Below, one piece after another: positions 1 to 64,000 of a stretch of DNA of 64,000 nucleotides. Source of the DNA: Octopus vulgaris. Lineage: Eukaryota. How positions within the stretch are numbered: the stretch's first letter is position 1; each line of letters opens with the position of its first letter. The stretch lies in assembly GCA_951406725.2 (NCBI GenBank), contig OX597817.1, positions 67,022,001-67,086,000 of the forward strand, given 5' to 3'. The position numbers were made by a program, and so were the translations under genes. Under the pieces are notes generated by a model. That model made no database searches. It worked only from the letters and a program-made list of their open reading frames with translations, and had not been told where the DNA came from.

Positions 1-680
1 ATTCTACCTAGCTTTTGTCTACTAGGAAAAGTAGTTTTTACAGGGTTTCATGATCTACAGTCTAGTGATCATGAAGAAAACTAAGGATAAATAAATGGCT
101 TGTTTTAGCTATGCAAACCATGTACAGAAGTGCTGTCAGCAAGGTGACTGTTAACATTGAACTCATCAAGAAATTTAGAAAGCAGATTTATTTACATCAG
201 GGCTCAGTCCTCCTCCCTTTTTGTTTGTTATGGTTCTCCAGACCAAAACAGAAGGTTAAGACTAGTTGTCAATGGGAACTTGGTGATCTAGTTCTTATAG
301 GTAAACTGCTCAAACTTGGAAACCATACCCAGAAATGAGAAGCCCCAAAGTAAACATAAAGAAGACGAATCCTAGTTAGTAGGAGAGGAGGCAGGGCTGT
401 ACTGCTAGCAGAAAAATGGACATATTTGATATGCAGAAATGAAGTAGATAGGAATTGTTTCATATGGTGTTCCCTCTGTAAATTGTGGATGCACAAATGG
501 TGTAGTGAAATCACAGGCAGTTGACAAGGAAGGGACACTAATATGTGGCAGATATCTGGAAGTAATTCGTAGCTAAAGAACACATGAAAGGAATTCCTTC
601 AAATGTTTGGAAGGCTCTCTACAAGTAGTTGATAGCATTTGTTATCTGGGTGATTTAATTAGCACCAAAGGTGCTGGTTT
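1..680 (+). mobile_element. Degenerate RTE-type LINE fragment (RT domain and downstream Cys-rich region)
   Basis: Broken frames give QTMYRSAVSKV..HQGSVL..CQWELGDLVLI (RT motifs, YADD region decayed), WCSLCKLWMHKWCSEI and SLQVVDSICYLGDLIS, the domain order typical of RTE-clade ORFs. Confidence 0.8.
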
Positions 681-1629
681 CAAAGGCACCAACTTTATTG
701 CTAACCATCACATTCTCTCTCACATTACTCCTGATATTAATCATACACACTCTTGCCATCACCCATTTCCATTGCTATTCATCACTCTCTCAACTTATTC
801 CCTCTTCAATTGCTGAATCTCCAGTACTCATGCTTCCATCATGCTGACTTCCTCTTCCTTCAATCATGCTTTTTCTATTCAATCTTGTTACCAACAACCA
901 TTATGTAGCAATTTATCTTATTCTCTCTCTCTTCCATTATTATCAAGTCAATTACACTCTCCTCTATCACTGGCTCTCCTCCATCACTCTTCTCATACAA
1001 AGACCTGTCCAACTCATACTATGATGGAAAAACAAACATAAAATGATGATCATGAGTCTTATAGTTAATCTGAAAAAGGTTAGGTTAAGATCATTTAAGT
1101 GAAAGTTCCACACTAACTTCACAAAGTGTAAAAAAAAAAAAAAAGAAGAAAACTGAAAAAAAAAAAAAAGAAAACGATTCTTACAAAATAATTAAGCCAC
1201 ATTTTTATCCTACCACACCAGCACTATTATGAACAATTATATATAGATTTTGTATTATAATAACATATATAATGACCATTGCTTAAGTATTGAGTGTTGC
1301 AGTTCAAGTGGTAAGCTTGAGTTCAATGCCCACTGGTTTCAGTGAAACATTTAAATGGTATCACATGTATTAAAATGACTAATACTAGAGGATACTGGAC
1401 ATAGACAATGAAATGAGAACAATCTACCTGAGTGGTTTGTATAAAGGGTTCAATCTGAAATACTGAGAAGAGTAACAAGGCAGATACCTGAAGAAGATCA
1501 AAGGGTAGAATAGCCAAAACATGACAATAACAAACCGAGATGAGGATATTAGTTTAAAGAAATCTGTGTATAATAATAGGTAGTGTTAGCTAAAAAAGAA
1601 AAGAGAAAGAAAAAAAACTAATAATTTAC

Positions 1630-1736
1630 CTTGTTTCAACAAGGTACACAATATATGTATCTTGCATTTTCATGGATGGTATGGTCCTTTTTTCTGGCTC
1701 TGATACAGTGATTTCCATCCATTGTAGCAAATGAGT
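1630..1736 (-). CDS. SNX4: Sorting nexin-4-like, coding exon 2 (start of PX domain)
   Basis: Minus strand: acceptor ttgttctctttcag, 107-nt exon THLLQWMEITVSEPEKRTIPSMKMQDTYIVYLVET(R), donor AG|gtaaat. Matches from memory the SNX4 PX start (IEISVSEAEKRT..MNMQETYTAYLIETR). Phase 0 start is compatible with exon 1. Confidence 0.88.
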
Positions 1737-1798
1737 CTGAAAGAGAACAAACAGATCAAGACATAAATAAGGGTGAAACAGCAGAATCAAAAGAATCT

Positions 1799-4310
1799 AG
1801 TGATAGTTGTATTGGATTACTGATTTGGTATCCTGATATGTATATAGAACTCACAAAGAAAGCTGGTAGCCATAAAAGGATTTTACTGTTACAGTACTAG
1901 GAAAGTGAGCTGTGTAACTTACAGTTACAAACATTTAACATATGTCCTAAAAGAGTGAAACACAACACTTGGCGGCAAGGATGACAACCAGAATACATTC
2001 AAACTTGAACAACTTGGAAGAAGCTAATGCCTGGCTGATACAGTTTGAAGCAAAAATTGAATGCGATGACATTGAAGATGTTAAAAAGAAACCAACATTT
2101 CTTTCTACCTGGTGGAATTTTGGATCATTCTAAAATAAAATACACTGAAATTGCTGTTCTCACATCCACCATAGAATTGGAAATACTGTATGCGAGTAGT
2201 CAACAAACAATAACAAACTTTAATGTCAACAAGAATATCCCAAGTAGCAGTAATGATGTAGTGAAATGTTGAAATTGTGGGTGTACACACAAAGCTCATG
2301 CATGTCCAACACATGGGAAAAACTGCAATAAATGTGGCAAAATAGGGTATTTTGCAAGATTTTGCCAATCTAGAAACTATTACCATATGGATAACATAAA
2401 TGTATCTGTGAGTAAGACGGGATCTGCCAACAGTTTGTTGCTAAATGAGAGTAGAGATAACATAGGTTTTTGCAAGTGCTTTATAAATAACAGAAGCATA
2501 GATATGAAAGTGGATACTGGGGCAGCTGGTTCTATAGTCCCGTTATATTTGCTTCATAGTTAGGTATCCCAATTGAATCATGCCACAGTAGATTAACCAC
2601 CGTTGATGGTTCAGATCTAAAGGTTGTTGGATCTATCCAAGTGACATTTAATCTCAACAACACCGATGAGTCATGAAAATTTATTGTGGTAGACAGCCTA
2701 TAGTCTTTTGGGCTGATTGGAAAAGATATTAAAGGCAACTCATTTTATTTCAATTATGGTATTTTCTTCTAGGAAAGCAGTTTTGTCTGGAAACATCACC
2801 AGCCTTTAAAAAGCCTGTTTGCAAAGGATTTAGATGTATCTCGACATGCTTGACAAAAATAGCCAGGTGGAGTTTGATCCTATCACAGTACAATTTCGTC
2901 GCTAAGCATGTTCTGAGTAAAAGTATTTCACATGCCGATGCCCTCTATCAGTTGAAGTATGATGAGAATAACAACAGTGATATAATTTTCTTTGCTTCAC
3001 ATTTAAACAAATGTGACAATGCATGGCAGGACATTGATCCCATAATGATGGAAGGCATCCGAAAACAACTAAATACAAAGGCATTATATAACAAAATAAG
3101 AGAAAGAATTTTACAGCAAAATTGGAGATTGGTCTTGAATCTGGAACATGCATTTGTTAAAGAGAAGGATTTTCTAACATGTGAAAATGGCTTAATATAT
3201 TGTAAAAATTGTCAGTTTATTCCAGCACCAGTATTAACTAAAATGCATGACACACGGAAGGGCATTCAACAAACAATAAAGAAAGCATGACTGTGTTAGG
3301 TGGCCTGGATTGGCTTATTTGGTAGAGAAGCTTGTCAAATCTTGTGACTGTTACCAGAGTGAGGCCAAATTTAGTAAAAGCAAATGATTCATGGTCTATT
3401 TCAAGGCCCTGGGAATGTATGCATATGGATTGGGCATATGTTCTAAATATTGGTAATATACTCATAACTGTAGATGCCTATTCAACATGGATCCAGGCAT
3501 TCTTGTGTCCTAATCACTTGACTGAGGTGGTAAAAAGCAAGCAGCTGAATGTCTTTGCTTGTTTTGGTGTACCCCTAGCTTTAGTATCAGACAATGGGCC
3601 TGAATCTGTTGTGTCAAAGAATATGTTGTCATCAATGGGTTGCAGAAAGAGTGAGACACCTGTTGTGAAAGCTGAACTGAAGCATTTTGATCCAAAGACA
3701 GGGAATTTTGGCAACTACTTGAACAAAATTCTGTTCAACCATTGGAGTGCCTCAAGTCATTATAAATTATCACTGGCTGAAAAGTTAATGAAAAGATCAT
3801 TGAGGGTTGCCGTAAACTCATTCTTTGAAATAGGTGAGGACGTGATACACAAAACCATGTTCAACAAGGTTGCAACCAAGGCAAAATGTTTAACACATGT
3901 CGGAAAGAATACTACATGGATTAAGGTGGGTTGCCCACTGCAATTAGTGGCAGTTGAGCAACTGGCTCTGCTAAATAGACAGGAACCAGAACCAGAATTG
4001 AGCACAACACCTGGCACAATGCTGAGTTTGCAAAGATGCCTAACAGTGATGGGTGTGACCATATCAAGTCCCTGGGCTAGGTATGACCCCAATGCCGGAG
4101 TCATTGAAGAAGTAGAGCAGCCTATTATTGACAATGCTAGCTGTCGAAGATTGAACATGAAAATTGCATCAAATCCTCAAATGAGGTGAAGTGCAAGAAT
4201 TGCAGCAGGATATAAAAAGCCAAAATGTTTTGAGGAGGAATAATGTGATAGTTGCATTGGGTTGCTGATTTAGTATCCTAATATATATATGGAACTCTCA
4301 AAGGAAGTTT
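1799..4310 (+). mobile_element. Internally deleted, decayed Ty3/Gypsy LTR retrotransposon in SNX4 intron 1
   Basis: Direct repeats (a/t)gtgatagttg(t/c)attgg..tgattt..tatcct at 1799 and 4244; 5' LTR ends CAACA at 1967; PBS-like TGGCGGCAAGGATG at 1970; purine tract GAGGAGGAA before 4244. Right boundary approximate. Confidence 0.88.
2260..3960 (+). pseudogene. Gypsy gag-pol remnants: zinc knuckles, protease, RNase H end, integrase; RT missing
   Basis: C*NCGCTHKAHACP..CNKCGKIGYFARFC (2267-2365); MKVDTGAAGS (~2504-2533); IARWSLILSQYNF..HADAL; PWECMHMDWA..ITVDAYSTW..FGVPLALVSDNGPE. Stops and frameshifts throughout. Confidence 0.85.
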
Positions 4311-4544
4311 CGTGCAACCATGTGAAAATCATGAGATGAGAGGTGTCTAGTGTGGCTTACAGTGTGTTGCTTACTCATGTTTTTTAACTGAACTGAATTT
4401 TTTCTTTTTAAGTATCACCACTATAGATATTTATACGCTGGTGAAATTAAGAAATCAACCCATAAATAAATGAAACCTTTGAATCCATTACTGTACACAC
4501 ACATACACACAGTTGCATATCTATGTATGTATTTATGTATACTT

Positions 4545-4704
4545 GAAGATAATCAAACCAAATTTCCATCATTTTGAGCCACCCACCCAATGAGTATTTC
4601 TGCCAAATTTGGTGAAAATCTGTTCAGCCATTTTCCAGTAATTTTGTAAACACACAAAGACGAGTGATTACAATACCCTGCTTTCACTTACACGTGTAGG
4701 GTAA
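4545..4704 (+). mobile_element. Possible DINE-1/Helentron-like non-autonomous element end
   Basis: gccaaatttggtgaaaatc.. followed by acacacaaagac and a terminal hairpin taccctgc...gtagggta, an arrangement resembling HINE/DINE-1 3' ends. Confidence 0.35.
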
Positions 4705-4899
4705 GAAGGAAATTACTGACTGTCTGTGTTGGTAAATAATAGATATAAAATGTTTACAAACTAGAGTAAATAAGTTCACTACAAAAAGGAGAAGACTAAT
4801 GTTTCAGGCATGACCATTTGTCATTCCCATGAAAGATTCTGCCCAAAACATTAGAATGTTTCTCTTCCTCAGGACATTATAATTCATTCCACTTAGAGA

Positions 4900-5400
4900 A
4901 CTTTTGGGAATGAGTTTACTGTTAGGAAGAGGAGAGATTTGACAATTTCAGACAGCGCTCTTTATTGGACAACTAATATATTACAAATAATACTAGATTA
5001 AACAGTGTCCTGTAACAGCCATATTGTTCACAAGAGACAGACCAACTCAGAGGACAACAATCGACAGAAGTGTTATTATTAGTGAACAGGAAACAAATGC
5101 AGCACTGCAGTTGAAATGTCAATGCAGAAAGAAAAAACTGATCCAAACAGGCAACACCCTACTGATTTGTGATTTCTGATGCTAACATCGAAGAGATCAG
5201 CCACAAGCATAACAATAGAAACTTACAGGGTTGTTGTTTGGACTGTAACAAACAAAAACTGCCATTAATTGCATATGTTGAAGTGGGAGGGTATTGGTTA
5301 AAATTCCTGTTATATTTGTAAAGTTGTTGTTTTTGTAATGTAGAAAGAATAAATTTTGGCAAGTAATGCAGAGTATGGTATGACAATGTGACAATCAATC
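4900..5400 (-). mobile_element. Possible highly decayed Penelope-like element fragment
   Basis: IVTLSYHTLHYLPKFILSTLQ..FNQYPPTS resembles the PLE linker between RT thumb and GIY-YIG; no catalytic motif retained. Confidence 0.3.
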
Positions 5401-5919
5401 CTTGATTATAAAAGTGGTAAACAATGGCCTTATCAGAGAATGCTTTTAATATTCTTTAGTATAGTTAAAAATTCCCTAAAATTGTTTAGTCACATAATTT
5501 TAACCTGCGGTTTTTGTATATGGAAGATATGACACCCAGAAAGAGAAACTGAGGAAATCTTAATGGTAGATGGAGAAACTGGACCCAATCATGAGTTAGA
5601 CATCAATGTAGTGAGAGCAAGCAGGAACAGAGAGAAGAAATTACTTTGTGATGTTTCATACTCTGCAACAAGCAAAAATGATAATTAATGATGATGGTTA
5701 GAGGGAAAGCTTCTGAAGCTAGCACACAGAAAGGAGGAAATATTCTCAGACAGGGTACTTAATAGAAATACAGTAGATTCCACAAAAGGTACTCAAAAGA
5801 CAGGCAGTAGTATTAAACCATTCAACAGTTTAAATCTATATCTAAGAATGGGTACAGTCCTTTTGATGGGCTTTTATCACAATTTCTGTTTATCAAATTT
5901 CACTAACCAAGTGAAATCA

Positions 5920-6292
5920 TAATTGTGGCCAATGCTGGTGTCATGTAACAGACACCATTGCTTGTGGCATGAAAAAAGCACCCTTTGAACGTTGGGCCTG
6001 ATGGAGGCGATAAGTGGCCAAGACCTTTGGTGATATGCTGTTCTTGACAATGCTCATCAAGTCACATGAAATTGTAGTTGTAGTCAATACCGGTGACATG
6101 TAACTGGTACCTGTGCTAGTGATAGATAAAAAGCACCCATTACACTCTTGGAGTGGTTTGTATTAGGAAGGACATCCAGCCATAGAAACCATGCCAAATC
6201 AGATTGAAATCTGGTGCAGCCCTCCAGCTTGCTAGGTTCAGTCAAACAGTCTGACTCATGCCAGCATGTAAAGCAGATGCTAAATGATGAAT
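5920..6292 (+). mobile_element. RTE-type LINE 3' UTR / tail-sharing short repeat
   Basis: aaaagcaccc..ttaggaaggacatccagcc.tagaaacc..catgccagcatg..taaatgatga tail; the same module recurs at 8075-8250 (+) and 13435-13650 (-). Confidence 0.6.
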
Positions 6293-6369
6293 TTGAGCCG
6301 ATAGTAGAATATGCTTCTCAAGGTACCAAATTCACACTGTGAAATAAAACCTGGAAACAGATAATTACC

Positions 6370-6650
6370 ATCTTTTATTTCAATCATTGGACTGCAGCCA
6401 TGCTGGGGCACTACCTTGAAGGGTTTTAGTTGAACAAATTAGCTTCAGTATTTACTTTTAAAGTCTGCTACTTATTCTATTGGTTTCTTTTGCTAACTGC
6501 TAGGATTCAGGGACATAAACAAACCAACACTGGTTGTCAAGCAGTGAGACAGATAGGCAAGCACACACACCATATATATGATGGGCTTCTTTCAGTTTCC
6601 ATCTACCAAATCCACTTGCAAAGTTTTGGTTGGCCTAGGGCTACAGTAGT
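6370..6650 (-). mobile_element. SINE family B copy (decayed, CpG-depleted)
   Basis: Matches family B blocks (gactgcagccatgctggggcac, gggcttctttcagtttcc.tctaccaaatccac) seen in younger copies at 29870 and 48208. Confidence 0.75.
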
Positions 6651-6693
6651 CCTGAGCACTCAAAATGCAGTTAAATGTACAGATGCATATATA

Positions 6694-7590
6694 TGAGGGG
6701 GGTACCCAAAGGAAACCGGAATTATTTTATTCATTTAGTCTTACATGTTTAGACTTGTGCTGCCTTCAAAGTAATCTCCATTTGAAGCGATGCATTGGTC
6801 CAGATGCATTTTCCACAATTTGAAGCAGTGTGGGAACTCTTGCGAAATGATGCCTTTTAACGTTTCCATCATTTTTTCTTCACTTCTTCCACATCTGCAA
6901 ATTCCATAGCACCAACTTTCACCACTAGTGATGACCTTCGGAAAAAGATCTGGATTAACTTCCAACTGTATTTTCAGTTCACGACATGCATTCAGTTATG
7001 ACTGCTCTTCATCTTCTGTGAGCAAGTGAGGCACAAATTTTGCTGCAACTCTTTTCATTCGCAATTTCTTGCTCAAAATTCGTTGGTAGGAGCTCCAGGA
7101 CACACCAGTCATACCAACAAGTTCAACTGTTCAGTGACAGTTCTCCAAGATCAGTTCATGAATTTTTGTGATTTTTTCATTTGTTTGGGAGGTTGATGGT
7201 TGCCCTGAATAAGGTTGCCCTTCAAGCGACAAATGACAAATGACCATTTCTAAAGCATGCAAACCACTCATAAACTTGTGTTTTGCTCATGGCAGTGGCC
7301 TTGTAAGCTGTTTGAAGTATGACAACTGTTTCAGCCACTGTTTTCCCCAGTAGAAAATAGAATTTCATGGAAGCACACTGTTCTTTCATTTCAGCCATTG
7401 CAAAAATCAACAAACAGCGGAGAAGCACTGCAAAACAAAGATGCACCACATGGCAGCACAATCCAACCACATAACACTGATTGGCAGACTGATGCCTGAG
7501 GGTTGCATCAAGTGGTTTCTAGTGGTGGAAGCCTGAACTACAACATGCTTGTCCTACAGATGTTTCCAGATACTTTTGGGGACCCCCTCA
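6694..7590 (-). mobile_element. Internally deleted mariner DNA transposon
   Basis: TIRs TGAGGGGGGTACCCAAAGGAAACCGGAA and TTCCAGATACTTTTGGGGACCCCCTCA, each flanked by TA. Transposase remnants EQCASMKFYFLLGKTVAET..MSKTQVYEWF, VITSGESWCYG and CIASNGDYFEG. Confidence 0.9.
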
Positions 7591-8286
7591 TATAATGGGC
7601 TTTGTACAGTTTCTCTTTACCAAATTCACCTACAGGGCAATGAGCAGTCAGGGACTATAGTAGAAGACTTGCCTAAGATATTGTACAGTGGGACTGAACT
7701 TGAAACCATATGGTTAGTAGGTGAGCTCAACCTCACAGCAATACTTGCACATATTTGCTTGAGTGTGTGTATATATGTGCATGTGTATGTGTATGCGTGC
7801 ATGTAATTTTTACATGGAAACTGAAAGAAGCCCATCATATATATGGTGTGTGTGCCTGCCTATCTGCTCACTGTTTGACAACCAGTGTTGGTTTGCTTAT
7901 GTCCCTGTGTCCTAGCAGTCAGCAAAAGAAACCAATAGAATAAGCACACAAAGCAGAAACTTCAAAGTAACTATAAACATTTTCTTAAAAAATGTTATTC
8001 TACTGAAAGGTGTTGAGAGACCCTTTAATTTATTTAATGTTTGTGTTTTTTAACTATACCTATACGTATAGTGCTAGGCAAAAAGCACCCACTACACTCT
8101 GTAAAGTGGTTGACGTTAAGAAGGGCATTCAACTGCAGAAATCATAACAAAACAGACAATGGAGCATGGTGCAGCCTCTGGCTTTACCATCTTCTGTCAA
8201 ACTAACTCATGTCAGCATGGAAAACGGATGTTAAATGGGGATGATGATGATACACATATACAAAGATGATGATACACATATACAAA

Positions 8287-8518
8287 GGCGGCGAGCTGGC
8301 AGAAACGTTAGCACGCCGAGCGAAATGCGTAACCCATATTTCATCTGCTGTTACGTTCTGAGTTCAAATTCCGCCGAGGTCCACTTTGCCTTTCATCCTT
8401 TCGGGGTCGATAAAATAAGTACCAGTTACGGACTGGGGTCGATGTAATTGACTGAATCCGTTTGTCTGTCCTTGTTTGTCCTCTCTGTGTTTAGCCCCAT
8501 GTGGGTAGTAAAGAAATA
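8287..8518 (+). mobile_element. Young full-length tRNA-derived SINE, family A, with target-site duplication
   Basis: Head GGCGGCGAGCTGGCAGAAACGTTAGC, B-box-like GAGTTCAAATTCC, core GCCTTTCATCCTTTCGGGGTCGATAAAATAAGTACCAG, tail ..gtgggtagtaaagaaata. 14-bp TSD gatacacatataca at 8271 and 8519. Confidence 0.9.
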
Positions 8519-9984
8519 GATACACATATACACACGATCCCTTTGTTTATATTTTATATCCCGTGATAGATGAACATTTCCTGGATTTTCAGCCTGTGTA
8601 GAATACTTCGAATACACTAGATAATTTTTTTTCCCTTTCTATTCATCCTGTTTGTTAACCAGGATTTTGCATGATGTACTGACTGAGGTGTTTGTTTGGA
8701 TTTCCTGAACCTCTTCTTTTTCTACTATGTATATCAACTTTTTAACATTCATCCTTTCCATACTTGCATGGGTCAGACAGAATTAATTTGTGGAGGCTTT
8801 CTATAATTAAATGCTCTTCCTGTCATCAACCCTCACCTGTTTCCATCTTAGGTAATGAATAAGGTAATAATAAACAGACATGTTTCCATTGAAGATTAGA
8901 AACAGAAGACATAGCTTGCATGACAGTGACACTTGTTTACAGCTATCACTTCAAGTCAAGGCCAGGAGACAATAATACAGATACACACACATATATAAAA
9001 GATAGGCTTCTTTAAGTTTCCATCAACCAAATCTATTTACAAGGCTTTGGTCAGTCCAGGGATATAGAAGAAAACACTTTCTCAAGGTGCCACACAATGG
9101 GAATTAACCTGAAACAGTGTGTTAGAGAAGGAACCTTCTTACCACACATCCATATCTACACACACACACACACATGTGAACATGCACATTCATAATCCAT
9201 GGTGTATTTCTGCAATAATCATTATGCGTGTGCATAAATGTATATCAAAATCTATATGTGTACTGACGTATAAGAAACAAATTTCAAAGGACTTCTTTAT
9301 AATAAGGAACTAAAAGCAAAAAGCAAAGCCAATTCTCAGGTTTTTAACAATTATAAAAAGTGTCAAAAAACAGAAATTAATCGTTAGTCTACTTAAAGCC
9401 AGAACAAGCAAAGGTCAACAGATTGTTGAACTGTGTGGCAGCTTTTAAGTAGCTCTTTTCTTTTTAAGATTAACTACATTAACAGTTCCCAGAAAGAAGA
9501 AGAATGAGTCATTTAGAGAAATTCAAAGGGTTTAATATTCCTATTTAGTACAACTATTCTAATACATTGTTTTATGGCATTTAATAACGGAAGTGTAGTG
9601 GCAGAGAGTTGGAACAGTGCATTAATGATATTTAGTTTTCAATCCTCCACAATCTGAGTTCAAGTCCCACAAGGGTTAAATTCTACCCTTTATTCGTATT
9701 GAGATTGTTGTTGTTGCTTAGCCCCAACACTTATTAAGCAACTATGTTGAAAGGCATTCCAACTGGTTATGACCAGGGATTTTTTTAGATATATTCTGTA
9801 TGTCCAATTCTTTTCCCTTTCTTTTTTAAGACAGAGGGGTACAGTTTAGGGAAGATTTGGTTATTATCTCTAGCAGGTTGATTAAGCATATAGAGACTAC
9901 TTCACTGATGCACAATGGTGTTGACAAAATAAGTACAAGGAATGAACTGGGGCTAAATCAGTCAACTATACACTTCCCTAAGTC

Positions 9985-10290
9985 ATGTAAAAGGCAAAGG
10001 TAATGACATCCTTTGGTCATGAATAACCATGGGATTGTATTCTAGAAAGTTACCCTCCAAGGCATAAGTCCGGACAAGGTTGTTTATGGAAGACCAGCCT
10101 CCCCCTCCTGATGTTATGCAAGGGAAAGGCTGATACAGCTTGGCACCAGTAACATTGCAACTCATTTCTACAGCTGTATGAACTGGAACATTGTGAAATA
10201 AAATGCTTTGCTCAAGAACACAACACATAACCTGGTTTGGAATCAAACTCACTACCTCATGATTGTGTGCCTGACACTAACCACTGCCAT
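9985..10290 (-). mobile_element. Decayed tRNA-derived SINE, family C
   Basis: Minus strand carries gtggttagtg..gagtttgattccaaacc..tgtgttcttgagcaaagcatttt, similar to 47932-48155. Confidence 0.6.
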
Positions 10291-10438
10291 GCAAAGTCAT
10301 GTACCAAAACTGAAAACTCATAAGCATTTAATTATGAATGTATTCCTTGATGCTCTACTTTTAAAATAAATTATTATATAACTAGGTTTTTCTTTTTCTT
10401 TTATATTATAATTTCAGTTTGGTTTTATAAAAAATATA

Positions 10439-11698
10439 TTAGGCTGGCCAAAACATTTGTTCACTTTTTTAAGGAAAATAAGACAAGTTTTAAATATAAA
10501 GTGATTTATTCAATCAATGATATAATTGCTGTTTAGTTTCAGTATCTTCTGCAATCTTGTAGGCAAATCACAAAGAATTTACCTTCTTTACAGGTAAAAG
10601 AATTTCCTTTCTTAATTGGTGAAAAATGTTAATTTGGTGTGACTGGAAGGATATTGCTCAAAGAATTTCCCTTCTTTATTTGTGTAAAACTCTTCCAGGT
10701 GAATTTTAAGATCTTCTTCAGAGCTGAATGCCAGCCTCTTCAATAAATTTTAAAGAGACTGAAATAGGTGTAAATCTGAAAGTGCAAGTTGAGCAAATAT
10801 GGAAGGTGAAGCAAAATTTCCCAGCCAAGTTCCAGTAATGTCAACTGTGTCTGCAAAAAAGTGTGTGATCTAGCAAGTTCTGGATGCTTCTAGGGGATCA
10901 CTGCATTTAATTTATCCAGCTGTTAGTAGGAAGAAGCTTGTAAAAGACAACACCCTTGCAACCCCACCACCAAATTGAAAGCATAACCTTCTTTGGGTGA
11001 AGTCCTGCTTTGGAGGTTGTTTGTGGTGGTTTGCTATGCCTCCCCCCATGATTGTTTGCACTTTACATTATTATAGACATTCCATTTATCATCCCGTCAC
11101 AATTCTCTTAAAAAAAAAAAAGAATTGTTTTCTTCACACTTCTGCAAATGAATCACAGTGGAGCCATGCTCTCATTCAGCTGATGCGGGATCCTGGTAAC
11201 CAAGTTGATGCAGATGATTTTCAACACTGAATCTGGATATTTGGACAATATCTGCAATCATTCTGATTGCATAATGGGAGTTGTTGTCACCTACTCCTTC
11301 ACTTTGTTGCAGTTAATCTCAGTTGGCCAGCCAGTGAGGTGCATCTTGGAAGAGAAAAATTTCCTGATTGAAATCTTGAAAATCATTTCTGGTACATGTT
11401 CCATAACAACATCCTCTTTATACACAGCACATTTCTTGCAGGTTTCCACTGCTCTGCTGCTTTTTTTTATAAAAAAAAGCATAATGTGTTGGTAATGTTT
11501 GTTTTGCTTCTCCATTTTTAGGGTAATTTCAAGTGCACAAAATACAACTTGTCTCATCACAAGTTTGTGTTGAACTACATTAGTGTGTCAGGTATCTACC
11601 AAGTACACATGTGCAAAGGTAAAAAGCAAATGGTGTCAAGTATCTAACAAATATGCATGTGCAAAGGACAAAAAAGCAAACTTTTTGACCAACCCAGT
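10439..11698 (-). mobile_element. Decayed mariner (Mos1/Hsmar-like) transposon
   Basis: TIRs TTAGGCTGGCCAAAACATTTG and GCAAACTTTTTGACCAACCCAG with TA flanks. N-terminal MEKQNKHYQHIMLFFIKK..CAVYKEDV and a LGWEILLHLPY remnant of the PYSPDL region. Two ~50-bp tandem copies at 11585-11680. Confidence 0.85.
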
Positions 11699-14600
11699 TA
11701 GTTATCATTACAAGTAGTGGGGAGTCTACAGTCTTAAAGCTGTATGCAATTTTTTGATGGGCAAAGTGTAGCCTTCTGAAAAAAGTGTAATGTTTCAAGG
11801 AAAGTTAACATAGAATGTAATTTTATCGGCTTTGTTTAATGTAAACCCTATTTATTCAACTAACTGCAAATCTTAGAAACATCAATTTATATTTCTTTAT
11901 CTACATTTGTAATTACTTGTTTAAAGCAAATATGTGTGTTTAAAACAGAAATTTGAAGAAATTAAAAAAAAAAATTCTGAAAGGAATGATTATTCTGAAA
12001 CTCTGCCCTTTAACAACAGTTTGCTAGAATTTTTTTTAGTTTAGTAGAATTGTGAAGACAGACTACATATAGCTTACATTATGAATAATCTGACTGAATG
12101 TATTGGTGAAATTGGTAAAATATTGAACAAAATGCTTTCCTGTATTTACTTATTTTTCATTACATTCCCATTTCTAATCCTGCCAGGGTTGACATTATTT
12201 TTCATCCTTCTATAGTTGAAAGAATAAAGTACCAGCCAGAACTGACATGGATAAAAAACTCTCACCCTCTCATTAAAAACGTGAGGCTTTGTGCTTATGT
12301 TGGATATCAATATTAGTCAAACTCAACAAGATTCTGAGTTCAATTCCTGCTGAGGTTTATTTCACCTTTCATAGGTCCATAAAATACAGAACCAATCAAG
12401 AACTGTAGTTGATTTGGCAATATACTTAGCCCAAGTCTTGCCTATACATCTTGAATTTGGTTGCTGCTTCATATACAAACATCCCAGATCTCATCCAAAA
12501 GACGACCATCTGTCTGGCAAACACTCATTTGCCAACAGCTATACTGTTTCTTCTCTCCTCCACTTCTATTACTACTATCGAGGCCCTTACTAGCCTAGTT
12601 GTACACCATCATCATTCAGGACAATTTTGACATACCTATCTGCCCTCTGCCTCTCATTATCCTCCTTTTTTCCCTACACACATTACTGAACATTAACCAC
12701 TGCAGCCAATCCTTCCTCACCTATCAAGAATGTCAATAGTCTGGAGAATCCCCTTCTTGCTTAATGTATTTCCTATAGATGTCAACTTACACATCTTCAA
12801 GCTGACCATAAACCACATCTAAATCACCAGTCTCAAAGGAGCTCTGAAGGTCAGGGACACTTTTTGTTTTCAATAATTAAATAAACTAATGATTGCTGAT
12901 ATTGGCACAATGTCATAGATTGTATAGGAGGGAACAGTTTGTTTAGTTGACCATGGATTTTTGACAGAGACTTATTAAAATAAATTCCTGCCTAGAGAAT
13001 GAACAACAAAATTGATCTTCATGAGATACGAACTCAGAACAGAAAAAGGATGTAATTAAATGCTACAAGGTGTTGTGTTCAGTACAGAAGTGATTCTGCC
13101 TCCATTTAACAAGAAATATCGGAATGCAGAATTTTAGTTTATATAAAGAAGCCAAAAGTACAAAGTTTATATAATTTTAGAATGTTAGAAACAGTTAATG
13201 ATGAGATAGTAGTTTATCAGAAGAAACAAACTGTTTTTTTTAGATAAGATAGGTCAAATATCAATAATATAAACGGATCTCTTACGATAAAATCAATATT
13301 AAAAGCTCAGTCAGCCATCTTTGAGAAACAATATATAAAATTTCTATGACTCTTTCCACCATTGAGAATCATCATGGTATCTATAGCTAAAAAAAATGGA
13401 AGGGTCCAATGCTTCTAGAAGTCTGTAATACAAATCATCATCATCATCCTTTAACATCCGTTTTTCATGCTGGCATGGGTTAGACAATCTGACGAGAGCT
13501 GATAAACTGGAGAGCTGCATCAGGCTCCAGTCATCTATTTTGGCATGGTTTCTGTCTGGATGCACTTCCTAGCACCAACCACTCTACAGAGTGTACTGGG
13601 TGCCTTTTGTGTGTCTGGCGCAGGTGCCTTTTATGTGTCACCAGCACTGCCATCGCCATGATTTCAATAAATTGCATTATCTTCAACAGAAACTTTATAA
13701 GACGTGCTAGTCAGCCAATTGTTAATCACTCAAGTCAACCATGAATCCTGATGAAGCTGACCTACCATCAAAAGACATTCCAACCTTTAAATATCTCATC
13801 ATTTTTAAGGTCAATATTATTATCTAATGTTTACTTGAAGAAGGTGGGCTGTGATTTAAGGAAGGTTTAACTGATATTCCTACTAGTTAGAAAGACCACA
13901 TTCATTGGTCATCAAGGTTCCAGATTAGAGTAAGAACCAAATTTATTTTATGCTAAATAAAAAGAAAGATAAGTAAATGATTATGAACACAAAGTTTATT
14001 CCAAACAAGGAATTTTCCTTACAATGTAGAGTAGCAATTAGTGAAATAACTTCTATAATGTTTAACCAGATACACCTTCCTCATCATCATCATCATTTTA
14101 TGTCTATTTAGGATACAGGCCTGTAGAGTGTCTGCACACTTCCCAAAGTCCAGTCATCAGAAACACACAGCAGAGAAAAAAAAATTGTCAATCTTTCATG
14201 TGTATATCGTTTTTTAACATCAGTTTCATGGTTGAATGCTCTTCCTATCACCAACCACCTTACAGCATGGATTGTGTGCATTTACTTGTGCCACAGGCAA
14301 CATACTGCAAACAACTTTTGTACTCCAAGAAGAGGACACAAACAAAGCAGTAGATTTTGCAATATTGGAAAAGGGTCACAGGCAAGTAATGAATTTGGAA
14401 AGAATAAAAGAGAAGTTGCAGTCAGGTGTCAAGAAATGTTACATTTAATTGGTCTAAGAAATTGTTGTTGGTTAGCTTTAAGTTGGTTGTGATCATGCAC
14501 ATCAATGATCAAAGATATTCGATCATGATCATGCCATCTTTTATCCAAGCATAGTGTATCTAAGAAAACATTATTCAATATGTCTTTATTTTTTAAGAAG

Positions 14601-15911
14601 ATAGTGTACAAAAGGAGGGGACTTTGGCAACTATTTTTAGCAAGCTCAATAACCATATACTTAAATCTATCTAAGATAGCATGGGAAAAGGAAAGGTGGA
14701 AATTTAGTGAACAGCACATTAGGTGAGTGTGTTCTACTATAGCTTCAGATTGACTTGTATAAGGGCATTGGAGTATTGTTTAATTCAAGACACCCCGTTG
14801 TGACTGTCATATCTTTTTAGGGTTACGTAGAACTACATTATCCAATGTGTCATGGTAGGATGTGATTGGGTAGCAATTTCTAATGTTAGAAGTGATAGCA
14901 GAGAGATCATTCATATTGGCTTGAGAATTGATCACACAATTAAAGTAGAGGATAAATTGCAATAAGATAATACAGATAGATTAGTTTCAGTTTGTACTAG
15001 GACATGGTATTTTCATTTTCATGTCATCTATTTCATGCTCGCATGGACTGGACAAGGCTTCTTGAGTAATCTACAGCCAGATACCCTTCATGATACTAAT
15101 CTTTGTATACTAACACTTGTTTTCAAGTATCTTTACAACATTGAACAACAAGCTGGATATAGTGTTTATATGGAACATAAACAAATATCACCTCTAGCTA
15201 AAAGGTGTCAATACAAACACAGAGACAAACATATTCCAATAGTCACACAAGTCAATCTGAAGCTATAGCAGAAAACTCTTGCCCAATGTGCCATTCATTG
15301 AAACTGAATTGGAATCCCTGTGGTTGCAAAAAGTGAACTTTTCAACCTCATAACTATGCCTGCACCTAACAAACAAATATGGATCATTGATTGTGCAATG
15401 AGAAAGGTGATTAATGATGGCCATGCTGCTATGGTGTCATGGAATGTGAACAGTAAAGGAAGAATGTGGTTGAAACAGACCAAAGTTCAGAAAATGGAGA
15501 CATAATAGCCTAAGAAAATCAAGCCTGAGAGAAGCAGAGTGGGGGCGGGGAGAAAGAGAGACACGAAATGAAATTGTTACTGTGTATTAGCACTGACTGA
15601 GCAGATCTATACTGTGTATTAGCCCTGATGAAGCAGATCAATATTTAAAAGTGTTTCAATCATAACCATTCTTTATAGCTATGGTTACATAGTCTAATGT
15701 GTTCTTCTTTTCAAAAATATCAGGGTTGTGATTTGAAGGAGATTTAGCTACAACTTCTTGCAGAATGAGAAACCTCAAACAGGCTTCTTCATTGGCTCAC
15801 AGCAATATGTTCCACTGACTGCATGTTTAATGGATTGCAACATGGAAAAGTGAAAGTAGAACCAATGATGATGGTAATTCAATAATAATGATTTTTGGCT
15901 ATCATTTAGTT

Positions 15912-16110
15912 TGTTGTTGTTTAATACCAAGCCTGATCAAGAAAACCTATCATAAAGAGCATTTCAGTTGTAACCATCCTGTATTTCGATTTATTTATGT
16001 ATTTTAAAACCTAGTTTACTGCAAGCTACATTATAAAATGTGCGCGTCTTTAAAAAAAAAAAAAAACCCTGATCTGAGGGAGATTTGGCTGCTATTTCCA
16101 GCAGATTAAA
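15912..16110. repeat. Dispersed ~200-bp repeat family E (unclassified)
   Basis: Motifs ctgatcaag.agacctat, tacattatccaatgtg and gagggagatttggctgctatttc recur at ~9715, 15590, 16640, 17820(-), 18240(-), 28570(-), 36485, 37445 and 60740(-). Confidence 0.65.
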
Positions 16111-17578
16111 AACTAAAACCATATGTAGGTTCTTTTTTCCCCCTCATTATTCATTTATATTTCTAGTTTATTATCAAAAGACAAGAGACTTTCAAAAATT
16201 CAGCAAATATTAAATCATAACACTGGCAGGAGGTTACAAATTCGGGAAAGAGGGTAGTGGTGGTAGAGTAGATTAATACCAAACACATACCATTAAAAGA
16301 GAATTTAAATTATTTTTCACAATTTGTCTAAATTATCTGTGTAATTTTTATCTCAAAAACATTATCTTTAGTTAATGGGTTTCGTATTTTGTTTTCAGCG
16401 TTTAACTCCATAATTTATCGAAATATTCAAGAACAAAACAAACATGATATAAATAATCGGGAAACACCATTAAATATTGTTACACAATAGATGGTATTTC
16501 CGCCCATAACGACCTTAGGAAATCCTCCCCCTAGCTTTATGTTGTTTGTTTATTCAGAAATCGGTCATATTGTTAAAAAAAAAAAACCCCACAAAACATT
16601 CCAGTCACAATTATTATTTTTTCATTCACTCTCCGATTACATTATCCAATGTGTTTGCCTTTAAAGACGATAAGGTATAATTTGCAGGAGATTAGGTTGC
16701 TAATTCTAGTCTGTCGAGCGATCTAACATTTAACTTTGAATACGATAGAGATAGATAGATAGAAAGAGAGAGAGGGTGGGGTTAAATTGTGAATAAATAT
16801 ATGATTAATTTATAGAAATATTCCTCGCTATCTACATATGTAAATTCCTTTCCTGTATTTATTTGTTGCTATTGGTGTTGAGCCACAGGTCGGCACAGAC
16901 CTAGTATAATTCCGATTAAAATGTGTCCAATCGTGACCATCATGCAATTTTTGTGCATGTATGACTACATTATTCAATGTCTTTATTGATAAGATATAAT
17001 GTGATTTAAAGAGAGATTTGGTTGTTGTTTCTAACGAACGAGCGACCACGCAGAGGTTCTCCCCTTCCCTCTCCCTCTCCTCTCGCACACGTCTGTTATT
17101 TATTTTCGCCATTGTTATATTTCTGTTATGTTTTTCTGGAAGAAATATTTTACAAACGAAAATTTATATTGAAACCAAGAATTTTAAATTTATTACTAAC
17201 AGGGTATATCTTTAAATTTAGAAATAATAATAGGATAGAGAAAAAGTAATAATAATAATTCGTTTAAATTGGTGACTAGCTATCATATTGATTAGGAACT
17301 AAAAAAAAAAAAATTAACGAGTCTATTTGCTGTGTCTGTATCAATTGTTTCACAAATAATTTATGAATAAAATGTTTAAAGACGAAAGGATATTACAGTT
17401 ATTTAAGAGAATGTTCACAATGAAAAACCAAACAACACATACAAAAACAATACTAATACTAACAATAATATTATGCATTCGATTACGAAAACCACTTCTA
17501 ATCAGTGAATTAAAACGTTCAGGTACGAAGAAAAAAAAAGATAAACATTATTATTAATAAATGAAAGAAGTGGTTTAC

Positions 17579-17689
17579 CTTCTTCGGTGGAGGCGGGGGT
17601 GGAGAAGAATCTTCATTTTCCGAATCTGTAGATGGAGAAGCTGATTCAGTAAGATTTTCGGAGGACCCACTATCTGGGACGTCTGCCAT
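17579..17689 (-). CDS. SNX4: SNX4-like coding exon 1
   Basis: caacaaaATGG start context; 111 nt = MADVPDSGSSENLTESASPSTDSENEDSSPPPPPPKK; donor AAG|gtaaac in phase 0, which splices in frame to the 1736 acceptor. Locally GC/CpG-richer. Confidence 0.78.
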
Positions 17690-18527
17690 TTTGTTGTATG
17701 TGGTTAGAACTCACGAGACATAAGGGGAAACTACTCTAAAATAAAACTCATGCTCGATCTGATAATCTCCCTTCTTATTTCTTCCAAGTTCTTTTGTTTG
17801 TTTTTTTATTTTAAGCCGTCAGACAAATTAAACCAGCAACTAATTAGTGTCTATTATGTGGTCACTCCTCCAGCCAGAAATAATCAAATTACCCTCAAAT
17901 TACGACCTAGAAAGAAATTACGCATAAGAAAATGTAATCCAAGATATAACATCATAACAAAAAAGGTGGCTACGGGTGGAGCGCTTTTGATCAGAGGTTA
18001 GTTCGATTGGAGCTGACTCGGTGCTAACGACAACAGCAACAACAACAAGGAAACAAATTGATTGTCACAGCTAAGGTTACACTGGAGCATAATGTTCTAA
18101 TATTTCCAAGTGCTTCTGATCGCGTAAAGAAAAAATATTAAAAAAATTAATTTGGAAAATTATGAAAGCGCATTAAGTAACTTCTTTTAAGATTGCTCTA
18201 CCTTTAGCAACAATATGGCTTTTGGCAAATGAGGGACTCTATATGTGGTCACTTCACCTGCTAGTAATAGTAGCCAAATCCCTTTCAAGTCACACCCTAC
18301 CCGTTTAAAAGAGAAAAGAAGCATTGAATGATATAGTTCTATATACTTGAAAAATAAAACTTGATGGTCGTAAATGGAACGCCTATGGTTATAAGTCTAC
18401 TCTAAGTTATAAGTCATTAGGGTTTAAACAACAATAGCAACGAAGATAAAAAGTGTTACTAACCCCAAAATTTCCATTTGGTAAAGGAAAAAATGTTTCA
18501 TACTAATTTGGAATCTTTTATCGTTTA

Positions 18528-18874
18528 TCTTTTACTTGTTTCAGTCATTAGACTGGGGCCATGCTGGGGCACCAGCTTGAAGAATTTTTAGCCGAATGAA
18601 TCGACCCCTTAATAAGTCTGACATTTATTCTATCGGTCTCTTTTGCTGAACCACTAAGTTACGGGGACGTAAACACGCCATCATCCGTTGTCAAGCGGAG
18701 GTGGCGGATAGTTACAAAGGCACACACATATGACGGGCTTATTTTAGTTTCCGTCTACCAAATTTCGTATTCACAAGGCCTTGGTCGGCCAGAGGCTATA
18801 GTAGAAGACATTTGCTCGAGGTGCCACGCAGTGGGACTGAACCCGGAACTTTATGGTTGGGAAACAAGCTTCTT
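18528..18874 (-). mobile_element. SINE family B lacking its first ~20 nt
   Basis: Complete body and tail; on the minus strand it begins AAGAAGCTTG instead of the full ..GGCTGTGTGGTAAG head. Confidence 0.85.
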
Positions 18875-19812
18875 TATTTCATGAAATTTGCCATAAAGGT
18901 ATAACAAAGATCAAAGCAAATGCGGGCTGGACAACAACACAAATGAAATGAATGATGAGCAAAATAATGATATTGATGAGAGAATCAAACGATCGATGTC
19001 CCTCGAGAACACTGTTCTTTTTTTCTCATTTTTTTAAAAGCACAAATGAGGTAATGAACCTTTTACAGTAGTCAAAAAGTTCTAAATCAATCGAGGCGCC
19101 AAGACCTCTCATTCCACCTCCCCGATCAAATCTCTCGCCGCTTGCAAGCAATCCCACAGTAGCAAATCGGGGACCCAGAAAAGATAATTGAATTCCTCCT
19201 TAGAAAAGGCATGCATTATCTTATAAAAGTAACTCTCCTCCATGACCTCCGCAGCCACCTGCGGAGGCCAATGTGGGCTATCAATGCAGGTCGGGACCGC
19301 CAGTTCCCGACCTTCAAAACTTCTTACAAAGTTCTCTACGGCCCCTCCCTTGAGAAAGAAGATCACAAATTCCTCATTATTTTCACTGGGAGAGGCCACA
19401 GTTTCCTCCGTCGGTGGCACAATTCTCACCGACGAGGTTTCGGGACATGCCGGCAGTGCACTGCAAACCGCCGGCACTGACCCATTCTTTTTTTCTTTTT
19501 TTTTTTTGCCCTTGGTACGGGAGGGGTTGGTTCCTTCGCCTTAACCGGAGGAACATCGCTTCCTCCCGCAGCTTTAGGATCCTTCGGTGAGCAACCATTG
19601 TTGCTCTCCTTCTTCCTTTTTTCCCTCTTTTTTCCGATGGATGTCTCTCCCTCCTCACGTACCTTCATCACTCCTTCCGGAGGAGGAGGGGGGCTTTTCC
19701 GCAACTTACTGCTCCAGGACCCTACTCTGGTCCTGGGGACAGTTCTTTTTGATGTGGATCGGTTTCAGGCACAGGTGACACTTGGGAAGAAACAAAATCT
19801 CTTTGCCCTCCA
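18875..19812 (-). mobile_element. ORF1-only retroelement, copy 1 (5'-truncated, internally deleted, frameshifted)
   Basis: EGKEILFLP-KCHLCLKPIHIKKNCPQDQSRVLEQ, basic KKKKKKR run, and C-terminal FFLKGGAVEN..WPPQVAAEV..CLQAARDLIG, homologous to copy 2. 3' UTR ends ggcaaatt..aataaag. Confidence 0.75.
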
Positions 19813-19897
19813 AGTACCAGTTGCGCACTGGGGTCGATCTAATCGACTGCCCTCCCCCCACTAAAATTTCGGGCCTTGTGCCTAGAGCAGAAAAGGA
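19812..19897 (+). mobile_element. 3' fragment of SINE family A (alternative tail)
   Basis: aagtaccagttgcgcactggggtcgatctaatcgac..aaaatttcgggccttgtgcctag matches the 25113-25326 copy. Confidence 0.75.
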
Positions 19898-20500
19898 TAT
19901 AGTAGAACCACTGAACTTTTCGTTGGTTGTCCGGTAACATATTAACTCATTTATCAACGCTCTCATGTATAAGAACACATGTATACATATATGTATATGT
20001 GCGCTTTTGAAAAATGTAGACCTGCTTTTATAAATATGTGTACGTGCATTATGTACATATGTGCAAATATATGTAAAATGTGTGTTTATGGCAGAATAAT
20101 TGGAATTTAGGAAACCACTTAAGGGCTCACAGTTACGCAGTGTATCTAAAGCAAGTCAGCATAGTGAGGTACGTTCCTTTCCAAAATATATTCACGAATA
20201 GAATTGGACTTCGTCAGAGGCATTTGTCCTGTTGCCCCAGACAGCAGTATATATTATAACCCTGCACCATTTATTCATAGCTAGGTGAACGGGTTGTTGA
20301 CAATTAAGTATTTTTATCATGAATAGACTTTCCATGAATAAAACTACCACTAATCCATATGCTGGTCACTTGGTGACCGATCAAAATCCAAAAGTTTCAC
20401 GTACCTTATTCATTGATAAACAATTAGTATTTCACTATATAGAATAAAAGTTGAATCAAGTGCTGTATGATATAAATTCGAGTATCAGGTACGAAACATA

Positions 20501-20719
20501 CGAGTGGATGCTGAAAAGACTCTGGCTTTGGATAAAAAAAAAATACAGTAGGATCAGTTAATTATGATTTTATTTAACATATTCCTCATCTCAGAGTTAC
20601 ACACTTATTGCATCGGTCTTTCAGTTTTTCTAAGCCCTGTAAAAGAACTAGGAAAGTTGGACCTCCAACTAGGCCTTTCATGACACTCTTAAAGCCAGGA
20701 ACTTTTTAGCATCCCATCG
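20501..20719. mobile_element. Mariner-derived MITE
   Basis: TIRs CGAGTGGATGCTGAAAAGACTCTGGCTTT and AAAGCCAGGAACTTTTTAGCATCCCATCG, TA on both sides, no ORF. Confidence 0.85.
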
Positions 20720-22599
20720 TACACCCATTGTCAATCGACCCTCGAAAACAATGTCGTTGGGCTTGCCATCAGCAAAAATCTTGCAAGTATCTGGTGTTAG
20801 GATCTCTTAGCTAGGCTTTCAACCAATGGATTTCAACCATTGGTTTTTAGATGGAATTTTCCATTTAGATCACGTAATTACAGAGAGTGGTGACATGGTT
20901 GTCTCTGAACCGTACTATAATCTATCTATCATTCTTCTGATGAAATGTTACATTTATATCGCCTTCAAAGTCACTACAAATAATATAATATGCAGTCTCT
21001 GATGATCTTTTTGGTATGAAAAATACGATTGATTAAATTTTTGGTATGAAAACTATCATTGATTAAATTGGCTGAAATACTCACCCTGTCGACAAGTATA
21101 CGAGTGCCTCTTTTTTCTGACTTATGGATTCGTAGACGACAACACAAACACAAACACTTTTATAATAGTATCTTCTTACCTATTGTGCTCTAATAAATGT
21201 AACGAAACCGAGGCATCATCTATTAGAGAAACACCATTTATATTATTTAAATTATTCGTAAGACCTACAAATAAATATTTTAAATTGAGTATGAAATATA
21301 TTATTTTATGCATTTAGTCTTTTACTGATTATTGGAGTGTGGCACCATTTTCAAAGAGATAGACAAGCATATAAACTCCAATAATTGTTTTAAAACTTGA
21401 TACTTATTTTTATCAATGTCTGTTTTCTGAACAGCATTAACAGCGCTGGCTTTAAGCAGCATAAACTTAAACCTACATTCAAACACACACACACACACTC
21501 ACAATGTACTATTTGCCAAACATCACTCTACCAGAGTGACATAGTAAAAGACACCCAAAGTTCTATGCAGTGAAATCGAATCCAGAACAACCTGTGTGAC
21601 TATATTTTTCATTTTAGAATCCACAGCTCAGTGATGCAGTTACTATACTTCGTTCTCTGGCACTGTGGGTTCAAGCCTAGTCATATGAACTTTTTCTTTG
21701 ATATGAAAATAATGATGGAACATAGAGAATTAAATTTATTAAAACTTAGTCGTACAGTAGCAGAATGATATCATATAGATAGATAATGTCTTCGATTTCG
21801 TTCCATAGTTAAGATTGTTTACTTCTTGGAGAAAAGTGAAAAATAACAATATAACTTTAAAGGTGAAAAAGGTGATAAATGTATAATAAGGTCTTTAGCA
21901 TTTGGAGACGTTATCTTCTAAGACTACACATTCAATACTATTTTGGTTTTTACATCGTCAAAAGTCATATTTAAAAAAATACACAATTTCAAAAAGTTAT
22001 ATATTTCATGATTCTTTAGAAACTTTCAACCATGTCACAGTTTTCTAAATAATTGTAAAATTTCCACAGATACATCTAGTGTATGTATGAGGTTTATTTA
22101 AGCTCTTTTTAATGGAGCTTCTTAATGGAAATTTGAGTTCTTGTGAGGCGGTTGCTAACAAAGTGACAAGACTTAGTTTTTTTTTAATATGTGGTTGAGT
22201 AAGTGTGTGCAGATATCAGGTGTATGTAACTGCTTTTACGATTCGTGTGAACGTGTCTCTTCAGTGATTATGTGTTTGTGCATGCCTGTGCATCAATACT
22301 TTTTACATTTGTATTTTTTAGGTGTACGCAATCAAGAGTGTACATCTATTCATTTACAGAATCTCAGGTAGGGAGCCTTTGGAATGTTTTATAATTTTTT
22401 CCTATACTGCAAATAGATTGAATTTGTAGGACGTGTGTTAGTTTTATTTATCTATTTATTCTCTTTCTTAAAAAAATCCAAGTATTCGTAGGTTTTTGTG
22501 CAAATTCGTAGATACATAACCCAATGCACTTATGATGATAGATACGAATGAAAATTTTTAGTCGGGGTAAAAGAGCTGTATGTTCCACATTAGTTCATA

Positions 22600-23395
22600 A
22601 ATGTGTTTTTTTTAAACTTTTGATGGTACATTCACATCCCCTGGCTTCTACAAAGATGCATGACTTCAGTTCCCTATCCCAAAGAACAATATCAAGTTTA
22701 TTGTGTAAATGTGTAAATATATTCTGGTTCTGACATGCCTTTGATGTATCCTTCAGGAAAATCTTTCCTGCAGTTAGCATTGTATGTAACTTTGTATCTA
22801 TATCATGTCTCAAGAGTAGGTAATATCTTGCAAACATTTGAAACAGCTGTTGATGATATAGATAATATGCTAAACACCGAAATAGAATAACCGATATGTT
22901 CTATCACAAGGTGGAGATTTGGAGGAATCATTGTCTCTCTTCTTTGTCCGGTATTCAGTAGCTATCTCCTTTTCCTGGATAGCGAAAACATACCCTTCAA
23001 GATGATATGTACTTTATCTATCACAAGTACATGAGAGGCTACTCTTCCTGTCAATGTTGCTGTTATCCTCTAGTCTACGGGATATATACCCATGCATTGC
23101 TTTTTACTAGTATGATGAGTGCACCTCTAAGCTTTTGTTTAAGCTGTTCAGTTCACTTTCTTTGGGTCAGGTGAGACTATTGTACACACAGAGTACCAAC
23201 ACAGGAGTTCTTCCCCTATTATAAAGATGGTGTTGTTCTACTTTTGAATATGCTTGTAATGTACTCGTTTCTTTCTTTACTTTTCCGCAGGTGCTATCTG
23301 TATGATACAATGCGACATTCAAATGCTGTTTGAACTGACAGTATGCCTCTGCCACCATCACTTTGTTCTAAATAGATGCTGTTGATGTGGAGGTT
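22600..23395 (-). mobile_element. RLE-type (R4/NeSL-like) LINE fragment
   Basis: Decayed CCHC region ..IINSCFKMFARYYLLLRHD and KLDIVLWDRE (RPD-like restriction-endonuclease motif). Confidence 0.65.
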
Positions 23396-23399
23396 GTTT

Positions 23400-24430
23400 T
23401 TAATTATTTGAAATCTTCCTCCGAGGAAGAGCTGGTTTCTAACCAACATATAAAGCTCCGTCGTGAGAATGTAGATAACAAAAACAAATTCACATTTTAT
23501 ACTTGAGAAAAGTCTTGCATAATTTTACTGTTCCGCTTATAGATTGTATTTGCTATGTGCGAATTAGCTGGTTGTTTTCTTTTTCTGTGGACCTTAGCTA
23601 ATGTAAACTTTCACTTAAGCCTTTATTCACAAAACCAAGTGCACCAATTATCATTGGTATAAATGTGAATTTATAACCTGGATATAGAAGCTTGGGGTTT
23701 CGAAGATGTCCTTAGTTATCCTCCTCCTCCTCTTTGATTTTCGAAGAGATATTCATATTAGTAGAGCAGCTGACCTCTATGACAGTACTTACTGCTTCTT
23801 GTCTGTCTCAAACAACAATATCCGGCCCATTATATTTACTTTGACAGAAGTTTTGATGGGAATGTTCCCATAATATTCCACGTGTTGATGATTGTATATG
23901 CATTTAATAACGAGGAGATTCTTATATTTATTCCAGGACAGTCTTTTTTTCGAATGACACTGTATAGTTTTATCGACAACATCTTGTAGCATAGGGAAGT
24001 TGTACATTGATGACATTTTTAGATAGTTGCTAACCACTGATGTCTTCTATAGTAATCAGGCATAATGTACATTTTCGGTTGCACCTTGCAGCTCCAGCAA
24101 CTTCACTGTCTCTTTTGTTTACAAAGTATTTTATAGCAATCTCTTCTTCTTAGATTCCAAAAGTATAGCCTTCGAAGTAAGATGTGACGTAGCAGACACG
24201 AGTCCAAAAGAGACTACACTTCATGTCAACATGACTGTCTCCTTCAAATCTTCGGGAAACATACCCATGTATCTTCTTAATTTTGGTGCACACTTAATTC
24301 TGAGCGTTTCATATCCCGGTCTTCTTTGAGATACGTTAGTCCGGCTTATGGGATGCTGTTAACCAGACTGTTTTAGGGTTATATGGGATGTCATCAGGGA
24401 AAGAATGCTTCCTGCAGACCTCACTGCGAC
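23400..24430 (-). mobile_element. RLE-type LINE 3' end (second copy of the same family)
   Basis: CTLCLITIEDI..KMSSMYNFPMLQDVV; RPDIVV..VIEVSC..IPMIIGALG..LCKTFLK*; 3' UTR ggttagaaaccagctcttcc..aaaataa. Same family as 52760-53460. Confidence 0.75.
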
Positions 24431-24533
24431 ACGTAGGATATTATTCACCTTCGCTTTTCAGTACAAAGTTTGTTTTATTTTTGCTACTATTGTTTAGCAG
24501 ATGCTGTCTGAGAGCGAGCGAGCAAGAGAGAGA

Positions 24534-24573
<40 letters not shown>

Positions 24574-25112
24574 ATACGACACGTATGTATGTATTGTATT
24601 CGAGAAAATAAACGATAGCAAGTTTGCCATTTTTAAGTCATCTTTAAAATATTGCGGAAGAATTTTTTTTTACCCAACAGAAGCTTAAAGCGATAACGAT
24701 TCATTTTCTTAAAATATACAATGTTCTATACAAAAAAAAACCCAAAAAAACAAAAAAACACTTGAATACATAAACCCAGAAGTATGATAGCATTTTCAGT
24801 ATCTTCAACACAGACAACATTTGAAAAAAAAGACTGTTTAAATATCTATATAATCTAATAATATAACAATTTTGAACCTCTCCTGCACAAATTACAACAT
24901 GTACAGGCTGTCACTCTGTAATATTTTCATAATTAGCCTAATTATACTTGTAACTACTAAAATTGTTTCCGTTTTGTTGTTATTTTTTTAATCTTTGACA
25001 GATCAGTTGACTATGATGCACTTAGATTTTCAGTATGTTTATTCCGAGGTCAGCAAACTACGATCAAAAGCACTCCAGACGTGACCAACTCTTCGTTTTA
25101 GTGAAGTCTAGA

Positions 25113-25326
25113 ATTCTTTTCTACTGTAGGCACAAGGCCCGAAATTTTTGGGGCGGGAGCCAGTCGATTAGATCGATCCCAGTACGCAACTGGTACTTAA
25201 TTTATCGACCCCGAAGGGATGAAAGGCAAAGTCGACCTAGGCGGAATTTGAACTCAGAACGTAAAAACGGGCGAAATGCCGCTAAGCATTTCGCCCGCGT
25301 GCTAACGTTTCTGCCAGCTCGCCGCC
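25113..25326 (-). mobile_element. Full-length SINE family A with TSD
   Basis: Intact head and core; ~18-bp TSD ttagtgaa(g/a)tctagaatt on both sides. Confidence 0.9.
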
Positions 25327-25455
25327 TTAGTGAAATCTAGAATTACATTAATTGTCTATTCTAATGAAGAATACCACATTCTATAAACAGTACATGTTTT
25401 TTGTTTTGTATCTATTGTCCATACATCTAAGTATAGAAAGTGACTATCTTTTATC

Positions 25456-25783
25456 GCAGGCGTGGCTGTGTGGGCAAGAAGCTTGCTTCCCAATCATGTG
25501 GTCCTGGGTTCAGTTTCCCTGTGCGGCACTTTGGGCAAGCATGTTCTAGTATAGCCCCGGATCAACCAAAAGCCTTTTATTTGCGTCTGTTTGTGTTGTC
25601 TTTGTCCCTCACCACCACTTGACAACCGGCTTTGGTTTGTTTATGTCTCTGTAATCTAGTGGTTCGGCAAGAGAGACCCATTGAAGAAGTGTCAGACTTC
25701 AAAAATAAATACTGAGGTCGAATTGATTTCTACGACTAAAACCATTGAAGGCGGTGTCCTAACTTGACAACAGTTCAATGACA
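25456..25783 (+). mobile_element. SINE family B with head (internally deleted)
   Basis: gcaggcgtggctgtgtgggcaagaagcttgc (A box), gggttcagtttcc (B box), ctttgggcaag core, family B 3' half. Confidence 0.8.
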
Positions 25784-25828
25784 GCAGAATATAGTGATTT
25801 CATGGTACAATATTATATTATTGTATAA

Positions 25829-26040
25829 GGCAGCAAGTTGGCAGAATCGTTAGCACGTCGGACAAAATGCTTGGTGGCATTTCGTCCGTCTTTACGTTCT
25901 AAGTTCAAATTCCGCCGAGGTCGACTTTGACTTTCATGTTATCGGGGTCGGTAAAATAAGGACCAGTTGAATGCTAGGGCCGTTACTATCGACTTACCCC
26001 CTCCCCGAAATTGCTGGCCTTGAGCCAAAATTTGAAACCA
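25829..26040 (+). mobile_element. SINE family A (older, alternative tail)
   Basis: ggcagcaagttggcagaatcgttagc..gttcaaattccgccgaggtcgac..ggccttgagccaaaatttgaaacc. Confidence 0.8.
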
Positions 26041-26744
26041 ATGTTATATCATTGTTTTTTTTAAATAATTTTTAATGAGCGAATTTCACAATAAAGCAGA
26101 CACTACTATTTTATTTCTGAAATGAATGGTTTCATCGTGACCGTAGACACTTAGCTTTTTAGGAGGAAGTATATCAGCAAAGTCAAAACTGGATGAATAT
26201 ATCAACGGCTATATTGTTTTGAAAGAATATGTTTAAAATGCATGAGTGACACAGACTGATGATAATGCTATCCACTTAAGAAGGTGAAAGACATTCGACG
26301 TTGATGGAGAAATTAGTTTACTCTCCCGCTCCTTTTGTTGTATTGTTTTCTTGTTGTATACATTAGAGTTGGCACAGAAACTAAATAAAAGGAAGCACTG
26401 GCAATTGTTGACAGGCATCGTAAAGGGATCAGTCATAGTTTCAGGGAAAGAAAGGAAATGTTGTTGTAGCAAGAACCCATCCAATCTCTGTAGACCTGTT
26501 ATTTGAATTAAAGAAAATTAATACAGGAATCGGGTGAAATGCCAGTCAACCATCACAATGTAAGGTCAACCATAGGCGTTGTCAAATTTAAACGAGATAC
26601 CCAAATTCTTGGATCTAGTTGAATTTCTTCCAACCACTTGAAGCTTTTCGAGTTTTTATCAGATTATTTTCAAAAAATTTAGTTCCAGTGTAGTTTCGCA
26701 TATTGATGACTCGCATTCCTTTTTTCCTAGATATTAATAATCGT

Positions 26745-27336
26745 TTCTTATTTCTTTATTGCCCACAAGGGGCTAAACATAGAGGGGACAAACAAGGACA
26801 AATAGAAATTAAGTCGATTACAACGACCCCAGTACGCAACTGGTACTTAATTTATCGACCCCGAAAGGATGAAAGGCAAAGTCGACTTCGGCGGAATTTG
26901 AACTCAGAACGTAACGGTAGACGAAATACCTATTTCTTTACTACCCACAAAGGGCTAAACACAGAGGGGTCAAACAAGGACAGACAAACGGATTAAGTCG
27001 ATAATATCGACCCCAGTGCGTAACTGGTACATATTTAATCGACCCCGAAAGGATGAAAGGCAAAATCGACCTCGGCAGAATTTGAACTCAGAACGTAGCG
27101 GTAGACAAAATACGTATTTCTTTACTACCCACAAGGGGCTAAACACAGAGGGGACAAACAAGGACGGACAAACGGATTAAGTCGATTATATCGACCCCAG
27201 TGCGTAACTGGTACTTATTTGATCGACCCCGAAAGGATGAAAGGCAAAGTCGACCTCGGCGGAATTTGAACTCAGAACGTAACGGCAGACGGAATACCGC
27301 TAAGCATTTCGCCCGACGCGCTAACGTTTCACCGCC
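26745..27336 (-). mobile_element. Head-to-tail trimer of SINE family A
   Basis: Three ~185-bp body+tail units; only the first carries the head. Junctions tail aaagaaata|(g/c)gtattt at ~27114 and ~26930. Confidence 0.9.
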
Positions 27337-27499
27337 TTAGTAGAAAGGATTAATAATCCTTTCTACTAAAGGAACAAGGCCTGAAGTTTCGGAGGAGGGA
27401 ACAAGTCAAATACATTGACCCCTGTGTTTCACTGGTATTCAATTTATCGACCGCGAAAGGATGAAAGGCAAAGTCGATCTCGGAGGAATTTGAACATGT

Positions 27500-28150
27500 G
27501 TGTGTGTCCCACTACCGCTTGACAATCGGTGTTGGTTTTTTTTTTTACATCCCGTAACTAAGTGGCTCGGAAAAGGCACCGATAGAATAAGTACCAGGTT
27601 TTAAAACAATAAGTCCTGGAGTCGATTCGTTCGTCAAAAAGTTCCTCAAGGTGCTGCCCCAGCATGGCTGTAGTCAAATGAGTGAAGCAAGTAAAAGATA
27701 AAAGATAAAGATAAACCTTTGGAGAAAAAAAACTTCCCGAATTCAACTTTGATTTGTAATAAAATATATTGTTTTAGTTTAAGTCGTAATATGGAGCAAA
27801 GGTCGCAGTTAAATTTAGTAAGGAAGGCAGTTGAAAGCATTAACTGTTAGACATTTGGACATCGTTTGTTGAATGTAAGAACGGAAATTGTGGAAGCTCG
27901 TCGTGTGTGTATGTGTGTGAGTGCATGTACATGTGTATCTGTTTGTGTTTTTCCGCCCCACTACTTGATAACTGGTGTTGGTTTGTTTACATCCCTGTAA
28001 TCTAGCGGTCCGGTCAAAGAGACCCATGGAATAGATACCAGGCTTTAAAAAAACTAGTACTGGAGACGTTTTATTCGACTAAACCTTTTCAAAGTGGCAT
28101 TCCAGGATGGCTGTAGTCCAATGACTAAAACAAGTCAAAAATAAAAGATA
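27500..28150 (+). mobile_element. Two 3' halves of SINE family B
   Basis: ccgcttgacaa.cggtgttgg..gatagaataagtaccagg..cagcatggctgtagtc..aagtaaaagataaaag at 27500-27712 and again at 27880-28150. Confidence 0.75.
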
Positions 28151-29323
28151 CAATGATGTCATACAAGAAGTCATAAAGTGCCACACGAGGCCCGAGTGTT
28201 GGAAGTTGCTCTTACTTCTCTCGTACAGAATCCTTCGTTGCTAGTTTTCGATTTTGTTATATTTGTTTGCAGTACACTCTTTTTTAACATGTGTTTTGAT
28301 GATTCTAAAATACCGTAGATTAGATGTTTTTAGAGGATGGATCGCTCGTGGTTAGGTGTGTTGTGTAAACGTCCAAAAACTTGAATAATTAACCGAGTGA
28401 ATAGAATGTTGATTAAAAAGCATTACATTCGGTCTTCTAAGATCTGAGTTCAAATCCCAAGATTCAGCTTCATTTTAGATTTCTTCAGAGTCGACTGAGC
28501 AAGTAACAGTAATACACGGTGACTGTATCAAACAGTGAAAGGCTCACACCAACGAGAAGGAATCGAAACGCCGCTAGATCAGCTAGAAATAACAGCTAAA
28601 ATTCACTCCCTTTTTTAAAAAAAGGAAACAACTATCGGTAATATAGTCTTAGACACTCTAAAATGTGGAGGGGATAGCTATAGTTGGAACATTTTTGATT
28701 CCTAGTTTTCACTCGTCAGAAATGACTAAAGGTGCTTAACGATAACAAGAACAATAATAGAACTCTCCCTTACAATGTCTTTTCACTGATGTAACCTTGA
28801 GATCACATCTAAATTAGATCATTTTACAAGGGAGAAAAATAAAAAGTAAAATCAATAACGTGATGACAACAACAGTAACAACAACAAGCAGCAGCAGCAG
28901 CAACAACAAGAATATCTCATGATACCCCCCACCCCACCATTAAATGGATGTTTACTATGAAGTGTCTTGAGTTCTTGTTTTGCAATTGAGATCTTCAAAC
29001 AAAACAATCCAATTATTCTGCTTTAAATAATTAAATGGATGATGTCCTTACAACAGTTAATAACAACTCTCTCCACCATCACTCATTCTAGAAAATAAAA
29101 AACAACTCAAAAACGGTAAATATAAGTACAAAATTATTTCCTATATAAATAGGCTCAGACAAAAATCACTCAAATGCGCACGCACACATACCTCTATTAT
29201 ACACAGTTATACATCTTTCTCCCTTTCACTCCCCCCACTTTCTCTCACACACATGCAATACACTTCTCCCTCGTGCAGTCAAAAGCATACATGTGAGTAT
29301 GCACATATTTTCTGTTATATCAA

Positions 29324-29556
29324 GGCGGCGGCGAGCTGGCAGAATCGTTAGCACGCCGGGCGAAATGCGTGGCCGTATTTCGTCTGCCGTTACGTTCCGA
29401 GTTCAAATTCCGCCGAGGTCGACTTTGTCTTTCATCCTTTCGGGGTCGATAAATTAAGTACCAATTACGCAGTGGGGTCGATATAATCGACTTAATCCAT
29501 TTGTCTGTCCTTGTTTGTCCTCTCTGTGTTTAGACCCTTGTGAGAAGTAAAGAAAT
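29324..29556 (+). mobile_element. Full-length SINE family A with TSD
   Basis: Near-identical to 8287-8518; ~16-bp TSD acatattttct(g/a)ttata. Confidence 0.9.
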
Positions 29557-29869
29557 ACATATTTTCTATTATAAAATACATAATCGCTTATAAGGTGCAG
29601 GCATGGCTTGTGAGATTACGAAGCCTACTGCGAGTTCAGTACTACTGCACTGCACTTTGGGGATATATGTATCGTGGGTTAGGTAGATGTGGTTTACACT
29701 AACTAAAACTTTATTAATTACTAAATTTAGAAGTAAATGATAGCCATAGCTTTTCATGATAAAAATGTAAAGCCTTGTTTTAGTGTACAAGTCTGTAACT
29801 GCTTTATATTTTCATTTCATCAAAATTTCCCTACGACATGCAAATTAGATTTCGTCGTGCAAACGTACA

Positions 29870-30075
29870 CTCTTTTACTCTTATACTTGTTTCAGTCATT
29901 TGACTGTGGCCATGCCGGAGCACCGCTTTTAGTCGAGCAAATCGACCCCGGGACTTATTCTTTGTAAGCCCAGTACTTATTCTATCGGTCTCTTTTGCCG
30001 GACCGCTAAGTGACGGGGACGTAAACACACCAGCATCGGTTGTCAAGCAATGCTAGGGGGTCAAACACAGACACA

Positions 30076-30152
<77 letters not shown>

Positions 30153-30313
30153 TATAAATATATACATATATACGACGGGCTTCTTTCAGTTTCCGTCTAC
30201 CAAATCCACTCACAAGACATTGGTCGTCCCGGGGCTATAGCAGAAGACACTTGCCCAAGATGCCACGCAGTGAGACTGAACCCGAAACCATGTGGTTGGT
30301 TAACAAGCTACTT
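29870..30313 (-). mobile_element. Young SINE family B with internal (CA)n, lacking its first ~20 nt
   Basis: Very similar to 48208-48622, but plus-strand aagctactt is followed by foreign sequence instead of accacaca. Confidence 0.9.
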
Positions 30314-31903
30314 TATTTTATCTAATTTGCCACAGGGGCATTACACAGATGTAGCTTTGCGGGCTGGACATAAACATTAATGGTATGAATGATGGTGATG
30401 GAACGAAGATGATGATGGGAGAAGACGAAAGCGCCCGCCGACTTCCGCTTCTCCAAAACAATGTTCTTTTTTCAACAAATCATAATGAGGCAATAAACCT
30501 CTTACAATGTTCTTTTAAAATATACAGAAAGTTCAGGTATCAATATAATACAATGTTCCTTCAAAATATACAAAAAGTTCAGGTCACCCGGCCGACCAGC
30601 GCTCTTGCTTCATTGAAGCACTCAGCCGGTTCCAGGCCAGACCACACAAGTACAAATCCATAGGTGTCCGCCGGGAAGGAATTCGCGATCCTGCACAGAT
30701 CATTTTCCCATAGGACCTCCGCAGCTACCTGCGAAGGCCACTTAGGGTCTTCCGTGCAGGACTGAAGTCCCTCCCATTGGCCCCTCCTTTTCATTTTCCT
30801 TATTTCGTTCTCAATGGTCCCTCCTTTGTGGAAGAGGACCACATATCTGACCCCTGGCAGCACATCCGCCTGAGGAGGATCGGGACACGCCGTCTGCGTG
30901 TCACAATCCGCCGGCGGCGTCCCGTTTCTCTTTTTTCGTTTTTTCTTTTTTCCCTGGGCCGCGGGAGGTTGAGGTTCCTGTGGTGCACACAACGGGTCCT
31001 CTTTTTCTCTCGCAGCTCCCGGGTCTTTCGGTGGGTCACCATTGTTGTCCACCTTTCTTTTACGTTTTGAGGATGTAACAACCTCCTCGTCACTCTTCTG
31101 CTTCTCTCCCTCCATTGGAGGGGCAGGGAGAGATTCCACCATTAACTGCTCCAGGATCCTACTTTGGTCCCTGGGGCAGTTCTTCTTAATGTGGCCGGTT
31201 TCCAGGCACAGGTGACACTTGGGGGGGGGGGGCGTCCCTCAAGCATCACCGGATACCTGGACTCGGCCATCCTCAAGAAATCTGGAAAAACCAGACTTTC
31301 GGCTGATTGGGTTCATAGGGTCAAAACAGCTTTCGACCACTCCCAATCAGCCGCAGGCAACATTTTAACACTCAGCAACTTGGTATTGCTACCAACCAGA
31401 CCCCGGCGGATAGAGTCCTCTATCCACTCGGGCTCAACTCCGGGTGGTAGGCCACAGATCCAAGCTTTTGATAGATTGTTTCCCATATAAATTGGCAAAA
31501 ATAATATTTCTTTGCCATCAAGGGGCTGGCTTGCAAAATCGGAAGCTTCTTGTGGGGGAGTCAAATAGCAACACTTATCCTTTAACACTTCTTTGAGGGG
31601 GAACACCTTCACATCGTTCCCCGCCTTTTGAGTATTTCCTTGAACTTGCTCAATTCTTCTAAACTTATGTCTTCCATTTTTCCTTTTGTCGCTGCAGTAT
31701 AATTCCTTGTTTCCAATACTTCGTCAATTTTCTTCAAACATTTTACCGTTTCTTCCTCAGACGACACAAAGTCTGAAGAAAAATAATTCAAACCTTCACA
31801 ACTCCTCACACGGCGCCCCTCCATTAAACAAGAGGGAAAACGTCGCACCGCCATGACAACCAAAAAACACGTGTGTTACACTCAAAATCCATAATCCAAC
31901 TGA
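30314..31903 (-). mobile_element. ORF1-only (HAL1-like) retroelement, copy 2, apparently full length (~1.6 kb)
   Basis: Initiator-like TCAGTT at 31903, ~45-nt 5' UTR, one reconstructable ORF, ~265-nt 3' UTR ending gcccctgtggcaaattagataaaataaag. No RT or endonuclease sequence, no LTRs. Confidence 0.75.
30579..31854 (-). pseudogene. ~425-aa ORF1/gag-like nucleic-acid-binding protein with CCHC knuckle (3 lesions)
   Basis: Track ORFs 31609-31863, 31313-31612 and 30579-31142 join through a frameshift at ~31610, a TGA at 31313-31315 and a frameshift in the G12 run at 31221-31232. Motifs WICGLPPGV (RRM-like), EGRPPKCHLCLETGHIKKNCP (CX2CX4HX4C) and KKKKRKKR. Confidence 0.75.
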
Positions 31904-32049
31904 CAAACACTATAAACAGTTAAATTCTATTTTTAAATGACTTCCTTCGAGAGTTGCATTCGGTACGATGTGTTTATTTATCTTAGTAGTTTTGACTTTA
32001 AGAGTCCCTCCTAGCGTGTGGCATTTATGTGTAGCAATGCCCTCTATAT

Positions 32050-32440
32050 AATATAAATATAAATATATTTTCGTTCGGCTTAACAGCCCTTCTTGTTATT
32101 TAACCTGTCCTATCTTTTACTGCTTATATTTTGTACTGTCGTTACTGTCCTGTTTTTGTTACCATTTTTACCCCTCTGCAAAAAGATCTCAAATTTTATT
32201 TGATTTGCTTTTCGTAGGAAGGAAAGTTTCTATCGAAGATACGTCTCGCCTTCACCTTCGAAACGTAGAGTAGATGAAACCATGGCGACTGAAGAGGGTT
32301 TTTTTTTCCTTGTGTTATTTGTCCTGTACTCTATTTTTTTGTTGTTTGGGGAAAATGTCCAGTTCCTTGGGTTTGTGTCTATGTTTTCGTTTCTCATTGT
32401 GTTCGACGTTTTTTTTTTTTTGGTGTCCTGTGCCCATATG
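32050..32440 (+). repeat. Non-coding dispersed element embedded in (TA)n, related to 54990-55530 (-) and 48730-48790 (-)
   Basis: Shared T-rich layout, ctgtcc blocks, cGAAA..actgaaga and a gtcctgt(a/g)c end abutting TA microsatellites. Class uncertain (possibly Penelope-derived). Confidence 0.45.
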
Positions 32441-32479
32441 TGCGTGTATATATACATGTAGAGGTAGGTACGTACATAT

Positions 32480-32550
32480 ATGTATATATATATATGCATA
32501 TGTTTTATTTATTAATATATATATATATATATATGCATATGCTTTATTTA

Positions 32551-32593
<43 letters not shown>

Positions 32594-32624
32594 ATATATA
32601 TATATTATATATATATTATATATA

Positions 32625-32686
<62 letters not shown>

Positions 32687-32695
32687 TATCTCTAC

Positions 32696-32750
<55 letters not shown>
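32480..32750. repeat. Compound (TA)n/(CA)n/(GA)n microsatellite
   Basis: Direct reading. Confidence 0.97.
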
Positions 32751-32753
<3 letters not shown>

Positions 32754-33553
32754 GGGACGGAGAATGATTTGGTGATGGATCAGTAGAACTAAAATGATGT
32801 AGGAAAAAATGACCTAAGGGAAGTAGCTCAAGTTGATCAATGACACTAAGCAGAAAAAATTTATTAGAGTGAAATGACATTAAATGAAGCTCCTCTTTTA
32901 AAAACACAACGTACTACCCGGGCAAAAAATCGAATCCGCGACTTTATGATCGTAGCTGATAATCCCCTGCAAAATATTTCTGGGTGTTTCTTTAATTAAA
33001 TCTATTTACTTATATGTTTGTTCTACTTTATACGACAATTTTAATTAAAAGATATTTATTAGTCAAACATAGACAAACAGTAAGCTACAATTTTATTAAA
33101 GAGTATAAAAAAGATTGTGTGTCGTTCATCCTTGTATCGAAGGTATTATTCAAGAGTATGTATTTTATAGAATATTAAAGGAGAACTCCAATCAGAATGA
33201 CCAGATTGATAATATACTGCTGACATGAAAACATGGCATTTAGTAAGTGAGGAAAAAGTTAATAGCTGTTATCCGAGACAGCTAAAATGCCGAACACACT
33301 CATATTATGTGCAAATTAATTAATAGTTCTGCTCTTTAGAACATAAATCTCGTCGCAAATTACTCAATTAATTTAACCTCTCGATCTTTTGTTTCGTGAT
33401 AGTTAGGTTAAATAAATCGTTTTTTCCATGCATAGTGAAACCTTGAAACCCCAAACGAGCAATTTATCAATTTCGGGGGGAATTTCAGCTTGCATAAATC
33501 GCTGTTATTTCCTTATCACCAAATAAATAAATAGATAAATACTACTGCTACTG

Positions 33554-33586
<33 letters not shown>

Positions 33587-33599
33587 TAATAATAATAAT

Positions 33600-33972
33600 C
33601 CTTTTTTTACTATAGGCACAAGACCTGGAATTTGGGGGAGGTGATAGTCGATTATATCGACCCCAGTACTCAAATGGTACTTACTTGATCGACCCCGAAA
33701 CGATGAAAGGCAAACTCGACCGCGGCGGAATTTGAACTCAGAACGTAGTGACGGGCGAAATACCTATTTCTTTACTGCTCACAAGGGGCTACACACAGAG
33801 GGGACAAACACGGACAGACAAACGGATTAAGTCGATTAAATCAACCCCAGTGCGTAACTGGTACTTAATTTATCGACCCCGAAGGATGAAAGGCAAAGCC
33901 GACCTCGGCGGAATTTGAACTCAGAACGTAACGGCAGACGAAATAGCGCTAAGCACTTCGCCCGGCGCACTA
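33600..33972 (-). mobile_element. SINE family A heterodimer between (TAC)n/(TAA)n tracts
   Basis: A unit with tail ..agcagtaaagaaata joins at ggtatttcg (~33764) to a headless unit carrying the alternative tail gtcttgtgcctatag. Confidence 0.85.
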
Positions 33973-34020
33973 ATAATAATGATAACAATAATAATAATAA
34001 TAATAATGATAATAATAATG

Positions 34021-34051
<31 letters not shown>

Positions 34052-34254
34052 GAGCACTCAGAGAGCGCAAACCTCCGCCAACGCAATACCAACGTCCTCC
34101 CAACGATTAACCGGAGATTATTTTTAAAATGAGAATATCTTAAATAAAATCCTTCGATGAATATCATGCGACCTTATGGTTTTCTCTTCTCTTAAATTCC
34201 GGTCTTCCTTTAGTAATCCTGTTGTTTTAGATCGATGTATAGAATCATGTATTT

Positions 34255-34643
34255 ATAAATGAAAGAGTGCATATGGAAAACTAGAACGAAAGGAGTCGCG
34301 ACGGGAACATTCATCTCTGGCCCTGCTTTGCTGTACTACTTTAGATATCATCTGAAGAGCAAGATAAGGTTGGAGAAGAGATGCCTGTCGCGAAGTGTAT
34401 ACGGAAAAAGATGGAAGGATGTCGAAAGGAAGTTGGGGATAAATGACCCTGCTTAATTTGTTTTCTATAGTAAAGTCGTATGGTGTAGCCGGTGGACTTC
34501 CCGGCCAAGGGTAAAATTTTTTAATCCTAATCATTATATATTATATTTTTAAAGTTATATTAATCGAACTTATGATCACTATTTGTTTGTAATATCTTGT
34601 GCTGTCCCCTCTATGTAAGATATAATTTATTATAATAAAGAAT
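34255..34643 (+). mobile_element. 5'-truncated L1/Tx1-type LINE 3' end
   Basis: KECIWKTRTKG..TFISGPALLYYFRYHLKSKIRLEKR..KRW resembles the C-terminus of L1/Tx1 ORF2 (IW..R motif). The 3' UTR ends tgtcccctctatgt..aataaagaat. Confidence 0.6.
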
Positions 34644-37600
34644 TAATCTCAGTTATCTCCACAAAATACAGATCACTTTATGTTACGTTCTTCGGCTATG
34701 TCGATGGGATGATGATATGGAACAATCTATAAATCTGGCAAGATATGTATATCAAATGGATTTCGAATGTAAATTTGGAGCTGTGAATGATATTATACAA
34801 ACCAACAATAGCAACGACACCTACAGAGATATCAAAAAAAAAAAAAGATAATGCTAACAACAGTATTAGCTCCGTTACAAACGTCTGGACAAAGTATCTG
34901 GTCTGAGGATAACGATTTAGTCATTGTTTCATTGTCTTTAGTCTCTTTCTTCCACCAGTCTCGGATACTCCGAAAAAGTCATGGGCACTGTCCCTCTTCG
35001 ACTGACTATACTGTGTGCACGCACGTGATTCGATTATATGAACGTTTATATGTAATACACATGAAATTTGAATAAAAAATATATATGCATGTCTAACATA
35101 TAATATTTGAATTGTACACACACACACACTTAAATTTACGTATGCATCTATCTATCTATTTATCTATCTGTGTGGCGAGTGTGTGTTATATAAAACTTGA
35201 ATGTTTGATGTAAATATATATATATTGAACATATACATCATTAGTAAAAAATTGAAATAAAGAATGTATATATTTATACAATATATATAAAAATGGAATA
35301 TATATTTATATAGAATATATATATCAAATAATGAAAATAGTGAATGTTTCTGAAGTTGGAAAGGTATTTTGTCCTTTTGTTAAAAAGTATATGTTTGTTC
35401 ACTAACTTGATCCTTAATAAGTTCAGCTCCGTGTCAATCACAGAGTTTAAATGAGAGCTTCACAGTGACAGAAATTATTATTATTACTATCCGGTGGACA
35501 AGAAAATCCCGTTTACCCACGAAATAGTAACATTATTGCTATTTCTGACCTCCAAATATTTACATTAAGTTGCTGTTTTTGTTGTTGTTTTTTGTGCGAT
35601 AGTAGTTATTAATAATGTTGCCATTACTTCTGCTGTGTTTTCTTTGTTGTATGTTGTACACCAGTTGAATCAACATCAGGTATCACAGTAACCGTAAATT
35701 GCCAGAGAAGTTATTCTATGACTCCACCCAGAAAAATCTCATGATACGGTTTTTGTGTTACTTTTATAATAACAGACGACCCAGCGCTGTTGAAGCTGCT
35801 TAATCCTTTTATTTATTTTTGCTTTTGTTTTGTTACATTATACGTTCCCTGCGCACACAGGGATTTTGTTGGTGTTATTAAGGGGAGTAAAACTGGCTCA
35901 TGTCATTCGCGTAAAGCTGTTTCTATATATAACAGAACATACTACTGAGTAATTGGGTGCGTTATGTGTTGTATTTATAGTTGGCTTAAGGTTTAAATAG
36001 AGGGAATATGGCTTCCATCTTTTTTTTTTAACTAAGCGCATGTCAGCCTAAAGATTTATTTATACTCGCACTCACATACACCCTACATATCGCAGATGGA
36101 TATTTTTTTTTCTCTTTACCCAACGACATACCCTTTCACGAATGTATATAAATATTATATCTTGAAACCGCTTCATCATTGTTTGCCAAATAAACGACGA
36201 ATCCCTGTAAATAATTACATTTCATGGAAAAGAAACATTTTCCACATTCCTCAACCGAAAAGATTAGAGAATGTCCGTTTTCACAAATAGGCCCATCTAC
36301 AATTTATTCAAATTGTCTCTTTTTAACCCCCACACCATGACCCATGACCTACAACTATATTTACAGTTAAATGTCAGCATCGTTGAAACTCTATTTCAGT
36401 CAGGCGATGTTCTGTTTCGAATAACAAGCATTGATCACTCCTGACCATCAGGCCGAGGCGAAATGTCAATGATTACAACTTTTAGTTGTCTAGCCACAGG
36501 CCAGAATTGATCGAACAGACATGATCAAAGGTATTCCAGCCACTACCATTCCATCTTTAGGAGTGTAGTCATAACTACATAATCTAATGTATGTCCTACT
36601 CTTAAAAAAAACTGTTGGCATAGTTTGAGGGAAATTTTGGCTGTTATTTCTACCAGGCTTAGCCACAACTTTGAAGCTTTTTGATTGGTTTGAGTAATTG
36701 TAAGTTTTAAATAATCACTAGTATAAAAAAAATGCCCTAGTGGATAAACTATTGTGCTACCAGCTCTTTGGTTAAAAGTTCAAATACAATATATGCGCTT
36801 TCTTGTATCTTAAAGCTTTACTTTACATTTTTTTTTTTTGGTATTGATTCAGTTCATTTACTTGTTGTTAATAGCGATATCAGATCAGGTATACTGACGT
36901 CCTATTCCGACGTGGGTGAGGAGTCTTACCGTTTAATGATTTGGCACTGTGAAACTGAAGTTCGGTACTGGCTCTCAAGAATCTCAGTAAGTTGAAAAGA
37001 TGTTTGCTATTTCCTTTTATTCATGTGAGGTCCTAGTATATGATATCTTGAAATTCAATGATATTTGAACTGAAAAGGACATCATCCTCTCCACAGAAAC
37101 TCCCTAAAAAGAAATTCCCTCTTTTCCCCACAATTTACTTCTTTACTTTTCCTTACATTTAAGATATTAAATAGTTAGTGAATTGGCATAATGACCCTTC
37201 CGAGATACATGATATATTTGCCATGGACTTTAAAATAACGTTTATACCTCTGTGTGTGTGTCTGTGTGTAAATTTTTTTTTTCTTTGTAGATATTAGGGT
37301 GTATCGCCCAGGGTTTCTTTAGAACATCTTAGCGATTAGAGGACACCAAAGACCCAGTCTTCTCGATAAGACGGCACACTTGTAGGTTCCGCTAATAAAA
37401 ATCATACTCGTACAGTTGCAATGAATAACACAATAACATGTGTCTTTGTTTAGCGTCAGATCAGGCCTGATCAAGCAAACCTATTATAAAAGGCGTTTAG
37501 AAGCAATCTGTCTTTATTTTCAAATTTAGTGTATCTCGTAATACATTATTCAATATATCCCCTTGTTCTATTTTAGCGACAGTAGTGTGTAATATGAGAG

Positions 37601-40210
37601 TTATTTAATTGCAATTTCTAGTAGGTTCAGCTATCGAGTAAGATCCTTATTAAATGTAGGTGGCCGGAGTAATAAGCAGGAGCTAATGACACTTCTGGAA
37701 TACACCACCAATATTTTCACCAGTCAATAAATGCCCTAACAACTCGGGGCGTAACGAGATACTTACAAAGAGAAAAATCTTTTCTTTCTCTCTCTCTCTT
37801 TCTCTCTCTGTGTCTGTCTGTCTCTCTCTCTCACGTCAACTTTATTTTAAAGTCAATTCTAAGTCAAGTATATTATGTTGTATCTCGGGAGGGCCATTAC
37901 ACCAATAATAATAATTATTATTACACACACTGGTTCAATATCACTTCTTTTATTGTTATTCAATTAGTTAGATATCTAACTGACAAGCAAATCGATGATT
38001 TGTTTAATCTGTCTGTAGGTTGAACAAACAATCAGTTGTTTGTCAATGGTAAAAAGGTGGTGGGGGGAATGAGTGAGGTTGGTTGTGAGCATAGAACGTA
38101 AAGCAACATAACTAAAATTATAAGATACTTTAACTGGTGTCTTACTATTTCTATCAATTATGGCTACCAACAAGATCCCCTCTTTTTATTCACAATAAAG
38201 AGTTTTATAAATCGCCAATGTGTAAATCTGCCTACATTTACTTATGAAGTGACCCGAGTACGAATCTTTATTTATAATCCTTACACTTACAAATATAACC
38301 TTTGAGAAAACATATCTGTGCCAGCAAATAGTAGAAAGACGGCTGAGGCTTAGCAGACATTGTCTGAAATTTGCATTTCAGTCAAATAATCAAGTGGGAA
38401 CTGAGCCACGGAAGTATAAATCATGATGAGAGACCATAAAAATTATGAAGCTCTGCTTTAAACTTTTTCTGTATATTCGATACTTCTAAAACTAAGTAAT
38501 ATAATAGTTTAACTTTACTATTTGAAACTGAAGAAAGAAAACTTTTAACTGGATAATTCTCCAATGAAACGTTCCTTCTTTTATCGGTGAAAGAAGAAAA
38601 ATAAGTTCAGTATTTAAGTTGTTGACGTTTCCCCCTTATCAGATCTTGGAATCTCTGACTCATCAGTAGAAACGTCATATTTTAACCCAAACTTAACCTT
38701 TGTTCTCAATTGGCTTCTGTAGTTTCTAAGCATTTCAGAGCAAATTCTAGACTAATTTATTGTTGTAAAATTTGTGCTTAGATTTCAAGACAGGTGATAT
38801 CTTGAAGGGTTCGAAATGATAAAAAGCCGGATGCTATAATAAATTTAGCCTTCAGAGAATCTTCTTTTATTTTCATATATATATATATATATATACTTGT
38901 ATGGTGTGTGTGATAAAATGAAAGGAAAATAATATAAAAAAGATCGTCAGCGAAAAATTTATGAGACCCATATTAATTTGATGTAAAACAATGTCAATTG
39001 GGCGAAAAGAAACTTTTTAAAAATTAGAATTTCAACTAAATTAGTTCTCTTTATCGAAAAATAGTAATGGCTGCGTTCATAACGATACTGAACTAATTAC
39101 TAATTATTGAAATTTTAGCAATTCGTTTCATATCAACAACATTGTGTTGTATTTATGACCAAGGTGCTCGAAACTGATGATGTAAGGCAGTTTCATTAGT
39201 AGACAACAGTAACATTGTAAAATTGACGAGTCTTTTCCTAAACGCGCCGTCCCGTACTTAATTACTTTCGCAGAAACTAGCGAGTTTCTATGTAATGGCC
39301 AAATCTTTTGAAGATCTTGTCTTATAATTTTATAAAAATATGAGGACGTTGCCAGATATAGTTCTTGATATACTGGAAAAAGAGAAAAGACTAAAACATT
39401 TTTTATCATAGATCTCCTCGATCAGGTCTGACCCAGGGCTAAAGAACAGCAATAACTTTTGCGGGAAAAAATCTACCTTCAATACACTAATGTCCTTATT
39501 TATAAAGAGACTTAAATTTTACCTGCTTAAAACAACAAAACCCCTACACGATATAAACTCTCTCTCTCTCTCTGAATCTCTGTGATGTGGGAAAAATTAA
39601 ACTGCACTTGACGCGTAATCACAGGGATGTGAGTTCGAGTCTCATGGTTGACCGCCGACAGATTTTTCTGCAAAATATGGATAGTTTATCCTGTCTTTGC
39701 TATATTGTTAGCACTATTCTGCGTTTGAGAATAATATTATTTCCTTATCTACGTCATTTATTCTTACCTACGTCTTATATTTTTCATTAGACACAAAATT
39801 ATACACAAAGAGGAAAAAGAATTGTATAATGGTTCACCTTATTCTATGAGTAGTTTAAGTAAAGTAAAACTGCTTCAACTGGATATTGAAAGTATGTTGT
39901 GGTCTCTACATACTGGGAATGTCTCTCATCCTACAGTACTTAATTGAACACGTTTTTATTTAGTTTCTTTGATCTTCCATCAGCTATTACTGGAGTTGAC
40001 ATGCAACAGCAGAGAAGATATTAAATAGCCTTTTGAGCAGATGTTAAATTAAATGATAATACTTCAGATAATATTCTACCAGTTGGGCTGTCTCAGAGGA
40101 CATTCGCTTTCGTTTCGTCTATTTCGAAGGCTTTTAATGGAAACAAAAATATATTTTGTCATAGATTATATTTGTAACCATAAGATTCTCGTAGCGAAAT
40201 AAATGAAGAA

Positions 40211-40454
40211 CGGTGCTATGTCTTTTCGGTCACGTCTTTTCGTCCGACGTCTTTTTGTCTCATGATTTTTTTTGTCGAACGACAAATCCTATTAATAAAA
40301 TTCTCAATGATTACCTGATTTTGATGTTCACCTTGTTTTCTAAAGAGTTTATTTAAAAATTGGACAAAATGTCATTGGATAAAAAATCATCGGCTCAAAA
40401 GACGTCGGACCAAAAGACGTGGACGAAGTGATATCGGACGAAAAGTCGGATCAC
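40211..40454. mobile_element. Foldback/MITE-like element with ~15-bp periodic inverted arms
   Basis: Left arm tcttttcggtcacg, tcttttcgtccgacg, tctttttgtc; right arm ggctcaaaagacgtc, ggaccaaaagacgt, ggacgaaaagtc. Confidence 0.65.
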
Positions 40455-40487
40455 AATGAGGAAGAGTACTTGGTTTACGTTACAATC

Positions 40488-40549
<62 letters not shown>

Positions 40550-40701
40550 GGGAGTATGTATGGGTGATTTGTGTGGTGTTACAGAATACGTTTTGATAGA
40601 GACTTTTAGGTTTTCCTAAAGGCGAAGCTTTAAAGACCCAGTAATAATTAATTTTTAAAAATAAATATTTCATTCTGCTTTTAATATGGAGTTCTTGTTA
40701 A

Positions 40702-40915
40702 GTGGCAAACTGGCAGAATGGTTACTGCGCCGGGCAAAATGCTTAGCGGTATTTCGCCCGTCTTTACGTTCTGAGTTCGAATTCTACCAACATCGATTTT
40801 TCCTTTCATCCTTTCGGGATCGATAAAATAAGTACCAGTTTGGCACTGGGATCAATGTGATCGACTGGCCCACTCCCTTGAACTGGCTGATCTTGTGCCA
40901 AAATATGAAACCAAT
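40702..40915 (+). mobile_element. SINE family A (older)
   Basis: ggcaaactggcagaatgg..gagttcgaattc..cctttcatcctttcgggatcgataaaataagtaccag. Confidence 0.8.
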
Positions 40916-42176
40916 ACTGAGTTCTTGTGTCTGTAAATGTTTGATTGTTATTTTTAAAATGTCTTCAAAATAACAATCGAGCATTATATATTTGAGTGTG
41001 TGTATTTGTGTGTATGTCTTTTAATAGTATATAAAGTTTTCTATGAGAAGAGGTGTTGCTAGCCTTCTCACTCAATCCATTTTCTCCTTTCTGGAGAAAG
41101 GGACACAATGAGTGGACCCCCACGAACTTTCACACAGCGTAATGTAGCTGATTCTGTGGGCGGGGCCGAGTGAGAGAGAAATGAATGAACCCCAATACTT
41201 ATTTTAAAACCTGGTAGTTATTCCGTGGAGACAAACAAACATACGATGGGTTTTTGCACAGGTTTTGTCCACCAAATTCACTCACAAAGCATTTTTCGAC
41301 CTGGAGATATTGTAGTAGGAACTGAACCCGAAACCACATAATTGTAAAGCGAAATTCTTAATCACACAGCCACGCCTGTCTGCACATATTTATGAATAAA
41401 TTCATTACTGTTTCTTACTCTTTCAATCTAATCCCTGACAAAGAAATTAAGTTAGTGCGAAAATCCAAGTTTGGTATTTTACAGAATTTGTTGACTAAAA
41501 AAGAAAGGAAAGAAAACAATAATAATAGCTTGTATCGTTTCCAAGTTTACTTAAACGCATTGTTTTTTTCTTCAAGTATATACTTTACCCATAATGTCTA
41601 CAAAGAATTAAAAGTTTTCTGTATTTTTCTTTTATCTCTTTTGCAGTAATTAGCAAGGATCTCACTTGTTTCAAAGACTGTCATCACACTCAGGCCAACA
41701 GCTACAATAATTCACTGCTATGAAAGGCAGCCACGTGCTTTCATCGTTAAAAGATAGCGATATTCTTCTTTTTATATAACAATTAACGTTAATTAGTACA
41801 TATTATTAATGGTTAATTAGATCAGTTAATTTCTCTTCCATAAGCTGTTATTACCATCTTCTGAAAGTATATTTTTTTTCTCCTAATAATTATCTCTGCA
41901 CTCAGACGAAAATACTAGTGCCATTGACGCCAAAAAAACAATCATTTTTGTGTAACGGATGTGTGTGTGTGTAGATATAGATATGTATAAACACATACAG
42001 ATATATATATATATATAGGTAAAGATATGTGTATGTACACGCCCACATTCACGCGATACACATGCAGACGCACACATGCACACACATATGCACACACTCA
42101 CACACACGTTTACACACACACACACACACATATATATACATACACATACATAATATATATATATAAATTCGCGCGT

Positions 42177-42228
<52 letters not shown>

Positions 42229-43428
42229 CTATGTCAGCATGTAGAAGTGCGTACGTGTGAATTGTGTATATTTTTTATACACAGACATATACATACACTC
42301 ACGCACATTGTAGATATCCGTCAACACATACGAGTAGAAATAAGGTTAGGTTTTGTATATTTGTTCTTCGTATATCAGAACAGAGATCAATCTTCTAATT
42401 TCTTAAAACAATCTGAAAGAAATAGTTTTCCTTATTTAATTGTCAGGGAGTTGGGTTAACGTTAGATTTCCTCTTTCAATACGTCTTTCATCCGAGGCTG
42501 GAGGGTATATCAGCCAAAACGTTGTGTTAACAACAAACAAGATGAGGACAAATATCCGTCAAATATAAAAAATGTAAATAAAGTTGTCATTGGTTATAGG
42601 TTTTCATCAGACTAATGAAAAGTTCACTGCATTTCTGGCGGTGTGAGTGACAAGGATTTCGTTTGTTAAAGCTATGGATTTGGGGTATTCAGTAAAGTTG
42701 AGCCTCAATAAAATTCATACGGTCTTGTCATTTGAATTTCTGGCAAAAAAGTTCTCTTTTGGAACAGTGAAACTCGAAGCTAATAAAGCTATAACTAATA
42801 GCTATAAATAATAACCTTCAACTTTGCTATCCAGAGTGTCTTTAACCCAATTTTTACACGCTGTTATTTATAGCTTTATCTGCTTTGAGTTTCACTTGAC
42901 AAAAAAAAAAAAAGAAAAATTATTTCACGTTCTCTCGAAGTTTCTAAATTCTCATGATGTTAAAACAAAAGAAGTCTTTTTGTGTGTGCGTAGTTGGGGC
43001 AATTTTTCATTATTAGAATTATGCAGAGCTTTTTTAACATTCTATCCTGAGAAATTTATGTGATGATTGCTTGCATGTTCCCGATAAAGTTTCGTTAATA
43101 AATAAATAAGCCCATAAAATAAATAATACTATTATGAAGATAATGATTACCACTATATGTCACAGATATATCACTGATGAGATCTAATAAATATGAAATA
43201 TGACTGAAGTTGTCCCTGTATTATCAACAATCAGTCTCATTCACTACTGTTGAACTTTTGGACTTTACTCATAGGATATTGGAATATTGCATATGTACCA
43301 TTATGCCTATAAAATGGATTTACAACTTCAATGCCCATACATATCTTGCATCTGTTTTCTTTCTTCCACCTCACTCTCTATTTTGTATCACATCTAAACT
43401 AACTATGACTTAACTTTCCTCTCAAACC

Positions 43429-43480
43429 GTCTCCGATGAAAGGATATTATTAATAAATATCCTAGAAACAGCCGTAAAAC
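43429..43480 (+). ncRNA. Decayed minimal type I hammerhead ribozyme motif
   Basis: gtct CCGATGA a AGGATATT-loop-AATATCCT a GAAA cagccg TA aaac: perfect 8-bp stem II, one core mismatch, near-palindromic stem III. Confidence 0.5.
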
Positions 43481-43942
43481 CTTCTATCTATAAATGCTCT
43501 AATATCTATACAGCCTTGGCTTTTTTATTTTATCACGCAAAAAAATCTTATATATATATATTAGTATTTTAAGTTAAAGTGATATTACTAAGGGGAAGTT
43601 TTTTTAATATACTGCATATGGAAGATAAGTTATTAGAAATTTATTAAAAACAGTATATAATAATACATATATCTGTTTAATTAGGGGTACCATTTGAATA
43701 TTTACTAAACCATACGGGTAATATATGGTTAAGATTATATGTTGTAAGTTATTCGGATCAAATTCAAATAAGGGACAAAAGACCAAAAGTGACTGTACAA
43801 GTTGTTTCACTAAGTTGTTATTTATCGCTAAATTATGCTTAAAATGTATTCTTCGATGAAATGCATGAATTGTAATTCTCCATGCAACAACGTTTAGTTA
43901 CTAAATTAACGAACCAACTCAATATATATCCTTATATATCCT

Positions 43943-43987
<45 letters not shown>

Positions 43988-44436
43988 TTACATATTACTA
44001 AATTGTTGTTATTTATCGCTAAAATTGTTTAAAATCTATTTTATCTGACAAAATGCCTCAAATGCAAGACTATGTAATAGCATTGAGTCACTTAATTAAT
44101 ATACCCATCAGTCATCCAGTCCTTTAAAATATTTATCTGTCTATTTATTCAGTTAATTACTTTTAATGTTATATTTAAGAGGTGTGATGTTAATGGGGGT
44201 TTTTAAACTATGAATAGAATGAAGAAAGGTAATTCTGGTTTATCGAGGTCTATAATTATAATATTATACTCATTTAGGTCCATTATTGAATCAATCAATC
44301 AACTTATCAATCAGCCAATTAATTAATTAATCAATTAATTAATTAATTAATTAATTAATCAATCAATTAATTTATTGGTTCTGTAATGGGGTTGCATATC
44401 AATGTCTGTATCTGTATACACAAACATGCACATACA

Positions 44437-44498
<62 letters not shown>

Positions 44499-44814
44499 GT
44501 ACCCCCCTTCTGCTAACTTGATTCTGACCTTGAACTATCTCAACGGACAATCTCTTCTGCTTTCATCCAATCTGGTGTCAACGCATATAGATAGACAGTT
44601 TGTATCATTAATTTCATGGGCTCCTCGTGAGCGTTTGTCGAAAAGCTTGTGCATTTTGTTGGAGAATTAAGTTCCTGGATTTTCCTGAAGAGAAAGCTGC
44701 AAAATGGACCCCTTATTCAATCGGAATTAGGGACTTTGCAGACTTCGAAACATATGTCGAAAATAAAATAAAGGAATTTTGTTAAATCTTCGTTCAGCTC
44801 CATTCTTTCCTATA

Positions 44815-44866
<52 letters not shown>

Positions 44867-44909
44867 TGTATGTATATACCCATACACACATATTTTATCC
44901 CCCAAAAAA

Positions 44910-45915
44910 CTGATTAATACCAAAGGGTAGTACTAGATAATGTTATTATTTTATATACATGTGGGATGTAATTAAATGTAAAGTATAAGCCAGTCAATGT
45001 TTATTTGTTAAAAGTACCAGCAGACATAAACATATACATACCTACCTAAGCCTACATATATGTGTGTGCATACATAAATATATATATACACAAGTGCGTG
45101 CACAAATATACATATGTACGCACATATCCATATATATTAATACAAAAGTAGCAACAATAGTAATATATATTCTCACATACATACTTGTATATAATTATAG
45201 CTAACTTAATATATATCCTCTTTTATATATATACCTGAATAGTTATCACATATTATATAATACAATATAATAACAAAAACTCGAACAATAATAATAATAA
45301 TCATTATTATGTCAGTAGGGGTATTTTAATAGTATCTTCTTGTGGTATTTTGGAAAGGTATGCCCAATTTTATGAAGACAGGAAACATTGCATTCCTTAA
45401 AGCTATTAATAAGCGGAATTTTAGTCCCAATTATAAATAAAATTTCGTTAATACACAACATACATTTTCTATTTTTAGTATTATACACAGGTGCTGTTGT
45501 TAATATTTTCCAATTTAAATAATAGTTAATTCCTCCATCCCTAAGTTCCCATATATAACTACTCAACCCTGTAGAATTTCTCCTATTTGTTTCTCTAAAT
45601 GTATAGTTATGATAATTAAGTCTCTGTTTCATATTGTTTTTTGTCGCTCCCACATATACCTTGCTGTTATATTGTGTACTTACTATACATTAATATACTA
45701 CCTCATTTCAAATGCAGTTATTATTAAATACACAATTATTATCTATTCTACCATCACATATTCTGTGTGGCTGTGTAGGGTTTATGTTATTGGGTTGACA
45801 GTTATATTATTAGCTCTGTGGCTATTGTTGATCCCAGTAATGCTGTTATTGCTAATACTATTGTGATCATTAATGTTAGTATTATTACTATTATTATTTA
45901 CACTTCCATTGTTTC

Positions 45916-45967
<52 letters not shown>

Positions 45968-46074
45968 GTTGTTGTTGTTGCTGTTATTATTATTATTATT
46001 AATATTATTATTATTATTGTTGTTGTTGTTGTTATCATTATCCTTATTATTGTTATCACCAACCACACCATTTC

Positions 46075-46122
<48 letters not shown>

Positions 46123-47252
46123 CCTTATTATTGTTATCACCAACCACACCATTTCTATTATTATTATTATTATTATTATCATTATTATTGTTATCACCAA
46201 CCACGCCATTACTATTATTATTATTATAGTTGTTGTTGTTGTTGTTGTTATTATCATTATTATTATTATTATTGTTTATGTTTCTATTCTGTTATTTTTT
46301 CTACTTAGATAGGTGTCTAGTTTTCTATTGTTAACTGAGGAGATGATGGTAGCTAGGTTATCTGTTAGACTATATCCTATTCTTATTGTCTTGTTGTTGA
46401 TTATATCCCAATATTTGATTTTCCATTTGTAAAATGTTTGTTAATTAAGCTAAAAATTGTTTTTACTATGTTATTCTTGATTTGCCTAGCAAAAGGGTTT
46501 ATATAGTATCTATTTTGTTATTTCCCTTATTAGGGCTGCTTATATTATGTGTAAGTTCTCTGTTATTATTCTTATTTCATTTTTATATTTAATAATACTA
46601 TTTTTGTTATAATTTTTCCTATTATTACTAATGATTTTATTATTGTTATTATAATTGTTGTTGTTGTTGCTGTTATGCCTATTATTATTTTTTATGGGTT
46701 TTCTTATCGTATTTTTAATATTTCTTTATTATTATTATTTCTATATTTATCTTTGGTAGTGTTATATTTGTCTAAATTTTGTGGGTTGGAGGTAGTTACT
46801 CTATCCTGGCTATTATAGTTAGTATTATTGGGGATGTATATAATTTTACCTTTATATCCTGCATTTTTTAATGCTATATTGTATTTTTCTTTATGTTTAT
46901 TAAATATCTCTGCATTAGAGGAGAGGTTTGAAATTCTTTTCCTTATATTTAATAGTAGGGCTTTTTTTAATTGCGAGGGATGGTTACTAGAATTATTTAT
47001 ATATCTTAATGTAGAGTTTTCTTTTATATAAGGCTCATGGAGTCCGGTATTTAGACTACATTTTGCATCTAAGAGAGTATTATATTAAGTTAGCTATAAT
47101 TATATACAGGTATGTATGTGTGATTATATATTACTATTGTTGGTACTTTTGTATTAATATATGTGGATATGTGTATATATATATGCATCTTTGTGCACGC
47201 ACTTGTGTATATATATATTTATGTATGCATACACATATATGTAGGTTTAGAT

Positions 47253-47286
<34 letters not shown>

Positions 47287-47485
47287 TTGTGCACACACTT
47301 ATGTGTATATATATATGTATGTATGCAAACTCATATATGTAGGTTTAGGTAGGTAGGTATATGTTTATGCCTGCTGGTATCTTTAACAAATAAATATTGA
47401 CTAGCTTATAATTTACATTTAATTACACCCCACAAGTATATAAAGTAATAGCATTATCTAGTACGACCCTATTGACTTAATCAGT
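44910..47485 (-). mobile_element. Penelope-like element remnant (RT thumb, linker, GIY-YIG) bounded by long inverted repeats
   Basis: SLNTGLHEPY..SSNHPSQLKK..RISNLSSNAEIF..ALKNAGY (46830-47070); INPFARQIK..HF..IINNKTIRIGYS..LATIISS (46330-46500); VVY*C..YVGATKNNMKQRLNYH..CMLC..CLH (45312-45760). Inverted repeats at 44910-45222 and 47072-47485. Confidence 0.88.
45312..45760 (-). pseudogene. GIY-YIG endonuclease domain of the Penelope-like element
   Basis: CDGR..CVFNNNCI*NEVVY*CIVST..KVYVGATK..QRLNYH..STGLSSYIWEL..WKIL..CMLCINE; two in-frame stops. Confidence 0.85.
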
Positions 47486-47931
47486 TATATATATATATAT
47501 AATATATGAATATATAATATATATAAATATATGTATATAAAATATATAAGTATGTATAAATATATATGTAATATATAAATATATATATATAATATATATA
47601 ATATATATATATAATATATATGTAATATAAATATATAGTATATATTTGATATTTAAATATTTATATATAATATATAAACATATATAATATAATATATATA
47701 TATGATACATAAATATATGTATATATATGATATATAAATATATATATATATATAATATATGATATACAAATATATATAATGTATATATAATATATAACTA
47801 TATATATATAATATATGATATATGATATACAAATATATATAATGTATATATAATATATAACTATATATATATATAATATATGATATATAAATATATATAA
47901 TGTATATAATATATATATATATGATATATGT

Positions 47932-48155
47932 GGAGGCGCGTGGCTTAGTGTTTAGGGTGTCAGCATCATGATCGTAAGATTGTGGTTTCGATTCCTGGAC
48001 CGGGTGACGCGTTGTGTTCTTGGGCAAAACACTTCATTTCCCGTTGCTCCAGTCCATTCAGCTGCCAAAAATGAGCGACGCTGCGATAAACATACGCCAT
48101 ACAAACCGAGAAACCGGGCCGATGAGCCTGGTTAGGCTTTAAAAGGGCGCATTTA
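47932..48155 (+). mobile_element. tRNA-derived SINE family C (CORE-like)
   Basis: GGAGGCGCGTGGCTTAGTG (A box), GGTTTCGATTCC (B box), tgtgttcttgggcaaaacactt core-like block. Confidence 0.8.
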
Positions 48156-48207
48156 TATTTTATTATATATAAATAATTATATAATATATATGTAATATAA
48201 ACAGAAT

Positions 48208-48420
48208 ACTCTTTTACTTGTTTCAGTCATTTGACTGCGGCCATGCTGGAGCACCGCCTTTTTTAATCGAGCAACTCGACCCCGGGACTTATTCTTTTGT
48301 AAGCTCAGTACTTATTCTATCGGTCTCTTTTGCCGAACCGCTAAGTAACGGGGACATAAACACACCAGCATCGATTGTCAAGCAATGCTAGGAGGGCAAA
48401 CACAGACACACAAACACACA

Positions 48421-48472
<52 letters not shown>

Positions 48473-48622
48473 TACGAAAGGCTTCTTTCAGTTTCCGTCC
48501 ACCAAATCCACTCACAAGGCTTTGTTCGGCCCGAGGCTATAGTAGAAGACACTTGCCCAAGGTGCCACGCAGTGGGACTGAACCCGGAACCATGTGGTTG
48601 GTAAACAAGCTACTTACCACAC
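48208..48622 (-). mobile_element. Young SINE family B with internal (TA)n
   Basis: Reference-like copy ending aagctacttaccacaca on the plus strand; shows the uninterrupted head context. Confidence 0.9.
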
Positions 48623-48939
48623 AAATATATATGTTTAAATATATATATATAAAATTTAAATATATATATGCATATATATACATACATATGTATACATACG
48701 TATATATGTTTATATATATTCATATATGTGTACAGGACGTCACAAAACGTAAACAACATAAAATACGAAAACAACATGAAATACAAAGTGTATATATATG
48801 TATGTGTGTATGTAAGTATGTATATATATGTATGCATTTGTATTTATGTGTATTAATATTTATATGTATGTGTATGTATATGTATGTATATATATATGTA
48901 TGTGTATAGATGTATCTATGTATGTATATGTATGTATAA

Positions 48940-49135
48940 CAGGAAGCTTTACGAAAATAAACAAAAGACGACGGCAGGTGGAGTACAAACAAACAATTGT
49001 ATTAGTATGGCGCTCAGGAATAGAAATAAAACAAGTCTTTTACGTTTCGAGCCTACGCTCTTCAACAGAAAGATACACAGAAAAGAAACACGGAGAGAAA
49101 CAAGGAGAGAGGAAAATGCGTGCAGGAGCTAACGA
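48940..49135 (-). mobile_element. Short non-coding repeat carrying a minimal hammerhead-like motif
   Basis: Minus strand tcttt CTGTTGA a gagc-gtag-gctc GAAA cg TA aaaga (49036-49073); second copy at 54770-54955. Confidence 0.65.
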
Positions 49136-49139
49136 ATCA

Positions 49140-49168
49140 ACATGTATGCATGTATGTATGTATGTATT

Positions 49169-49230
<62 letters not shown>

Positions 49231-49703
49231 TGCGTGCGTGCGTACATACGTACGTATGTATGTATGTATGTACGTATGTGTGTGTGCATGTACGTATGTA
49301 CGTATGTATGTGTGTATGTACGTATGTACATATGTATGTGTGTATGTACGTATGTACGTACGTATGTATGTATGTATGTATGTATGTATGTATGTATGTA
49401 TGTACGTATATGTATGTATATATATATATATATATATATAACATTATATAATTAGGGCTTAGTAAAATAAATTACTTTGCCACATACTGAACTTTCTAGA
49501 AATAGCAGCCAAAAAAGTTTTTTAGCCATTTCCACTACTTAAAGAAAATTTCTCTCAGATAATGTTTACTCAAAATAACTCACGAAGGTATGGAGGTAAA
49601 AACAGAAAAATATCACAAGTACAAAGATTATTTGTTGATATATATATATATATATGTAGATGTATCTATGTATATATATATATATATATATGTAATATAT
49701 ATG

Positions 49704-49734
<31 letters not shown>

Positions 49735-49777
49735 ATATATGTATATATATATATATATATATGTATGTATATATATG

Positions 49778-49841
<64 letters not shown>

Positions 49842-49913
49842 GATGTATCTATGTGTATATATATGTATATATATATATATATATATATGTATGTAGATGT
49901 ATCTATGTGTATA

Positions 49914-49953
<40 letters not shown>

Positions 49954-49973
49954 GATGTATCTATGTATATATG

Positions 49974-50013
<40 letters not shown>

Positions 50014-50280
50014 GATATATTAATATATATATGTATGTATATATATATATATATATATATGTATGTAGATATATTAATATATATATATACACATGTGTAT
50101 ATATATATTTATCTATACATATGTATGTAAGTACATATACGTATATATATATATATATATATGTAGATGTGTGTTTATATTTATATACATGTGTATTTAT
50201 ATGTATGTATATATCCATGTGTATATATACTTATATATATATATGCATATATATATATATATATATATGTATATGTATAA
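49140..50280. repeat. Compound (TATG)n/(TG)n/(TA)n micro- and minisatellite block
   Basis: Direct reading; recurring gtatgtagatgtatctatg higher-order unit at 49650-50070. Confidence 0.95.
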
Positions 50281-50282
50281 GT

Positions 50283-50590
50283 CATGCAGGGTTGGTCAGA
50301 CGTCAGAGAACTCGCAGGAATTAACCCCTTGTAATTTGTGATAGGGTTGTTGTTCCCCATACGACATGTGCAACTGTGGGAAGAGGTGCTCTTCAGTTGG
50401 AGGATTGAAAGGGCATATGAAAAGACATCATACTGTGGCACCTGCTCCCTCTGCCAGCCAGCACATCTGTACATTATGCAATAGAATGTGAAAATATTTG
50501 GCTGACGCAAGGGCCTCATATTGCATCATTAATGGCTCACTTCAATGACTCTTTTAAGCAATGGCTTTGCTCGGGCACGATAAAACAGCT
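50283..50590 (+). mobile_element. RTE-type LINE 3' end with C2H2-like fingers and (TATG)n tail
   Basis: CNCGKRCSSVGGLKGHMKRH..CTLCNRM followed by a short UTR running into (TATG)n at 50590. Confidence 0.6.
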
Positions 50591-50611
50591 ATGTATGTAT
50601 GTATGTATGTA

Positions 50612-50648
<37 letters not shown>

Positions 50649-51404
50649 ATGTATGTATGTATGTATGTATGTATGTATGTGTGTGTGTGTGTATGTACGT
50701 ATGTATGTATGCATGTATGTATGTGTGTATGTATGTATGTATGTACGTATGTATGTATGTGTGTATGTATGTATGTGTGTGTGTGTATGTATGTATGTAT
50801 AATGAATTCGAAGGTATAATAGTGTACACATGCAAGCACCCATATTCATGTCGTTGTGAGTGAACGGAACGCGGACTGTATGCGCAGAAAAGAAATGATA
50901 GGCATTGATACGTAGAGAACGAAAGGTTGAAAGATAGCGAGGGTGTGAGGGAGAGAGAAAGGGTGAGAGGGAGAGAACATAGGGAGAGAGAAGGAGGGAA
51001 GGGAGAAAAAGAGAGAGTGAGTGTTGAAAAGGGAAGGGAAAGGAGTATAAGAAAGATAGATTATGAGTGAGTGTTTATGGATAAGTGCACTTTTGTGCGT
51101 GTGAGTAATTGTGAGTGATTGTGTTTGTGTGTACACGTGTCTTAAATTATACATACATTTATAGCTTTCTCTCTCTCTCTCCCTCTCTCTCTCTATATAT
51201 ATAAGTGTGTGTGTAGAGAGAGAGAGAGAGAGGATGATAGAATGAGAGATGTGTGTGTAGATATAGATTATATCAAACGACAAATATACTAACAAATCTT
51301 TACCCTACTTTCAGTTTCACTTTTGGAATGTGTCTGAATGTGCGCGCGCATGTATGTGCGTGCGCACGTGAGTTTCTGGGAGTGAATGTGTGTGTGTGTG
51401 TATC

Positions 51405-51460
<56 letters not shown>

Positions 51461-52119
51461 TGTGCGCTCACGCTTGTGTAAAGTCCATAATACAAAAGAA
51501 ACATTTGAGGTCCCGTGTAGGTGGGGGCAGAATAATTTCTGATGTCACGAAAATAAGTAAACAGGATATAATATCATTTAGTTGGCGTTCAAATAAATGT
51601 ATTTCATACACATAAATTAACCTTTACTGTTAAAAAAAAATTCATTGTACTACAATAGTATAGGACTGGAGTAAACTACAAAAAAGTTTTAGTTAGCAAC
51701 AACAAAAAATTGCGTCAACTATATAATGATAATAATAATAATAATAATGCAGTAAAAAGAATGCAACAGAAAGATCGCATGACGCATGGAACAGATTAAA
51801 TGATACATATCATATAACGGTGAGCTTTGATAATAAAAAATAATTATAGTTATAACATGAAAAAAAAAATGGAAAGAAGAATAGTAGACACACAGACATT
51901 CACTTTCCCTCTCTCTCACCTCTCTCTTTCTCATCTACACTACACTTTGCACATATAGATACATACGCATACCACCTCATATATTACTTATTACTCATAC
52001 GTATACACACACACACACACAGTCGCGCAGACGTATGCAGAAGAAGCGTGCTTTATTCTGCCCAAAAGAAAATATAGACAAGAAAATTTCTATAAATTTG
52101 AAACAAACAAATAAATGTA

Positions 52120-52152
<33 letters not shown>

Positions 52153-52230
52153 GCACACACACATAAACACATTCATACACACGCGCACATAAACACACGG
52201 ACACAGGCATTCACACAGACACGCTCATAC

Positions 52231-52266
<36 letters not shown>

Positions 52267-52337
52267 GCACACACACATAAACACATTCATACACACTCAC
52301 ACATTCACACACATACACAGGCATTCACACAGACACG

Positions 52338-52391
<54 letters not shown>

Positions 52392-52503
52392 GAAGCCGAT
52401 ACGATCACCAATAATGTCAGCAATCGGTTATTGTACTCAAAATTAGTGTGACCGAAAGAGATCACAACAAATAGCTTCCACACAGCACATATTATATATA
52501 CAT

Positions 52504-52725
52504 AGGCGCAAGCGTAGGTGTGTGGTAAGAAGCTTGCTTTCCAATCATATGGTTCCGGGTTCAATCCCATTACGTGGAAACTTGAGCTAGTGTCGGGCCG
52601 ACCTGTATCTGTGTTTGACAAGTGATGTCGGTGAGCTTACGTCCCTTCAACTTAGCGTTTCGGCCAAAACCCCCATAGAATAAGTGTCAGGGATACAAAG
52701 AATAAGTCCTGGGGTCGAATTCTTC
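52504..52725 (+). mobile_element. SINE family B with intact head (deleted body)
   Basis: ggcgcaagcgtaggtgtgtggtaagaagcttgc..ggttccgggttcaatccc. Confidence 0.75.
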
Positions 52726-52759
52726 GTGTGTGAATGTATGTTCTCTTCCTTTTTTAAAA

Positions 52760-53460
52760 ATTATTTGAAGATTTCTTGTAGAGAAGGAGCTGTTTTCTAA
52801 CCAAGGTACAATACGCATTCGTTGCGATGTAGGTAACAAAAACAATACCACATTTTGAACTTGAGAAAAATCTTACATATTTTTATTGTTCCGCTTACAG
52901 ATTGTACTTGTAATGTGTATGTTAGCTGTTTGTGTATGTTAGCTCGGGTTTTGTGAAAACCCTAGCCTTTTCAGATTGTTACTTTAGCATTTACGACAAC
53001 AATTATTAATTGCGACGGTTATTGGTACAAGTGAGAATCTATAATCTGATATAGAAGCTGAAAGTCTCTGATTTTTGAAGAGATATTCACATCAGCAAGA
53101 CCGGTCAGTTAAGTATGTATACATTTCTCTTTTAAATTTAGAGTTAATTTTGACCGGCCATCTGCTTGGTTGCAAATTTGTGAAGAAAAGCATCTTTTGT
53201 TCATCATTTAAATCTTAAGAATGCCTTGCAGACTTCTATTGTCCCAGATATCGTGATCAATGGTAGAGTATGAATTCAGGAGTTGCATTTCTTCCCAAGC
53301 TCTCAAGTCCAGGCGGATTTGTATGTATGCTGTTACTGAGGTATGAAGCTGAGTACTAGATTTGCAAACTCTATCAGTGGGCCATATATGTTCGCCTGTA
53401 TTTATCTGACCACGTTGGTATCCAGACGGTAGCTGATTTGTATACGTTCAGATTTGTATG
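52760..53460 (-). mobile_element. RLE-type LINE 3' fragment
   Basis: Aligns by eye with 23400-23830 (cttgagaaaa.tctt.cata..tttta.tgttccgctta.agattgta and the 3' UTR). Confidence 0.7.
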
Positions 53461-54214
53461 GTTTATTTTATGTATGTCTTATGCATATACCTGCACACCT
53501 AGACATGATCATATATACTTAAATGATAAACTTGAAAATTTTTTCAGATTTTTACAGTTCCAGTGATGGCTTGGATCTGTAGTCTTCGAATCAGCTTCCT
53601 CCTTTCTAGTTTTGAGAAGCCTAGTTTCTCAAGATTGGTATTTAGGCAATGTGCCCCAATAATTGCAAGTATTTATGTATGTATGTATGTATGTATGTAT
53701 GTATGTATGTATGTATGTATGTATGTATGTATGTATGTATGTATGTATATGTAGGCACAGGTATAGCTCTGTGGTAAGAAGCTCTCTTCCTAGAAATATT
53801 GTTCGGGTAAGCGTCATCCATCTTAGCCTTGTGAGCAAATTTGAGAGACGGAAACTGAAAGAAGCACGTCATATAAATGTGTGTATGTGTGTGAGTGTGC
53901 GTGTGTGTACGTGGGTACATTTGTGTGAGTATGTGTGTAGTTGTGTGAGCGATTTCGTATTTCCATCACATTCGCTGGTGTGTGAGCAATAGCTTACTAG
54001 TGGTGTCATTTGCTCGCAGCCCACCTGGAAAGCGTATTCATGTTGTTTGTTGCTCAGTAAACAGGGAGTTTTTTTTTTTTACCTCGCTTGGAAACAAATG
54101 GGGTTTGGCGACAGAAAGGGCATCCGTCTGTGCGTAGAAATTTTTCTACCACTTATGGAAAAGAAGACGTTAAAATAATGACAATGATGATATTTGTGTG
54201 TGTGTGTGTGTGTG

Positions 54215-54253
<39 letters not shown>

Positions 54254-54769
54254 AATGGAGAATGTAAAATTGCCATCTCTTCTAAAGTACTGTCCCCGTT
54301 TGCGCCATCTTTCAAGCGGTATCTTTTCTAGCAGTATTCTTAGTATATTTCAGACATAAGAAGCAACTGCTTTGAAGTCTTAAAATGAATTTGACCAGGA
54401 AATTAGGCAGCTGCTACCTCAGATATAAATAGGTTATGTTCAAAAGTTATTAAGGGGTTCTAAATACCACAGAAGGCAGAAAACAATTTACGAGTAGGAA
54501 TCTAATCTCCAGAACAACTGGAGTGGTAAATAATATGCTTCCTAAATGCATAGTTACTGGTTCAATATCACTGAGTGGCGCCTTGGGTAAGTGTCTTCTG
54601 CTATAGCCCCGAGCTGACCAGAGCGTTGTCAGTAGATCTGGTAGACGGAAACTGAAAAAGCCCGTCGTGTATACGCACACACGCACACATATAAATACAT
54701 ATATAATTATATGTGTAATTTTTTGGAATAATGGGTAATGTCAGTGTATTCCGTTTCTTTCATCAATCA

Positions 54770-54951
54770 TAGCCACTACAAACATTTTTTTCTCTCCTTA
54801 TTTCTCTCCTTGTTTTTTTCTGTGTCCTTTTCTGTAGAAGAGCGTAGGCTCGAAACGTAAAAGACTTTTTCTATTCCTGAGCATTATACTAATACATCTG
54901 CTTGTTTTGTACACCACCTGTCTTCGTCTTTTGTTATTTTTCGTAAACTCT

Positions 54952-54955
<4 letters not shown>
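54770..54955 (+). mobile_element. Second copy of the hammerhead-like short repeat
   Basis: ctttt CTGTAGA a gagc-gtag-gctc GAAA cg TA aaaga at 54827-54864; the following ~90 bp matches the reverse complement of 48945-49035; ends at (TA)n. Confidence 0.65.
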
Positions 54956-54987
<32 letters not shown>

Positions 54988-55559
54988 AAAAATTATATAT
55001 AAAATTTACAAAAGGGGACAAGAACGCAAACCACACAAAGAGACGACACAAAAAAAAAAACAGACAGGTCATTCGAAGCCTCTAATCTTCAGTCAGGAAC
55101 CGGATCATCTTAGCAATTTCGGCTGATTAATCCTGATATCGCTCCGATCCGGCCAGCCCCAAGGAAAAACTAAGCTCCGAGCATTAGATTTCTTGGAAAA
55201 AGGATCGAATGTATACGAAACAAGGACAGAAAACCGGACGATGCCACACGAATATAAATACAAGAAAATAAAAAATAAAAATAAAAAACAAGAATAGTAA
55301 TAACAGGACAGCGGGAGTCTTACGACTTCAGACAATTTAACTTATCTTGGCTGGCGTATTTTGAAAAAATGCCTTTGCGGCAGACGAAGACAACAGTGTT
55401 AACATGGCAGCGGTCAAAGGCGAAAAGACCAGTTGAACAGCAGTCACGTGAGAGGAAGAAAGAAGAAAGAGAAAAAAAGGTAGGGGCAAGGAATCAAAGA
55501 GAGAGAGAAAGAAAGGGACAACAATGATATATATATATATATATATATATATGGTCAAA

Positions 55560-55920
55560 TCGAGTAATCGAACATTAAAAGCAAGAGGACATGAAAGCAA
55601 GTGCACATGTAATGTATTAGTTTGACGCTCGGTAAAGATGGAAAACAGAGACGGTTTTTGACATTTCGAGCATAGCTCTTCGTCAGAAAGGAAAACAGAA
55701 AAGCCCAGAGAAGGAAAAATATCAACAATAGCACGTGTGTGGTTATATATATGTAGTCAATTCAAATAAATGAACAATAAAATTAACAAACCAGGCAACA
55801 ATAGGGCGTGCACAAGGAATGTACTAGTTTGACATTTCGAACATAGTTCTTTGTCGGAAAGGAGAAAGGGAAAAGTCGAAAGAAGTAAAAGAAATCGTCT
55901 ACAGCACATGAGTAGTTACG
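55560..55920 (-). mobile_element. Tandem ~170-bp units with minimal hammerhead motifs (retrozyme/PLE-like)
   Basis: Minus strand ttt CTGACGA a gagc-tat-gctc GAAA tG TC aaaa (55656-55689) and a decayed copy ccgacaaagaactatgttcgaaatgtc (55830-55858). Confidence 0.6.
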
Positions 55921-56135
55921 TGTGTGTGTACCTGTGCTTGTGTTTGTCCTCAACCACCGCTTGACAACCGGTGTTGGTTTCTTTATGGCCCCGTAACTTA
56001 TCGGTTCGGCATAAAACATCGAGAGAATAAGTACCTAGCTTTAAAAAAATTACCGGGGTCTATTCTCTAGACTAAAACCCTTCAAGGTGGTGCCCTAGCA
56101 TGGCTGCAGTCCAGTGACTGAAACAAGCGAAAGAT
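55920..56135 (+). mobile_element. SINE family B 3' half
   Basis: ccaccgcttgacaaccggtgttgg..agcatggctgcagtccagtgactgaaacaag. Confidence 0.8.
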
Positions 56136-57077
56136 AACAAATTATAAACTTAACTTGGATTCGTGCATGCGTAAGCAGGCACACGCGTGTGGGTGTATGT
56201 GTGTCATAAATATGTGAATGTGTGAGCGTGTCTGTGTGGTTTAACTGATAAATATATGTTACAAACCAAATTTCAGAAATCAAGATATTACTGACAAGTT
56301 TTTTTGAAATATTCTAATAATTTTATAATTCGTTGAATGCACTCGATTCTACCACCACCTCAGAAAAGGAAAAGACCCCGCCCCATAAAAAAAAAACTGT
56401 TGCAATATCACTAATAATTCAAGAAAAATGTTTTAAATAATTTATTTTCACATTTTGAAAACAGACAACAACAAAGCAATAACAACTGAAGTAAATGTAA
56501 TAATAATGATGATTATGATGATGATTCATGGCAATGGTGGTGGGGTGGATCAAGATCATGGTAATGACGGTGATGATGATCATGGTTTGTGGTGATGATG
56601 GTGATAGCAACGATGATGATGATGATATTGACGATGGTGATAATTAGGAAAAGGAAAAAAAACGCACTACACTAATCAATATTTTCTAATATTTATCATT
56701 AATTTTTTTTCTCCTTATTAACTGAGATAAATTAAATATATAAATATCTGAAAATTATTTCGATTCGCATCAAATATATATTATCAAGTGAAAACTATCA
56801 ACAACACCATCTTAACCACCACCACCAACAACAACACTACCACCACTACTAACACCATCAGCACCAGTATCACCAGCACCACCACTACCACCACAAGCAT
56901 TATTATGAGTCTCCTCCTCCTCCTCCTCGCCATCATCATCATCTTTATTGCCGTTGTTGCTTGTGTTATTGTCATTTGCTCCCGCCAAAATAAGGTTCGT
57001 TTATCATTTTTTAACTGATCAGAAATTTCTAGATTGATACCGTCGTCGTCGTCGTTGTCGTCGTCGTCGTCGTCGTC

Positions 57078-57326
<249 letters not shown>

Positions 57327-57839
57327 GGTGGTGTAAATGATAGTAGAGGTAATGGTGGTGGTGGTGGTAGTTATGGTGATGGGTTCTGCAGTGATTAAGG
57401 AGACGGTAGTGATGGAGCTTAAAGGTAGTGACGCTGGTGGTGGTGGTGATGGTGGTGGTGGTGAATGTATGGTGGTGATGTTTTTATTGGTATTATTAGT
57501 GGTGGTGATGATGGTGGTGGTTGTGTTGATGGTGGTACTAGTGATGGTAGGGATGGCGATGGTGGTAAAGGTAATGGTGGTGGTGGTGGTGGTAGTGGTG
57601 GTAGCGTGATGATGACAGTGGGGTTAAAAATTAGCATGAATTAGAATATTGTAGTACACAGAAAGAAAAGAGCCAGTGTGACATGGATAATGAGAGAGGG
57701 GATAGTGAAAGAATGAGCGTTAGAAAGATAGGTAGAGAGAGAGAGAGAGGGGAGAAAGTGTGAGAGAAACACCACTAAACATTTCAACATAAAATGTTTA
57801 AAGCCATGGTAAAGAATGACAAAGAGAAGTTATTGAAAG

Positions 57840-57902
<63 letters not shown>

Positions 57903-58139
57903 AAAGAGAAAGAGGGAGAAAGAAATAAGGACAGCGAAAAAATGAATGAGAGAAAGGGAAAGAAAATGTAAAAGAGAGTGAGAGAAGAAGCCAGAGAAAG
58001 AAAGAAACACTTACCACCACCATCATCATAATCACAAACAACACCATTATTGTGGTGGTAGTAGTTGTAGTGGTAGTGGTGTTAAGTTTGGATAAATTAG
58101 CGAGAATAGAGATGTGAAATTTTATGACTGCTCTTTTTA

Positions 58140-58246
58140 GATAGATAGATAGACAGATAGACAGACAGACAGACAGATAGATAGACAGACAGATAGACAG
58201 ATAGATAGATAGACAGACAGACAGATAGACTGATAGATAGATAGAC

Positions 58247-58328
<82 letters not shown>

Positions 58329-58340
58329 GGATGGATGGAT
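58140..58340. repeat. (AGAT)/(AGAC)/(TA)/(GGAT) compound microsatellite
   Basis: Direct reading. Confidence 0.97.
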
Positions 58341-58726
58341 GGAGATTTCTTTTTCTTCATCTGAGAAAGATTTTCTTTTCCAGGCAAAGAGACAATCCCT
58401 AAAACAAGAAACTCTTCTCTTCACGACTTACGAGCTTATTAAGATCCAGTAACTCCATTTTATCATTTTTGCCAATGCAAACTGTCAAAAGTTTCTTTTG
58501 ACTCCTTTTTGCATGTGAAATGAAAAGTAAAATAGAGAAGGAGATGGAAAGAAAGAAATGACATAAATTAGAAAATCAGAAGAAAGAAATAAAATTTCCT
58601 TTCCAACTTGTGAGACATTAACCACAATTATTATTTTCCCTCTTTCCCTTCTTTAAAAAAAATCTTTCTTGGGTGTTGAAGGACTACTGTACGAAACGTC
58701 AAATTCTCCATTTCTTCTTCTCAGCA

Positions 58727-58890
<164 letters not shown>

Positions 58891-59030
58891 TCTGTCTATC
58901 TGTTTACTATGTAGCTGTGTTCACTACATTTTGCTTCGTTCTTGACATGAGAATAATCGTAGACATAGAGACGGTGAGGGAGGTAGCGAAGACAGAGAGA
59001 GAGAGAGAGAGAGGAGGAGAGAGAGAGAGA

Positions 59031-59066
<36 letters not shown>

Positions 59067-60293
59067 AACTTAGGGAGAATTGATATTTTTATTAAAAGTA
59101 ATAGTGTTGATGGTGACAGTGGGAGAGAGAGAAAGAGTGGGTATGTGAGAGAAAGTGGGACTGAACACTGAACTAACATGCTGAACTAAAATACTGAACG
59201 AACACACATATTTACCCTTTTTGTGGTGTTAATGGGGTGATAATAATAATATGAGCTGTAGTTGTGATAGAGACGTCGGCGGCGGTGATGATAATGGTTG
59301 TGGTGGTAACCGAGGCAGTCAGGGGTAACGGTGAGAGTAAGCGATATGAAAGACAGTGGTGATGGTTGTGGAGAGGTAGGCGGCAAAGTCTAAGGTATTG
59401 GTTGTGGTGGCGTCAGAAGTCTGAATGGTATTGTATGGTGGATGTGGTGGCGATGGTGGTGGTACTGTTGTTTATCATTCAGCTTTGCAATAAGTTCCAA
59501 GTCGATAAATTATGGCATTGGTTTGATGAAAATTGTTCATTGCTTGAAAAATATGTACTCAGTGCATGAAGTGTCATATATATATATGGCGGTGCTCCAG
59601 CATTGCCGCAGTCAAATGACTGAAACACGTTATAGAGTATATATGTGTGTGTGTGTGTGTATCTATATCTATATGTATATAGCTATGTTTATATGTATGT
59701 GTGTATGTTTGCAATGTATATATGTGCATGTGTGTATTATATATCACATGTGTGTATACACCATATGTCTACATATGGCTACATACATTCATATAAAGCG
59801 CGCACTTACTCACATACAAGCGCGCGCGCGTATCTAATTTCAATCTTGTAATATACTCATTCCTATTCCTCTACCTGGCCACATCTTGCTTTATTTTCTG
59901 TTTTTTCCCGCCATTGGGCCATATCTATTTTACTTATAACTTCATATATTCTTCTTATTCGAGAATTGTGTTCGTGGCTTTGTTTGTTTGTTTGTTTGTT
60001 TGTTTGTTTGTCTAATCATTTCCAACATTCACTTGACATTCATCTTGTGTTTAAGAAATTATATATAATTACAACAATTCGCTTGCCTGCTCTTTGATTG
60101 ATTAAATGTGATGCTATCACACTTTGTCGGTTTTTTGTCACCTATGTTCAGTGACACAAAAAGTCAAAAAAGAACATGATTGATAAATGCATAAACGCTT
60201 GATTTAAAAGTAACAAAACAGTACGAACAACAACAAAAATTATTATCATCATCATCATCATCACTACTACTATCATTACTGCTGCTGCTGCTG

Positions 60294-60347
<54 letters not shown>

Positions 60348-60392
60348 TCATCATCATTACTGATGATGATGATGGTGATGATGATGATGATA

Positions 60393-60620
60393 ATTTCTTT
60401 ATTTGCCACATGTACGACGGTTGAGGTTACACGAAGAAGGCATATTACAATAATCAGTGGATATTTTACAGAAGATTGTGTGAGAAAAACAAAGCACATA
60501 AACAAAATTAAATAAACGCGCAAAACATGAACAAAATTTAACATTATAAGCCTAAATCATATGAAAAACGCCTCCAAATGGTGTGGACGTTGTGACCTAC
60601 ACACTATGGCATGCCCTGAC
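60393..60620 (-). mobile_element. Probable L1/Tx1-type LINE 3' UTR fragment
   Basis: T-rich UTR ending tgtaatat..gtggcaaataaagaaa next to an (ATC)n tract, similar to the other 3' ends in the window. Confidence 0.45.
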
Positions 60621-62231
60621 TATTAAAAGCAAGTGTTGTATATTTGCTATAGTCTCTTACCTACACATGCAGAGTGTAGGACCATTAATTCAGGCCATAT
60701 TAGCCACTCTAACTTCAGTAATGGGCCAAAGACAGCGCCGCTAAGTGGACGCTCGCTCTGCTATAAATAACAACCAAATCTCCCACGAATCATATCCTAC
60801 TGTTTTAAAAAAGGCAACGTTGAACTATGAGGTCCTAGGTTCCTTGATCATAGGAAAACGTGACACGGTCACAGCTGGAATTATTTGATTACATTTATAT
60901 CCTTGATGATAACAGGGATACAAATTAACAAGGTTAATTTGATGAGTTTTCAGCTCGGCACATAAATAGGCGACTTAGCGCTAGTTAGTGTTGGCATCGT
61001 CGATCGACAGGTACTCCGATTAAAGTGCTAGAATCGTGTTCGGTCCATGCCTTCATATAGGTAAAAACTTGATATACAATGAACAGCCGTCAAGTAGAGT
61101 TGCGTCAGACCGTTGAGGTCAGCATTGATGTTTAGCGTCGTTGATCAACTGCTTCTGCCAAACTGTCTGGTGCAGTGTGGCACCAATATGCCTCACATTT
61201 TTGCTTTGGAACCAATAGGATTTTTTCATTCTGTTTCGTCAAGAAGCGGATTGGACTCATTTAACGGTTTTTGCTAACTCGTGTTCTTGAGCCCGCACCT
61301 TAATTCTTGTATTTTCAATGTGGACATACTCGTGATATCTTTTCTTATCCCGTTACTCCCTTCTAATTCAATTTATTTTTTCTGTTTCTATCACAGCCAG
61401 TCAACTAAAGTGTGATCGCTAACTACAAGACATTATCAGAGAAGAACTTGGAAGAAACTCATTAAAGCAAAAATATCAAAAGTTCAACATCCAGGAGTCA
61501 TGAAATGAGGTGAAACCTTCAACATGAATGGTGTTTTCGAAAACAAAGCCTGAATGTAACCAGGACTTTATAGGTTTCCTACCAGCATAAATTCTACATC
61601 AAGTTCAACAAGATATTGACAAAAACAAAGAATGTGGGATTAGAAAATGTCAGAGATGATGTGGTTGAGTTGTTACAAACTGTTGCTTATTTAATGAAGA
61701 GCTGATACACTTAGAATAAGAGCGAACGTCTGGACAAAAATAATATACAGAAGCTCCACCCCACTCAGTTCAGTTAATTGCAAAATATTGCTGAAGATTC
61801 GACGCATGTAGAAGGTATGCAAATCATTGCTGGTGACGATCCTTTACGTGGACGCAACGTAAAAATTACAAGAAACTATAATGAACATATCTCCAACAAT
61901 GATCTTTACAAAGAGATGATGTGCCGTAAATGTCAAACAAATTTGGATACGTTTTTTCATCTCTGAAAATAGATACTGATAATGATGACATGTAAGTCAG
62001 AAGTTAGTCCCCCTCTTTCTCTCAGTAATTACCATTACCCCACATTCCATTACAAAACAGTCGTCATCTTCTGCGGTGAGTACGTACTCCATTAAGCTAC
62101 TACTGTATGCTTATCTGATGCGTAGTGCATTTCTCTTCAGATGTTTATTCATACCCGAGCCCGACAAACTAGGTCTCTCTATGGAGCTTGCGAAACTTTA
62201 AGTTGTATGGGGACGAATCAAACTATCTTAC

Positions 62232-62279
<48 letters not shown>

Positions 62280-62280
<1 letters not shown>

Positions 62281-64000
62281 TAAACAGCTGGATACATTAC
62301 TGCAGGCAATACTGGATTTACCAAAGAAATAAACATGAAATTTGACTAAGAAAAATGTGCCAAAGTTATCTTGAAAGGAGGAAAACTAGTTAAGAGTAAC
62401 AATATCACACTAGATAAAGCAAATGAAATAAGAAAATTAGACCAAAGCTAGAACACTAAGTTAAATACTAAGGAATCAATGAACTAGATACGATACAACA
62501 CATACAAATGAAAGAGAAGGTAAGAAAGGAATACTATAGATGAGTTAGATTAATACTGAAAACAGAGTTCAATGTGAAAAACAAGATAGTAGGTATCCCA
62601 GTTTTAAATTACAGCTACGGTATTCTTAACTGGACTCTAAAAAATAATCAAAATAGACAGGAAAATAAGAAAAATAATAACGGGATTTAGGATTCATCAA
62701 CCAAAATCTCTCTCTATATAAACGGCAGTTTGTCTGTCTGTGTGTCTGTGTGTCTGTCACGTTGTACCCTCACCCTGACCACGGCTTTCAACCGATTCTG
62801 ATGAAACTTGACACACACATAGCCCAATGTCATAATTAAAAACTAACGCAGCGAAAATTTTGAAAAGTTCCCCCAGTTCTGAAAAAAATTGATAAATTCA
62901 ACATGGGGTCGAGAATCTAAGCTTTTTATTTGCAACACATTTTCTGTTGTAGTTTTCGCAACTTGCAATCGATTTTCACCAAACTCATGGTGAAGCTTAA
63001 TGTTACCCTAAGAAACTTAATTCTGACATTAGTTTTCCATGCAATACCTTACCATCAGAAAAACTCGATAAAATCATGCCATTTTGGGAAAACGCGTTCA
63101 AATTCAAGATGACATATTTTCGACAATATCTTTCACAAATTGGCAGGAATTTAAAAAAAATTCGCAGCGATCATCATGTCTGCTCCAGGGGCTCTTACAT
63201 ACCCGGGCAATGCCGGGCTATGCTGCTAGTCTGACATAGAAAGGTTATATAGAAAACGTATCGAAGGTGGTAGTGGCCTTATACAGCTAGAAAGCTATTG
63301 CAAAATAACCACCGTAGGATTACAGAAATACCTACTTAAGAAGCAAGGAAAACTGATACAAATAGCCACAAAACACGAACAAAGTAAAAAACTGTTTTCT
63401 GTCTTTAATGAAGCTGGCAAATACGAAAAAAAAGCCATTGTACTTAACAACTACGAAGAAACAACAAAAACTATAAAACAACTGAAATCCAAACTAAAAC
63501 TGGAGCCGCAACGTATCATGATAAAACGATTGCAAGAAAAAACCCTACATGGCAAATATTTGGTTAAACTAATCAGAAAAGAAATAGACAAAGCAAAATC
63601 CCGACGATGGCTGAGAAGCTCAGGACTCAAAGCAGAGATTTAAAAGGCCACAGAAAATGAGAAAGCAACCATACTCTGGGATATGCCAATACGCATAGAG
63701 AAACCAAGGCTAATTAGCCGGATGTAATTGTCAGAGATCATCAAGAAGAATGCTTTCTAATCAATTAATCAATACCAAAGAAACAGAGAAACTTTCAAAA
63801 TACAAAAATCTGGAAATAGAGGTGTAGGCGCATTAGGTATGATGACAAAAACACCAGGACTTACAAGTATATATAGCATACGGAAAATAGCACTACTAGG
63901 CACCACACACATCCTACGTAACACTCTTTCAATACAGTGAAAATAAGAGCACCACAACAAACCACACCACATACCCAAGACACACAGAGCTGCGTTCGGT
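62280..64000 (+). mobile_element. 5'-truncated R4/Dong-clade LINE (RT end, RLE endonuclease, 3' UTR)
   Basis: KCAKVILKGGK..MKEKVRKEYYR..IPVLNYSYGILNWT..KIDRKIRK..HQPKSDIERLYRKRIEGGSGL..LHGKY..ILWDMPI..PDVIVRD..EKLSKYKNL..GALG..KIALLGTTHILR. Starts directly after (TAA)n. Confidence 0.88.
62707..63229 (+). mobile_element. Non-autonomous Helitron nested in the R4/Dong LINE
   Basis: 5' TC, (TCTG/TG) microsatellite near the 5' end, 3' hairpin CCCGG-gcaatg-CCGGG and CTAG terminus. Inserted between A and T with no TSD; removal restores ccaaaa|tctgac (PKSD). Confidence 0.92.

Follow-up and report, generated by a model that had tools for sequence, protein, structure and literature searches.

HAL1 elements of mammals are non-autonomous, encode only ORF1p and have had several independent origins (PMC5753468, accessible text). 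Tx1-Mar of crocodilians targets Mariner-N4_AMi together with its SINEU passengers, Xenopus Tx1 targets Tx1D, and Tx1-9_AMi targets Harbinger (Kojima 2015, PMC4494074, accessible text). HeT-A and the Drosophila telomeric elements, which belong to the Jockey clade and extend chromosome ends, include ORF1-only CCHC elements dependent on the ORF2 of another family; they form head-to-tail arrays, have lost ORF2 repeatedly and have diversified into ORF1-only lineages (10.1101/2025.06.09.658640, accessible part). R2 inserts into rDNA by sequence-specific TPRT with a restriction-like endonuclease; its templates can hold target-derived 3′ sequence, and template-primer pairing is not needed (PMC11194090, accessible part).

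The octopus elements described here are, on sequence evidence, non-autonomous ORF1-only elements at one base of a SINE, very probably inserted by TPRT through the endonuclease and reverse transcriptase (RT) of an L1/Tx1-type LINE that targets the same base. By analogy, they may work like HAL1 or HeT-A passengers of a Tx1-Mar-like LINE. A preliminary description of the locus called them HAL1-like, and this is retained as a working analogy for their lack of autonomy and their sole product, ORF1p. Because their ORF1 is of type I (two predicted RRMs and a CCHC knuckle), whereas that of L1 is of type II (Transposase_22; type definitions from the accessible part of PMC5203782), they are not HAL1 proper. 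They further differ from HAL1 in that insertion is sequence-specific, no poly(A) was seen at the junctions, and their ORF1 branches apart from that of the present likely driver. The system shares with Tx1-Mar, as far as the latter's accessible text goes, an L1/Tx1-type LINE that targets another transposon, non-autonomous passengers on the same target, a TSD of ~16 bp and one TSD sandwiched between tandem copies. In contrast to Tx1-Mar, insertion is at one base of a SINE, protein-coding ORF1-only elements are among the passengers, a second SINE rides along, and the tails carry an anti-target motif covarying with the site, which the accessible text of PMC4494074 does not mention. Dependent ORF1-only CCHC lineages in head-to-tail arrays recall HeT-A, but the octopus elements lie inside a dispersed SINE and have TSDs. 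Sequence-specific TPRT recalls R2, whereas in octopus the motif has an internal position and is the complement of the top strand instead of the primer. Our literature search found no description of an octopus SINE-targeting system; Repbase, Dfam or the deposited octopus library may already include the families. A 2026 octopus repeat annotation gives L1-Tx1 families merely as counts (PMC13282606), and the accessible parts of PMC8967140 and PMC4758252 contain no word on targeting.

The window, the whole stretch of 64,000 nt of Octopus vulgaris DNA analysed, contains two copies, A and B, on the minus strand (Table 1). As noted earlier, both end in ...GGCAAATT..AAATA and meet SINE B at the identical base (copy A, 18875|18874, AAGAAGCTTG; copy B, 30314|30313, AAGTAGCTTG). 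The SINE parts are also more alike than the ORFs, with the SINE 5′ parts at 83% to each other versus 69% for the shared ORF DNA, and at 88-91% to a third SINE copy in the window; the earlier reading, that the two copies were inserted independently and did not arise by one duplication, is supported. Neither copy has a SINE head or a 5′ TSD, and other repeats lie at their broken 5′ ends. The absence of the head from the far end of both copies was thus seen correctly, but it reflects local damage, and the head is present upstream in 23/30 of the best family loci. Judged by sequence, copies A and B belong to an ORF1-only family found across the genome (family 1), and both are damaged.

Table 1. 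Features of the two copies and their surroundings in the window.
Feature	Position	Strand	Remarks
SINE B body	18521..18874	-	3′ of copy A; AAGAAG target variant
Copy A	18875..19811	-	diverged family-1 subfamily, 5′-truncated
SINE A-type tail	19812..19900	+	opposite orientation; adjoins copy A 5′ end
SINE B body	29871..30313	-	3′ of copy B
Target 16-mer	30298..30313	-	AAGTAGCTTGTTAACC; 3′ TSD copy at copy B
Copy B, family-1 part	30314..31572	-	ORF1 from ~codon 70, CCHC knuckle, basic linker, CTD, 3′ UTR, tail
Tail hairpin	30328..30340	-	copy B; TGCC-loop-GGCA, common to driver LINE; both sides altered in other families
Anti-target motif	30351..30357	-	copy B tail; AAGCTAC, reverse complement of target GTAGCTT
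Open frame, 219 codons	30582..31238	-	knuckle, linker, CTD
Copy B, 5′ part	31573..31914	-	from second ORF1-only family (family 2)
Other repeat	31921..32520		adjoins copy B 5′ end

Copy A matches L189 at 72% over 880 nt and has a deletion of RRM2 (~88 codons) near 19784, where GKEILFLP runs straight into KCHLC. Copy B had been taken for one compact unit with a single ORF of ~425 aa and an Inr-like TCAGTT at its start. It is instead a chimera of parts of families 2 and 1, its joint at 31572/31573 being crossed by 0/39 other scored copies, and it holds three broken frames of 88, 136 and 219 codons. The family-1 part is 85-91% to L003, L004 and L029, and its ORF1 is frameshifted with one stop. The family-2 part starts at the expected end of the family-2 TSD and has lost the SINE head and the TSD; TCAGTT lies ~11 nt in from the 5′ end of family 2, and most of the 11 copies of this family that were viewed have TTAGTT there. 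Beyond it, 31921-32070 matches flanks of the L149/L150/L152 LINE family. The CCHC knuckle described earlier was recovered in Pfam (zf-CCHC at E 0.004, short of the curated cut-off), which gave no other domain in the window frames. The basic run and CTD motifs are present, and the units are without RT or endonuclease, as had been reported. An autonomous partner, a second family, tandem arrays and an anti-target tail motif were not mentioned in that report.

With the 219-codon frame of copy B as the genome query, family 1 was found as units of ~2 kb between two target copies. The expected non-random 3′ flanks were borne out: 721/975 exact family-1 tails run into AAGWAGC (reversed-pattern controls for this tail-then-target count, 0 and 5). 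Exact AAGWAGC is absent after the other 254/975, mostly diverged targets in the sampled cases, and no target followed 3/47 sampled tails. Among the first 30 loci with an exact tail on C1, 29 lay at the target and the remaining one was a chance match; ORF1 was found in 24. ORF2 was present in 0/30 of these loci and 0/44 further units, in agreement with the proposed ORF1-only, non-autonomous family. Intact copies have a SINE head 5′ and a target duplication of 8-17 bp, and 16 short insertions have TSDs of 7-17 bp. At L198, L232 and L219, bases private to the locus are duplicated at 5′-truncated insertions. The inserts at the site span 49 to 6,192 nt, differ in their 5′ breakpoints and have TSDs matched to the locus. 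Family 1 thus has non-LTR TPRT hallmarks (fixed 3′ end, variable 5′ truncation, TSD, no LTR). Because intact copies have the head and TSD and truncated ones duplicate private bases, site-specific TPRT is indicated, and the earlier suggestion that the family targets a fixed SINE site gains support.

Family-1 ORF1 has a predicted RRM-RRM arrangement, a CCHC knuckle and a small CTD. The tandem RRMs are predicted from a 36-sequence fold model, used in place of an earlier 8-sequence fold (pLDDT 46), and Pfam gave no Transposase_22 match. Within the model the CTD has high pLDDT, and no fold-search row covered it. The dN/dS of ORF1, at 0.17-0.21 in the RRMs (pairs not independent) and 0.46-0.70 in the CTD, demonstrates purifying selection at the sequence level. 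Its maintenance would be explained by cis coating of the element's own RNA, and separately evolved ORF1-only lineages under purifying selection would be a natural test of the need for ORF1p in cis. In the tree, family-1 ORF1 stands as a clade of its own on a long branch, separate from the driver ORF1 with 100/100 support. On this topology it is not derived from driver ORF1, and the partnership rests on the common tail and the common site; an extinct or unsampled LINE is conceivable as its parent.

The target SINE, probably the octopus CORE-SINE OR2, offers 76,745 exact empty target sites in 2.8 Gb (~1.4e-5 per strand-position). By eye, the insertion site lies between A-box-like and B-box-like motifs; ARAGORN and Rfam called no tRNA in the head of a young SINE copy. 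Unrelated families share the base. Family 2, a second ORF1-only family of ~1.7 kb when whole, lands on it, as does the non-coding SINE A (272 exact joints; 29/30 loci). The elements form head-to-tail arrays with a single target copy between neighbours, including mixed arrays and arrays at isolated 16-mers without a SINE head or B box. The usual LINE-SINE relation would here be reversed: a LINE, together with several of its protein-coding parasites, would have a safe landing pad in a SINE of at least 76,000 intact sites.

The likely driver is a LINE of 5.45 kb that is young, has an intact ORF2 and is inserted at the same SINE base. Nineteen whole units have a median identity of 98.6% between copies. 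In 19 regions picked solely by endonuclease similarity and a long ORF2, the 5′ junction is at the SINE site in 18 and the 3′ junction in 18. An older subfamily ends at the SINE site in 28/30 loci by eye, a count preferred to the automated target flag of 29, which included two false hits and one miss. The driver shows a target sequence preference and a TSD, and occurs with passengers in the same arrays (L363, L377). Pfam gave an Exo_endo_phos match for L355 and an RVT_1 match below the cut-off for the L343 piece; the best PDB match of the L364 ORF2 is L1 ORF2p (1e-67, residues 6-870), with R2 at 1e-20. A C-terminal Cys/His motif is visible in the ORF2 translation, and ORF1 is of type I, with a CCHC knuckle and an alignment to the RRM core of family 1. 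On this anatomy we call the driver Tx1-like, and it likely supplies the endonuclease and RT to the ORF1-only families. A further junction search recovered it in 3/30 loci. Two other junction searches at the SINE site, one of which left out G-containing tails by design, gave ORF2 in 0/30 each, with many matches being deleted or truncated SINEs. A zf-RVT search over 30 + 20 loci did not find the driver; only L041 ended at the site, an unrelated, loosely targeted LINE that does so as a chimera in a C7 array. A young, intact, base-precise APE-type LINE and a one-base target change would make the specificity of an L1-type endonuclease testable, and the same system the possible help of RNA in site choice.

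In the proposed mechanism, an internal 5′ promoter would give an RNA beginning with a few target-like bases, which its own ORF1p would coat in cis. The driver ORF2p would recognise the common tail in trans and nick the bottom strand opposite GT|AAG. The top strand would be cut ~8-17 nt downstream, where the target-like 5′ end of the cDNA would anneal; this would restore the target and allow subsequent elements to stack head to tail. The endonuclease is most likely the chief source of site specificity. A likely supporting role falls to the anti-target motif of the tail, which would pair with the top strand of the target or else with a read-through TSD in the RNA.

Two alternatives concern how the joints arose. 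The preliminary description had offered template-jumping, in which the RT would leave SINE RNA at a fixed stop and continue on the element RNA, a reading in keeping with the missing head in both window copies. We consider this exceedingly improbable: the broken 5′ ends of these copies adjoin other repeats, 6/30 loci run into another element and not a SINE, and the heads and TSDs of intact copies and the private bases duplicated by truncated ones rule it out. A composite of SINE head, element and SINE body that spread as one would account for a distal 5′ TSD copy that tracks the element subfamily, not the locus, in many full-length copies. This is highly improbable in view of the varied insert lengths and breakpoints, the locus-matched TSDs, and the unrelated families and mixed arrays at the same base; truncated copies with private-base TSDs rule it out. 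Site choice could instead be directed by ORF1p, with its fast-evolving CTD binding Pol III factors at the SINE head and so tethering the RNP there, and with the endonuclease doing no more than fix the base. ORF1p of Dictyostelium TRE5-A is tethered to Pol III factors. The position between the box-like motifs, a CTD that is confidently modelled and evolves faster than the RRMs, and the precedent of HeT-A, whose ORF1p directs telomere targeting (10.1101/2025.06.09.658640, accessible part), would fit this reading. We find it improbable, however, as the non-coding SINE A uses the same base, the C-terminal regions of the driver, family 1 and family 2 are very different, and arrays grow at isolated 16-mers.

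The tail motif raises the question of an RNA guide as the main site determinant, in which the motif would pair with the target top strand in an R-loop that frees the primer strand. A match of at least 7 nt to the reverse complement of the own target occurs in 88/137 family-1 tails and 41/51 LINE tails, compared with 3-5% for shuffled targets, and the motif-versus-target table reads 88/1/1/7 for family 1 and 40/0/0/1 for the LINE. The motif switches from GCTTC to GCTAC alongside the target change from AAGAAG to AAGTAG, on one branch (support 99) in the lineage with copy B; L305/L129 and the LINE L288 add two further contrasts. GCTAC tails stand at AAGAAG in 1/129 cases, AAGAAG making up 17 of the first 100 empty sites (by eye), and the distance from motif to end differs between the LINE and family 1. 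Nevertheless, there are only about three independent contrasts, and L128, L278 and two GCTAC tails at AAGAAG are discordant among the matches listed. The exact motif is absent in 40/137 family-1 tails, and one young subfamily has a 1-nt insertion inside it. Precise landing is also seen for family 2, SINE A and truncated copies of 50 nt, whose DNA does not contain the motif. Pairing with the read-through TSD in a cis hairpin is just as well predicted (z values of only -0.4 and -1.5), and endonuclease preference and element age could yield the same pattern. We therefore regard an RNA guide as main determinant as unlikely, and it is similarly doubtful that an APE-type LINE picks its target partly by RNA-DNA pairing, through a 7-10 nt tail anti-target common to the LINE and long-independent ORF1-only parasites. 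If the pairing reading were true, the anti-target would have co-evolved with SINE subfamilies and the site would be reprogrammable through RNA; a tail motif that steers insertion could point the way to tools for site-specific gene insertion. In a tally whose pattern favours stems, the tail stem varies on both sides, with TGCC/GGCA, TGTC/GACA, GGCC/GGCC and CGCC/GGCG.

The two copies in the window meet SINE B at the identical base, as the preliminary description had claimed, whereas the single ORF that it assigned to copy B was replaced by three broken frames. A second repeat family contributed the first 340 nt of copy B; the remainder belongs to family 1, an ORF1-only (half-element) retroelement family. 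Either template switching between RNAs that share this target or a deletion joining tandem copies could have produced this chimera. Copy A represents a diverged family-1 subfamily (72% to locus L189), which is 5'-truncated and has RRM2 deleted. Because other repeats abut the 5' ends of both copies, their SINE heads (the part upstream of the target) are gone. Absence of the head, noted earlier for both copies, is not a family trait, and a SINE head lies upstream at 23 of the 30 best family-1 loci.

Coordinates of the window copies and of loci elsewhere in the genome
Feature	Sequence	Coordinates	Strand
Copy A unit	window	18875-19811	-
Copy A/SINE B junction	window	18875/18874	-
Copy B unit	window	30314-31914	-
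Copy B/SINE B junction	window	30314/30313	-
Copy B, part from second repeat family	window	31573-31914	-
tRNA-Met-like gene	L017	314-385	
Array at a different target	L107	530-10000	
Family-1 tail joined to SINE A head (L194)	G000:C1	185362400-185365900	
C7 array (L103-L106)	G000:C7	13455001-13495000	

With the 219-aa frame as genome query, 6,239 candidates came up, and the 150 of them that were scored yielded 151 matches. A whole family-1 element measures ~2.0-2.3 kb, of which the 5' UTR takes up ~600 nt, the ORF ~400 codons and the 3' UTR ~250 nt. By eye, the 3' side of the best 30 loci continues into the SINE body (22), into the target and then another element (6), or into a target-like start and then other DNA (2). 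Exact AAGWAGC, the beginning of the 16-mer target in SINE B, follows 721 of 975 exact family-1 tails genome-wide (controls 0 and 5). The first 30 tail loci include 29 that meet the target and one chance match; ORF1 was seen in 24 and ORF2 in none. Three of 47 further tails lack the target, and ORF2 was found in 0 of the 44 tested. The genome contains 76,745 exact empty sites and therefore the chance expectation is ~1e-5 per insertion; 1,067 occupied junctions of the GAAAT type were counted. We conclude that the SINE-targeting half-element system is real. At L194, the family-1 tail is followed by AAGAAGC and a SINE A head instead of the SINE B body, and at L017 a tRNA-Met-like gene lies directly upstream of an insertion-holding SINE head. 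A recurrent SINE B variant (L224, L225, L243, L245, L247 and others) lacks the segment right after the target, with GCTT(G) joined to TTCCGGG, and is possibly a deletion subfamily or the product of failed insertions.

An unbiased junction search found ORF2 ending at the target site in 3 of 30 loci, and 28 of 30 loci of the LINE family found in this way, an older one, end there. Full-length copies of this L1/Tx1-type LINE (L344, L353, and L355; 5.1-6.2 kb) have the head and a target site duplication (TSD). A younger subfamily, reached via the endonuclease of the older family, has its 5' junction at the site in 18 of 19 regions and its 3' junction in 18; its units measure 5.45 kb, their median identity is 98.6%, and the longest ORF2 among them has 1,150 codons. 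Among solved structures, L1 ORF2p is closest to this ORF2. A young half-element subfamily (mean 96%, up to 99.5%) is of similar age, and the LINE and its passengers have a common tail hairpin with double-sided changes across families. The co-targeting ORF2-bearing LINE is likely the driver of the half-elements. The unrooted ORF1 tree has a separate clade for each of family 1 (on a long branch), family 2, and the driver, which speaks against a recent origin of family 1 by deletion from this driver. Two further elements share the target base: family 2, 1.7 kb long in L092 and L100, and SINE A, with 272 exact joints and 29 of 30 loci. SINE A (L061-L090) carries a Tx1-like tail, as the LINE does. 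It often precedes a second SINE A copy starting near position 52 (L064, L075, L083, L086, L089; L111), which suggests a putative fixed self-target there.

Lying 45-80 nt before the 3' terminus of the elements, an anti-target motif reads as the reverse complement of the first target bases. Complements of at least 7 nt occur in 88 of 137 family-1 tails and 41 of 51 LINE tails, compared with 3-5% of shuffles. Tails with GCTAC lie at AAGTAG, those with GCTTC at AAGAAG, with motif versus target counts of 88/1/1/7 for family 1 and 40/0/0/1 for the LINE, beside 40 and 10 tails, respectively, without the exact motif. Within the copy B lineage, AAGAAG is the target of every one of the six basal rows, five of which carry GCTTC and one no exact motif; above a single branch stand 28 rows, each of them at AAGTAG and 26 carrying GCTAC. 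About three motif-target contrasts are independent, and two lineages are discordant. Judged from these sequences, tail-target complementarity looks to be under selection. That the motif acts by RNA-DNA guiding seems rather unlikely to us; a cis hairpin with a read-through TSD is predicted equally well, and some elements land precisely without the tail motif. Endonuclease drift with age could also account for the target shift.

Inserts range from 49 to 6,192 nt across the 78 single insertions flanked by both head and body, and the 16 short ones show an exact TSD of 7-17 bp. The truncated copies L198, L232, and L219 duplicate locus-private bases, which excludes both hitch-hiking of head, element, and body together and the template-jumping from SINE RNA proposed earlier. 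These private-base TSDs fit independent target-primed reverse transcription. In full-length copies, the distal part of the 5' TSD often tracks the subfamily of the element and not its locus (element-type versus locus base, 10 versus 13 at position 13 and 8 versus 1 at position 16). Because of this, we infer that the RNA starts with target-like bases, whose annealing at the second cut would restore the target, so that arrays could form. The C7 array, at least 40 kb long, comprises 16 whole head-to-tail units of several ORF1-only families and LINEs, with one 16-mer between neighbours, and a further array lies on C1. In one chimera of the C7 array, an unrelated LINE is joined to a half-element 5' UTR. 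Several different 5' UTRs occur on one 3' subfamily, a pattern that points to probable frequent template switching among co-targeting RNAs.

The predicted family-1 ORF1 fold (36-sequence model, mean pLDDT 74) has two alpha/beta domains (~residues 10-100 and 100-180), followed by a knuckle, then a basic linker that is disordered, and finally a C-terminal domain (CTD) of 90 residues modelled with confidence. The top Foldseek matches are tandem-RRM proteins (E ~1e-4), and VIA gave the La RRM (Z 10.0, rmsd 2.6 over 83 residues). On this model, the protein is a predicted type I ORF1p as defined in PMC5203782. Across 20 intact natural ORFs, the RRMs have a dN/dS of 0.17-0.21 and the knuckle one of ~0.23, and values for the CTD between subfamilies are 0.46-0.70, the pairs being non-independent and the intact copies selected. 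By these ratios, ORF1 is under selection without a neighbouring ORF2, which would imply a cis benefit. The closest protein match is an Octopus protein, with related ORF1-like proteins on record by name in three Octopus species as well as in Argonauta. The public Octopus protein P0124, named 'EPM2A-interacting 1-like', matches this ORF1 profile with a value of 2e-84, so it may in truth be the ORF1 of a retroelement under a wrong annotation.

For every single ingredient there is a precedent. Tx1 LINEs whose targets are transposons, and which have passengers and sandwiched TSDs, are described in PMC4494074, HAL1 in PMC5753468, and telomeric elements with ORF1 alone in 10.1101/2025.06.09.658640. 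The literature searched, with Repbase and Dfam outside the comparison, yielded no system that unites a SINE as target, several ORF1-only passengers of long standing, and an anti-target that covaries with the site. Other Tx1-like LINE families of this genome apparently insert at fixed targets of their own within other repeats (L143, L144, L108-L109; L147, L151, L153; L149, L150, L152; L157), including one Penelope-like repeat (by eye) and one TTA microsatellite, and some stand in tandem arrays. In the L107 array, a LINE stands together with other units that look ORF1-only, at a different target (GAATGTAGAG...), so derivatives with ORF1 alone turn up at other targets too.
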